A stretch of 63,047 bases of DNA, filler included, from Octopus bimaculoides (Eukaryota), in assembly GCF_001194135.2 (NCBI RefSeq). It is 6 parts of 6 records of this genome, joined end to end, with 100 filler letters (N's around TTAATTAATTAA, not from the genome) between each part and the next. Parts side by side here need not be neighbours in the genome. Positions count along the whole stretch, not along the records: positions 26,142 to 52,070 come from NC_068981.1; 5 more parts are not named here. The stretch is one strand, 5' to 3'. The position numbers and the translations under genes were made by a program. The stretch's first letter is position 1. Each line of letters starts with the position of its first letter. A model generated the notes under the pieces. It was given only the letters and a program-made list of their open reading frames with translations, ran no database searches and was not told where the DNA came from. Of this stretch, positions 1 through 63,047 are shown one piece after another.

Positions 1-177
1 GAAAGCAGTTTAGATGCAGGGAAGATAGGCATCAATTACGTGGGGGCTAGTAGTAGTAGTAGTAGCAGTGGTGGTGGTGGTGGTGGTCTGTGTGTCTGCG
101 TATGACTGCTGGAGAAGATGTCAAAGTTTTATACATTTCAAACGCGCCATATTACATCCTTCCAAACACGAACGGAA

Positions 178-286
178 TTATATATATACATATATATAAT
201 ATATATATATATATATATAATATATATACATATATATATACATATGTGTGTGTATGTTTGTATATACATATACATATGTATGTATG

Positions 287-368
<82 letters not shown>
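178..368. repeat. (TA)n-rich compound microsatellite
   Basis: Direct inspection. Confidence 0.95.
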
Positions 369-374
<6 letters not shown>

Positions 375-799
375 ATCATTACATCTTAATTAAAAATATT
401 TTTATAACGTTATATGAAAAGAGAACTAATACAGAAAGAAAGACAAAAAGACATAGAGAAGAGAAGAAAAGAAAGAAAGAATGAAAAGAATGAAAGGAAA
501 GGAGGAAGAACATTACGAAAAGCCATCTATTTATGCAGTCGAAATAAGGTCTCTATTACTCGTCGTCATAATTAGTGATTTAATGATACTCGCTAGAAAG
601 CTGCAATTTAAAAAGGGAATTTGAACTCTGTGTTTACAAGTGTGTCATATAGAGGAGATCATTGGTTTAAATGGATCATGGCTATTTAAGATGACCGACT
701 TGATAGGACAAGCTTGCCAGGCGAAAGAAGAATAAGTTGCTTCAGTAAAATCCTGGAACTCCAGGAAACTTATGATTTGCGTCAGCAAAACTTAATCAG

Positions 800-839
<40 letters not shown>

Positions 840-1239
840 GAGAATGAAAGAGACAGAGAATTCGTGGGTGATTAGATAGAGGTAATTAGGTTAGGGCGTT
901 AGGTAGGCAGCCACGCTGTACTTGCTTAGAGTGTGTGCGCTCTGAGTTCAAACCTTGATGATGTCAAACTTGTCTTTCATCATTACGGAGGCAAAAATAT
1001 AGAGAAAGTTAGAATGAAAGTCATATGATCGGCTCCTTGCATTCCATGTTCAAATCCTTCCATTGTCTACTTAATTTCGAATCACCTGGTCTGACATCAC
1101 TGTTTTGCAATTTAGTTGTTTTTAACGGAGTTCACTTTGTTGCAAGTGTTCTTGCCAGGCCTCATGTTTCGGGGGAGAGTCCTTTCCTTCTTCCTCCTGA
1201 AAAACTGTAATGGGTTACGGGCATTGTACATTGTCTTTT

Positions 1240-1545
1240 GACTGTCATTTTATTATTTTTAGCCAGTCCTCGCGACTCTGACTGGCATGACTTGATAAGC
1301 TTTCTCCATACTGGTCGGCTTTTCGCTTTGAGTTTACCATTTATTATGATGAATTCCTTTCAACTTCATATTCCTTTTTGCAGTATCTTTGAATCTCAGT
1401 TGAGGTCTTCCATGGTTTCTTTTTGCCTTTCATAGATGGGAGTAAATGAGTTGTCTGGGGAGTCTGCTGTTGTCCATCTTGTGTACGTGTCCCAGCCAAC
1501 GTAAATATATTTCATTGGAGATTTCCATCATAGGAGGTAGATAAG
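1240..1545 (-). mobile_element. RTE/BovB-like LINE, degenerate 3' ORF fragment
   Basis: Minus strand translates LRWLGHVHKMDNSRLPRQLIYSHL*KAKRNHGRPQLRFKDTAKRNMK, the RTE C-terminal motif; internal stop. Confidence 0.75.
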
Positions 1546-2039
1546 CACATCGGAGGGTCTCTTCATTCTCCTCTGTCTAAAAGATTAATAAAGACTTTGA
1601 TTATAGCATGAATAATATGGGCTCACTTTTCGTGAAATCGCTGATTACGAGAGAGTTGAAAAAATAGAAAGTGTTATAGCACTTTGGATGCAAAATGACT
1701 AAGCAAAAAGTGAAAAACTGGGAAGATGATTCGTGTAAAGAGCAGCCAGTGATAAGTGGCGCGATTACAACGAGAGGTCAAAATTCGGGAGAAAGTAAAG
1801 AATGGGAAAGTTTGGTACAAAGGGAAAAACTATTCGTAACTAAGTCCAGATCAAATGAAAGGGGAAGTGATGTTAGTTTGAAGTAAATTTGAATCTTGTC
1901 ATCATCTGCTTGCATCATACTCTTAGACTTGTGTTTCTGTTACATCTGTTTATCATCTTTTATGTTAGGTGGGGGTGGTCATGCAATGGTTAAGATTTCT
2001 CCATACTTAATGACAACACTTGCTTTGTGTTTAATATTG

Positions 2040-2250
2040 ATTTCAACTTTTGGCAAAAGGCTAGCATGTATGGGGGAAGGGACTAAGTCGATTACATAGA
2101 CGCCAATATTCAACTGGTAGTTATTTCATCGACCCCGAAAGGATGAAAGGAAAAATCGACCTCGGTGGAATTTGAACTCCGAACGTAAAGACGAACGAAA
2201 TGCCGCTAAGCATTTTGCCCAACGTGCTAACGATTCTGTCAGCTCGTTGC
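2040..2250 (-). mobile_element. SINE family A
   Basis: Collinear with 24391-24623 through the head and body. Confidence 0.8.
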
Positions 2251-3147
2251 CTTACTTTGTGTTAATATTGCTCTTCTAGATCAATTACTCTCTGGAATTC
2301 AACTCCACGCTCACGTTGTTCTTACAATGGTTCTATTTGAACATCAAATGCATTAATTCTCACCAGTCTCAGATGGGCAGCTACTATCACGGATAAATCT
2401 TTACCTCCTCTTTTGACTAATATGTAACAGAAAATAGCAACGTGAGATTTTGTTAGTCAACAATGTAATAAAAAAAGTGTCTGCGATATGGAATTGACAA
2501 CAATGAATAATTTATCTCCTAGTATTGTATCTGATGAAATTTTAATTAAAACAGATCATTACAAAAATATTAATGACTCTTTTTGTAATTTTTTAAAAAT
2601 AAAAATGATAAATTTAATATTCTAGGCTAAACACATCACATGATGTGAGGTCAACATAATGAACTATTTCTGCCATTTGACATCCAGCTATTATAATAAA
2701 GTCATGCTAGACACAGCTCACATCCTACGCATGGCACTTCCAATTCAATTGCACAAATCACTCTGTACACATTATGCATACCACATTGGACATTCTCTAT
2801 ACAAGCAAATTTAATAAAAATAATATAACACATAATCTAAGCATTAACCACCCAGCATTAAAATATATATCTTAAGTCACTCAATACATACAAAACAGAT
2901 ACCACCCCGGCATAAATAGCACAGTACGTTGTACATATTGGTTTCAAATTTTGGCAGACGACCAGTATATTCGAGGTTGAGGGCAAGACTATTACGTCGA
3001 CCCCCCAGTGCTCATTTGGGTCTTATTCTTATCGGATCCAGTGTTCAACTGCAGCTTATTTACCTTGGCTCCGAAAGGACGAAAGGTAAAGTAGACCTCG
3101 GCAGAATTTGAACTCAGAACGTAACGTGGGAAGAAATGTCGCAAAGT

Positions 3148-3480
3148 TCAAGGTGTTTGAAAAGTCTATGTCACATTCTGAGAACTCTTATATCATGAAC
3201 TACAAATTGTAGCATGATTGAACTAGTACCATTTAAAATATAAAAGTGTCAAGTTTCTCCTGGTAATTTAATTTTAATTTAATCAATTAAATTTAATTTT
3301 GTGTTTTGTCTCTGTTCAGATCCAATAATGTCATTCACGAAGCAAGAGAAGTCATTTTGTTTTCTAGAATGTGCTAAAACTGAATCATGAACACGTGTTC
3401 AACGCAACGGTTACCAAGCAGACAACGGGCAGACGTTCGATTTTCAATTGGCATGCAAAATTGAAGGAGTAGTTTTCTTA
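3148..3480 (+). mobile_element. Degenerate Tc1/mariner-type element, left end and transposase N-terminus
   Basis: caaggtgtttgaaaag TIR-like start. ATG at 3328 gives MSFTKQEKSFCFLECAKTES*TRVQR, resembling the N-terminal HTH of Tc1-like transposases. Confidence 0.45.
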
Positions 3481-4161
3481 GAGTTCTTAGAATGGGGCAT
3501 AAACTTTTGAAACACTGTATTTTGTTCGGCGCGTAACGATTCTGCCAGCTCGTCGCCTCATATACGTTGTACATATTGTGTTTAACAAACAGACTAATCA
3601 TGAAAATAACACCAAGAATAAAACAAATGCTCAACAAATGAAAATAAATGTAGCATAAGTACACAACCGTAAATGGCCTAAAGAAACTACTGTATATACC
3701 TTAGAAACACACACACACATACATGCAAGTATATATATATATATATATATATATNNNNNNNNNNNNNNNNNNNNNNNNNNNNNNNNNNNNNNNNNNNNNN
3801 NNNNNNNNNNNNNNNNNNNNNNNNNNNNNNNNNNNNNNNNNNNNNNNNNNNNNNNNNNNNNNNNNNNNNNNNNNNNNNNNNNNNNNNNNNNNNNNNNNNN
3901 NNNNNNNNNNNNNNNNNNNNNNNNNNNNNNNNNNNNNNNNNNNNNNNNNNNNNNNNNNNNNNNNNNNNNNNNNNNNNNNNNNNNNNNNNNNNNNNNNNNN
4001 NNNNNNNNNNNNNNNNNNNNNNNNNNNNNNNNNNNNNNNNNNNNNNNNNNNNNNNNNNNNNNNNNNNNNNNNNNNNNNNNNNNNNNNNNNNNNNNNNNNN
4101 NNNNNNNNNNNNNNNNNNNNNNNNNNNNNNNNNNNNNNNNNNNNNNNNNNNNNNNNNNNNN

Positions 4162-4204
<43 letters not shown>

Positions 4205-4711
4205 AAGGCTTCTTTCAGTTTCCATCTACAAAATTCACTCACAAAGCTTTGGTAGGCCCGAGGCTATAGTAGAAGACACTTGTCCAAGTTGTCACGCAGT
4301 GGAACTGAACCCGGAACCATGTGGCTAGGAAGCAAGCTTCTTACCTCACAGCCATATATATGTGTGCATGTGTGCGTGAATGTGTGATATTTATCTTCGT
4401 TTTCTCTCCAAGTCTTTTGTTCTTTTGTTAGTGTGTCAGGCACGAGCAATTTTGAATCATGCGTAATGGCGGTGATTGTTCGTTTTTATAACTCTTGACC
4501 GATGTTATAAGATATATTCATGGACAGAGAAAAACACATACCCCTCCCCCACACACTCATATATCAAAGCGGTATTGACCAAGAACCTCCCTCATACTAT
4601 TTTGGAATGATCTTTGCATATCTTTCTTCAGTCATTTTTCCTTGTCTTCATTTTAGCTTTTCTTATGTTTGTAGATATAACATGAAACCATTAAGATCCA
4701 AGGATTTCTTG

Positions 4712-4764
<53 letters not shown>

Positions 4765-4978
4765 ATATATATATAATTGTGTTTATTATGCATGTGTGTG
4801 TGTGTGTGTGTGTATGTGTAGCATTTCAACCACATGCTTGTATTTGTTAGTTAAGTGTGCACCAATATGAACCGTGTTNNNNNNNNNNNNNNNNNNNNNN
4901 NNNNNNNNNNNNNNNNNNNNNNTTAATTAATTAANNNNNNNNNNNNNNNNNNNNNNNNNNNNNNNNNNNNNNNNNNNN

Positions 4979-5322
4979 GTGACTGCTGAGGACATGCGTA
5001 AACTCGCACGGAATGAAGCCAGTATGCTCCACTGAATGTGTAATGTAAATGTGCATACCCGTCAGAGTGTAAGTATCTTGAGAGAAAAGCTGAACGTAAG
5101 AAGCGTCAGTAGTGGTGTGCAAGAGAGACGATTACGTTGGTTTGGACATGTGGTGAGAATGAATGAGGATAGCTGCGTGAAAAAGTGCCACTCCCTAACA
5201 GTTGAGGGAACCCGTGGAAGAGGTAGGCCCAGGAAGACCTGGGCTGAGGTGGTGAGGCAAGACCTTCGAACATTGGGCCTCACCGAGGCGATGACTACTG
5301 ACCGAGACCTTTGGAAATGTGG
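4979..5322 (+). mobile_element. RTE-clade LINE, 3' ORF fragment
   Basis: RRLRWFGHVVRMNEDSCVKKCHSLTVEGTRGRGRPRKTWAEVVRQDL (ORF 5036-5326); bounded by a gap on the left. Confidence 0.85.
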
Positions 5323-5324
5323 TT

Positions 5325-5446
5325 AATATCCAAGCAAGGTGTATACAGCAGGTTAGTCTTCAGGTCATAGGTATCTTGATTAACCTTCATTTAATCCAGA
5401 TACCCTTGGCCCGAAAAGTGTGTGGTATACACCTCACTTGGATATT
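5325..5446. mobile_element. Short foldback/MITE-like element
   Basis: 22-bp terminal inverted repeat (aatatccaagcaaggtgtatac / gtatacacctcacttggatatt) plus an inner 14-bp inverted repeat; related half copy at about 46878-46945. Confidence 0.55.
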
Positions 5447-5614
5447 TACTACTTCTGAGGTTCTGTTCACTATGAAACATATGTTACCCAAATCTTATCT
5501 ACTTCATTCCTTAGCTCTTATATATATATATATATACATATTCTTTTATTCTTTTAATGGTTTCTGTCAATGAACTGCGGCCATGCTGGGGCACTGCCTT
5601 GATTTAATTTTTTT

Positions 5615-7460
5615 TAGTTGCATTATTATTGAAAGTTGGTCAATGATAGAGTTTGTGGTTGCTGATCTCCCCCTGAGTGTATCCTTGAATGGTTGGTTGG
5701 TCCGGTATTGTCATTAGGAGTGCATCCAATACGTTTTTGAAAGCTTCAGTGGTGGTCCCTTTTCTATTTCTAATCTCTTTGGGTAAGCAGTTGAATACAT
5801 GAGGATCTCTGAGTATTAGACTGGTACAGTAGGGTGTTTTTTCTCATGCAGATGGTATACTTGGGAGCTGACAGTACCTACCAGTTCAAGTGTTAAAATT
5901 TGCTTTAATGCCGATGTTTGGAACATGCCTCTCTAGGATCTTCCATACATATATAATAGTATATCTCACTCTTCAACGTTCAAGGGAGTAGAGATGCAGA
6001 GCTTTCAGGCATTCCCAGAAATTAAGGCCATTACCTGAAGTTATTTTACTGGTGAATGTTCTTTGTAACCCTTCAATTTCTTCTAAGAGACTGGGTGAAT
6101 TTGGAGACCAAAGCTGTGAGCAGTAATTTAATCTGCTCAGAAGAATGGTTTTCCATAGAGTTAGCATAACTACTGGTTCTCTTGTCATGAAACTTCGTAG
6201 GATCCATCCTATGAGATGTCTGCATTTAGAGGTCAGTTTGGTGATGTGGCTGATGAAAGATGTATCATTGGACATGATTATTCCTAATGAAGGGCCCGAA
6301 ATTTTGGTTATATTAAATCTCATTATTTTTATCCATCCATTGATAAATGATGTTTAAGTCAATTTGGAGTGTGATGGCATATTCTGGAGTTTGGATAGCC
6401 ATTGATATTTTGTATTGTCAGTGTAATTCATTAGGTTGGCCAATTGCACTTGCGAGCTTATGCCTGATAGGGTTATGGTAAATAATAATGGTCCTAGAAC
6501 CATACCCTGAGGTATGCCACTTATTACAGGTGATTTTTGCTGAGAGATAACCATTTGCAGCAACAGATTGATTCCTATCCTATAGGAAATGAAAGAACCA
6601 TTATCCAAGTTTTCCTATGAAACCAAGATTCCTTATCCTATGACAGGTGACTCCATGATCAATCTTGTCAAACGCTTTAGCAAAATCAAGGTATATGCAG
6701 TTAGTGACCTTTCCATTCAGGAGATTATTGAGGATAATGTTATGGTGTTGTAATAGTTGTGTCAGGCAACCTCATCCAGTCCGAAAACCATGCTGTGTAT
6801 TATCTGAGAGGTTGTTTTCTTCAAGTTATTCTTTTTCAGACAATTTTAGGTGTGTGAGATGTTATGGATAGGTGTTACTGTTGCTTCTTTCACTAGTTCT
6901 GGGAATATGTCATTTTCAAGTGACTTTTGAAATAGTTACTTCAATGGCTTGGTGAGGCTGTTTTTGCAAGTTTTCAATAATATGGCTGGGAGACCATCTG
7001 GTCCTGGTGTTAAAATTGAATCTAGATCATTAATAGCTGTAACTATGTCTTCTTCCTTAATATCTAGAATCTCTAGATGTGTCTGTGCAGTTGAATTCTG
7101 GGGATCAAAGAATTCCCTTGGATTATGCACTATTTTGTCAATCATAGGTTGAGAGAAAGCATTGTTGTAAAGTTGACTCAAGAGTGTGCATATCTGTGGT
7201 GAAGCATTAGTATCTGATCCATTTTGGTCTATTAGTGGGCCGATCTGGTTATGTGTTGATGATTTTTGTATAGAAAAGTGGAAAAAGAGCTTCAGATGAG
7301 TTTTTTTTGTATTTTCCACTGCTCGATGTTCCTTGAGCAAAGTTTCTTTTTCATAAGACATTTTGAGGTTTAGTTCAATGTTCCTTATTTTCTTACTTTT
7401 TCTTTGTAATCTCGTCTGTTGGGAGAGTTAGGTTCTTCAATTGTTTTGTCACTTTGGTTC
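5615..7460 (-). mobile_element. CR1/L2-group LINE, degenerate reverse transcriptase and C-terminal region
   Basis: Minus-strand pieces TPGPDGLPAILLK, SGIPQGMVLGPLLF, YTDNTK, LNYCSQLWSP, IEGLQRTFT, LHLYSLER and LDALLMTIPDQP; frameshifts and stops. Confidence 0.88.
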
Positions 7461-7689
7461 TGTTACACATTAGTGTCCGTCTATCCATATAAACATCCCT
7501 ATTTCTGCAATTTTTTGTAGAAATAGGGATGTTTATATGGAGCATGCTTTTGACAGATCATGGTTGTCTGGTTGTACAGAAACTTCATTCCCTCATTAAC
7601 ATTAAGAAGTGATGCCAGACAAAAAGAAAAGCTTAGTTTTTGCACCTAAAGGCATCATAGAAATAATAAGCTATGGACATATTAGAGGT

Positions 7690-8790
7690 GCAGCAATATC
7701 AGAGGAAGGTTAACAGGGAAAATAGCCATTGTGTGTGGAAGACACACTGGTACAATAAACACCAAAAATGTACAGAAAATAAACTGCCAAGGGTATAAGC
7801 TTCTGTTATCTAGGTGACCAAGTTAGTAGCAGCGGTGGATGCTCCAAGAGTGTAGCTGTGAGAATAAGAATAGGCTGGGCAAAGTTCAGAGACCTCCTAC
7901 CTCTGCTGGCAACAAAGGGCCTCACTCTCAGAATGAAAGGCTTATTGTATAATACCTATGTGTGAACAGCTATGCTACACAGCAGTGAAACATGGGCTGT
8001 GACAGTTGAGGACATGCGTGGACTTGAAAGAAATGAAGCCAGTATGCTTCGCTAGATGTGCAATGCCAGTGTGCATGTTCAACAGAGTGTATGCATCTTG
8101 AGAGAAAAGTTGGGTATAAGAGGCATCAGGTGTAGTGTCCAAGAGAGATGACAGTGATGGTATGGTCATGTGATGCGTATGGATGAGGATAGCTGTGTAA
8201 AGAGGTGTCAGTCTCTAACAGTGGAAGGAGCCTGTGGTAGAGGTAGACCCAAGAAGACATGGGACGAAGTGGTGAAGCATGCTCTTCTAACTTTAGGTCT
8301 CAAAGAGGCAATGACTGGTGACTGCGACCTTTGGCATTATGCTGTGCTTCAGAAGACCCATCAAACTAAGTGAAATCATAGTCATAGCTGATGGCACATA
8401 AAGTGCACCTTTTGAGTGTTGGGCCTCACTGAGGCAAAGTGGCTGATGCTGGGGGCATGTGAAAAGCTCCTTTCGAGCGTTGAGTCTCAAGGACGCCATG
8501 ATCAAGACCTTTGGCATTATGTTGTACTTGAGAAGAAGAACCATCAAGCCAAGTAAAATCACAGTCGTGGCAGATACTGGTATCATGCAAATGGCACTTG
8601 TGCCGGTGGGACATAAAAGCACCCATTAGACTCTTAGAGTGGTTAGCATTAGGAAAGGCATCCAGCTGCAGAAAACTACGCCAAATCAGTTTGGAGTCTG
8701 GTGCAGCCTTCCATGTTACTGGCCCTGGTCAAACCGTCCAACCTATGCCAGCATGGACAATGGATATTAAACAATGATGATGATGATGTT
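7690..8790 (+). mobile_element. 5'-truncated RTE LINE with its 3' UTR and (GAT)n tail
   Basis: WYGHVMRMDEDSCVKRCQSLTVEGACGRGRPKKTW, stop at 8371-8373, then a 3' UTR with internal duplication ending ...ccaacctatgccagcatggacaatggatattaaacaatgatgatg. Confidence 0.85.
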
Positions 8791-9495
8791 TCAGCAAGCT
8801 TATAAAAGCCTTAGAATTAAGCCCTCCAAAGAGACCATTCTTATTGCAGCTGCAGCCCTTGTATTTTTAGATCCTTGATGAATATTGTTTCATTGAAATT
8901 CAATTTTACTCCTCTACTTTCTCTCTAAGAAATTATTCTCACTATTAAAAGGCAATTATGATTTTATTTATATGAGATATTGCAGCTCTCACCTTTTACA
9001 AGTTCACATTTTGCTTGATTTACATACAAAACAATAAATTGTTACATATATATCAAAAGTGTTTAATGTTAGTAATAAATATTGTTGATGATAATTCTTT
9101 CTCTTATTAATTATTTAAATCATTGAATTTGATATGATTACAAATATTAACAGCTACCATTCATTTACTTCTGAACCATTTTGATGCCAACCTACCCTAC
9201 TTGAATTCTTTGTTTTAAAGTGGTCTAAATGAAAAACCTTTCATTAAGATTCCAGAGTTATTTAATAAATGCTTCATCATTCTCTAAATTAATTGTAATG
9301 AAGACATTGTATTTCAACAAAAATATTCCAAGAAATATTTCAGTCACCATTCTTTGAGGAATAGCTTGGATCTTAAAATGTCAAGTAATTCCAATTTTTC
9401 TTCCTCTGTTTCAGCACATTTCATTTGTTAATGTCTCACAACTACTCTACCATCTTTCTGATTTTTTAAAAATTATTTTCTTCTTTCTTTTTTAG

Positions 9496-9728
9496 CTTCT
9501 GTGTGGAAAATAGAATTAACCTCACAACCCAGTCTAACAAGAAATACGATAGTAATAAATGTAATTCTTGGAGTGCATGGCAGTGGAAGATATTCTTTAC
9601 ATCATCTAACATTAAAAAAGTCAGTGCATCTCCCCACATTTGCTGATTTTACCAATATTGGAAATATAAGAACTAGTGAGATTCATATGTACTTCAGTCA
9701 CCCTCACGAAGATTTTCACATATTCAAA
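9496..9728 (+). CDS. Candidate internal coding exon of an unidentified gene (SVWKIELTSQPSLTRNTIVINVILGVHGSGRYSLHHLTLKKSVHLPTFADFTNIGNIRTSEIHMYFSHPHEDFHIFK)
   Basis: Strong acceptor (ttcttctttcttttttAG), AAA|GTAAGA donor, 77 open codons in AT-rich unique sequence, phase 1 to phase 0. No partner exon identified. Confidence 0.45.
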
Positions 9729-9781
9729 GTAAGAATTCTGTCTTTTATCTTTTCTGTTCTATTTTTTTGTCATTGTTAAAG

Positions 9782-9975
9782 TCCTGGTTGGGCTTGCTTG
9801 ATTGGATCAAGAAAGAAAGACATTCCAGCCATGACCATCATGTTAGTTTCTTAGATGCATGCACCCAAAGGCTTTATTCAGTGTGTCCTTCTTCTCTAAG
9901 ACAGTAGGATGTGATTTAAAAGAGATTTAGCATTTATTTCTAGCAAGTCAACCAGTCAGATAGAGGTCTCCCACA
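9782..9975 (-). mobile_element. Dispersed short retroposon fragment (related copy at about 53755-53935, +)
   Basis: The two loci share an aligned run (...ctagaaata...aaatc...gg(a/c)t(a/g)gaatg...) in opposite orientation. Confidence 0.4.
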
Positions 9976-10068
9976 TTAAAGGGAGTTATTCTCTGTATGT
10001 CATTGTGTATGTACTTGCACACATACTTGTGTGTATGCAAATGTACATTTGTGTTTTTCTGTTTATAT

Positions 10069-10146
<78 letters not shown>

Positions 10147-10967
10147 NNNNNNNNNNNNNNNNNNNNNNNNNNNNNNNNNNNNNNNNNNNNNNNNNNNNNN
10201 NNNNNNNNNNNNNNNNNNNNNNNNNNNNNNNNNNNNNATATATGTATGTATATATGTATCTTCTATCTTTTCTCTTTTCAAAGAAAATATTTCTCTCAGC
10301 ATTCACTATTTTCCTCTCATTCTGATCTAACTACCCTCCATGTTTTGTTTTTGTTCAGTTTCCTTATATGTCTCCACTCTCCTATTTTTGTTTCCAGCTT
10401 TGACTCTACATAAATCCTAAATTTTATCTTAGAATTTATGGGAGCAACTGTCTTTGAAAACAGACTCATATTGTTGTTGAATGCTCGAAATGAGGAGTAG
10501 ATAGACAGCAGACAACTGTAGACAGGTTGTTTCTCTGTGTTTACTTGTCCTGATTCCATTTTTGTTTCTCTTGTTTACGTATTTAACAAGTTTGTCTACA
10601 TATTTCATGTTGTTTACACAGTTGGTGTTGTCCTGTATGCATATATACATATATATACATATATTATTTTTTATTATTATTATATATATATGAATAAATT
10701 AAGAAATGGAGTCAAATGCAGGTGTTATTCAAATCGTTTGAATGATCAAACACCTGTGTTTGACTCCATTTGTTAATTTATCTACGTTATACAGAAACAT
10801 TTCACTTAACCCTGAAATTGCTACCTCTATAAGTAGGCTGTAATATCCTTGGCACTTATGTGAATTTTTGCTACCCTGGTAACTATTTATTTTTTCCTTG
10901 TTATTTCTACAAACTGAAAAAATATACCTACATTAATATATATACATATATATATATGTATCATCAC

Positions 10968-11050
10968 CATTGTTTAACGTCTGCTTTCCATGCTAGCATG
11001 GGTTGGATGATTTGACTGAGGACTGGCGAACCAGATGGCTGAACCAGGCT
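10968..11050 (-). mobile_element. RTE 3'-UTR tail fragment
   Basis: Matches the tail at 35485-35650 in reverse (tttaacgtctgctttccatgctagcatgggttggatgatttgactgagg). Confidence 0.7.
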
Positions 11051-12407
11051 GAATTAAGACTATTGCTGGTTTCATGTTAAAAAATGTAAGAAAATATCCA
11101 AGTACCTTAAGAATTTTTCAGGCCAATCACATGCAGAAAAGTGTTCATCTCCATTTTGAAAAACAATCTCTTTTCATTCACAGGGGTTCCTGTAAATTCG
11201 CATAAATAAAGCAATGAATCATGGGGCGTTACTCTTGGGTGGTATCTTTTGGATGTTTTTCTCCCATGGATTTGTCATCTGGGCAAATAAAATTATGTTT
11301 ATTGTGACTGAGTATTATTGACCCAATACGGAGGAGGTAGCTGTAGCTAATTTTAACAGTATTTCAGTTGAAGATCTTGTGGTATTTGTATGAATGTGGA
11401 AAGTGGTTGTCTATTAGTTTTATAAATTTTCTAGCTATGTTAGTAGCTACATTCATGCTATAAGGTGGATTGAACCATAAGATTTTCCTCTGTCTGCATC
11501 GTCTTCATTTATTTATATTTAGTTCAATGTAGTGAGTGCTATTCTTGAAGTTGGACCTTTCTAATGCAGCATTATAATATGGGGTGGCTTTTTCAAAAGT
11601 GACTTTGTCAATGGATGAGACATGCATGCTAATGTAGTTAACCAATTGTTTAATTACTGGTGGTGCATGGTTGGAACTTTTTTCTATGTACGAGACTTCC
11701 TCATTTTATTTGTGGTAGGGTTTCAATTTTCTTGTGTTAAGATTCATGCTAATGTCTAGGAAGTTAATGTTAATTCGTGTTAATGTCTAGGAATAAGCAA
11801 ATCCCAGATAGAATGGAAAATTATTGCTAAAGCCAAAAAATACAGAGAATGAGGTGCCAGATGTGAACACTGTATTACTGAAAAATGAAATATTATATAA
11901 CCAACAGATAACATCATAAACATTAGGGATGAAACCTTCTCTCCCTGCATACACAAGCAATATTTTACACTCAAATATTGCAAAGAAGAACCTGTATTTG
12001 TGACAGTAATCCTACCAGGATAGCCCCTATCCTAAACGTGAACACACATAGCACACAAACTTGACACAAAGAAGAAATATGCCCCAATGACGAACTACCT
12101 CAGCACACAAGTATAAGAACATCATTCCCAGAACAAAAACAAAATAATGCAACCAATTGATCACAAACAAAAAATTGTCCAAAATACAAATCCAAGGGAG
12201 ACAAACACCCAAAAGATACCACAAAAGAGTAACATCTCTTGATTCATTGTTTTATTTATGCGAATTTACAAGAACACCCGTGAACGAAGCAAGATTTTTT
12301 CCAAAATGGAGTCAAATACCTTCCTCCATGCGATTGGCTTGAAAAATTTAAGACAATAGGATATTTTCCTACATTTCTTAACATGAAACCAATAGTAGCC
12401 TTAATTC
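11051..12407. mobile_element. Rearranged Penelope-like element (RT thumb on -, GIY-YIG C-terminus on +) bounded by inverted repeats of at least 215 bp
   Basis: Minus 11790-11300: NFLDISMNL...SNHAPPVIKQ...RKILWFNPPYSMNVATNIARKFIKLIDNHFP...KIFN*NTVKISYS. Plus 11800-11990: WKIIAKAKKY...RCEHCITEK...NIRDETFSPCIH. 11051-11265 is the reverse complement of 12196-12407 (diverged). Confidence 0.8.
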
Positions 12408-12532
12408 ACAAATAAAGCATTTATATCCACCAATGCAGCATTGAGCACTCATTTTCATCGTTCAACATTTATGTATATATATATATATATCAAGTTTAAA
12501 TAGAGCTCAAAACTGATCCATTGAAAATACTT

Positions 12533-12534
<2 letters not shown>

Positions 12535-12590
<56 letters not shown>
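12535..12590. repeat. (TAA)n microsatellite
   Basis: Direct inspection. Confidence 0.95.
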
Positions 12591-12591
<1 letters not shown>

Positions 12592-12833
12592 AAATGATCT
12601 ATGAACATTTCGATGGAACATCCAGAATGATTAATACATATTATAAAATATTATAAAATATAGGATACTCCATCTCCTCGAGGTGCTATTATTATTATTA
12701 TTATTAGTAATATACAGCCAAAAAAACAGAAAACATTCAAATCCAATTTTCATAGTTGACCCATGAAAATATACAAAACAGGATGAAAAGGTATTAGATG
12801 ATATACAATCGTTCATCTTAAAAGTGTAAGGAA

Positions 12834-12872
<39 letters not shown>

Positions 12873-13049
12873 NNNNNNNNNNNNNNNNNNNNNNNNNNNN
12901 NNNNNNNNNNNNNNNNNNNNNNNNNNNNNNNNNNNNNNNNNNNNNNNNNNNNNNNNNNNNNNNNNNNNNNNNNNNNNNNNNNNNNATACACATTGTCCCA
13001 CCCATGCCAGCATGGCAGGCAGATGATAATGATGCTGATGAATAATTCG

Positions 13050-13455
13050 AAGCCTTTGACAAAATAGAAGGGAATATAGCTTCACACAATGTAGAAGACA
13101 ACTGAGGTTTCTACGGGACAACCTGCTGAGGGCCACTGACCAGATCTGTGGATGGTGCAAAGTCCCCTCTCGACCCAAAATAACATGGTGGTGGAACAAT
13201 GTTGTTGACAAGGCTATTAGAGAAAAGAAACAGGCTTGGAAGGACTGGAAGAACAGTGGTAGCAGGAAATTATATCAGACTGCCAGAAGGGAAGCTAGGC
13301 AACAGGTTTATGTAGCCAGAAGGGAAGCAGATAAGAAAAAAATTGCCAATGTTCTGCGCTGTGAAGACCAAAGACTTGAGGTATTTCATGTTGCAAGACA
13401 GTGTCTGAGAGAGAATCGTGATGTCGTCGGAGAGAAATGTGTCCGCATGAATGAT

Positions 13456-13460
<5 letters not shown>
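13050..13460 (+). mobile_element. RTE LINE internal fragment (endonuclease-RT linker)
   Basis: Translates RATDQICGWCKVPSRPKITWWWNNVVDKAIREKKQAWKDWK...EVFHVARQCLRENRDVVGEKCVR. Confidence 0.75.
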
Positions 13461-13490
<30 letters not shown>

Positions 13491-13494
13491 CTCA

Positions 13495-13777
13495 TTATCA
13501 TCGTTTAACATCCACTTTCCATGCTAGCATGGGTTGGACGATTTGACTGAGGACTGGTGAACCAGATGGCTACACCAGGCTCCAATCTGATTTCGCCGAG
13601 TTTCTACAGCTGGATGCCCTTCCTAACACCCACCACTCAGAGAGTGTAGTGGGTGCTTTTACGTGCCACCGGGACGTAGGCCAGTCAGGAGGTACTGGCA
13701 ACGGCCACGCTCGAAATGGTGTATTTTACGTGCCACCTGCACAGGAACCAGTCCAGCGGTACTGGCAATGAACTCGC
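13495..13777 (-). mobile_element. RTE 3'-UTR copy (tail plus internal tandem units)
   Basis: Reverse complement of the 46470-46878 and 35485-35650 type sequence; ends at a gap. Confidence 0.8.
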
Positions 13778-15169
13778 NNNNNNNNNNNNNNNNNNNNNNN
13801 NNNNNNNNNNNNNNNNNNNNNTTAATTAATTAANNNNNNNNNNNNNNNNNNNNNNNNNNNNNNNNNNNNNNNNNNNNATATGCATATGTGTGTGCATGCG
13901 TGTGCGTGTGCACGCATGTGTAATCGATAGACACAACGAAAAAAAGCAAGCGACAGACAAAGACAGAGATGGCAACCGACATATACAATTAGACATTCAG
14001 TTATACTATTAGACATACCACCATCCCAGTCTAATGCCGTCGTCTTACTGGATATTCCTCATGGAGCCCGTAGCATCACCCTTTCATTTCCTCCATATGG
14101 CAATTTAATTTATTCAGCATTCCTCAGTCTCTTCTTTGATTTATCGCTAACCATGCTGGCTCCACCACCGACACCACCACCATCATCGACTGTTCTTGAA
14201 TTCCGGATTTTACTGAATAAATAAGTTACATAACGCTACATTTGGCTTCATATAATAGGCTGAGACTAGATTTTTACCAAGAAGTTATGAGGATGTTGTC
14301 GTACTTGGCAGAGGTGGTGGTGGTGGTGGTGGTGGTGCAAATAATGGCGATGATTGAAATAGCGGAGGTGGAGGTGGAGGTGGTGGAGGTGGTGGTGGTG
14401 GTGGTGAAAATGGCGGTGGTAATAAGTGATGACGGTNNNNNNNNNNNNNNNNNNNNNNNNNNNNNNNNNNNNNNNNNNNNNNNNNNNNNNNNNNNNNNNN
14501 NNNNNNNNNNNNNNNNNNNNNNNNNNNNNNNNNNNNNNNNNNNNNNNNNNNNNNNNNNNNNNNNNNNNNNNNNNNNNNNNNNNNNNNNNNNNNNNNNNNN
14601 NNNNNNNNNNNNNNNNNNNNNNNNNNNNNNNNNNNNNNNNNNNNNNNNNNNNNNNNNNNNNNNNNNNNNNNNNNNNNNNNNNNNNNNNNNNNNNNNNNNN
14701 NNNNNNNNNNNNNNNNNNNNNNNNNNNNNNNNNNNGACACCACCACCATCATCGACTGTTCTTGAATTCCGGATTTTACTGAATAAATAAGTTACATAAC
14801 GCTACATTTGGCTTCATATAATAGGCTGAGACTAGATTTTTACCAAGAAGTTATGAGGATGTTGTCGTACTTGGCAGAGGTGGTGGTGGTGGTGGTGGTG
14901 GTGTTAGTCGTGATGTTATTGTTGTTGGTGATGGTGATGGTGATGGTGATTGTGTTTGCGGCGGCGCTGGCGGCAGTGGTGATGGTTGTGTTGCCTGTCA
15001 TTGGTGGCGATAATCTTCGTAATGACGGAGGCGGCGGCTGTGTTCTTGCTGTTTATTGGTAGCAGTGGCGTTGGTGATGTTGTTGTTATTGTCGTTGCTG
15101 GTTTTGTTGTTGTTGTCGTTGGCATTCTGTTCACCAACTGTATCCTTCTAGTTTTCCTTTCCAAATAAG

Positions 15170-15450
15170 TATGCCGTAAATCATGCACCCAATTTTTTTA
15201 TTTTTTATTTCTACATAATTGTATGAATTCTTGTGTGTAGAATGCAAATTCGCAAAATGTTTCTGAAAATTCCAAAAGATAAAGAGGTTATGAGGGGTTC
15301 TATGGCGTGTGTAAAGCAGGATTCTACTAATATTTCATTTGTTTACAATTGATAACATGCGCAGTCACGCACAAAATGGTAGATTCCAAATCCTGTTTTC
15401 TGACTGGCTAAAAATGATCAAACTCTAAACCTCTGTAGCTTTTTTTTAAA
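15170..15450. mobile_element. Non-autonomous DNA-transposon-like fragment (related to about 49590-50060)
   Basis: Shared ctgttttctga(c/t)tggct(g)aaaa motif. The 49.6-50.0 kb copy has inverted agccaatcagaa / ttctgattggct motifs. Confidence 0.35.
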
Positions 15451-15619
15451 AAACGTTTTTGGAAAAAGTGAATCAGCCCCTGAGATTCAGCGTGGAAAAT
15501 TACATCAATACACCAAATTAAAAAACTTCCACTAAACTTCAAAATTTCCACAGGTGCAGCCAAAGAGAAAAGATTCCCCTCCTCGCCAAAAAGCATTTAA
15601 ATGACCAGCAAAACGTATC

Positions 15620-16540
15620 ATTAGATGTAAATTGATACAACTAATGGACATATCTGATTCAAAGCAGGCTGACATTAAGAAGCCAACCATTGAAGATAAT
15701 CACTCCACTTCCACTGAAGGACGGGCAGAATAGTCAGCTAAATCTAGCAGCAAACAACACTCCAATTAGCTGAAATTCATATCTATGTTGTACAAACAGA
15801 AGAATACCAAAAACGTCTTACAAGTGATCTGAGATGCTGTTTCAACAGGTCTTAATTTGAATGACATGCCATACAGTATAAGTAAAGAGCCTAGGAAATT
15901 AGAATGAAAGGCGGAAACGAAATAGCAAACAAATATCTGAAGACCACACAGTCTGGAGATATGAAAACAATCTACGAAACCGTTAACCTTTTGATGTATG
16001 TCTTAGCTATTACATTACTAGCGTATCGCAAAGAACTGAAGCCACGCAACTGAGATTAAAGCAGAAGGCCTGAACCAGCATGGTAGCTTAAAATATAAAA
16101 TTGTATTCCTGCGAAAGAATATCTCACAGATCGTTGTAGCTATGAAATATAACACAGAGAATAATTTCATACGACATGAGGAAGATCTCAGAAACAAAAA
16201 ACAAAAACGAAAATTAGAGAGGTGATTTGGTGATGCAGGATTAAAAAATCTAAACTCCAAATTGCATCAGCTGAAACAACAACACTGAGCAACAGCTGAA
16301 AAACTAAAATATAAATCTACAATATATAAACGGTAGTTATGACGTGTGGTGTACACGTCGGGTATAAAATATTACCCAAATAAATATTCTGATGTGGTTA
16401 TTTAGAATAACCTGTCGTAGAGTTATTATGTTCACACAGAATGCATTCCGTACCACTCGAACGTAGGTACGATATTAAACCCACACACGACGCACTAATA
16501 CAGTAACCAATATGGTCGACAAACAACTGTCGTCTGGCCC
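15620..16540 (+). mobile_element. Highly degenerate RTE-like LINE RT region
   Basis: Patchy similarity to RTE RT motifs (KIVFL-x-K-x-x-LTD at about 16097; MVDKQL at about 16512); many stops. Confidence 0.4.
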
Positions 16541-16663
16541 TGACAGTTCACACACTTCTCTATTGAAATCCGTTCGCCTACTTTCAGTCACGTGAGGGTG
16601 TACGGGATTCTCCCATAACAACTCCCCCTTTTTGAGAATTAACCTCCCATAGCGACAGTAAAT

Positions 16664-16884
16664 ACTCTTTTACTCTTTTACTTGTTTCAGTCATTTGACT
16701 GCGGCCATGCTGGAGCACCGCTTTTAGTCGAGCAAATCGACACCAGGACTTGGATGCTTAGTACTTATTCTATCGGTCTCTTTTGCCGAACCGCTAAGCT
16801 ACGGGGACATAAACACACCAGCATCTGTTGTCAAGCGATGTTGAAGGGACAAACACAGGCATACAAACATATACACACACACAC

Positions 16885-16951
<67 letters not shown>

Positions 16952-17112
16952 CACGACGGGCTTCTTTCAGTTTTCGTCTACCAAATCCACTCAGAAGGCT
17001 TTGGTCGGCCCGAGGCTATAGTAGAAGACACTTGCCCAAGGTGCCACGCAGTGGGAATGAACCTGGAACCATGTGGCTGGTAAGCAAGCTACTTACCACA
17101 CAGCCACTCCTG
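16664..17112 (-). mobile_element. tRNA-derived SINE 'family B', full length
   Basis: Head with A-box (tggctgtgtgg) and B-box-like sequence, internal (TA/TG)n tract and (taaaagag)n tail; reverse complement of 47106-47505. Confidence 0.85.
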
Positions 17113-17391
17113 TTAAAAAAAATTATTTGCCAGATATCTCAAATTAGTTTATCACTGCTTCAACGCCAAAGGCTCAATCTTTGTAAAAGACACCCCCGTA
17201 AAAAAATCGAGTTGAGGGCTACTGGAGGTCTGTATGGGAAACAAGTGATTAATTCAACAAATAAACTGTTTGGCTTAAAGAACTGGAGCAGGACTACTGA
17301 AGGCATGTTCGGCGAAAGCAACAGGAAATGGACGGTGAAATACTGGAAACAGTTCTACAGAAAATGTGAAACATACATACATACATACATG

Positions 17392-17697
17392 CTGTTGGCA
17401 CTCCGTCGCTTACGACGTCGAGGGTTCCAGTTGATCCGATCAACGGAACAGCCTGCTCGTTAAATTAACGTGCAAGTGGCTGAGCACTCCACAGACACGT
17501 GTACCCTTAACGTAGTTCTCGGGGAGATTCAGCGTGACACAGTGTGACAAGGCTGACCCTTTGAATTACAGGTACAACAGAAACAGGAAGAAAGAGTGAG
17601 AAAAAGCTATGGTGGAAGAGTACAGCAGGGTTCACCACCATCCCCTGCCGGAGCCTCGTGGAGCATTTAGGTGTTTTCGCTCAATAAACACTCACAA
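17392..17697 (-). mobile_element. SINE 'family D' (conserved central/3' domain); 5' end in a gap
   Basis: About 170 bp shared with 22235-22420 and 60358-60460 (gatcaacggaaca...aattaacgtgcaagtggctgagcactccacagacacgtgtacccttaacgtagttctc). Confidence 0.7.
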
Positions 17698-18986
17698 NNN
17701 NNNNNNNNNNNNNNNNNNNNNNNNNNNNNNNNNNNNNNNNNNNNNNNNNNNNNNNNNNNNNNNNNNNNNNNNNNNNNNNNNNNNNNNNNNNNNNNNNNNN
17801 NNNNNNNNNNNNNNNNNNNNNNNNNNNNNNNNNNNNNNNNNNNNNNNNNNNNNNNNNNNNNNNNNNNNNNNNNNNNNNNNNNNNNNNNNNNNNNNNNNNN
17901 NNNNNNNNNNNNNNNNNNNNNNNNNNNNNNNNNNNNNNNNNNNNNNNNNNNNNNNNNNNNNNNNNNNNNNNNNNNNNNNNNNNNNNNNNNNNNNNNNNNN
18001 NNNNNNNNNNNNNNNNNNNNNNNNNNNNNNNNNNNNNNNNNNNNNNNNNNNNNNNNNNNNNNNNNNNNNNNNNNNNNNNNGTTTGTATATATATGCGAAG
18101 ATATGTATGTTTTGCTTTATGTATGTATTCTCATGCATATAGTTGCATATCTACACATACTCATGTATATTTAAAGGATAAACTTCTGGAATGTTTTACA
18201 GATTTTTATAGTTCCAGTGATGGGTTGGAATCAGCTTTCTCCTTTCTGGTTTTGAGAAACCTAATTTCTCAAGATTGGTATGTATGTATGTAAGTATGTA
18301 TGTATGTACGTATGTACGTATGTATGTATGGATGTATGTATGTATGTATGTATGGATGGATGGATGGATGCACGCACAGTCATTCATATATGAAAGGCCT
18401 CTTTCAGTTCATCATCAGATCTACCAAATCCACTCGAAAGTCTTTGGTTTACTCGGGGCAATAGTGAAAGAGTCTTGCCTAAGGTACTGCACAGCGGAGC
18501 TGAATTCGAAACTCTGTGGTCGGGAAATGAGATCTTACCCCATAAGCATGCTGCCTGCTCCTACATACCAAGAAAAACAGGATGTTTGTGGAATGGCTTC
18601 GATATTAGAACGGTTTTGATTTTAGATCTCCTGGGGCTAAAGAACAACAGGACATCAGTCTGGGGTTTGCTTATTGATTCAGTTTCATGCGGTCGTGGGT
18701 AAACTGCGGCCCGCGTGACTTTTTGAAGTAGTGTAGTCTGCCTGATGATGAGACTTGTCTCATGCGACCCGTTTTCTTGATAAAGGTTGCCCGTGCTTGA
18801 TTTAATGTTACAGTTTTGTTCTGTGACCTTTCTGAGTCGGAATTAGACGGCAAGATGGAGGAAGTTGGGGGAGGGAAGAGAGCGACATACATAGGCAGTA
18901 AGGGAGAGAGAGAAAGAGAAGGAGCAACAGACATAGAAACAGAGAGAGACAGAAAGAGAGAGAAAAGGAGCGACAGACTTAGAGAC

Positions 18987-19042
<56 letters not shown>

Positions 19043-19971
19043 NNNNNNNNNNNNNNNNNNNNNNNNNNNNNNNNNNNNNNNNNNNNNNNNNNNNNNNNNN
19101 NNNNNNNNNNNNNNNNNNNNNNNNNNNNNNNNNNNNNNNNNNNNNNNNNNNNNNNNNNNNNNNNNNNNNNNNNNNNNNNNNNNNNNNNNNNNNNNNNNNN
19201 NNNNNNNNNNNNNNNNNNNNNNNNNNNNNNNNNNNNNNNNNNNNNNNNNNNNNNNNNNNNNNNNNNNNNNNNNNNNNNNNNNNNNNNNNNNNNNNNNNNN
19301 NNNNNNNNNNNNNNNNNNNNNNNNNNNNNNNNNNNNNNNNNNNNNNNNNNNNNNNNNNNNNNNNNNNNNNNNNNNNNNNNNNNNNNNNNNNNNNNNNNNN
19401 NNNNNNNNNNNNNNNNNNNNNNNNNNNNNNNNNNNNNNNNNNNNNNNNNNNNNNNNNNNNNNNNNNNNNNNNNNNNNNNNNNNNNNNNNNNNNNNNNNNN
19501 NNNNNNNNNNNNNNNNNNNNNNNNNNNNNNNNNNNNNNNNNNNNNNNNNNNNNNNNNNNNNNNNNNNNNNNNNNNNNNNNNNNNNNNNNNNNNNNNNNNN
19601 NNNNNNNNNNNNNNNNNNNNNNNNNNNNNNNNNNNNNNNNNNNNNNNNNNNNNNNNNNNNNNNNNNNNNNNNNNNNNNNNNNNNNNNNNNNNNNNNNNNN
19701 NNNNNNNNNNNNNNNNNNNNNNNNNNNNNNNNNNNNNNNNNNNNNNNNNNNNNNNNNNNNNNNNNNNNNNNNNNNNNNNNNNNNNNNNNNNNNNNNNNNN
19801 NNNNNNNNNNNNNNNNNNNNNNNNNNNNNNNNNNNNNNNNNNNNNNNNNNNNNNNNNNNNNNNNNNNNNNNNNNNNNNNNNNNNNNNNNNNNNNNNNNNN
19901 NNNNNNNNNNNNNNNNNNNNNNNNNNNNNNNNNNNNNNNNNNNNNNNNNNNNNNNNNNNNNNNNNNNNNNN

Positions 19972-20007
<36 letters not shown>

Positions 20008-20254
20008 TACATATACATACATGCATAAATATATACATACATATGTAAATATATATATATATACATATATATATATGATTAAAAAGTGAGGTATCTTTTA
20101 AGTAGTCACCCATCTCCACCTATGATGCACCAAACTGTATAGCGTTTGGTACAACGTCTCACACGCGGGGCTCCTGTGCACGATGGGTCGAAACGATCGT
20201 AGTGAATAATAGTCTCGTGAATTCCATTTTCTTTCTCTCATATTTTATGCATCT

Positions 20255-20811
20255 GTGTGTGTGTGTCTGTGTTTTCTCCAACCACTGCTTGACAACCGGT
20301 GCTGGTGTGTTTACGGTTCGGCAAAACATGTGTAGCAGGATTAAAAATATAAGTACCAGTGTCTATTCATTCGACTAAAACTCTTCAAGGCTGTGCCCCA
20401 GCATGGCCGCAGTTTAATGACTGAAACAAGCAACAAATACACGATGATCTCTTAGCAATACCTCCATCTCAGACTTCTAAATTCTTCTAAAATCTGATTT
20501 AGTTTTTCCTTTTTTAGTTTTTCTAGAATTGTTTTGTTGCTATTTACTGAAAGGAATGAGAGTGACTGAATAATTAATTTAGAGACTACCATCCTCTTAC
20601 TTTTCACATTCATTGGACTGCGGCCATGCTAGAGCACTGCCTTGAAGGGTTTTTGTCGAACAAATCGACCTCAGTACATAAGTTTGTTTGTTCTTTTAAG
20701 TCAATACTGATTCTATCGGTCTTTTGCCGAATCACTAAGTTATGGAAGCGTAAACAAACCAACATCGGTCGTCAAGCGGTGATGAAGAACAAATACAGAG
20801 ACACTCGAATG

Positions 20812-20848
<37 letters not shown>

Positions 20849-21005
20849 CTATATACGAAGAACTTCCACGCAATCTTCGTCTGCCAAATTTACTCACAAG
20901 GCATTGGTCAGTCCAGGGTTATCGTAAAAAAAAAACACTTGACCAAAGTGTCGCGTAGTGGAACTGAACCCGGAACCACAAGGTTACAAAGCGAGCTGCT
21001 TAACC
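20255..21005. mobile_element. Two SINE family B copies: 20255-20432 (+, 3' half) and 20605-21005 (-)
   Basis: Match to the family B body and tail in opposite orientations. Confidence 0.7.
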
Positions 21006-21289
21006 ACACGAATACATGGTGAGACTATTTAGAGCAACATATACCAACATGCGGTTTATACGTCGCCTCATTTGTTTGGAAGCCACACTGTGTTAAGTAA
21101 ACAGAATAATAACTACGCAATATAAATGTTACATCGTACTCATCAACTTAGTCACATCTAATATCCGGTCTAATCGGGTGCAAACGATGTTATGCCATGA
21201 GGGGTATTTGTATATTTATATTTATGCAGGTTGGGTGGCAGGAATGATAAAAATGCCAAGCAACTTAGAATTATTCATTTACGTCATTT

Positions 21290-21620
21290 TACGCTCCGAG
21301 TTCAAATACTACTGAGCTTGGCTTTCTTAATTTCAGTCTTCTGGAGTCGATAAAATGTAGCACCAATCGTCTTATCCCCTGCCCCTTCCGAAATGCGTGG
21401 TCCTGTGCTAATGCTAAAAATCGGTTCTTTATGTTTTGAGTTCAAATCCCAGTGAGTTTGACTTTCGCAATTTCATTCTTGTGGGGTCGATGAAATGTAG
21501 CACCAATCAGCTATAATTGATATAATTGTCTACATCCCCAGCCCCTCGGAAATGTGTGGCCATATGCTAATGTTAAAAATCGGTTCTTTATGTTTTGAGT
21601 TCAAATCCCAATGAACTTGA
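21290..21620 (+). repeat. Head-to-tail array (about 2.5 units of 140-160 bp) of SINE family A-derived sequence
   Basis: gagttcaaat at about 21297, 21437 and 21597; gtcgat(a/g)aaatgtagcaccaatc and tgctaatg(c/t)taaaaatcggttctttatgtttt each occur twice. Confidence 0.65.
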
Positions 21621-21819
21621 TATCTAATCATCTTCGAGGTGTTCCTCTTCCCAATGAATTGTCTTTTAAGCTCTGTTCCTGTTTATCGTCGTCGTAAGAA
21701 TTTAGAAACTTTCGAAAGAACGTGAAACAATGTTTTGCTTTTTGTTGTCTTTTATTTTTTTGGAGCAATGGTTCTCAAAGAATACATAAAGCTATGAATA
21801 ACCCTTTCTACTAAAAAAA

Positions 21820-22015
21820 CAAGGCCTGAAACTTGTTGGGGAGGGGACTAGTCGAATACATCGACCCCAGTGTTTCACTGGTACTCAATTTACCGACTCC
21901 GAAAGGATGAAAGGCAAAGTCGATCTCTGTGGAATTTGAACTTAGAATGTAGCGACGGGCGAAATATCACTACACATTTCGCCCGGTGTGCTAACGATTC
22001 TGCCAGCCCTCCGCT
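21820..22015 (-). mobile_element. SINE family A
   Basis: Collinear with 24391-24623 through the head and body. Confidence 0.8.
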
Positions 22016-22234
22016 TTATATAAGGCTAGAAATAATATCATGTAAATAGTGGGTGGACAAACCCTTTTCGATAGAAAAAGTTGCAGGCTGCCCGTGGGAC
22101 GACATTGCGAGCAGTTTTTTTTTTAACTTTGCGTTCCATTTTAAACTCATACAATAAATTAAACTGGAATTACTTCCTTATTTCATTTGATAGCCTAAAA
22201 TTAAAAAAAGAAGAGTGAATAGGGAGAGCAAAAC

Positions 22235-22565
22235 TGGCACTCTGTCTCGGTTACGACGACGAGTGTTTCAGTTGAACAGATCAACGGAACAACTTGCTCG
22301 TGAAATTAACGTGCAAGTGGCTGAGCACTCCACAGACACGTGTACCCTTAACGTAGTTCTCAGAGAGATTCAGCGTGACACAGTGTGTGACAAGTTCGGT
22401 CCTTTCAATTACAGGTACAGGTCAGTTTTGCCAGGTGAGTTTACTGGAGCAACGTGAGATAAAGTGTCTTGCTCAAGGACACAACGCGCCGCTGGGGATC
22501 GAACTCACGACCTCACGATTGTGGGCCGATTATCCTAACCACTAAACCACGCGCCTTCACAGCGA
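22235..22565 (-). mobile_element. SINE with tRNA head plus family D 3' domain
   Basis: Minus: gtgaaggcgcgtggtttagtggttagg (A-box)...gagttcgatccc (B-box)...gtccttgagcaagacacttt, then the family D domain. Confidence 0.78.
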
Positions 22566-23319
22566 GAGCAAAATCTTTGCTTGAAAACGGTNNNNNNNNN
22601 NNNNNNNNNNNNNNNNNNNNNNNNNNNNNNNNNNNNNNNNNNNNNNNNNNNNNNNNNNNNNNNNNNNNNNNNNNNNNNNNNNNNNNNNNNNNNNNNNNNN
22701 NNNNNNNNNNNNNNNNNNNNNNNNNNNNNNNNNNNNNNNNNNNNNNNNNNNNNNNNNNNNNNNNNNNNNNNNNNNNNNNNNNNNNNNNNNNNNNNNNNNN
22801 NNNNNNNNNNNNNNNNNNNNNNNNNNNNNNNNNNNNNNNNNNNNNNNNNNNNNNNNNNNNNNNNNNNNNNNNNNNNNNNNNNNNNNNNNNNNNNNNNNNN
22901 NNNNNNNNNNNNNNNNNNNNNNNNNNNNNNNNNNNNNNNNNNNNNNNNNNNNNNNNNNNNNNNNNNNNNNNNNNNNNNNNNNNNNNNNNNNNNNNNNNNN
23001 NNNNNNNNNNNNNNNNNNNNNNNNNNNNNNNNNNNNNNNNNNNNNNNNNNNNNNNNNNNNNNNNNNNNNNNNNNNNNNNNNNNNNNNNNNNACTTGATGC
23101 GAACTTTATTTTATCGACCCCGGAGGGGTGAAAGGCAAAGTTGGTCGCGGTGGCATTTGAACTGACAAAGTAAAAAGCCGAAAGAAATACTACTGAGAAT
23201 TCTGTCCGATGTTCTAACGTTACTGTCTGCTCACCGCCTTGTTTATTGGATTGCTATTAGATATTTATCGGCCATGAGCATATTTTTCGCTTGTTTCGTT
23301 ACAAACAGGTAGCTTGCTA

Positions 23320-23370
23320 GATAGACAGACAGACAAATGTAGACAGACAGACAGATAAATACATGCATAC

Positions 23371-23402
<32 letters not shown>

Positions 23403-23497
23403 GTAGACTGATAAATAGATTGATAGATAGACAAACAAACAGTAGATAGATGATAGATAAGATAGATAGATAGACAGACAGACAGATAGACAGACAG

Positions 23498-23528
<31 letters not shown>

Positions 23529-23540
23529 GACAGGCAGGTA
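23320..23540. repeat. (TAGA/CAGA)n compound microsatellite
   Basis: Direct inspection. Confidence 0.9.
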
Positions 23541-23859
23541 GGCGTTTAGACAGTTTGACATAAATAAATAGAGAGATGATTTTTCACATATACGAGTCGC
23601 TTTCTTTATCTTAGAATGCTGGAATGAAAACATGAGCTTTGATTTCGTACGGAACAGAATTTTCAAAGCACGCATTATTTATTGGTTGTTTCTTTGGTTA
23701 ATCTGCAGTTCCTTCTGTGTTACTCACTCAAATATGCGGATATTCAAGTGGTATAGCATTGAATTGGCATTTTACTCTATTACCTCTCAAATACTAGCTT
23801 TTATGACGTCATAGTTTCATTTCTCCAGTATCTTAGTTCTCTAACCAACGTAGCATAAG

Positions 23860-24390
23860 TTGCGAGCTGGCAGAAGTAGTTAGCACGTCGGACAAAATGC
23901 TTTGCGGCATTTCTGCTGAGTCTTCGCGTTCTGAGTTCAAATCCTGCCGAAGTCAACTTTTCATCCGTTTGGAGTCGATAAAATAAAATACCAATCAAGT
24001 TCTGAAATCGATATAATTGATTAGTTACTTCTCCACTGAAAATTTCAGATCTCGTTCCTGTAGTAGAAAGAATTATAACATAGAGACTCTTCCTCAAAAT
24101 TATAAGATTTCTAATGGAAGTTTTAAAGCGAAATAGTATCACAGTTCAGCTCCAGTGAATGTATCAGAGTATGATAGTTAAGTCGGTTACATTTAGTATT
24201 AATTTCAAATTTTGGCACAAGGCCAGCAATTGCGGTGTAGAAGTTAAGTTGGTTACATCGACCCCAGTATTCAACTGGTACTTATATTATCGATCCTGAA
24301 CGCGATGAAAGACGAAGTTGACCTTGTGGAACACAGAACGTAAAGACAAACGAATTGACGATAAGCATTTTGTCCGGCGTGCTAACGGTT
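23860..24390. mobile_element. SINE family A copies: 23860-24060 (+) and 24200-24390 (-)
   Basis: gagctggcagaagtagttagcacg...gagttcaaatcc on +; a second, more diverged copy on -. Confidence 0.75.
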
Positions 24391-24623
24391 CTTATTTCTT
24401 CACTGCCCACAAGGGGCTACACACAGAGGGGACAAACAAGGACAGACAAACGGATTAAGTCAATTATATCGACCCCAGTGCGTAACTGGTACTTATTTAA
24501 TCGACCCCGAAAGGATGAAAGGCAAAGTCGACCTAGGCGGAATTTGAACTCAGAACGTAACGGCAGACGAAATATCGCTAAGCATTTCGCCCGGCGTGCT
24601 AACATTTCTGCCAGCTCGCCGCC
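24391..24623 (-). mobile_element. tRNA-derived SINE 'family A', well preserved
   Basis: Minus: ggcggcgagctggcagaaatgttagcacgccgggcgaaatg...gagttcaaattccgcc (B-box)...gtcgactttgcctttcatcctttcggggtcgat. Other copies at about 895-1010(+), 2940-3140(-), 3500-3560(-), 23095-23240(-), 38445-38515(+), 58450-58570(-). Confidence 0.88.
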
Positions 24624-25504
24624 CTAGATGGTGGTTATAATATTGATTGTAAATTTTGGCACAAAGCCAAAAAGTTCGGGGGTGGGTGGGGGTTCAATCN
24701 NNNNNNNNNNNNNNNNNNNNNNNNNNNNNNNNNNNNNNNNNNNNNNNNNNNNNNNNNNNNNNNNNNNNNNNNNNNNNNNNNNNNNNNNNNNNNNNNNNNN
24801 NNNNNNNNNNNNNNNNNNNNNNNNNNNNNNNNNNNNNNNNNNNNNNNNNNNNNNNNNNNNNNNNNNNNNNNNNNNNNNNNNNNNNNNNNNNNNNNNNNNN
24901 NNNNNNNNNNNNNNNNNNNNNNNNNNNNNNNNNNNNNNNNNNNNNNNNNNNNNNNNNNNNNNNNNNNNNNNNNNNNNNNNNNNNNNNNNNNNNNNNNNNN
25001 NNNNNNNNNNNNNNNNNNNNNNNNNNNNNNNNNNNNNNNNNNNNNNNNNNNNNNNNNNNNNNNNNNNNNNNNNNNNNNNNNNNNNNNNNNNNNNNNNNNN
25101 NNNNNNNNNNNNNNNNNNNNNNNNNNNNNNNNNNNNNNNNNNNNNNNNNNNNNNNNNNNNNNNNNNNNNNNNNNNNNNNNNNNNNNNNNNNNNNNNNNNN
25201 NNNNNNNNNNNNNNNNNNNNNNNNNNNNNNNNNNNNNNNNNNNNNNNNNNNNNNNNNNNNNNNNNNNNNNNNNNNNNNNNNNNNNNNNNNNNNNNNNNNN
25301 NNNNNNNNNNNNNNNNNNNNNNNNNNNNNNNNNNNNNNNNNNNNNNNNNNNNNNNNNNNNNNNNNNNNNNNNNNNNNNNNNNNNNNNNNNNNNNNNNNNN
25401 NNNNNNNNNNNNNNNNNNNNNGAGAGAGAGAGAGAGAGAGAGAGAGAGTGTGTGTGTGTGAATGTGTGAATGTGCGTATATTTGGGTGGGCATGTATATA
25501 ACTT

Positions 25505-25912
25505 TTGCCTTTTACTTGTTTCAATCATTTGACTGCGGCCATGCTGGGGCACCACCTTAAAGGGTTTTAGTCGAACAAATCGACCCTAGCATTTAATTTT
25601 TTTAAAGCCTAGTACTTATTCTATCGGTCCACTAAGTTAAGGGGACGTAAACACACCAACACCGGTCGGCAATCGATGGTGGTGGGACAAACACAAACAC
25701 AAAAACACAAAGATACACACACAAACACAAACACGCACAGACACACACACGCACACACACACATGCATATATACGACAGGCTTCTTTCAGTTTCCGTCTA
25801 CCAAATCCACTCAAAAGGCTTTGGTCAGCCCTAGGTTATAGTAGAAGACACTTGCCCAAGGTGTCAAGAAGTGGGACTGAACTCTGAACCATGTGGCTGG
25901 GAAGCAAGCTTC
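25505..25912 (-). mobile_element. SINE family B
   Basis: Collinear with 16664-17112. Confidence 0.82.
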
Positions 25913-26141
25913 TTTATTTCATGAAACTGGCCTTGAATGAAAAGAACGAATTAATATAATGAAAGATGAAATGAAACCGTTCAGCCCCACCACCGAGCGA
26001 CTTCATTGAACCTGTTACTGTAACATGTTTTTGAACACTAGNNNNNNNNNNNNNNNNNNNNNNNNNNNNNNNNNNNNNNNNNNNNTTAATTAATTAANNN
26101 NNNNNNNNNNNNNNNNNNNNNNNNNNNNNNNNNNNNNNNNN

Positions 26142-26217
<76 letters not shown>

Positions 26218-26429
26218 GTATGTATGCATGTGTGCATGCCCATAAGAGTTATATATCAATGTTCTTTATGTTGCTAGTTTTTGAACGCCAGCATTTCAAC
26301 ACATTTGTAAATGCTGGTTAAGTGTTGTGATTTCTTCTGGCCGTAAGTGTCTGTTTGCAATATTAACTCTAAGGTCTTTAATTTTTTGACTTCCCTCCCG
26401 CTTTTTGGATGTCTGATAGAAAGGAAGCA

Positions 26430-26860
26430 GTCAAAATTATGATCTAGGTGGAGGGTGCATATTTATTGCAAATGCCCATTAGGGTTGACTATCACAGGCT
26501 CCCAACTCATCTGGCTAAGCAGGGTCTAACTCAGAAAACTGGGCAACATGGCTAAATAGTCTGAACGAGTGCTCCCAAATTGTGTTGGTTGACGTCATGC
26601 CACATAGTTACAGAAGATGAGAAGGTATCACATGGAGATGGGGACTGACTGGAACTCTGCTCAACAGACCGTCTGGGTGGATCCAGGAAAATATCAACAA
26701 ACGGTGAATGCAGCAATGCGCTGCAACAGTGCATGCCTCTGCATCTGACCTGACCTCATTATGAATTCATAGTGAACCAACAGGAAAGTGTCATATTTGT
26801 ATGGCCAATGTAACAGAATCATTAAGCTTACAGCTAGCTGTCATGTTTTTGAAATCAAAC
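26430..26860 (+). mobile_element. Highly degenerate mariner-type transposase fragment
   Basis: IVTEDEK at 26604-26624 (mariner IVTGDEKW) and HYEF at 26757-26768; no continuous ORF. Confidence 0.4.
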
Positions 26861-26959
26861 TCAACAATCAGACTCCTCATGGTTGTAGCTTTCTGGCTTG
26901 TGGTTTCTCCATAATGAGATTTTTTTTAATTGTAGGTATAAAAATCATGCTAAAACTAA

Positions 26960-27410
26960 CCTCACCTGTGCTAGTGCCACATAAAAAGCACTGAGGCCAC
27001 TCTGCAGAGTGGTTGGTGTTAGGAAGGGCATCCAGCTTTAGAAACCCTGCCAAAACAGACACAGTAGCTTGGGGTAGTTTTCAACTTGGCTGGCTCCTGT
27101 CAACAGTCCTACCCATGCATACATGGAAGATGGACATTAAACAATGATAATGTATTCTGGGTACAATCTCTTCCCTTCTCTATGCATTCTCTCAATTTCA
27201 TTTTTATATAGTTTCTATATATATTCCCATGCTGGTGCCATGTAAAAAGCACCCAGAACACTCTGTAAAGCGTTTGATGTTGGGAAGGGCATCCAGCTAC
27301 AGAAACCCTGCCAAAGCAAACAACTGAAGCTTGGTGCAGCTCTCCAGCTTACCAACTCCTGTCAAGCCATCCAACCCATACCAGCACAGAAAACAGAGGT
27401 TAAATGATGT
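26960..27410 (+). mobile_element. Two tandem RTE 3'-UTR-type tails (about 26960-27150 and 27230-27410)
   Basis: Each has taaaa(a)gcac...ctctg...tgtt(a/g)ggaagggcatccagct...ccaacccat(a/g)c, as in the other RTE tails. Confidence 0.7.
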
Positions 27411-27437
27411 TCTCTTCTCTATTTCTCTGTGATTTAT

Positions 27438-27656
27438 CCCTTTAGCCTTTAAGCCAGCTGTATCCATCTTAAATATTCTACTTGCTTTACATTCGAACTG
27501 CCACATCCAGTCTTTCAAACCTATCCTACAATGTCATTCTAAAAATAAACAGTCACATCATTGAAACCTCAAATCTACAAGCTGATGCATTATTAATTCA
27601 AAACAAGGTGAATATATAAGCTTCACATTTGACAAAGTCATCCAAATGCTAAAGGG
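27438..27656. mobile_element. piggyBac-like MITE (219 bp)
   Basis: Terminal inverted repeats ccctttagcctt / aatgctaaaggg flanked by degenerate TTAA-like sites (ttat / ttca). Confidence 0.6.
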
Positions 27657-27717
27657 TTCAAGAAATCTTTCCTTTCTCTTTTCCAGATTATTCTTTCCTG
27701 CCTGAAACAATTCCAAG

Positions 27718-27772
27718 ATGTCCAATCCAAAATCATGGGGTCAGTCATTTGAGTTTCTCATCAGAAGTGAAG
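27718..27772 (+). CDS. RGS: RGS-domain protein, coding exon 1 (MSNPKSWGQSFEFLIRSE + first nt of Asp); exon begins at 27687 with 31 nt of presumed 5' UTR
   Basis: Polypyrimidine tract plus ttccAG acceptor ending at 27686; ATG at 27718; G|GTAAGG donor (phase 1). W-x-x-S-F-E-x-L matches RGS helix 1. G + AT of the next exon gives Asp in frame. Family-level name only; orthologue not identified. Confidence 0.85.
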
Positions 27773-27809
27773 GTAAGGGGACAACATATTTCGGTATTTT
27801 ATTCAGTTG

Positions 27810-28234
27810 TTTTTAGTGCACCCATGCTGGTGGCATGTAAAGAACACCTTTCGAACCTTGGGCGTCACAGAGGTAAAGTGGCTGAGTTCCTTTTGAGTGT
27901 TGGGCCTCACAGAGGCTATGACTGAGATCTTTGGCATTCTGTCGTGCTTGAGAAGACCCATCAAGCCAAGCAAAATCATAGTTGTGGCAGATACTGGTGT
28001 CACACAAATTGGTACTTGTGCTGGTGGTGCGTAAAAGCACCCCAGTGTTACACAAATGGCACATGTGCTGGTGGCACATAAAAGCACCCACTACACTCTC
28101 AGAGAGGTTGGCGTTAGGAAGGGCATCCAGCTTTATAAAACCATGCCAAATCAGACTGGAGTGTGGTGCAGCTTTCCAGTGTGCCAGCCCAGTCAAACCG
28201 TCCAACCCATACCAGCATGGACAACGGATGCTAA

Positions 28235-28265
<31 letters not shown>
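27810..28265 (+). mobile_element. RTE 3'-UTR copy with (GAT)n tail (RGS intron 1)
   Basis: Collinear with 8330-8790. Confidence 0.8.
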
Positions 28266-28269
<4 letters not shown>

Positions 28270-28329
28270 TATCTTTTGTTTCTCTTAGTATGTATATGTG
28301 GGGGAAGGGAGTAACAAGACACACTGTAC

Positions 28330-28590
28330 TCAGATATGTTGGCGGTGTCGGTGTCATCATATGAAGGAGTCCCTAATTTGTATACCGAAAGTGTTTAACA
28401 CTATAAATACCAGCAGCCTGTCAACGGGGATCTTAGTCCACACAGTATCAAAGTATGACATAATGAATATGTAACATATGGTATAATTATAAGCAAGGAA
28501 GATTTTAGCCATTTCTCCGCAGACTGAAAAAAATTATGAATAACTTTAATCGGTTTTTGAACCTTCTTGGGTTCTCATCAATATATATAT
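28330..28590 (-). mobile_element. Probable Penelope pLTR-like fragment with a degenerate hammerhead motif
   Basis: Minus strand reads TTGATGA-GAACC-caagaa-GGTTC-AAAAAC-CGATT; compare CTGATGA-stem II-GAAAC-CG-GT of PLE hammerheads. Confidence 0.4.
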
Positions 28591-28918
28591 CTATTTAAAT
28601 AAAGAAGTACTATTACTGTTATTAATGATAATAATAAGGTGGCTAGTAAGTTTACCCCTTTACAGGCAAAATATAAGCCAAATTTAGATTCAGTAGGGTG
28701 TTTAAATACCAATTGCTATAATCGGAGCCATTGCTCCAAAACCACCTACTGGATCTAAATTTGGTATAATTTGGTATAAATCTATCAAAGTAATTGTATA
28801 TTTATGTATATAACCTTATTTTGTTCCATTCTAAACAAAACTGTCCAATGAATGGGAACGAGAAACTCTGAGTAACAGTTTTTGTGATATTTTAGCTGCT
28901 TTTTTAATAAAGTGTGTG

Positions 28919-28961
<43 letters not shown>

Positions 28962-29217
28962 NNNNNNNNNNNNNNNNNNNNNNNNNNNNNNNNNNNNNNN
29001 NNNNNNNNNNNNNNNNNNNNNNNNNNNNNNNNNNNNNNNNNNNNNNNNNNNNNNNNNNNNNNNNNNNNNNNNNNNNNNNNNNNNNNNNNNNNNNNNNNNN
29101 NNNNNNNNNNNNNNNNNNNNNNNNNNNNNNNNNNNNNNNNNNNNNNNNNNNNNNNNNNNNNNNNNNNNNNNNNNNNNNNNNNNNNNNNNNNNNNNNNNNN
29201 NNNNNNNNNNNNNNNNN

Positions 29218-29248
<31 letters not shown>

Positions 29249-29468
29249 TTGTATATGTTTGTGTGTCTGTGTTTGTCCCCCAACATCGCTTGACAACCGA
29301 TGCTGGTGTGTTTACGTCCCTGTAACTTAGTGGTTCAGCAAAAGAGAGACTGATAGAATAAGTACTAGGCTTACAAAGGATAAGTCCTGGAGTCGATTTC
29401 TTCTACTAAAGGCAGTGCTCCAGCATGGCCACAGTCAAATGACTGAAACAAGTAAAAGAGTAAAAGAG
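29218..29468 (+). mobile_element. SINE family B, 3' half (RGS intron 1)
   Basis: Body and tail match family B; the 5' part is presumably in the adjacent gap. Confidence 0.8.
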
Positions 29469-29502
<34 letters not shown>

Positions 29503-29679
29503 TAGGGCAAAGAAGAAAATGGAGAAGATAATTAATTAACAAACATCAGCCTGCAAACATCCATTGGATCTATTAATTAATCACAATCATGTGTAAATAA
29601 AAAATAAAAAATAAGTAAATAAAAAAGTAAATGAATAGGAATAAATGAGTGAATAATACTATACTCTTACAGCTGTTTC

Positions 29680-29878
29680 TACTTTGGGGGTCCACCCTAC
29701 CAAATTTGGCACATCATATCAATATTATACAGAAATTATACAAAAGTTGAACAAAGGTTGGACAGTTAGAGAAGGGGTGCATATTATACACAAGGTTTAG
29801 GTTTTTCAGAGGTACAGCTCCCTAAAAATACCCTGCGTATTATACTTAAGGGCGGACTATACTCAAGGATTTACGGTA
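29680..29878. mobile_element. pogo/Tigger-like element fragment (one end)
   Basis: Ends tatactcaaggatttacgg-ta, resembling a pogo-type TIR plus TA; other end not seen. Confidence 0.4.
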
Positions 29879-30201
29879 GACATTTTTATATATAAGAACA
29901 TACTCTTTGTTTATCTTCAACTCATTATATCCATTTACACTTGTTTACAACAATTGCGTGATTAATTAGTGAAGGGTTAATGCATCTGGTATGTACCATA
30001 CTTGATAGCATTGTATGCACTTTTTTCTCTAAAATCACTCTTGGTCCTATTTACAAAGTAGAGTCTCCCATAAGCTTTAAAATATTAAGTGCCTTTTTCC
30101 CTGAATATGCATTGCTGAAATTGGGGTATGTCTAATATGCTCCTGTGTCTTTTATGTCATCAAATACAGTTTGCAATTTTACTGTTTTCTTTTATATCCA
30201 G

Positions 30202-30368
30202 ATGGTGTGCAACTGTTTAAGCAATATCTGAAAAGCCAATTCTGTGATGAGAACCTGGACTTTTGGCTTGCTGTAGAGAACTTTCGAGAGAATTTAGACG
30301 AGGATGAACTCACAAAGCAAGCTGGTATTATTGTGAAAACCTATGTTTCTAAAAAGGCCACCCGTGCT
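30202..30368 (+). CDS. RGS: RGS-domain protein, coding exon 2 (DGVQLFKQYLKSQFCDENLDFWLAVENFRENLDEDELTKQAGIIVKTYVSKKATRA)
   Basis: ttttcttttatatccAG acceptor and T|GTAAGT donor (phase 0). Contains the RGS hallmark G-x-x-x-F-x-x-Y-L ... F-x-x-EN-L-x-FW. Confidence 0.93.
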
Positions 30369-30449
30369 GTAAGTATTTTTGTAGTTAACTTTCTGTTAGA
30401 AGCTCTTGTAAGTAAAGTAAGCCCCTGGACATAGCTTTCTCAAGCCCTT

Positions 30450-30830
30450 GACCTTATAGGACCAATTATCCAGTTTCTATGGCGTATAAGTGACCGGATT
30501 GGCATACAAGGGTAAGAGGGTGACTCAAAAAATTACCTGGACAGAGGTCACAAGAGCCACATTTCATATTCAGCAATCAAAAGGATCAATAGGACAACTT
30601 GTACTGTGAATCCTGACTAATTAAAATTGGTTGTTCAGCCATATCAAAGGAAGTAACCAAGATCACAATATTTCCCCTGAACAGGACACCAGTCCATTTT
30701 AGGGTTACTATTTTACAGCTGAGTAGAATCCATATAAAATGAAGTGTTTTGCTCAAGAACATAATGCATCACTTGGTCCAGGAATTGAAACCATGATTTT
30801 GTGGTTATAAATGCAAAACCTTAACAACCC
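30450..30830 (-). mobile_element. Old tRNA-headed SINE (interrupted); related 3' piece at about 39895-39970
   Basis: gtgttttgctcaagaac...ggaattgaaacc resembles the 22445-22560 head; ttata(g/a)gacca...gttt(c)atggcgt(a/g)taag(t/c)gacc is shared with 39910-39950. Confidence 0.45.
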
Positions 30831-30859
30831 TTGTAAATCATTAATTATTTATCATCATC

Positions 30860-31145
30860 ATCATCATCATCATTGTTTAACATCCGTTTTCCATGATGGC
30901 ATGGGTTGAATGGTTTGACTGAGGACTGGCAAGCCAGGAGGCTGTATCCGGCTCCAATCTGATCTGGCAAGACTTTTACTGCTGGATGCCCTTCCTAACA
31001 CCAACCACTCCGAGAGTGTAGTGGGTGCGTTTTACATGCCATCAGCACGGGAGTCAGTCAGGCGGCACTGGCATTGACCATTCTCGGATGGTGCTTTTTA
31101 TGTGCCACCAGCATGGGTGCCAGTCAGGCAGCACTGGCATCGACC
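30860..31145 (-). mobile_element. RTE 3'-UTR copy (RGS intron 2)
   Basis: Reverse complement of the 35485-35650 type tail plus internal units. Confidence 0.8.
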
Positions 31146-31817
31146 ACATATTTATCAAAATGGATAATTTTACTTCATCTTTGTCTAATCTAATATAAAG
31201 TATAGCAGGAAATAAGATGGTGGTAAAGTTTAAAAAGTGATTATTGTCAAGTAGTGATATTGTATGCTATGAGCAGGAACTATTTGAAGTCTATCACAAT
31301 TGACTGGGTCGGAATGAGACAATTGGGTACAGCTGTTTGGATGTTGATGATCTGGCGCTACTGACTGGACATTCAGCCAGTTTTGGTAACAGTACTTTTT
31401 GGCACTGAAGGCAAACATCTACACATACACAAATACACACACACGTGCACACACAGACAGAAAAAGTGAGAGACTATAGTTTATTAATTGAAATTAAGTA
31501 CTTTCAATTCATTAATTTATTAATTGACATAAACACTTTCCTTCTTGTACATATAAAGAAAAATATACTCACACACATAGAGAGGATGGAGGGGGAGGNN
31601 NNNNNNNNNNNNNNNNNNNNNNNNNNNNNNNNNNNNNNNNNNNNNNNNNNNNNNNNNNNNNNNNNNNNNNNNNNNNNNNNNNNNNNNNNNNNNNNNNNNN
31701 NNNNNNNNNNNNNNNNNNNNNNNNNNNNNNNNNNNNNNNNNNNNNNNNNNNNNNNNNNNNNNNNNNNNNNNNNNNNNNNNNNNNNNNNNNNNNNNNNNNN
31801 NNNNNNNNNNNNNNNNN

Positions 31818-31890
31818 GGGGAGGGAGAGATGGGGAGGGAGAGATGGGGAGGGAGAGATGGGGAGGGAGAGATGGGGAGGGAGAGAGGGG
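31818..31890. repeat. 14-bp purine repeat (gggagagatgggga)n
   Basis: About 5 units next to a gap. Confidence 0.85.
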
Positions 31891-32189
31891 GAGGGATGAA
31901 GCGAAGGAAAGAGAAGGAGGGAAAAAGCAAGGGAAAGAGAGGGGAAGGGAGAGAAACATTAAGATATCTGATGTCAAATAAGTCAGCCTTGAATTAGCAA
32001 TGCCAAATTGATGGCATGAAAACGACTGTGCCAAAATGTGCCATACCTGCCTGGAGAGCCAGTAAGGAAGTCTCTTTGCAGTTGCTCTATGTACATGAAA
32101 AGGCAGACCCCCACCCTCTCCTGACCATTGCAAATCCTCCCAGATCAGTCAGAGTGATATTATTAATGTTCCTCTTGAACCTTTGTGAT

Positions 32190-32410
32190 TCAACACCTAA
32201 AAAAAGGGAGGAACAGGGAGAGAATTCCAGAGGGATGGCATCCTGGGAAGGAAGGACTGGGTGTAATGATTAGTGTGAGGCCTGGGAGTGGTTGGACATA
32301 ACAAAGATGATGGGAAGAGGAGAGATGAGTATGATGGTAGTGCCAGGATTGAGGGGACATCATCAGCCCAGCCAGTACAAAGGAGCAGAAGCCATTATAG
32401 TAGTGGGAGA
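32190..32410 (-). mobile_element. CR1/L2/Jockey-group LINE, C-terminal fragment
   Basis: Minus: YYNGFCS...LAGL, then in another frame TNHYTQSFLPRMPSLWNSLP (SFFPRT-x-x-LWN-x-LP motif). Confidence 0.55.
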
Positions 32411-32459
32411 AAAAGAAAAAGAAATACAAATAAAAGTTGAAAAAAAGTATTCAGTATGG

Positions 32460-32860
32460 TGCAGGTGTGGCTGTGTGGTAAGAAGTTTGCTTCCCAGCCA
32501 CATGGTTCTGAGTTCAGTCCCACTGCATGGGTAAGTGTCTTCTATTATATAGCCTTGGGCCAACCAGCCTTGTGAGAGAATTTCATAGACCGAAACTGTA
32601 AGGAGCCCATCGTGTGTGTGTGTGTGTGTGTGTATGTCAGTGTGTCTGTGGTTGTTTCCACCTCTGCTTGACAACCAATGTAAATGCGTTTATGTCCCTG
32701 TGACTTAGTGGTTCAGCAAAAGAGACCAATAGAATAAGTAAGTATCCGGCATTAAAAACAATTAAGTACTGGGATCAATTCATTCAACCAAAACTTCTTC
32801 AAGGTGGTGCCCCAGCATGGCCACAGTCAAATGACTGAAACAAGTAGAAGAAAGATAAAA
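32460..32860 (+). mobile_element. SINE family B (RGS intron 2)
   Basis: ggtgtggctgtgtggtaagaag...agttcagtccc...cagcatggccacagtcaaatgactgaaacaag. Confidence 0.8.
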
Positions 32861-33009
32861 GAAATGGCTAGATTAGCATAATTGTAGAGTATTGGATAAA
32901 ATGTTTTACAATGTTTAGCAATTTCCTTAAGAAGACACTTATCTCTGTCCCTCTATTAAGATTTAATCTCTCAACCTGCACACTGCCACCTCCCACATAC
33001 CACTCCCTC

Positions 33010-33270
33010 TCCCAGCTGAGAACGTCTTTGTCTTGCAAGTTACTTGGTAACCCCACTGATGCTGGTGCTACATAAAAAGCACCTGTGTTGCCACCACATA
33101 AAAAGCAACCTGTACATTCTGTAAAGTGGTTGGAGTTAGGAAAGGCACCCACCTGTAGAAACCATATCAAAGCAGACAACGGAGCCTGGTGCAGTTTTCT
33201 GGCTTGCCAACTCCTGTCAAACTATCTGACCCATACCAGCATGGAAAATAGACATTAAATAATGATGATA
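33010..33270 (+). mobile_element. RTE 3'-UTR-type tail (RGS intron 2)
   Basis: tctttgtcttgcaagttacttgg...gctggtgctacataaaaagcac...ggagcctggtgcag...ccataccagcatggaaaatagacattaaataatgatg. Confidence 0.7.
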
Positions 33271-33397
33271 AAGTTTGGCTTTTATTCTTTTGGGGGATGA
33301 TAAAATATAAGTCAAATATTGATGTAGATAAAATTGACTAAACTGCCTCTTCAAATTCCAGACTATTTTTATCTTCTCTTTCTTTTTACATTTTCAG

Positions 33398-33562
33398 GTA
33401 AATCTTAAGGCCCCAAACAGAGAGAGAACAGTAAAGGCTGTTGAAGCAAATGCTCATAGAAACGTCTTTGATGATGCCCAAAAGGAAATCTATGACTTCA
33501 TGCAACGAGATCCCTATGTTCGATTTTTGAAATCTGAACAATATGCCAACGCATGTGCATAA
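33398..33562 (+). CDS. RGS: RGS-domain protein, terminal coding exon (VNLKAPNRERTVKAVEANAHRNVFDDAQKEIYDFMQRDPYVRFLKSEQYANACA*)
   Basis: Long polypyrimidine tract plus ttttcAG, phase 0 and in frame with exon 2. RGS C-terminal signature VN-L ... F-x-x-AQ-x-x-I-x-x-x-M-x-x-D-x-Y-x-RFL-x-S; TAA at 33560-33562. Missed by the ORF track because it has no start codon. Confidence 0.93.
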   Translation, partial: VNLKAPNRERTVKAVEANAHRNVFDDAQKEIYDFMQRDPYVRFLKSEQYANACA

Positions 33563-33930
33563 GTGCTCATTTAAATTAATATACATATATATATATTCTC
33601 CCATTTCTTTGTATTTTATCAGAGCTTTATATATATACAATTATTTTACAATAACTAGAATATCTGGTATCACAAGTTATTGAAATAATAGTGGAAATAT
33701 AAGATAGAAGAGACTGGATTTAAAGAGGCATAACTAATATATCCAAAGTGCAGTCTGAAGATGAATTTTCTCTCTTTTGTACATCATTGTTTTACTATAT
33801 GATTGTATTGTATAATGTATGTTCATATATATTGTATATATATTTCTGCATCAAAGTTAATAGTTTAACTCAGAGTAAATTATGAAACCTGTAGATTCTA
33901 CAGAAATATTAAAATTCATTGCCTCTCACA
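33563..33930 (+). other. Probable 3' UTR of the RGS gene
   Basis: AT-rich non-repetitive sequence after the stop; possible variant poly(A) signal ATTAAA at 33908-33913. True end unknown. Confidence 0.35.
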
Positions 33931-33970
33931 TATGCTTTTTTTTTTGCTGTTATACAACACACACACACAA

Positions 33971-34008
<38 letters not shown>

Positions 34009-34625
34009 NNNNNNNNNNNNNNNNNNNNNNNNNNNNNNNNNNNNNNNNNNNNNNNNNNNNNNNNNNNNNNNNNNNNNNNNNNNNNNNNNNNNNNNNNNNN
34101 NNNNNNNNNNNNNNNNNNNNNNNNNNNNNNNNNNNNNNNNNNNNNNNNNNNNNNNNNNNNNNNNNNNNNNNNNNNNNNNNNNNNNNNNNNNNNNNNNNNN
34201 NNNNNNNNNNNNNNNNNNNNNNNNNNNNNNNNNNNNNNNNNNNNNNNNNNNNNNNNNNNNNNNNNNNNNNNNNNNNNNNNNNNNNNNNNNNNNNNNNNNN
34301 NNNNNNNNNNNNNAACTTCATACCCTTAACCGTGAAACGTCGTACCCAATTAACTAAAGGCAGGTTTGTTTTTGCTCTTCTCTTCTGTTTCTTGTTCTGT
34401 GTGTGCCATAAATACCGCCATCCGTTAGAGAAAAAAATTGTAGTTTGGAATCAGTAGTTCTTTGACTGCTATTTCTGAATTCTCAGTATGTTGGAGAAGC
34501 AACTCCTGCTAATCCCTGTATATTTATGATTATAAATGGTTTTACCGATAAAGGTTTTTTCATACTGAGCTACTCGGCAAAATTGTTAATTATTAATTTT
34601 ATTACTAATTGACGATTCCCTGCCC

Positions 34626-34664
<39 letters not shown>

Positions 34665-35484
34665 AGTGAGATAATCAGTGTACAAATTAACAAACCATTA
34701 CTAATAGTTTTATGACAACAGAGTCAAAAACCTTATCAATCTTTGCTAGTCTTATATTGTCCAAAGATTGGTTAACTTTTTAACTCTGCTATGAACTATG
34801 AATAGTGATATGTTAGTTCATAGACATGAGAGTAAGAAACAGAAAGTGAAAAGAGTACCTAATATTTAAAGAAGAGTGATAGAATTTATTGGAAGCTGAA
34901 CGTTGTTCTGAGTTTCTTGATGCTGATCTTCAGATGATTATGAAAAAAAAAAAAATAGAACATAAGAATTTCATACATAAAGAATATACAATAAAAATTT
35001 CTGAATTTCACATCAACTGCTGGTTGACTGGCTGGTTGGTTGGTTGGTTGGTATGGAATTATAAAGGATTACGATTGGTCAATGATTTCACTGTTGTCTG
35101 AATGGTAGATGTTTAGTATGAAATGAAAACAGACATGATTTTTATAATGCAATATGGTATGTACGAAAGCATATATGTTTATATATGAAAAGCATATAAT
35201 ATATATTTTGCATATATTTTTTATATATGAAAAACATATAATATATATTGACTATGTATACATGCACACACACATAAATAAACACACAGACACACATATA
35301 CATACAAGCTTTTTTGTATGCATACATAAATGTAAAAGAAAATAAAAGAGCAAGACTTGAACTGATTAGTGTCATTAAAAGCAGAGATTTAAACAAAATC
35401 GTATTATTCCTAGACGCTTTTGTCATCAACCTTACGACTTATTTCGCTCTGACCAAGAATTTCTTTAGGGAGAATACTTTTTCC

Positions 35485-35650
35485 GGAGTGGTTGGCGTTA
35501 GGAAGGGCATCCAGCTGTAGAAACTCTGCCAAATCAGATTGGAGCCTGGTGTAGCCATCTGGTTCACCAGTCCTCAGTCAAATCGTCCAACCCATGCTAG
35601 CATGGAAAGCGGACGTTAAACGATGATGATGATGATGATGATGATGATGA
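35485..35650 (+). mobile_element. Young RTE 3'-UTR tail with (GAT)n
   Basis: ggagtggttggcgttaggaagggcatccagctgtagaaactctgccaaatcagattggagcctgg...gcggacgttaaacgatgatgatg. Confidence 0.85.
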
Positions 35651-36827
35651 ATCTCATNNNNNNNNNNNNNNNNNNNNNNNNNNNNNNNNNNNNNNNNNNN
35701 NNNNNNNNNNNNNNNNNNNNNNNNNNNNNNNNNNNNNNNNNNNNNNNNNNNNNNNNNNNNNNNNNNNNNNNNNNNNNNNNNNNNNNNNNNNNNNNNNNNN
35801 NNNNNNNNNNNNNNNNNNNNNNNNNNNNNNNNNNNNNNNNNNNNNNNNNNNNNNNNNNNNNNNNNNNNNNNNNNNNNNNNNNNNNNNNNNNNNNNNNNNN
35901 NNNNNNNNNNNNNNNNNNNNNNNNNNNNNNNNNNNNNNNNNNNNNNNNNNNNNNNNNNNNNNNNNNNNNNNNNNNNNNNNNNNNNNNNNNNNNNNNNNNN
36001 NNNNNNNNNNNNNNNNNNNNNNNNNNNNNNNNNNNNNNNNNNNNNNNNNNNNNNNNNNNNNNNNNNNNNNNNNNNNNNNNNNNNNNNNNNNNNNNNNNNN
36101 NNNNNNNNNNNNNNNNNNNNNNNNNNNNNNNNNNNNNNNNNNNNNNNNNNNNNNNNNNNNNNNNNNNNNNNNNNNNNNNNNNNNNNNNNNNNNNNNNNNN
36201 NNNNNNNNNNNNNNNNNNNNNNNNNNNNNNNNNNNNNNNNNNNNNNNNNNNNNTATATATATAATACAGAATGGGAGAAGAACGCAAAGTATCCAGACAG
36301 TTAGGTGATACAAGAAAGGGACAACAAAACTTCCAGATAGACGATACAAAGAAAACAAGGACAGAGTAGCAAAGATGTACAGGGGTCAATTCATTACACC
36401 CATTTCAAGCGGCTCCTTTAATTGATTAATGAAAGCAGTAAATCATTTGAAAGAAACCGTTCTCGTCAGATAACCACATAGACTTCAAACATAAAGAACA
36501 CAACCATTTCTTTAACATATTTACATCAATAATGGAACTCAAAATATTTACATTGTTTCTTTTGTCGTATCTGTGGCAGAATGAGTTTAGAAAATAATCT
36601 TGGCACACACGGCAGGAATAATGTCTGCACACATGGCAAGAATATCAGGTACAAACACCCGCTGCATGGAGTCTTGATATTCAATTAATCTTGTTTGGGT
36701 GTGCAGATTATACTGACCTAGCAAGGTGCCTCAATTTAAGTACCTAATTCAACGGAATCTTAATTATATTTTAGACATATATACATATACATACATACAT
36801 ATACACACACACACATATATATATATA

Positions 36828-37150
36828 TGTGCGTGAGAAGACCCGGCAAACCAAGTGAGACCTAAATCCAAGGCCTCTGCCAGGGGTCTAGCCAGCCCAC
36901 TTATACGTACCTTTCCTACATTGGACACTAAACTCTGCTTGCGAAGACTTGTTGAGGCATGTGAAATCGAACTAAATTCGACGACTGGCACCCGTGCCAA
37001 CGTCGTCTCCTTCATTGGACACGAAACTCAGCTTGGAAGACTTATTGAGGCAAGCGAAAGCGAAATCGGGATAGCACCTGTGCCCAGCGTCGCCTTTCTG
37101 GCACTTGTGCCCGTGACATGTGTAAGGATTTTCGAGCGAGATCGTTGCCA
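36828..37150 (+). mobile_element. RTE 3'-UTR variant
   Basis: Starts gtgcgtgagaagacccggcaaaccaagtgag as at 46483 and ends in the gatcgttgcca unit at the gap. Confidence 0.65.
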
Positions 37151-38713
37151 NNNNNNNNNNNNNNNNNNNNNNNNNNNNNNNNNNNNNNNNNNNNNNNNNN
37201 NNNNNNNNNNNNNNNNNNNNNNNNNNNNNNNNNNNNNNNNNNNNNNNNNNNNNNNNNNNNNNNNNNNNNNNNNNNNNNNNNNNNNNNNNNNNNNNNNNNN
37301 NNNNNNNNNNNNNNNNNNNNNNNNNNNNNNNNNNNNNNNNNNNNNNNNNNNNNNNNNNNNNNNNNNNNNNNNNNNNNNNNNNNNNNNNNNNNNNNNNNNN
37401 NNNNNNNNNNNNNNNNNNNNNNNNNNNNNNNNNNNNNNNNNNNNNNNNNNNNNNNNNNNNNNNNNNNNNNNNNNNNNNNNNNNNNNNNNNNNNNNNNNNN
37501 NNNNNNNNNNNNNNNNNNNNNNNNNNNNNNNNNNNNNNNNNNNNNNNNNNNNNNNNNNNNNNNNNNNNNNNNNNNNNNNNNNNNNNNNNNNNNNNNNNNN
37601 NNNNNNNNNNNNNNNNNNNNNNNNNNNNNNNNNNNNNNNNNNNNNNNNNNNNNNTATATATATATGTATATATATATAAATACAAACCTCATGTTACCAT
37701 GCGTATTCCTGCCCCCCACCCCACCCCGGACATTGAATTGCAGATTCGTTGAATGTACAGCTGACACATCAGGAATCAAAAAAATCGGCAGGAAAAACCA
37801 AGCTAAAATTTAAGCTAAACGTCGATTTTTCATTATCAGGTTAATTATAGTTATTTCTCCTTAATAAAGATAAGCTCTTGTGCATTACATCCCAGAAAAC
37901 TTTTTTTAATTACAAATTACTGCACCATATGTTTAACATACAAGGTTTTCGTTAATTAATGCAAAAGTGTTTGTCAGCTTTATATATCATACTGATTAAC
38001 ACACGTCCCCGACTCTCACAGATATTACGAAATAATCAACAAAAGTTCTGAGAAACAAAAAATGATAAATTTGTAACACAGAAAAAAAAAAAAGACGAGC
38101 GAAAATGGAATTTCAAAGACATAAATAGTTGCTCTTTTGATAAAACTGCTGTCATAGGGATTAGGATACAAAACACATTAGAATCAGTATAAAGTACAGT
38201 AAAAACATACGTCAGGTTAACCAGGTTCAATTTTAAAACCTAATACAAAGATCATACTTGTTCGTTTCGCTCAAAGAATATGTGCAATACCATGTCCTTT
38301 CGAAACACATTTAGTTTTTAAAACACAGAGAAAGTAACATTATGACGAAAAATTTCATATGAAGAAGCAATATATAATTTAACTATCGTACAACTGTGAA
38401 ATCTTTATACGTAGAGTTGAACGAAACAACCGCATTATTTAGATACAACCCTTTACGTTTTAAGTTCAAGTCCCACCAAAGTCAACGTTGTCTTTTACGT
38501 TTCAAGGGTCGATCAAATACTGAACACTAGATTGCTTTAAATTCCTATAAAACATCTTTGACGAGAATACAATTGTAATAGAAGACTAATACCAACTGAA
38601 GGTGGATAAAACTATGTACAGGTTATTGTACTTTTAAACTCATACAAGTTGTAAAGTTATAAATCAGACAATGAAAGACCACGTAATACTATTGAATTTT
38701 TACATGGCTCACA

Positions 38714-38919
38714 CCAGTCTTCATTCTCTTAAGCTCCTGTTTGGCACCAGTCTTCATTCTCTTAAGCTCCTGTTTGGCTCCAGTCTTCATTCACTTAAGC
38801 TCCTGTTTGGCTCCAGTCTTCATTCACTTAAGCTCCTGTTTGGCTCCAGTCTTCATTCTCTTAAGCTCCTGTTTGGCTCCAGTCTTCATTCACTTAAGCT
38901 CCTGTTTGGCTCCAGTCTT
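38714..38919. repeat. 33-bp minisatellite, 6 full units plus a partial
   Basis: ccagtcttcattc(t/a)cttaagctcctgtttggc(t/a) starting at 38714, 38747, 38780, 38813, 38846, 38879 and 38912. Confidence 0.95.
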
Positions 38920-40362
38920 TACGGAAGTTCTCATGTACGTAAAGAAAATTTCCAGGCGCAGGGAGTGATCTAATTAAAATTTTGCAGCTAATTCAACCAA
39001 ACAAAGAAACGTTTATCTGCTGAATTTTAAATGATCGGGCAACGCCTAAGTTTGTTACTTTCAGCTGGAAATTTCCTTTCCCGCTCTCTTTCTCTGTTGT
39101 AATTCGATTTAATGTGATTTAAGTAAGTCAAAATGCTAGCAGTAACCCGATCCTGCTCGCAACAATAGCCTCGCTTCGTTTACAAATGCATCATCGGGTA
39201 TCTATTTGATGCCAAGTACAGTGAATGCTAAAATGTTGCTTTTTATTTTCCATTAGGTCTTTCTTCCAGTACACCGATTATAATGGCAATGATCATCATG
39301 ATCATGACAATAGTGATGACGATGACGACGACAACGACACAATGATGATGATGATGACAACGGCAACGATGACTATGATAATGACGACGATGATAATAAA
39401 GATTCCTATTAAAAGACAACAAAAAATTGCCCATTATTTTACCATTTTTCTCTTGCAGATTCAAAGTGACCTAATTCTACGAAACACCAGACTCTCATAT
39501 CTATATTAAGTGTACGATTATGTTTATAACATCACAAACTAGCCGTCCTTATACATGGATTACGTATTAATCGGCTCATTTGATTTACAGAAACATTTTC
39601 AGGCTGTACAAACAAAAGTATGTCTGCATAAGCAAAATGATATCTGACAAGTTGATATCAATTCAGTGCATCAGAGATTTATAGTTATATCATAGAAGAA
39701 TGATATCTGTAACATAAATTTTACTCTGACTCGACATCTTCACTAACTTTGTAAGTGTAAGCTCATTTTAATTGCAGCATTCTTGTTTAACATAAACTAG
39801 TCAAACATCTAGAAATCATCCTATTTTTTTCTTTTTTTTTTTACATATGCTCAAACTATATCTTTAAATTAGATTTTTTGTCATATTTTTCTTAGACCCT
39901 TCGAATTATAAGACCAGTTACTCAGTTTCCATGGCGTGTAAGCGACCAATAACACAACGTTCCCCCAAATGACACATAGGTCCGTTGCAGGGATGTTAGA
40001 TTTATACAGAAAGGATGGAAAAACAGGTTATTCGGCAATTAGAAAACTATGGATCAGGACATAAATAGCCACCAGAAGTGATATCTGCGTAAGAAGGGCT
40101 GCAGCGTCATTTCCCAGTGATATCCTTATACAACTAGATGGACTGGCTGTGAAGAGTTAAGTCTCTGTAGCATAAACACATAGCGATGAGTATGGAATAT
40201 AAACCATATACCAGTCGCATAGTGTGGCGTGTATGGAGTGTGCGACCAGTGTAGGTTGGCCTCAGAGGTGGAGTAGCATGTTGAAGGCATGCTACGTTTA
40301 AAGAAAGGATTGGCCGATTTGGCTACCATACAGAGCGACCAAAACCCACACCCTGTCCCGTA

Positions 40363-40538
40363 TCAGGACAATTACCTCCCATAGGACAATTCCCCCCGAC
40401 GACAACTACCCCTAGGAAATTAAACCCCCCCCCCCTCTGCTTAATTACCCCATCTCAAATATATTTAGAAGTTTTAAATCATCATCTGTTGTCCTCGGGG
40501 GTATTTGGGTTATTGTCCATGGAGGGTAAATGTCCTAG
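40363..40538. mobile_element. MITE-like inverted-repeat element
   Basis: ggacaattacctcccataggacaat ... attgtccatggagggtaaatgtcc imperfect inverted ends. Confidence 0.45.
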
Positions 40539-40799
40539 ACTCTCTAGACTACGCCACTGCCAGCTATTGTTGCCAAGATATATTAAAAGATAAGTGTATT
40601 GGTTTATCTCATAGTTATTAAAATTTAGTTTCTGAAGGAGAAGCTGATGAACATGGTTGTGTGGTTAAGAAGACCGTTAGGCAAACAATGAAATTTGTAA
40701 TTCTAGGATCGGAACTATGTGATTGAGAAAGTGTCTTCTGTTTACACCTGCATATTGACCAATGCTTTGTACGTAGAAACTTAAAAAGATTTTCAAAAA

Positions 40800-41110
40800 T
40801 TTTATTAGAACATTTAAATACAAAGGAACGGGAATAAAGAGAGAAAAGGGACAAAGGAAAGGAAAAAAGGCGAGAGTAAAACAGCGGAAGATGGATGGGG
40901 AAGGGAGAGGGAACAAATGGTACGTTCAGCCGCGCCCCGCTGTGGTGTTGCCTTGGGGGTATGACCAGCGACTCTCGCAGCAGCAACCACTCTACCTCAT
41001 GGGGCTCATTTCTTAGATGGGTCACCGTTATCCCTATTTTGCGGAGAAAATTGGTAGTGCGGGGTCCTAGAACACCTGACGTCTCGACGGCAACCGACAC
41101 AAACTGATAT
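40800..41110 (-). mobile_element. 3' fragment of a restriction-like-endonuclease non-LTR retrotransposon (CRE/NeSL-like)
   Basis: YQFVSVAVETSGVLGPRTTNFLRKIG...EVEWLLLRESL resembles the F-x-P-x-AVET-x-G-x-x-G...FL-x-x-IG...L-x-Q-R-L-S REL C-terminus. Confidence 0.55.
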
Positions 41111-41169
41111 ACTATATACATATATATATACACACATTTGCACACACATATATACACATATATATACAC

Positions 41170-41240
<71 letters not shown>

Positions 41241-41264
41241 TACACATATATATACAGTTATGGG

Positions 41265-41770
41265 GGGGGGAAAAAACTTGGATCTTATAAATTTTCCGAA
41301 GTCCTCTCCCCACCTCCTTCGGAAAAACTTTTCCCTACAAATTTCTTTATAATCGTAATGTATGTCGTTTGAATGGTATTTGTATAAAATTTCAATGAAA
41401 AATAAAAACCCATTTTCGTAAAAGTTATGAGGAAAAAACTCGGATCTTGTGAATTTTCCGAAGTCCTCTCCCCACCCTCCTGTTTCTAAGCGCGCATTTT
41501 TTTTTTCATATTCATTTCCTACACATAGTTTTACACCCATTCCAGTAATTTTTGTGGATTTTCATTTCCAGGTCAAGATGTAAACATTAACCAAAGCTTC
41601 TACTCATGTAAATTGATTACTATTGTTTGGATAGTTCCAGTTAAATAAGTCCAGAAGTTAGGTTAAATATATATATACATGCATAAGTGCCGTGTATTCC
41701 CATTCTACAAACTGGCAAACAATTCCGTGAATACTTTACCAGGCAAGGCCGGGTAATAAGTCCAGTAAAC
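41265..41770 (+). mobile_element. Possible non-autonomous Helitron-like element with an internal direct repeat of about 45 bp
   Basis: aaaaaactyggatcttrtraattttccgaagtcctctcccc occurs twice (about 41272 and 41433); 3' ccaggcaaggccgggtaataagtccagta resembles a hairpin + CTAGT end. Confidence 0.3.
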
Positions 41771-41939
41771 ATTTAAAACTGGTGCTTTCGAATGAAGACT
41801 CTTGTAAGATTTGTTTGTTCTGAACGAAATTCCTGTCAGCCTCTCATTACCAGAAATACGGTGAACCAGTGACTGGCCCATTGGAAGTATGTAAACCTTT
41901 ATTCACATATTCAAAGGCGCTGTTCACTTATTGCAATAT

Positions 41940-42180
41940 CATCATCGTCATTTAACGTCCGTTTTTCCATGCTTGCATAGACCAGACGGAATTTGTCGAA
42001 GTAGGTTGTCTCTACAGCCGGATGCCCTTCCTGCCGCCAACCCTCACTTGTTTCCAAGCAACGTAATATTTTCCATAACCAGATATGTTCTCTTCGGAAA
42101 ACTGGGAACGAATAACATCGCTCGCTTGTATGACGGTGATGTTCATTTATACTTATAATGTGATGTTAAGACAAAGACAA
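41940..42180 (-). mobile_element. Element with an RTE-type 3' tail
   Basis: catcgtcatttaacgtccgtttttccatgcttgc...ctacagccggatgcccttcctgccgccaacc matches the RTE tail in reverse. Confidence 0.6.
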
Positions 42181-42233
42181 CATATAATGAAAAGCATACA
42201 CACACATACATATATACACGCGAGCGCGCACTC

Positions 42234-42276
<43 letters not shown>

Positions 42277-43335
42277 TATTTATCTGGCCGGAGTTTTTCG
42301 AGGCCACCACGTAGTCTCCGCCAAATAGCTGACCAGCGCAAAGNNNNNNNNNNNNNNNNNNNNNNNNNNNNNNNNNNNNNNNNNNNNNNNNNNNNNNNNN
42401 NNNNNNNNNNNNNNNNNNNNNNNNNNNNNNNNNNNNNNNNNNNNNNNNNNNNNNNNNNNNNNNNNNNNNNNNNNNNNNNNNNNNNNNNNNNNNNNNNNNN
42501 NNNNNNNNNNNNNNNNNNNNNNNNNNNNNNNNNNNNNNNNNNNNNNNNNNNNNNNNNNNNNNNNNNNNNNNNNNNNNNNNNNNNNNNNNNNNNNNNNNNN
42601 NNNNNNNNNNNNNNNNNNNNNNNNNNNNNNNNNNNNNNNNNNNNNNNNNNNNNNNNNNNNNNNNNNNNNNNNNNNNNNNNNNNNNTATATATATATATAT
42701 ATATATACACGCACACACACACACACACACGACTAGCTTCCTCCAGTTTCCTCCTACCAGATCCTCTCGCAAGACACTTGACCAAGGTACCGCACAGTGG
42801 GACTGAACCTAAAACCAGATGATTAGAAAAATTATTTTAAAATTTTTTAATTCTTAATTCATCATTGTAGTCCTGTGTAAGGGTCTTTCTGGATTTCTGG
42901 ATCCGGTTATCACGCGGTGGTGGATAACAAACGTACAAAGATACCGACTACCAAATCTACTAACAAGATTTGGGTCGGCCTGGGGGTCCATTTTCCAGAA
43001 AGTTATAGGAAACAAAGTCGTGAGGCAGGGCACACATCTGTAATTATGCCCTCTTCGTATCTTTAGATCCAGAGAACAATCTTTAACATAAGTTTTATTG
43101 TTGTCTGAACCATTTTACTTAACCTTCTTGAATAACAGATTTGTAACTGTGATCAACATCCTAGGGAGATGGGCTCCATTAACTGATCTATCCTTGAGAT
43201 GTACAGATCTTCAATGATAACTTTCATAACTACATAATTTCTAATGTAGGCTCAAGTAATTGGTGTATAACCCTGTTTACATACAGGCGAAACTCAGAGC
43301 AACGAGAGGCTGACTCGACCAAAGAAAATACATTA

Positions 43336-43389
<54 letters not shown>

Positions 43390-44646
43390 ACATACATACA
43401 TACACACATAACACATATGATATGGGTGGGGTGAACACTGACTAAGGATAAATAATGCTTATCCAGTCTGTGCCACGTCTATCCACTAATCTTTAGAAAT
43501 AAATAAATAAACGCAATTGACGACGGATTAACCGTCAAAAATATAAATATCTGGCGAGTTTAACAAACAAACACAGTTGCTAATACATCATTTAATTCTA
43601 TCGTATACCGATCCCGGCTCGCGAAACTATTTAAAGTCTTAAAGAAAAACCTTCCGNNNNNNNNNNNNNNNNNNNNNNNNNNNNNNNNNNNNNNNNNNNN
43701 NNNNNNNNNNNNNNNNNNNNNNNNNNNNNNNNNNNNNNNNNNNNNNNNNNNNNNNNNNNNNNNNNNNNNNNNNNNNNNNNNNNNNNNNNNNNNNNNNNNN
43801 NNNNNNNNNNNNNNNNNNNNNNNNNNNNNNNNNNNNNNNNNNNNNNNNNNNNNNNNNNNNNNNNNNNNNNNNNNNNNNNNNNNNNNNNNNNNNNNNNNNN
43901 NNNNNNNNNNNNNNNNNNNNNNNNNNNNNNNNNNNNNNNNNNNNNNNNNNNNNNNNNNNNNNNNNNNNNNNNNNNNNNNNNNNNNNNNNNNNNNNNNNNN
44001 NNNNNNNNNNNNNNNNNNNNNNNNNNNNNNNNNNNNNNNNNNNNNNNNNNNNNNNNNNNNNNNNNNNNNNNNNNNNNNNNNNNNNNNNNNNNNNNNNNNN
44101 NNNNNNNNNNNNNNNNNNNNNNNNNNNNNNNNNNNNNNNNNNNNNNNNNNNNNNNNNNNNNNNNNNNNNNNNNNNNNNNNNNNNNNNNNNNNNNNNNNNN
44201 NNNNNNNNNNNNNNNNNNNNNNNNNNNNNNNNNNNNNNNNNNNNNNNNNNNNNNNNNNNNNNNNNNNNNNNNNNNNNNNNNNNNNNNNNNNNNNNNNNNN
44301 NNNNNNNNNNNNNNNNNNNNNNATATATATATATATATATACATACATATATATACACACACACACTGTTTATCGACCGTTTAAGCTCAAACGCTCACTT
44401 TACATCTTACAAATTCAACAACGCCCTCAACATTGCATTATGTATGTAATGCTAACATATAATTCTTTGCTATTTTTGTTTTTCACCCACCGCTCTTTTT
44501 TTCCGTCGACCCTTTTGAGAAACCATTGTTTCAGATTATCATATCGAATTCAGTACTTATTTTATCGATCTCTAGGTTACGGGATTTACATCACAGCACA
44601 CTTGTTTCTGGCCTCTTTCTCGCACCTCTCTCTCACTCTCTATCTC

Positions 44647-44683
<37 letters not shown>

Positions 44684-44685
44684 TA

Positions 44686-44728
<43 letters not shown>

Positions 44729-44819
44729 TCTCTGGGTAACTATGTACCTCCTCTATAGCAAGACACCTATTTCTGCCTCTCTAACCTTTCATCATTTGAT
44801 ACTGGATCACCTTCTCTAA

Positions 44820-45257
44820 TTCCCCCTCTGTTGTAGCAAGACACCTGCTTCTGTCTCTCTGTCTCTTTGACACACTCTAGCCTCTCATCCTCTGACACAA
44901 GTTTTCCCCCTCAAATGCCCTGCCCCTCTCATAATTCCTTGTCTTGTGAGTTATTTGGTTACCCTGCCAGTGCTGGTGCCATGTTAAAAGCATCCAGTCC
45001 ACACTGTAACATGGTTGGCGTTTGGAAGGGCAACCAGCTGTGAAATATCATGCCAAAACTAATTTCGCCTGAGTTAGTGCTACGTAAAAAGCACCGAGTC
45101 CACACTGTGGAGCCGGTGGTGTTAGAGGAAGGGCATCCAGCTGTAAAATCCCTACCACAACAGACACAGTAGCCTAGGGTAGTCTTCTACCTGGCCAGCT
45201 CCTATCATCTGTCCTACCCATGCTTGCATAGAAGATGGACATTAAACGATGATGATA
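44820..45257 (+). mobile_element. RTE-tail element with extended 5' part (similar copy at about 50870-51190)
   Basis: agcaagacacctg...cttgtcttg...tgctggt...aaaagca...aagggcatccagct...acattaaacgatgatg in both. Confidence 0.65.
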
Positions 45258-45453
45258 AACAATACCAGTTTTGTATCAATGTAAACAAACGCTCTGACAT
45301 GCAATTAGTGAAACTTCAAAGTCTCTGACACCACTTTTCCATGTGAAAATAAACAGCTTACTCTTTTCTTATGCATTGAGTGTCTTTTCAATGAAAGCTT
45401 CTCTTTATATATAATTTATTCATAAAGCACTTGTGTCAATATCTATCTACCTA

Positions 45454-45500
<47 letters not shown>

Positions 45501-45619
45501 NNNNNNNNNNNNNNNNNNNNNNNNNNNNNNNNNNNNNNNNNNNNNNNNNNNNNNNNNNNNNNNNNNNNNNNNNNNNNNNNNNNNNNNNNNNNNNNNNNNN
45601 NNNNNNNNNNNNNNNNNNN

Positions 45620-45655
<36 letters not shown>

Positions 45656-46095
45656 TGCCATAACTCTTCGAAACGTTTAGTTTTAGAATGGTGGCAGCTG
45701 ATGGAGGAAATGTTCTCTATATGGCCTGTGTGTTTTCTGTGCTCTATTTATGTTCTTTTTCGCATTTTGTCCACGTTTTTTTGTAACGTCCTGTACCCAG
45801 ATATGCATCTATATACACATGTAGATGTAGGTATGTACATACATGTACGTATATATGCATATACTCACGTATTATTTGTATTATATATATATATATATAT
45901 ATNNNNNNNNNNNNNNNNNNNNNNNNNNNNNNNNNNNNNNNNNNNNNNNNNNNNNNNNNNNNNNNNNNNNNNNNNNNNNNNNNNNNNNNNNNNNNNNNNN
46001 NNNNNNNNNNNNNNNNNNNNNNNNNNNNNNNNNNNNNNNNNNNNNNNNNNNNNNNNNNNNNNNNNNNNNNNNNNNNNNNNNNNNNNNNNNNNNNA

Positions 46096-46425
46096 ATCGA
46101 CCCCAGGACTTATTCTTTGTAAGCTTAGTACTTATTCTATTGGTCTCTCTTGCCGAACCGCTAAGTTACAGAGATGTAAACACACCAGCATCAGTTGTCA
46201 AGCGATGTTGTGGGGGACAAACAGACACAAACACACACATAATATATATACATATACATACATATGATGGGCTTCTTTCAGTTTCCGTCTACCAAATCCA
46301 CTCACAAAGCTTTGGTCGGCCTGAGGCTATAGTAGAAAACACTTGCCCAAGGTGCTACACAGTGGGACTGAATCCAGAAGCATGTGGTTGGTAAGCAAGC
46401 CACTTACCACACAGCCACTCCTGCA
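46096..46425 (-). mobile_element. SINE family B
   Basis: Collinear with 16664-17112; 3' end lost in a gap. Confidence 0.8.
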
Positions 46426-46464
46426 CCTATATATATATATATATATTTATACACACACCACCGA

Positions 46465-46878
46465 GACCTTTGGAAATGTGCTGTGCGTGAGAAGACCCGG
46501 CAAGCCAAGTAAGATCGTTGCCAGTGCCCCTGGACTGGCTCTTGTGCAGGTGGCACATGAGATGCACCATTTTGAGCGTGGCCGTTGCCAGTACCGCCTG
46601 ACTGGCTCCCGTAGGATTTTCGAGCGAGATCGTTGCCAGTGCCCCTGGACTGGCTTGTGCGGGTGGCACATAAAAGACACCATTTCGAGCGTGGCCGTTT
46701 TCGTGCGGGTGACACGTAAAAGCACCCACTACACTCTCTGAGTGGTTGGCGTTAGGAAGAGCATCTAGCTGTAGAAACTCTGCCAAATTAGATTGGAGCC
46801 TGGTGTTGCCATCCGGTTTCACCAGTCCTCAGTCAAATCGTCCAACCCATGCTAGCATGGAAAGCGGACGTTTAAACG
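46465..46878 (+). mobile_element. Young 5'-truncated RTE copy: last codons plus 3' UTR with tandem units of about 62 bp
   Basis: accgagacctttggaaatgtg (identical to the ORF end at 5301-5321), repeated gatcgttgccagtgcccctggactggct units, then the standard tail. Confidence 0.85.
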
Positions 46879-47105
46879 ATATCCTTGGCCTGAAGAGTAA
46901 ACTGCAGTGTTCACCTCGCTTGGATATTTACTATTTCCGAGGTTCCGCCCACTTTGAAACATATGTAGCCCGGATCTTATCTACTCCATTCCTTAACTCT
47001 TGTATTCTTATTCACACACCAAGCAACCCTGGTTGCCTACCATGAAATACAAAAAGAACATTTCTCAGTTCATTGTACTTCAATACAAAAAAAAAATACA
47101 AAAAA

Positions 47106-47505
47106 GAGTGGTTGTGTGGTAAGTAGCTTGCTTACCAACCACATGGTTCTAGGTTCAGTCCCACTGTATGGCATCTTGGGCAAGTGTCTTCTACTGTAGC
47201 CTCGGGCCAACCAAAGCCTTGTGAGTGGATTTGGTAGACGGAAACTGAAAGAAGCCCATCGTATATATGTATATATATATGTATGTGTGTGCATATGTTT
47301 GTGTGTCTGTGTTTGTCCCCCCAGCATCATTTGACAACCAATGCTGGTGCGTTTACGTCTCCATAACTTAGCGGTTCAGTAAGAGAAACCGATAGAATAA
47401 GTACTAGGCTTACAAAGAATAAGTCCTGGGGTCAATTTACTTGACTAAAGGCGGTGCTCCAGCATGGCCGCAGTCAATTGACTGAAACAAATAAAAGAGT
47501 AAAAG
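47106..47505 (+). mobile_element. tRNA-derived SINE 'family B', full length
   Basis: gagtggttgtgtggtaagtagcttgc...ggttcagtccc...ggcaagtgtcttctact...cagcatggccgcagtcaattgactgaaacaaataaaagagtaaaag. Further copies at about 4200-4355(-), 18390-18540(-), 42730-42820(-), 61497-61623(-). Confidence 0.88.
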
Positions 47506-47599
47506 GGTAACCTTCTGTCCCAATAAACCACTATTGTCCCTGAAAGTTGTTGTTTATATTTACTACGGATTGCTTGATGCCAACTTTCTTCCTACACCT

Positions 47600-47712
47600 C
47601 AATCCCTGGATCTTCTGGTGCAGCCTTCTGGCTTGCCAGCCCTCAGTCAAACCATCCAACCCATGCCAGCATGGAAAGCGGACTTTAAACGGCAATGATG
47701 ATGATGATGATG
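47600..47712 (-). mobile_element. RTE 3'-UTR-type fragment (rearranged); other short tail at about 50510-50560
   Basis: Tail motifs ccaacccatgccagcatggaaagcggactttaaac; orientation partly mixed. Confidence 0.4.
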
Positions 47713-48338
47713 ATATATAGCCACTCTTTCTTTCTCTGAGCATCTTATTAATACTTTGCATGTGTTACATCCTCACGTTTTTTTTTCTTGTCTTTTTTTT
47801 CTCTTGTGTTAATTAACTATATATATGTGTGTGTGTGTGTGTGTGTTTCTTGAGAAGGGAGGACACCCCAAACCAGGCAAGATGGTGAGATGCTGTGAGG
47901 GTGGTTGGTATGGCATTGAGGTAGATCTGGCCACTCCCATTGACGAAGACAAAACCCGGATTCAAAATGATGGATGATGTTGATGATGAAAGCTCCTTCC
48001 CAAGCCATAGTATTCTGAGGTGTATATAATCCCTCCTCCCACTGGACAGGATGCCAGAGCATGACTGTGTTGTGAGGTACTTTCTGTTATGGTTGTTCGT
48101 TGATGCTTGGGGAGGATGAAAATGCCTTTCTAGGGCTGCATGTAAAATGATAAACAACACTGATGAACAGTTAACAGAAGCTTTATTTACTGCATATAGT
48201 TTTTTTGCTCTATGTTGGTCTTGGGATGAAGAATAAAAGCAACAACTTGTACACACAGGGAGAGACATAATACTGGAGTCTGTGTCAAAATAGCTGCTAG
48301 TACCAATTTGTGATGAACCCATGGCAACTAGGAAAATA

Positions 48339-48893
48339 CGAGGGTGAGTCAAAAAGTAATGCCATTTTGTTTAGGAGAAGTATAATTACTAACACAGAAA
48401 CATGTATCATACATCAAAATGAAGCTGGTCCTCTGTGGATCACATCCTTACTTCTCAACATAGTCACCGTTTCTTTCAATAGCAATGTTCCACCTTCGAA
48501 TGAGAGCATGTATCCCTGCCCCCTAAAATTCTGTTGACTGTTCTTTGAGCCACTTCTTCACTACAGTTTTCACTTCCTCATCACTGGAATAATGTTTGCC
48601 TCTCAAACCCTCTTTCATGAGATGATAGTCCAGTGATGATGATAGTCCAGTGACGAGGAAGTGAAAACTAGTGAAGAAGTGGCTCAAAGGAAAATCAACA
48701 GAATTTTATGGGGCAGGGATACATGGTCTCATTCGAAGGTGGAACATTGCTATTGAGAGAAACGGTGACTATGTTGAGAAGTAGGGATGTGATCCACAAA
48801 GGACCAGCTTCATTTTGATGTATGATACATGTTCCTGTGTTGGTAATTATACCTCTCTTAAACAAAATGGCATTACTTTTTGACTCACCCTTG
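48339..48893. mobile_element. Mariner-derived 555-bp palindromic MITE with TA target-site duplication
   Basis: TA|cgagggtgagtcaaaaagtaatgcc...ggcattactttttgactcacccttg|TA with near-perfect arms of about 250 bp. The right arm reads VKKWLKGKSTEFYGAGIHGLIRRWNIAIERNGDYVEK*, a mariner transposase C-terminus. Confidence 0.88.
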
Positions 48894-51394
48894 TAATAGC
48901 ACCAAATTCATAACAGCTAAATTTGTACCTTCTGTCTGTCCAATTCAGTTCCCTCTGTTCAATCATTTCAGAAAATAGTTTGAATGATTGTTTTCTTACA
49001 GCCATTTAAAAATCTATTTTATTATTGAGCAGTAAACAGTTTGTGTTGGATGAAGAGCATCTCATTTTACAATGTCAAACAAGTAACACAGCAGCAGTGT
49101 TCTATCACTGTTTTTACTTTGATTTCTCACCAAATACACTCTTACTCTCTACCTATGTGTGTATGTTTAATTCTATCTGCACGGCTGGTGAATAAAATGA
49201 GAATGGTGTCATTACAGCAACTGCCTCAACACTCCGAGATTACTGCTTAAATATCCACCTTTTATAAGACTCATTAGAAGGTTCTAGAAAGTTAGATCAT
49301 ATGATGGCTTGATGCTGATTGGTCAGTTAATCAGCCAATCATATGAAATGACAGTGATCTCCACATGGCATTCACTTGGCTGTCCATCAATTTGGTTTTG
49401 AATTTGCTACATGTGCAATACCTTAACCACTAAGCCGCACATTCACCAAATACTCTTTGCACCCTCTCTCTCCCTCTCAGTCTCTCCCCATATTTGTACA
49501 TTTAATTTTAATAAGTTACTTTGGATCTTTGTGGGTTTTCATCACTGTTTACAATATTGTTCCAATTGTTTTCAAATTTGGTAAATGGATTAAGGTTTGT
49601 ATACTAATTATGAAAATGAAATTCATTTTTCCTTGCAAAATTTGGATATTTAAGCCAATCAGAAGCGAGTATTTTACATACCACCATGGCGAAAATTTCT
49701 ATTTCCATAGTAACCAAAGCAAAGATGCACCACGTGTTGCATAACTGGTTGCAAAGAAATGTTTCCCAAGTAACCAAAGATGCTGCACATGCGCACAAGG
49801 AGGAGAAGAAGATACAAGAAAGATTATTTTATAAAATCCTAGTTTAATCTTTTGACATGCCGATGCCACCATCCCCTCCCCCTAATGTTAGAAGAAGCAG
49901 CAAATGTGCTGTTTTCTGATTGGCTGAAAATTCTGAAAATTATCAAACTTTGAATACCTATAACATTTTTGCAAATTTTTTCTAGAATAAATAAATAACA
50001 AATTCGGGTTCAACATCATAAATTACATCTATATGATACAATAAAAATTTTTTTTAAAAGATAATTGTAAACAATGACGAAAACCACAAAGATCCATTAC
50101 TTTCTTGACAATGCTACTAATGTGTTCACATTTAGTCAATTGTATGTTTCTCAGAGTTGGGGATCCATCAGCCAGACAGATTTTAGCTGGTCAACGTCAA
50201 TTTACTATGCCAAGAAGATCTCACAAGGAATCCAATTATGAAAATGTAAAATTCACTAAAATTATTATATTCACAGACATTGTCTGATTGTCCAATTTCT
50301 GGTCTGTGATTTGTTGTTTAAAATGTTGCAAGCAGAAAGAAAAATGATTTAAAAAATAACACCTATCTTGATTTAATAAATGTTTCTTTTATTTGAATAT
50401 TGTTTTACCTTTTATTTAATCCTTTATTGAATATATGCCTGTATTTCACTGAAACAAAGTATTACGTATTCTGATCATATAACTATGGGTCATGTACTAG
50501 TCGTCATCATCGTCATCATCATCCTCTGTCTGTTTTCCATGCTAGCATGGGTTGGACGGTTCTGTTTCAATTAATTTTTAGAATAATGAAGAATTTAGTG
50601 AAATCATTTTATCATTTGTCCATGACTCCACTGATGTTCACAATTAAGCACACCTTCACTGTGTCCCCCGCTCACCGCATTTTGCTCTGTCCCTATCTCT
50701 ATCCATCTGCCATGCTCCTTCACACTCCCATGAACTTAACCACCCATACCACTTCTCCTATATTCACCATCTTCTAACTTAAAGCTATGCCCTGACACAT
50801 CTTTACCATCATCCTCTTTCTTTTCCAATTGGAGTATCCATATTGCAAGTATCCATATTGCTGAGTATCCTACAGCAAGACACCTGTCTGTGTCCCTCTG
50901 TCAAACTCTAGTCTCTCGTCACCTAGCATTAAGCCAACATGCTCACTGTTACACCCATCACAGTTGAAGGGTCTTGTCTTGCAAGTTAGTCAGTGACCTC
51001 ACTAGTGCTGGTATCACATGAAAAGCACTTTGTGTAATCTGTAAAGTGGTTGGCATTATGAAGGGTATCCAGCTATAGAGACAATGCCAAAGCATACATT
51101 AAAGTTTGATGCAGTCCTCTGGTTTTCTAGCTCCTGTCAAACCATCCAACCCATGCCAGCATAGAAAACAGATATTAAATTATGATGAATCTAATTAGAA
51201 CATATTAACAAAAAGTTTTGATGGAAAATTTTGTCCAGATCACTTTAAAACAGGAATTTTGTGTCATAGAACCAGCGGGTAGCCTCAGGTTGGTGGGTAT
51301 CAAACAGGTTAATTCTTAAATCTAAAATTTAACCTTCTCACATTTCTTCTGCTTGAATTGCAAAACATGTTTTTTCTTTCTTTCTTTTTTTCAG

Positions 51395-51501
51395 AATTTA
51401 TTAAAAAAGACAGAGAAAATGAGCCACAAAATATATCAGACCATGGACAAGTAAACCCAAATGACACTAAAGACAAATACAATAAATGGAAAGAGTCCTT
51501 T
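51395..51501 (+). CDS. Candidate internal coding exon of an unidentified gene (xFIKKDRENEPQNISDHGQVNPNDTKDKYNKWKESF)
   Basis: Very strong acceptor (tttttttctttctttcttttttttcAG), TTT|GTAAGC donor, open frame (phase 1 to phase 0), 107 nt. Short, so a chance or non-coding exon is possible. Confidence 0.4.
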
Positions 51502-51779
51502 GTAAGCATGATAAATGATGATGGTAGGTAAAACCATGCCTAAACTAATTACAATACAAAATAAAATTCAATATATTATTGGTTGAACATCTTGAGTGCT
51601 CAAATCCTGCTAATATCAGTTTTTATTAACGGAGACCCAGATACACTATCAGCATCCTCCTCCTCATCATCATCTTTCTTTCAGTCTGTCAACTTCTTTT
51701 ATTTTCCTCTTTCTCTTCTTCATGTTATTCTTATTCTTTTCTTCTTGCTCTTGTTTTTTCACTTTTCTACTTGTTGCCA

Positions 51780-52070
51780 CATGAGGTTTTTCGAGCGAGA
51801 TCGTTGCCGGTGCCCCTGGGCTGGCTCGTGTGCGGGCGACACATGGAATCTTTCGGACGGGATCGTTGCCGGTGCCCCTGGGCTGGCTCTTGTGCGGGTG
51901 ACACATGAAATGCCTTGAGCAAGACGGGATCGTTGCCAGTGCCCCTGGATTGGCTCATGTGCGGGCGACACATGAAATCTTCCGAGCGGGATCGTTGCCG
52001 GTGCCCCTGGGCTGTCTCTTGTGCGGGTGACACATGAGGTTTTCCGAGCGAGATCGTTGCCAGTGCCCCT
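51780..52070 (+). repeat. GC-rich tandem array of 62-67 bp units derived from the RTE 3' UTR; runs into a gap
   Basis: gatcgttgcc(g/a)gtgcccctgg units at 51799, 51861, 51928, 51990 and 52052; same unit as 46513-46680. Confidence 0.88.
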
Positions 52071-53229
52071 NNNNNNNNNNNNNNNNNNNNNNNNNNNNNN
52101 NNNNNNNNNNNNNNTTAATTAATTAANNNNNNNNNNNNNNNNNNNNNNNNNNNNNNNNNNNNNNNNNNNNATATATACATATGTATGTGTGTGTGTGTGT
52201 GTGTGTATGTATACATATATATGTATGTGTCTGTGTGTATGTATGTATATGTGTATGTATACGAACAAGTATGCCTTTTGGTGAATGTTTATATGCATAT
52301 AAATTGTGTTTATAGAAGCACACATGCACACATATGCGTGTACATGCGTGTGTGTACGTGAAACTGTATATGCGTACATGTGTTGAGGTTCGTACATTGG
52401 CCAGAATGTGCTGTTTTGCCTGTATTAGTTTAGCCAATGCAACTCACCATTAAGTCTTTTTCTTAAAACAATATTCACTTTACACACAGTTCATACATAA
52501 AAGCATACACGCATACATACATACACATACACGGTCACACGCACATATATATTAAACATGCACACACACATTTATATACATACATATGAACATATACATA
52601 CACATCGACCATACGTATTGCTCTCATAAATTTGTTTTAGCACCCGAAACGTCACAAAATGACCTGAGAACATCTAATCTAATCTAATCTTTCTCTCTTT
52701 CTCTCTCTCCCTCTCTCATATACAGCCTCTAATTTCTCTACTTTCACCTATAACCTCTATCTGCCCCCACTTTTTATTTATATCTATCTATCTAACGAAA
52801 GCTATCAATCTCTTCTTCCTTTTACATATTTTCCTTTCAATAGTTTATATTTTTATCTCCATTCCTTTTTGTTTTTGTTTCTCATTTTTTATTCTCATTT
52901 TTCACTGAATCTTTTCCATTTCCGTTTTACCTCTTACTTTTCTCCATTTTCTTCGCTTTTCTGTCGCGCCTTTGTTCATATTTCAATATTTTTCTAGTCT
53001 TTCTTTTTCTGTCTTTCTGTTCCTACTGACCGGCCATTACCGACCTTGAGACGTTTATTTCCTCCCATTATTTAGTCTAATGGACCAGTCTTTTCCTTTC
53101 TCGTTTTATTTCTACTCTAATGCTCCGCCACTCATCATTCTATCTAATCTTTAGTCTTCCATTGTCAACCTAGCTTTTCACGCTATTTTTGTATTTTCTA
53201 TTTTTTTGCATCGCCTTTTGTTTTTGCTT

Positions 53230-53281
<52 letters not shown>

Positions 53282-54044
53282 ATACACACACACACACNNN
53301 NNNNNNNNNNNNNNNNNNNNNNNNNNNNNNNNNNNNNNNNNNNNNNNNNNNNNNNNNNNNNNNNNNNNNNNNNNNNNNNNNNNNNNNNNNNNNNNNNNNN
53401 NNNNNNNNNNNNNNNNNNNNNNNNNNNNNNNNNATATATATATGCATGTTTGTGCATGTGTGTGTATATTTTACTTTATGGCATCTAGTTGTGAATATGT
53501 GGAAATATATGTATGGATATTTCCGCGTATGGCGGCGATGTGTGGAGGAATATATCGATCCGCTGAAATTATAACTGCGAGGTAAAATTAGTGCACTTTC
53601 ATTCAGGCAGCAGAGTGCCATTCCTGGTCGGGAGTTTAGGCTTTTACCCTGTGGACCAAACTGCTAACAGTTCCTGTTCCTATCATATACCTGTCACTGG
53701 GGCCTCAAAGGCACTTAACTGCTAATGGCATCGCGAATGAATAAGCTACCTGGTTCCTGAAGCCGCTAGAAATAGTAACTACATCTCCCTTAAATCAGGC
53801 CTTAATTTCTCAGGAACAGCGTACATCGAACATTGTATTTCTGAATGGACTTCATCTTGATAAAATAAAAAGAGATAATGACGGCTAGAATGCTCTCAGT
53901 CATAAGTCAATTCAGCCTCTAAGTTGACCGAATTCTAAGCAATTATGAACGAGCTTATTGCATTAGATAGTATGAAAAACTGCAACTTGCTCCTTGTCTA
54001 TAGTGTTGCTATACGAGACTTACGAAATTTCTGGCTGACTGTGT

Positions 54045-54187
54045 CCACCTGGTACTTATTTCCTCGACACCGAGAGGATGAAAGGCAAAGTTGATTTCGG
54101 TGGAATTTGAACCCAGAACGTAAAAACGGACGAAATGCCGTTAAGCATATTATCCGGCGTGCTAACGATTCTACCAGCTCGCTGTCT
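54045..54187 (-). mobile_element. SINE family A
   Basis: gaggatgaaaggcaaagttgatttcggtggaatttgaacccagaacg...gctaacgattctaccagctcgc. Confidence 0.8.
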
Positions 54188-54229
54188 TAAAGAACTTTGT
54201 TATAATAGCAATCGTTTTTATTCTTAGCA

Positions 54230-55310
54230 GATCTTTGATTTTTTTCACAGATTTTGTGCTACCTTATTTTTTTTGTTAGCAAATCTTTACTCTGCAAACA
54301 GAACTTTTTGTCTTAAAATACCATTGTTTTGCCAGCAGATGACATTTTTCTTCATAGCAGTTTGTATTCATAGCATCTGTATTGTTTTTCAGCACAACTT
54401 TGATGAGTTAGTACAAGCTTTTCTGTGTTGGGAGGATGTTTTATGCGAAAAGACCTTTTCCCTCTTAGCACCTTCGTTATTGTATTAGAAAACTTCATTG
54501 TCTTAGTGGGGCTCTGTTGTGTTAGCAGGACATTTTGTTTTAAAAGACCGTTATTTTGTAAGCATAAATCTGTCTTCTTTGCAGGCCTTTACTCTTCACG
54601 TCTTTTCTTTTTTGTGGTATATCTTTGCTGTGTCAGACGACCATTAGTTTTTGAAAGACCTTTGCTCTGTTAGCACTTCATTTATTTTCTTATAATTCAT
54701 GTATTAGCGGAGTTTCATTTTGTTTGAGAAAATGATTTCGTTAAATGACCTTTATTTATTTAGCATACGTTTGTACCTTCAGCCGGTGTTTGTTGCTTTA
54801 ATGTCTTTGCTTTGTTAGCAGACGTTTGCATTGTTGAAAGGCCTTACATCTGTTGGTGGACATTTTCTCTGTTTTCTCCACCTCTTTCGTTTTAAACGAA
54901 TTTCCTTTTGTCATAAAACCTTTGTCGTATCAGCAGTCTTTTTCTCATACAGGTTCCATTTTCTTAGCAAACCATTATTGTGTTAACAAATTTGTTTGTT
55001 AAAAAAAAACCCATAATTTTGTTAGCAAATATTTTATTTTGTCAGATTTCCTTCTGTCAGCTCCTGATTTGATTAGTTTGCAGACTTCCCGCGTGTTAAC
55101 AGAAATTTTAGTTTTAAAAGGTATGTCATTTCTTAGCAAGATGATTCTTTTCGAAAGAGCTTCGTTTATTTAGCATAGCAGCAGACTTGTCAGATCTTTG
55201 CCCTGTTAGCACCTCTTCTTTTGTTTGCAGAACTTTGCTGCACTAGAAAAAAATGTTGTTCTTAAACTCTGTTTTGCAAGCAGACCTTTAACTTTCGAAA
55301 AAATTAGCAC
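54230..55310. repeat. Highly diverged T-rich tandem-like repeat
   Basis: Many recurrences of (t/g)ttagca and aaagacc-like words with strong T strand bias; no clean period by eye. Confidence 0.45.
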
Positions 55311-55699
55311 CATTCTAAAATGGAACTCTAAAGCGGACAGGTTTGAAGTAAAGTAAGAAAACGTAGCCAAAGCCATAGACGAAATTGTAAAGCAAATGAA
55401 ATCAGAAAAAAGAAATATCTCTGAGTTAAACTCGCCTTTCAACGTCAAACTAAAGACGAATGTAACCCAAACAACGTCCAAACAGTAATCATTATTAAGC
55501 GACGATAGGTAGCACAAGGTGTTTACTAGAAAAGAAGCTAAGAACACACGTCAGACGTAAGAAGTGAAAATAAGAGATTGAAATTCTGAAAGACAGAAAA
55601 TAAAACTATTTGTAAGAAGTAAGAAGAAGAGAATGTTAGAAAGCGGAGAAGAGAAAGAGAAAGCAAAACAACGATAAAAGACGACGACAGATATATAGA

Positions 55700-55712
55700 G
55701 AGAGATAGGTAG

Positions 55713-55796
<84 letters not shown>

Positions 55797-55840
55797 CGAG
55801 AGAGAGAGCGAGAGAGAGCGAGAGAGAGAGGGAGAGAGAG
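55700..55840. repeat. (GA)n/(GATA)n microsatellite
   Basis: Direct inspection. Confidence 0.95.
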
Positions 55841-56090
55841 AGGTATGAAAATAGGGTGAAGAAGGGCTTGATGAGAAATTAGAGCTAAATAGATAGGGAG
55901 GAAGAAATAGAAAAGAAAAAGCAAAACCATTCTGAGATGAAAGGAAAACCAATTGAGATGGAATTTGCCAGAAACGGTAAAATATTGAGTAAATGTCAAA
56001 GTTGAAAGTCAAAGTGAGAATGTCCGATGAATTTCTCTTCTTTATCTCACTTTGTCCTTTTCCATCCTCGGCCTTTCCCACTTTCTCTAC

Positions 56091-56128
<38 letters not shown>

Positions 56129-56325
56129 TATAGAGACACACACATATATAGACAAATATAGACTCATACACGTACAGACACCCACATTTACAGATGCACA
56201 CGCATACAGAAAACTATACAAACACACACGCATATGCTCATGAATACCGGTGCACACATACGCACACAATGACATACAGACATGCAGAGACACGCACATA
56301 CACACGCATATACACACATATAAAG

Positions 56326-56356
<31 letters not shown>

Positions 56357-56646
56357 TACTTGTCTTCCTCTTATCTCTCTCACCCTTTCATTCTCCTTTT
56401 CAGACTCCATTTTCTTTCTTACTTTCTCACTTCTTCATCGGATACTTTCTCACTCTCAATTAACCTTGCACTTTATTTCTTTCTTTCTTTCTTTATTTCT
56501 TTCTTTCTTTCTTTCTTTCTATCCTTCCTTCCTTCCTTCTTCCTTTCTTTCCTTCTTTGTTTGTTTGTTTGTTTGTTTCTTTTTTTCTTTCCTTGTTCGT
56601 CTGTCTTATTCCTCTGCACTCTTCAATCCTCCCCTTTAAGCCTACA

Positions 56647-56680
<34 letters not shown>

Positions 56681-57401
56681 CATACAAACAAAAATACCCT
56701 GTTGTTGATGTTGAGATTCCAATGAAGGAACCTTGGATCTAGGTTAGAAACCGGTTCTTTCTCTTTTGGCAAGAAATCTTGAAATTAACTGAATAATGAC
56801 ATACATACATACATACATACATACATACGTACATGCATACATACGTACATACGTACGTACATATATACATACATATACACATGTGTGTATAAATAATAAA
56901 AGTAAATAATAACACAAATAAAAAATTAATACAAGCGATTAGTCCATGAAACTGATCATTAATTAGGATCTGGAAGATATTTCGTGATATCCCTTCACAT
57001 GGTTAAATTAAAATTTCTCTTAAAAATAATTTATGCGTTTAAATAGGTAATTTGCTAAACTACAAACGTTATACGAAGGAAAATAATAAAAAACAAAAAA
57101 GCGAAGCAAGACATCCATTTCATGAATTTCTTCCAGACGGCAATTATTTTCCATCTATAATACATGTCTTGCTTTATAATAATATGCTTAATTAACATAT
57201 CTCAAGTTATCTCATTATTATGATTTCTAAAAAGAACGAAATAGTGCTAAACGTCATAAACACTGATCAGAGATATTAAGAACCTCGTAATAAGCAGAGG
57301 AAGAAAAAAAAGGAATATGTCATTTCTGTATATCTTTATCCGTCTTCCTTCTTCCGTGATCTTTAATTCAAACTTCCAGTCCCACTAAATAGGCGCAGAC
57401 A

Positions 57402-57651
57402 TGGCTGCGAAAAGGCGTTGGCGTGTCTGTGTATCAGTAATTTTGCCTTCCAACTACATGGTTCCGGATTCAATCCCACAGCGTAGCACCTTGGTCAAGT
57501 TTCTTCTCCTATGGCCTCGGATCAACCAAAACCTTGCGAGTGGATTTGGTAGACGGAAACTAAAAGTATGTATGTATGTATGTATGTAGTTATATACAAA
57601 TCCAATAAATGGAACAAGACGACAATAAAACATCCGGACAGATTGACCACC

Positions 57652-57684
<33 letters not shown>

Positions 57685-57759
57685 GTCGTCGTCGTCATCA
57701 TCATCATTGTCAACAACAACAGAAGCAGCAGCAACAGCAGCAGCAGCAGCAGCGGCGGC

Positions 57760-57797
<38 letters not shown>

Positions 57798-58320
57798 CAA
57801 CAACAACAGCGATTTCATCGAACTCATGGATGTGATAGAGCAGCGACAGGATAAAATAAAAATGAAATATAGCGTTGTGTTCGCTGGTTTTAATCGTCTG
57901 AGCGATCGGCGGACATTTCAGATTTCACATTGATTTCTTTGAATGTTGGCATAAATCTTTTATCTTTTACTTGTTTCGGTCACAAAACATTAGCCGTGTT
58001 GGGGTACCGCCTTGAAGATTAATCGAATCCAGTATTTATTCTATTTATTCTATCGATCTCTTAGGCTGAACCGCTAAGTTATGGGGACGTAAACACACCA
58101 ATACCAGTTGTCAAGCGGTGGTGGAGAGAAACACACACACACACACACACACGCACACACACACAAACAAACAAACACACATACTACGGGCATCTTCCAG
58201 TTTCCACCTTCCAAATTCACTCACAAGGCTTTATTCGGCCCGAGATTGTAGTAGAAGACACTTGGGACTGAACATGGAACCATGTGGTTAAGAAGCAAAC
58301 TTCTTGCCACACAGCCAGTC
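57402..58320. mobile_element. SINE family B pair: 57402-57565 (+, 5' half) and 57962-58320 (-), flanking a CAC/CAT/CAG/CAA microsatellite
   Basis: Family B head and body motifs in opposite orientation. Confidence 0.7.
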
Positions 58321-58729
58321 CAGACAATAGTAAATTTCTCTGGAAAAGTATATAGTCGATGGTAGTGATGATGATAATGAAGTTGTTGCTTGTTGGAAAA
58401 TTGATGCTGCATAGTACCAAACGCTCATCTTCCTCCTCCTAGTACTAACTTTATCAACTTCAGTACCATAAAAGGCAACTAGCGGAATTTGAACTCAAAA
58501 TGTCAAGTATCGTAACTAAATAACGCAACGGCATTTTGTTGGTGGTTTTACACCGCTTCTGCCCATCCATCGCCCTCTTCATAGCCAGAATATTAATAAC
58601 AGGTTTCTCATGTATTGTTTACTAGACAGACGTCTCGTTTATCGTTTCATGTAATTTATTGTTATGTCATCTGAATGGCCAACTACAATAACTCTGCTAG
58701 TCCATTGTTATTTGGGAGACATGGAACAA

Positions 58730-58970
58730 AAGCTATGTATGTATGCATGTATGTATGTTTGTTTGTATGTATGCATGTTTGTATGTATGTTTGTATGTAT
58801 GCATGTTTGTATATATGTATATATGTATGTATGTATATATGTATGTATGTAGGTAGGTATGTGTGTATGTATGTATGTACGTACATACATATGTATGTAC
58901 GTACATACGTACGTATGTATATACACGTGTGTGTATGCATATATTATTTTTGTGGGCGGGTGTATTTCTG

Positions 58971-59010
<40 letters not shown>

Positions 59011-59269
59011 CACACACATACATATATATGCACACATATATACATACATAATACACACACACACACACACATACATATATATATGTAAATGTATCTATAT
59101 GTATGTATGTATGTATGCATGTATGTATGTATTATATATGTGTAAGGGGTAGGCGTATGTTTGTGTATGTGAGTGTTTATGTAAATGTAGATATATATAT
59201 GAATACGTATATATCTACATATACACACATGTACATATATATGAGTTTGTATGTGCGCATATATATTAA

Positions 59270-59330
<61 letters not shown>

Positions 59331-59340
59331 GCTTATATGT
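58730..59340. repeat. (TATG)n/(TA)n/(CA)n/(CT)n compound microsatellite region
   Basis: Direct inspection. Confidence 0.9.
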
Positions 59341-59482
59341 ATATGCACAGACATACGCACACACATACGTATATAACCAAAAGCAACGTAAGCACAGCCG
59401 TCATCACCCCAACAATAAAAAACCACCAAAGACAGAAGAAATCACACCAAAAATCTCCACCGCGTAGTATACACACACGCAC

Positions 59483-59518
<36 letters not shown>

Positions 59519-60509
59519 GTGCACCTGAACATATATTTACATACATGCGCACAAATGTACACATAGATAAATATAAAGCTCTATGTATGTATATTGTCAG
59601 GTCAGTGTATGCGGATGCGCGACTGTGTGCACATNNNNNNNNNNNNNNNNNNNNNNNNNNNNNNNNNNNNNNNNNNNNNNNNNNNNNNNNNNNNNNNNNN
59701 NNNNNNNNNNNNNNNNNNNNNNNNNNNNNNNNNNNNNNNNNNNNNNNNNNNNNNNNNNNNNNNNNNNNNNNNNNNNNNNNNNNNNNNNNNNNNNNNNNNN
59801 NNNNNNNNNNNNNNNNNNNNNNNNNNNNNNNNNNNNNNNNNNNNNNNNNNNNNNNNNNNNNNNNNNNNNNNNNNNNNNNNNNNNNNNNNNNNNNNNNNNN
59901 NNNNNNNNNNNNNNNNNNNNNNNNNNNNNNNNNNNNNNNNNNNNNNNNNNNNNNNNNNNNNNNNNNNNNNNNNNNNNNNNNNNNNNNNNNNNNNNNNNNN
60001 NNNNNNNNNNNNNNNNNNNNNNNNNNNNNNNNNNNNNNNNNNNNNNNNNNNNNNNNNNNNNNNNNNNNNNNNNNNNNNNNNNNNNNNNNNNNNNNNNNNN
60101 NNNNNNNNNNNNNNNNNNNNNNNNNNNNNNNNNNNNNNNNNNNNNNNNNNNNNNNNATGGGAAAGTGTCCTTTATCAAGATGTTGATTGACTAAATGATT
60201 TTGACTGCAATTCGTAAGGCGGAACTGTATCGTAGCCTGAAGGGATGGAGTGTACCTGTAATTCTATGGTTCAAACACGTGGCACCCTTTCACCTTGACT
60301 TTCCGTGAAGATAATGATAAAGGTACATGTATTTGCGGAATACATAGTCACTCGCGCTGAACTGGTATTACGTCGGTTACGACTATTGCACCAGTTGATC
60401 CGATCAACGGAACAGCGTACTCGTGGAATTAATTTTCAAATGGCTGAGTACTCCACATATCTGGGCACTCCACATATCTGGGCACTCCACACACCTAAGC
60501 AGTACAATT

Positions 60510-60940
60510 GTAGTAGCGATATACAAGTCATAATTTACGAAACAGATGTTTCCCCTCTAAAACGAAACTTCGACTAGGCATTTAAACAATACTCATTTCC
60601 CGACTTATGGGGAGTTCAAGCAAACATTGTACAGTCGTACATCTTCTGTTATATGTACATGAAACCAAAGTAGCAGATTAGCACATCTGGCTATTTAAAG
60701 AAAAGAAGTTAACTACAACATTAAACAGGTAATTATTGAAAAATCAAGAACAAAGAAAAAGATATTTTTCTTCACAACAGAGATGATGAATCCTCAAAAA
60801 CAAAAACAAAGCAAGAACAAAACAAATGAACTCAAAATCTAAACGACAATGACATTTATTTGAACACTAGACAAGAGATTTTCGGGAAATGCAGATACTT
60901 TGAGAAACATCTATGGAGACGGCCATACAACCTTTAGATG
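60510..60940 (+). mobile_element. Degenerate Penelope-like GIY-YIG endonuclease fragment
   Basis: Pieces VIIYETDV, YGEFKQTLYSRTSS, IIEKSR and YLNTRQEIFGKCRYFEKHL resemble the PLE EN C-terminus; frameshifted. Confidence 0.5.
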
Positions 60941-61723
60941 GTTAACAGCATACATATTACAAAAAATATGCTGACAGATGGACTTGTTTTTCTTAGTCTT
61001 TACTTCTCTTATTTTTCCTACCTCTTCTTTTTTGCTCTCACTTCTTTTCTTTTTTATTATTTCCTTCTGTTCTTGATGTGTTCACTTCCCTTTCTCCTAT
61101 TGTTAAAATATTGATCTCTCAGCTCTACAATCTAATTTCGTTCTATTTTCTGTTAGTTACAGATTTTTCCTTATTATATTTCTATTGTTCATATATTTTT
61201 CCAAAATAGTTTTACAAAAATATTTTTGAATAAAAGACGTTGTCTGACGATATTCTATTATCGGCAAAAGTGCGTTGAGTAACCACGATGGATAAATTAT
61301 CGGTCGTATTGCTTTATCTCTCTATCTCACTTTTTATATATATACACATGCTTATACATACATATACACACACACGCATATATATATGTAAATATATATA
61401 CATACATGTATATATGTATATATATACATACATACATGCATACATACATACATACATACATACATACATACATACACACACATATATATATATATCTCTT
61501 TTACTCTTTTACTTGTTTCAGTCATTTGACTGCGGCCATGCTGGAGCACCGCCTTTAGTCGAATCAAATCGACCCCAGGACTTATTCTTTGTAAGCCTAG
61601 TACTTATTCTATCGGGTCACTTTNNNNNNNNNNNNNNNNNNNNNNNNNNNNNNNNNNNNNNNNNNNNTTAATTAATTAANNNNNNNNNNNNNNNNNNNNN
61701 NNNNNNNNNNNNNNNNNNNNNNN

Positions 61724-61757
61724 TCTTCTTCTTCTTCTTCTTCTTCTTCTTCTTCTT

Positions 61758-61828
<71 letters not shown>

Positions 61829-61835
61829 CGTTATT
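61724..61835. repeat. (TTC)n-(TTA)n microsatellite
   Basis: Direct inspection. Confidence 0.95.
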
Positions 61836-62849
61836 GTTGTTGTTATTAAAATCTTTTCTGGTTTATATTTTTTCTATACTTAATTTCTGTCTGTCCACAT
61901 GTTTCTTTTTCTTAAACCAAACCTTTCTCTCTCTCTCTATGTATCTGTTTCTTTCCATTTTTCCTCACACACACACGCACACACACACATGCATGCACAC
62001 ATGCACACGTACGTACGCACTCACACACACTTATACACATTTACATACACACAAAATCTTTTTCTATCTTTCCATCATTCTATCGAAACCGTCATATTTC
62101 GTCTTGTTTGTTTTTTCTTTTTTCCCTTACGATCAATTCATTTTTATTTTTAGTAAATTTATTTATATTTTTATTCATTTATGCATATATTTATTTCTAT
62201 ATTTCTATATTTCTATATTCATTCTTTTCTCTTCTTTTTTCTTGTAGTTTCGATTAAGCTATCCAGCTTTAAATTTAATGACATCTCATCTGCCCAATAT
62301 ACAAGTCAATCTCCTTCAAACTGTCAACTGTCAATATTGTAGTGCACACAATGTAGATGCAGAATGAAGATGAGGGAGGTGAAGAATGTAGGCCGGCGCT
62401 TTTATTTTATTTTATTTTATTTTTGCATATTGTCGAACGAAAAAGTTTTGGTTGACGGGAAATAATTGTATAGGAAAAGGAACGGCACTCGTTGTTAGAT
62501 GGATCGTTAACTCTTTGAGTGGAGAGGCTCCTTTTTTACATTGAGATCACTGTTTCGTGTTCTAGTGAATATTTAGCCTATAGAAACAGGCCACCAGGCC
62601 AACATCTTTACCAGTGTTTCACTAATACAAACACCGCCATCACCCAATCACCTCCAATACACGTCAATAATAACACTGACAACTATGGGTTAGTAGTCAA
62701 ATTGTCATCAAATCCTTGAAATACAAGTCATATTTTAAGTTTAAAATAATAATAATAATAATAATAATAACAACAAAGCAAACGATGCTGCTGCAGCGAA
62801 AGAAGCTTGCACTATCAACAAACATTACAACCACAACCTGCTACCAACA

Positions 62850-63047
<198 letters not shown>

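What the first reader, a model, noticed from the sequence alone, without database searches (positions are those of the whole stretch)
27687..33562. A 128-aa 'domain-only' RGS gene, with no targeting or accessory domains
Seen: three exons with canonical splice sites join in frame (55+167+165 nt) to MSNPKSWGQSFEFLIRSEDGVQLFKQYLKSQFCDENLDFWLAVENFRENLDEDELTKQAGIIVKTYVSKKATRAVNLKAPNRERTVKAVEANAHRNVFDDAQKEIYDFMQRDPYVRFLKSEQYANACA*. An in-frame TGA (27703-27705) lies 15 nt before the ATG in the same exon, so this splice form cannot be N-terminally extended. Known: RGS proteins normally carry an N-terminal amphipathic helix (R4), a cysteine string (RZ), DEP/GGL (R7) or PDZ/PTB/RBD/GoLoco (R12), and the smallest human member, RGS21, is about 150 aa. 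Inference: this is a minimal, probably cytosolic GAP that starts 6 residues before the helix 1 Trp, possibly a lineage-specific RGS used in sensory GPCR signalling.
Basis: partly seen in the sequence, partly recalled or inferred. Interest (0 to 1): 0.7.

Follow-up and report, generated by a model that had tools for sequence, protein, structure and literature searches.

The report
Box-only RGS gene of octopus
This is a real, expressed and conserved cephalopod gene for a 128-residue protein that is nothing but an RGS (G-protein switch-off) domain; it is already in RefSeq under an automatic name, and it is a mild curiosity rather than a new kind of system.

Summary
Exons 27718-27772, 30202-30368 and 33398-33562 (+) have canonical AG/GT sites and join to 128 aa covering the whole Pfam RGS profile (E 1e-30). 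An in-frame TGA lies 15 nt before the ATG. Both assembly gaps are intronic. Gapless orthologous loci in O. sinensis, O. vulgaris and Argonauta hians show the same 55/167/165 structure.

The window is Octopus bimaculoides. The protein is identical to RefSeq XP_014784320.1 ("regulator of G-protein signaling 4"), so the model is already public. The UniProt model (95 aa) runs into intron 2.

Sepia esculenta RNA-seq contigs and a poly(A) metatranscript carry 126-127-aa orthologues with several in-frame stops in the 5'UTR. dN/dS is 0.05-0.25. The AF2 model (pLDDT 95) superposes on the human RGS1 box (TM 0.94-0.96), and the residues I recall as the main Galpha contacts are kept.

The closest relatives are 350-489-aa cephalopod RGS proteins whose N-terminal part resembles gastropod and bivalve long RGS proteins. 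The short gene therefore looks like a coleoid-specific partial duplicate of the box exons. A second small RGS gene lies in tandem at 48.3-51.5 kb.

"Cytosolic" and "sensory" remain untested. Interest is low to moderate.

The parts
27687..27772 (+). First coding exon: 5'UTR part 27687-27717, which holds the in-frame TGA at 27703-27705, then ATG 27718 and 55 nt of CDS (MSNPKSWGQSFEFLIRSE + 1 nt, phase 1).
   Evidence: The acceptor TTTCCAG|ATTATT is invariant in O. bimaculoides, O. sinensis, O. vulgaris and Argonauta, while sequence upstream of it diverges. The donor is GTAAGG.
27773..30201 (+). Intron 1, containing assembly gap 28962-29217 and repeat copies.
   Evidence: The orthologous intron is gapless in L008, L009 and L010 and holds no RGS-like coding sequence.
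30202..30368 (+). Middle coding exon, 167 nt (DGVQLFKQY...KKATRA).
   Evidence: The same 167-nt exon with AG/GT borders is present in L008, L009 and L010.
30369..33397 (+). Intron 2, containing assembly gap 31599-31817. It carries about 2 kb of repeat-rich sequence that the blastn hits do not place in O. vulgaris.
   Evidence: window 30530 maps to L009 12288 and window 32612 maps to L009 12367. The UniProt model A0A0L8G576 (P0005, 95 aa) reads through this donor into the intron.
33398..33562 (+). Last coding exon, 162 nt plus TAA (VNLKAP...YANACA*). It holds the catalytic-site Asn (N76) and the conserved penultimate Cys127.
33908..33913 (+). ATTAAA, the only poly(A)-signal-like hexamer between the stop codon and the next gap. 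It is a possible 3' end, not shown to be used.
   Evidence: pattern only.
48313..48343 (+). Exon 1 of a second, tandem RGS gene (paralogue B, XP_014784321.1, 163 aa): MNPWQLGKYE + 1 nt, donor GTGAGT.
51395..51523 (+). Exon 2 of paralogue B (EFIKKDREN...KWKESFVSMINDD + 1 nt). It ends in phase 1 at the same position of helix 1 as exon 1 of the 128-aa gene. The rest of the gene lies beyond the end of the piece.

Best explanation
The locus is a bona fide three-coding-exon gene of Octopus bimaculoides. It encodes a 15-kDa protein that consists only of a complete nine-helix RGS box, most similar to the R4 type.

Shown here:
- The gene structure is conserved in octopods.
- The short ORF is closed by upstream stops.
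- It is transcribed in a cuttlefish.
- It is under purifying selection.
- It folds, in silico, like the RGS1/RGS4 boxes.
- By alignment to RGS4 it keeps the residues I recall as the main Galpha contacts (equivalents of E87, N88, N128, D163, R167).

Inferred:
- It acts as a GTPase-activating protein on GTP-bound Galpha subunits of the i/o and/or q classes, by stabilising the switch regions in the transition state.
- It has no N-terminal amphipathic helix, cysteine string or partner domain. Its access to membrane-bound Galpha must therefore come from expression level, from direct affinity for activated Galpha, from a binding partner, or from acylation of the conserved Cys next to the C-terminus.

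Likely origin: a partial duplication in the coleoid cephalopod stem lineage of the three box-encoding 3' exons of a long molluscan RGS gene. A Met codon that the cephalopod long gene also has 6 codons before the helix-1 Trp serves as the start.
For: - Gene model.
- Identity to RefSeq XP_014784320.1.
- Annotated 128-aa orthologues in O. vulgaris and A. hians.
- Identical exon structure in three gapless genomes.
- Conserved acceptor and in-frame stop before the ATG.
- Spliced mRNA contigs with a complete 126-127-aa ORF, multiple in-frame stops in the 5'UTR, and a poly(A) tail on L007.
- One of those runs, SRR19578107, is Sepia esculenta.
- dN/dS is 0.18-0.25 within Octopus, 0.05 Octopus versus Argonauta, and 0.10 between the two transcript-derived (presumed decapodiform) orthologues.
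- The best PDB sequence matches are RGS1, RGS4, RGS3 and RGS2 (E 1e-24 to 1e-22), with the contact residues aligned.
- AF2 gives mean pLDDT 95.1 and nine helical elements.
- Foldseek gives TM 0.94-0.96 and rmsd 0.7-0.9 A to human RGS1, alone and in complex with Gi-alpha1.
- Origin: the box is 56-61% identical to cephalopod long RGS proteins but at most 41% identical to the Haliotis, Crassostrea and vertebrate sequences compared and at most 46% to any other representative. The cephalopod short and long boxes form one NJ clade.
- The N-terminal part of the cephalopod long protein shares motifs with the Haliotis and Crassostrea long RGS proteins, seen in the sequences.
- No upstream coding exons were found in 10 kb of three species.
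- In O. vulgaris the upstream neighbour is a kinesin gene on the minus strand; the part inside the locus ends 6 kb before the ATG.
Against: - No O. bimaculoides transcript was available here, so the two junctions and the 5'UTR exon are supported only by conservation, by the RefSeq model and by mRNAs from other cephalopods.
- GAP activity, target Galpha class, localisation and tissue are all untested.
- A box-only RGS2 construct left in the cytosol did not inhibit Gq signalling in cells (PMC11388284). A bare box may therefore be a weak regulator unless something recruits it.
- Some positions differ from R4 proteins: RGS4 S85 is Cys here, C95 is Val, S164 is Pro and D130 is Lys.
- The duplication scenario rests on an unbootstrapped NJ tree and on identity values. 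The exon structure of the long gene could not be read.
Confidence: 0.75

Rival explanations
1. The 128-aa ORF is only the 3' part of a longer protein. Upstream coding exons, outside the piece or hidden in a gap, would splice to an acceptor downstream of the TGA, for example the AG at 27716-27717, to give a normal R4-like or long RGS.
For: - Only about 1.5 kb upstream of the exon lies inside the piece.
- An AG sits directly before the ATG.
- The closest relatives are 350-489 aa.
- The 10 kb upstream in O. bimaculoides contains two gaps.
Against: - The AG before the ATG is AA in Argonauta, whereas the acceptor at 27686 is invariant.
- Every species has an in-frame stop 3-5 codons before the ATG.
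- Cuttlefish and metatranscriptome mRNAs run through 160-330 nt of stop-rich 5'UTR.
- tblastn with the long proteins finds nothing in the gapless 10 kb upstream of O. sinensis and O. vulgaris.
- The long paralogue is a separate gene on another chromosome in Argonauta.
- RefSeq models the gene as 128 aa in O. bimaculoides and in A. hians.
Confidence: 0.05
2. The protein binds activated Galpha but works mainly as something other than a catalytic GAP. It could be an effector antagonist or buffer that sequesters Galpha-GTP, or a competitor that modulates the long paralogue or the tandem paralogue B.
For: - It has no targeting region.
- A cytosolic box-only RGS2 was ineffective against Gq signalling in cells (PMC11388284).
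- Several surface substitutions relative to R4 boxes are shared by the cephalopod clade: LAVE for LACE, NLKAP for NLDS, RDPY for KDSY.
Against: - The Asn that inserts into the Galpha active site and the other core contact residues are conserved.
- The fold is indistinguishable from GAP-competent boxes.
- Isolated RGS boxes are catalytically active in vitro (my own knowledge of the RGS4, RGS10 and GAIP box studies, not checked here).
Confidence: 0.12
3. The locus is a decaying partial duplicate, that is a pseudogene or transcriptional noise with no function.
For: It looks like a partial copy of a larger gene and lacks the regions that usually give R4 proteins their potency.
Against: - The ORF is intact and the same length in Octopus (three species), Argonauta, Sepia and one further cephalopod transcript.
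- dN/dS is 0.05-0.25.
- The Sepia protein is indexed in 99 blocks of the Logan run-assembly collection, and the 24 contigs read all carry it.
Confidence: 0.02

Closest known systems
Vertebrate R4/B subfamily RGS proteins (RGS1, RGS4, RGS2, RGS3 box, RGS8, RGS16, RGS18, RGS21)
   Same: - They give the best sequence matches (about 32-38% identity) and the best structural matches.
- They are small proteins dominated by the RGS box.
- By alignment to RGS4, the equivalents of E87, N88, N128, D163 and R167 are kept.
- The gene lies in a tandem cluster of small RGS genes, as R4 genes do in vertebrates (the vertebrate part is my own knowledge).
   Different: - There is no N-terminal amphipathic helix and no N-terminal Cys residues. 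Only 6 residues precede the helix-1 Trp, against roughly 20-60 in R4 proteins. Human RGS21, about 152 aa, is the shortest I know of (own knowledge).
- The Cys at the RGS4 Cys95 position is Val here.
- It is not an orthologue of RGS4 or RGS1 despite the RefSeq names. It sits in a cephalopod-only clade.
Molluscan long RGS proteins (Argonauta hians LOC115212653 456 aa; cephalopod transcripts 350-489 aa; Haliotis rubra LOC124284213 471 aa; Crassostrea gigas LOC105344015 377-479 aa)
   Same: - The cephalopod long proteins have the most similar RGS box (60-61% identity).
- Their box sits at the extreme C-terminus.
- They share the ...Y(A/L)N(A/T)C tail and a Met 6 residues before the helix-1 Trp.
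   Different: - They carry a 220-360-residue Ser/Arg-rich N-terminal region, with motifs such as RRFFHRMIPRPLRRSHS and FLRRHHTDSSL, that the 128-aa protein lacks entirely.
- In Argonauta the long gene is a separate, roughly 210-kb gene on another chromosome.
Engineered minimal RGS domains (e.g. RGS2 delta1-53 in the PiGM-Iq optogenetic tool, PMC11388284)
   Same: Same architecture: an RGS box with no targeting region.
   Different: The engineered box is inert in the cytosol and needs artificial membrane recruitment. The octopus protein is a natural gene kept under selection, so it presumably has its own way to reach Galpha. That way is unknown.
Paralogue B in the same window (XP_014784321.1, 163 aa)
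   Same: - It is a tandem neighbour on the same strand.
- It has the same phase-1 intron in helix 1, the RDPY motif and a Cys near the C-terminus.
- The tandem pair is also present in Argonauta.
   Different: - Its box is only 46% identical.
- It has about 41 extra N-terminal residues encoded by an additional 5' exon and a longer homologous exon. A newer RefSeq model (XP_052829148.1, 115 aa) omits them.

Membership tests
RGS domain superfamily (Pfam PF00615) | Full-length match to the RGS profile above the curated threshold | tested here: met
   106.9 bits against a cut-off of 23.9, E 1.1e-30, profile positions 1-116 of 117, residues 10-125.
RGS domain superfamily (Pfam PF00615) | Nine-helix RGS-box fold | tested here: met
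   AF2 mean pLDDT 95.1, pTM 0.88, nine helical elements. Foldseek TM 0.94-0.96 and rmsd 0.7-0.9 A to human RGS1 (2bv1, 2gtp). All top hits are RGS boxes. This is a prediction, not an experiment.
RGS domain superfamily (Pfam PF00615) | Conserved Galpha switch-region contact residues (RGS4 numbering, recalled by me: E87, N88, N128, D163, R167) | tested here: met
   The alignment to RGS4 (1agr_E, 1ezt) pairs ...CDENLDFW with ...SEENIDFW, AVNLKA with EVNLDS, and RDPYVRFLKS with KDSYRRFLKS. S85 is Cys (the residue I recall at this position in RGS2) and S164 is Pro.
RGS domain superfamily (Pfam PF00615) | GTPase-accelerating activity on a Galpha subunit | not testable with these tools
   Needs a single-turnover GTPase assay with recombinant protein.
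R4/B subfamily | RGS box most similar to R4 boxes | tested here: met
   The top PDB sequence hits are RGS1, RGS4, RGS3, RGS2, RGS18, RGS8 and RGS16, ahead of RZ, R7 and R12 members.
R4/B subfamily | Short N-terminal region with an amphipathic membrane-binding helix, often with palmitoylated Cys | tested here: not met
   Only MSNPKS precedes the helix-1 Trp, with no Cys or Gly2. The ORF is closed by an in-frame stop 15 nt upstream.
R4/B subfamily | Orthology to a named vertebrate member (RefSeq calls it RGS4 or RGS1-like) | tested here: not met
   In the NJ tree and identity matrix it groups with the cephalopod long and short RGS proteins (56-61% to the long ones). It is at most 41% identical to the other RGS boxes in that matrix, including a vertebrate RGS1-like protein. 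The tree is not bootstrapped.
RZ/A, R7/C, R12/D subfamilies | Cysteine string; DEP/GGL; PDZ/PTB/RBD/GoLoco | tested here: not met
   Pfam finds only the RGS domain. With 128 aa there is no room for another domain.

The most novel reading that the evidence does not exclude
Coleoid cephalopods have kept, since before octopods and decapodiforms split, a natural 'RGS box only' protein made by partial duplication of a long RGS gene. Bare RGS boxes are ineffective in the cytosol of cells, so it may use an undescribed way to reach Galpha. Candidates are acylation of the conserved penultimate Cys (AC-A/Q/K) or a dedicated partner. It may tune the Gq- or Go-heavy signalling of the cephalopod nervous and visual systems. 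If so, it would be the smallest self-sufficient RGS known and a ready-made minimal GAP module.
Probability: 0.2. Interest if true: 0.5.

Novelty: new member of a known kind. Interest (0 to 1): 0.3.

Why it matters
- It corrects a public UniProt model (95 aa, read into an intron).
- It shows that the automatic names "RGS4" and "RGS1-like" do not reflect orthology.
- It documents a small cephalopod-specific family of minimal RGS genes derived from a long molluscan RGS gene.
- For RGS biology, a naturally box-only member under purifying selection is a handy test case. It asks how much of an RGS protein's cellular potency needs the flanking regions. It also offers a compact GAP module.
- It does not reveal a new mechanism or a new kind of system.

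Tried and rejected
- Finding the 5'UTR exon. I aligned Sepia and metatranscriptome mRNAs to octopus and Argonauta genomic DNA, but only the coding exons align. Octopus versus Argonauta upstream DNA shares only repeats. The TSS and UTR exon remain unlocated.
- Finding hidden N-terminal exons. tblastn with the long paralogues and with paralogue B found nothing credible against the piece or against 10 kb upstream in O. sinensis, O. vulgaris and O. bimaculoides. There is one E of about 0.05-0.09 hit inside a repeat at L012 3498-3581.
- Reading the exon structure of the long paralogue. No DNA was returned because the gene spans about 210 kb.
- Closing the gaps with the chromosome-scale O. bimaculoides assembly. 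It has the same sequence and the same gaps.
- Rfam scan of the piece: no hits.
- ORF list of the piece: only repeat- or gap-derived ORFs apart from the RGS exons.
- Literature. No paper on a cephalopod RGS of this kind turned up. I found no open-access sentence stating that RGS21 is the smallest RGS, so that statement stays as my own knowledge.
- Pseudogene and 'fragment of a longer gene' readings were considered and rejected on conservation and transcript evidence.


Full report
**1. The observation**

ATG 27718 runs to 27772 (donor GTAAGG). The second exon is 30202-30368 (acceptor ...TATATCCAG, donor GTAAGT). The third is 33398-33562 (acceptor ...ATTTTCAG, stop TAA). They are 55+167+165 nt and translate to the 128-aa sequence given. 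TGA 27703-27705 is in frame, 15 nt before the ATG. The product matches the Pfam RGS profile end to end (positions 1-116 of 117, E 1.1e-30).

**2. The assembly gaps**

Both flagged gaps are intronic. The chromosome-scale O. bimaculoides assembly (L012, CM046601.1:184040801-184066645) is identical to the window base for base (0 mismatches in 15,199 positions) and carries the same gaps. It therefore cannot settle continuity.

Three gapless orthologous loci do settle it: O. sinensis L008, O. vulgaris L009 and Argonauta hians L010. They are collinear with the window around all three exons. A search for exons of exactly 55/167/165 nt with AG/GT borders recovers the annotated 128-aa proteins in all three. 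The protein aligns to solved RGS boxes with indels of at most two residues, so no exon is missing.

**3. Identity of the sequence and state of annotation**

The window is Octopus bimaculoides.

The UniProt entry A0A0L8G576 (P0005, 95 aa) is the same gene, but after exon 2 it reads into intron 2 (...ATRAV|SIFVVNFLLEALVSKVSPWT). That is a mis-annotation.

Annotated 128-aa orthologues exist in O. vulgaris (95% identity) and Argonauta hians (86%, 'RGS1-like'). The gene model is therefore already public. What has not been described, as far as searches show, is its box-only nature.

**4. Is the ORF really this short?**

The alignment of the exon-1 region in four octopod genomes shows that conservation begins at the polypyrimidine tract and the acceptor TTTCCAG|ATTATT (27686/27687), while sequence upstream of it diverges. 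Each genome has an in-frame stop between this acceptor and the ATG: TGA in Octopus, TAA in Argonauta. The AG directly before the ATG in Octopus is AA in Argonauta, so it is not a conserved alternative acceptor.

Independent mRNA evidence comes from relatives. Six Logan RNA-seq contigs of 1.2-1.3 kb (L001-L006) carry an uninterrupted 126-aa orthologue (P0004). That protein is indexed in 99 blocks of the Logan collection. Its 5'UTR is 220-330 nt and contains six or more in-frame stops, the last two immediately before the ATG. A JGI metatranscriptome contig with a poly(A) tail (L007) carries a 127-aa orthologue with three in-frame stops upstream. Run SRR19578107 is juvenile Sepia esculenta (PMC9538352). 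The short form therefore exists in Decapodiformes as well as Octopodiformes.

tblastn with the N-terminal regions of longer relatives finds no exon in the piece or in 10 kb upstream in three Octopus genomes. In O. vulgaris the upstream neighbour is a kinesin gene on the minus strand; the part of it inside the locus ends 6 kb before the ATG.

No O. bimaculoides transcript could be examined, and the 5'UTR exon was not located.

**5. Is it functional?**

dN/dS (NG86) is 0.18-0.25 between Octopus species, 0.05 between Octopus and Argonauta, and 0.10 between the two transcript-derived orthologues. This indicates purifying selection.

The AF2 model has mean pLDDT 95.1 with nine helical elements starting at residue 4. 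Foldseek places it on human RGS1 (2bv1, and 2gtp in complex with Gi-alpha1) at TM 0.94-0.96 and rmsd 0.7-0.9 A. RGS2, RGS8, RGS9, RGS16, RGS3 and RGS4 follow.

By sequence the best solved relatives are R4 members: RGS1 at 8e-24, then RGS4, RGS3, RGS2, RGS18, RGS8 and RGS16. In the printed alignment to RGS4 the equivalents of E87, N88, N128, D163 and R167 are present. The RGS4 numbering and the contact roles of these residues are from my own knowledge. S85 is Cys, the residue I recall at this position in RGS2. C95 is Val, D130 is Lys and S164 is Pro.

I infer a GAP for Galpha-i/o and/or -q. The activity itself is untested.

**6. Where it comes from**

An exhaustive HMMER scan of 1.84 billion representatives finds only six proteins at E<=1e-30. 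Three of them have two matched stretches each, so their scores are summed over more than one RGS domain.

The closest two (60-61% identity over residues 2-127) are long proteins with the box at the extreme C-terminus: P0007 (350 aa) and P0008 (456 aa, Argonauta 'LOC115212653 isoform X1'). In Argonauta the long gene spans about 210 kb on a different chromosome from the 128-aa gene.

The N-terminal part of the long protein shares motifs with Haliotis rubra LOC124284213 and Crassostrea gigas LOC105344015 (RRFFHRMIPRPLRRSHS; FLRRHHTDSSL). Their boxes, however, are only 31-41% identical to the short proteins.

In an NJ tree (no bootstrap) the short gene, the tandem paralogue B and the cephalopod long genes form one clade, apart from all other RGS boxes sampled.

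The cephalopod long proteins read ...MVNAAKWGKSF, with a Met at the same distance (6 residues) from the helix-1 Trp as the start Met of MSNPKSWGQSF. Haliotis and Crassostrea have no Met there.

The simplest reading is a partial, DNA-level duplication of the three box exons in the coleoid stem lineage, with that Met used as the initiator. No short orthologue was seen outside cephalopods. Among the 150 best representatives, the only entries under 140 aa besides P0006 are two N-terminally truncated fragments.

**7. Surroundings**

A second RGS gene starts 14.7 kb downstream on the same strand. Its exon 1 is 48313-48343 and its exon 2 is 51395-51523. They encode residues 1-53 of XP_014784321.1 (P0012, 163 aa, 46% identical in the box), and the rest lies beyond the piece.

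Its exon 2 ends in phase 1 at the same helix-1 position as exon 1 of the 128-aa gene, so the intron is homologous. A second RGS gene also follows the 128-aa gene in Argonauta (L010 20198-21524).

The rest of the piece is repeat-rich, with gaps flanked by simple repeats. It has no Rfam hit and no other credible ORF.

**8. Mechanism and open point**

R4 proteins owe much of their potency and receptor selectivity in cells to the N-terminal region (my own knowledge). In PMC11388284 an RGS2 box lacking residues 1-53 was cytosolic and did not reduce Gq-driven calcium signals. It did so only when tethered or light-recruited to the membrane.

A natural box-only RGS under selection must therefore do one of four things:
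- be abundant;
- bind activated Galpha tightly;
- have a partner;
- be lipid-anchored.

The only candidate feature I see is a Cys 1-5 residues from the C-terminus. It is conserved in the short gene (ACA, ACQ, ACK), in the long paralogues (ACKP, ACKS, TCKSSS) and in paralogue B (LCT). It is not a CaaX box, and acylation is speculation.

**9. Verdict**

This is a real, correctly modelled, conserved and expressed gene, and an unusually small RGS protein. It is a new member of a known kind, already present in RefSeq under an automatic and misleading name. It has a plausible origin by partial duplication and an open question about how it reaches its substrate. Interest is low to moderate.

Noticed in passing
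window 48313-48343 and 51395-51523 (+): These are the first two exons of a second, tandem RGS gene (XP_014784321.1, 163 aa, 'RGS4-like'), which has about 41 residues before the helix-1 Trp. The gene runs off the end of the piece. A newer RefSeq model of the same gene (XP_052829148.1, 115 aa) starts at an internal Met inside helix 1.
   Followed up: partly
window 30369-30434 (+): UniProt A0A0L8G576_OCTBM (95 aa) is this gene with the exon-2 donor ignored. It reads 20 codons into intron 2 and stops, which is a public mis-annotation.
   Followed up: yes
L011 86-472 (Logan SRR5253657 contig): The 118-aa protein P0006 was called from an internal ATG. The open frame actually starts 10 codons upstream with MSNPRAWSRS, preceded by two stops. 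That gives another 128-aa box-only RGS with the same MSNPxxW start (54% identical to the octopus one). It is probably a further paralogue in another cephalopod. The species was not identified.
   Followed up: partly
L010 20198-20368 and 21363-21524 (Argonauta hians): A second RGS gene lies about 6 kb downstream of the Argonauta 128-aa gene on the same strand, so the tandem pair is conserved among octopods.
   Followed up: partly
L009 1-3982 (O. vulgaris, minus strand): A kinesin gene (PF00225) is the upstream neighbour, on the opposite strand. The part inside the locus ends about 6 kb before the ATG of the RGS gene.
   Followed up: no
window 27997-28206, 29221-29470, 30851-31146, 32463-32912, 35484-35650, 46095-46440, 46703-46880, 47106-47510 and others: Many copies of a few short interspersed repeat families, each matching several places in the O. 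sinensis and O. vulgaris loci. There is also a short tandem array at 27997-28206. Most assembly gaps are flanked by di- or tri-nucleotide-like simple repeats, which show up as YIYIYI or CVCVCV in ORF translations.
   Followed up: no
window 33554-33556 (Cys127 codon); C-termini of P0001-P0004, P0007, P0008, P0156, P0012: A Cys 1-5 residues from the C-terminus is conserved across the short, long and B cephalopod RGS paralogues. It is absent from the Haliotis and Crassostrea long RGS proteins. It is not a CaaX motif; it could be an acylation site.
   Followed up: no
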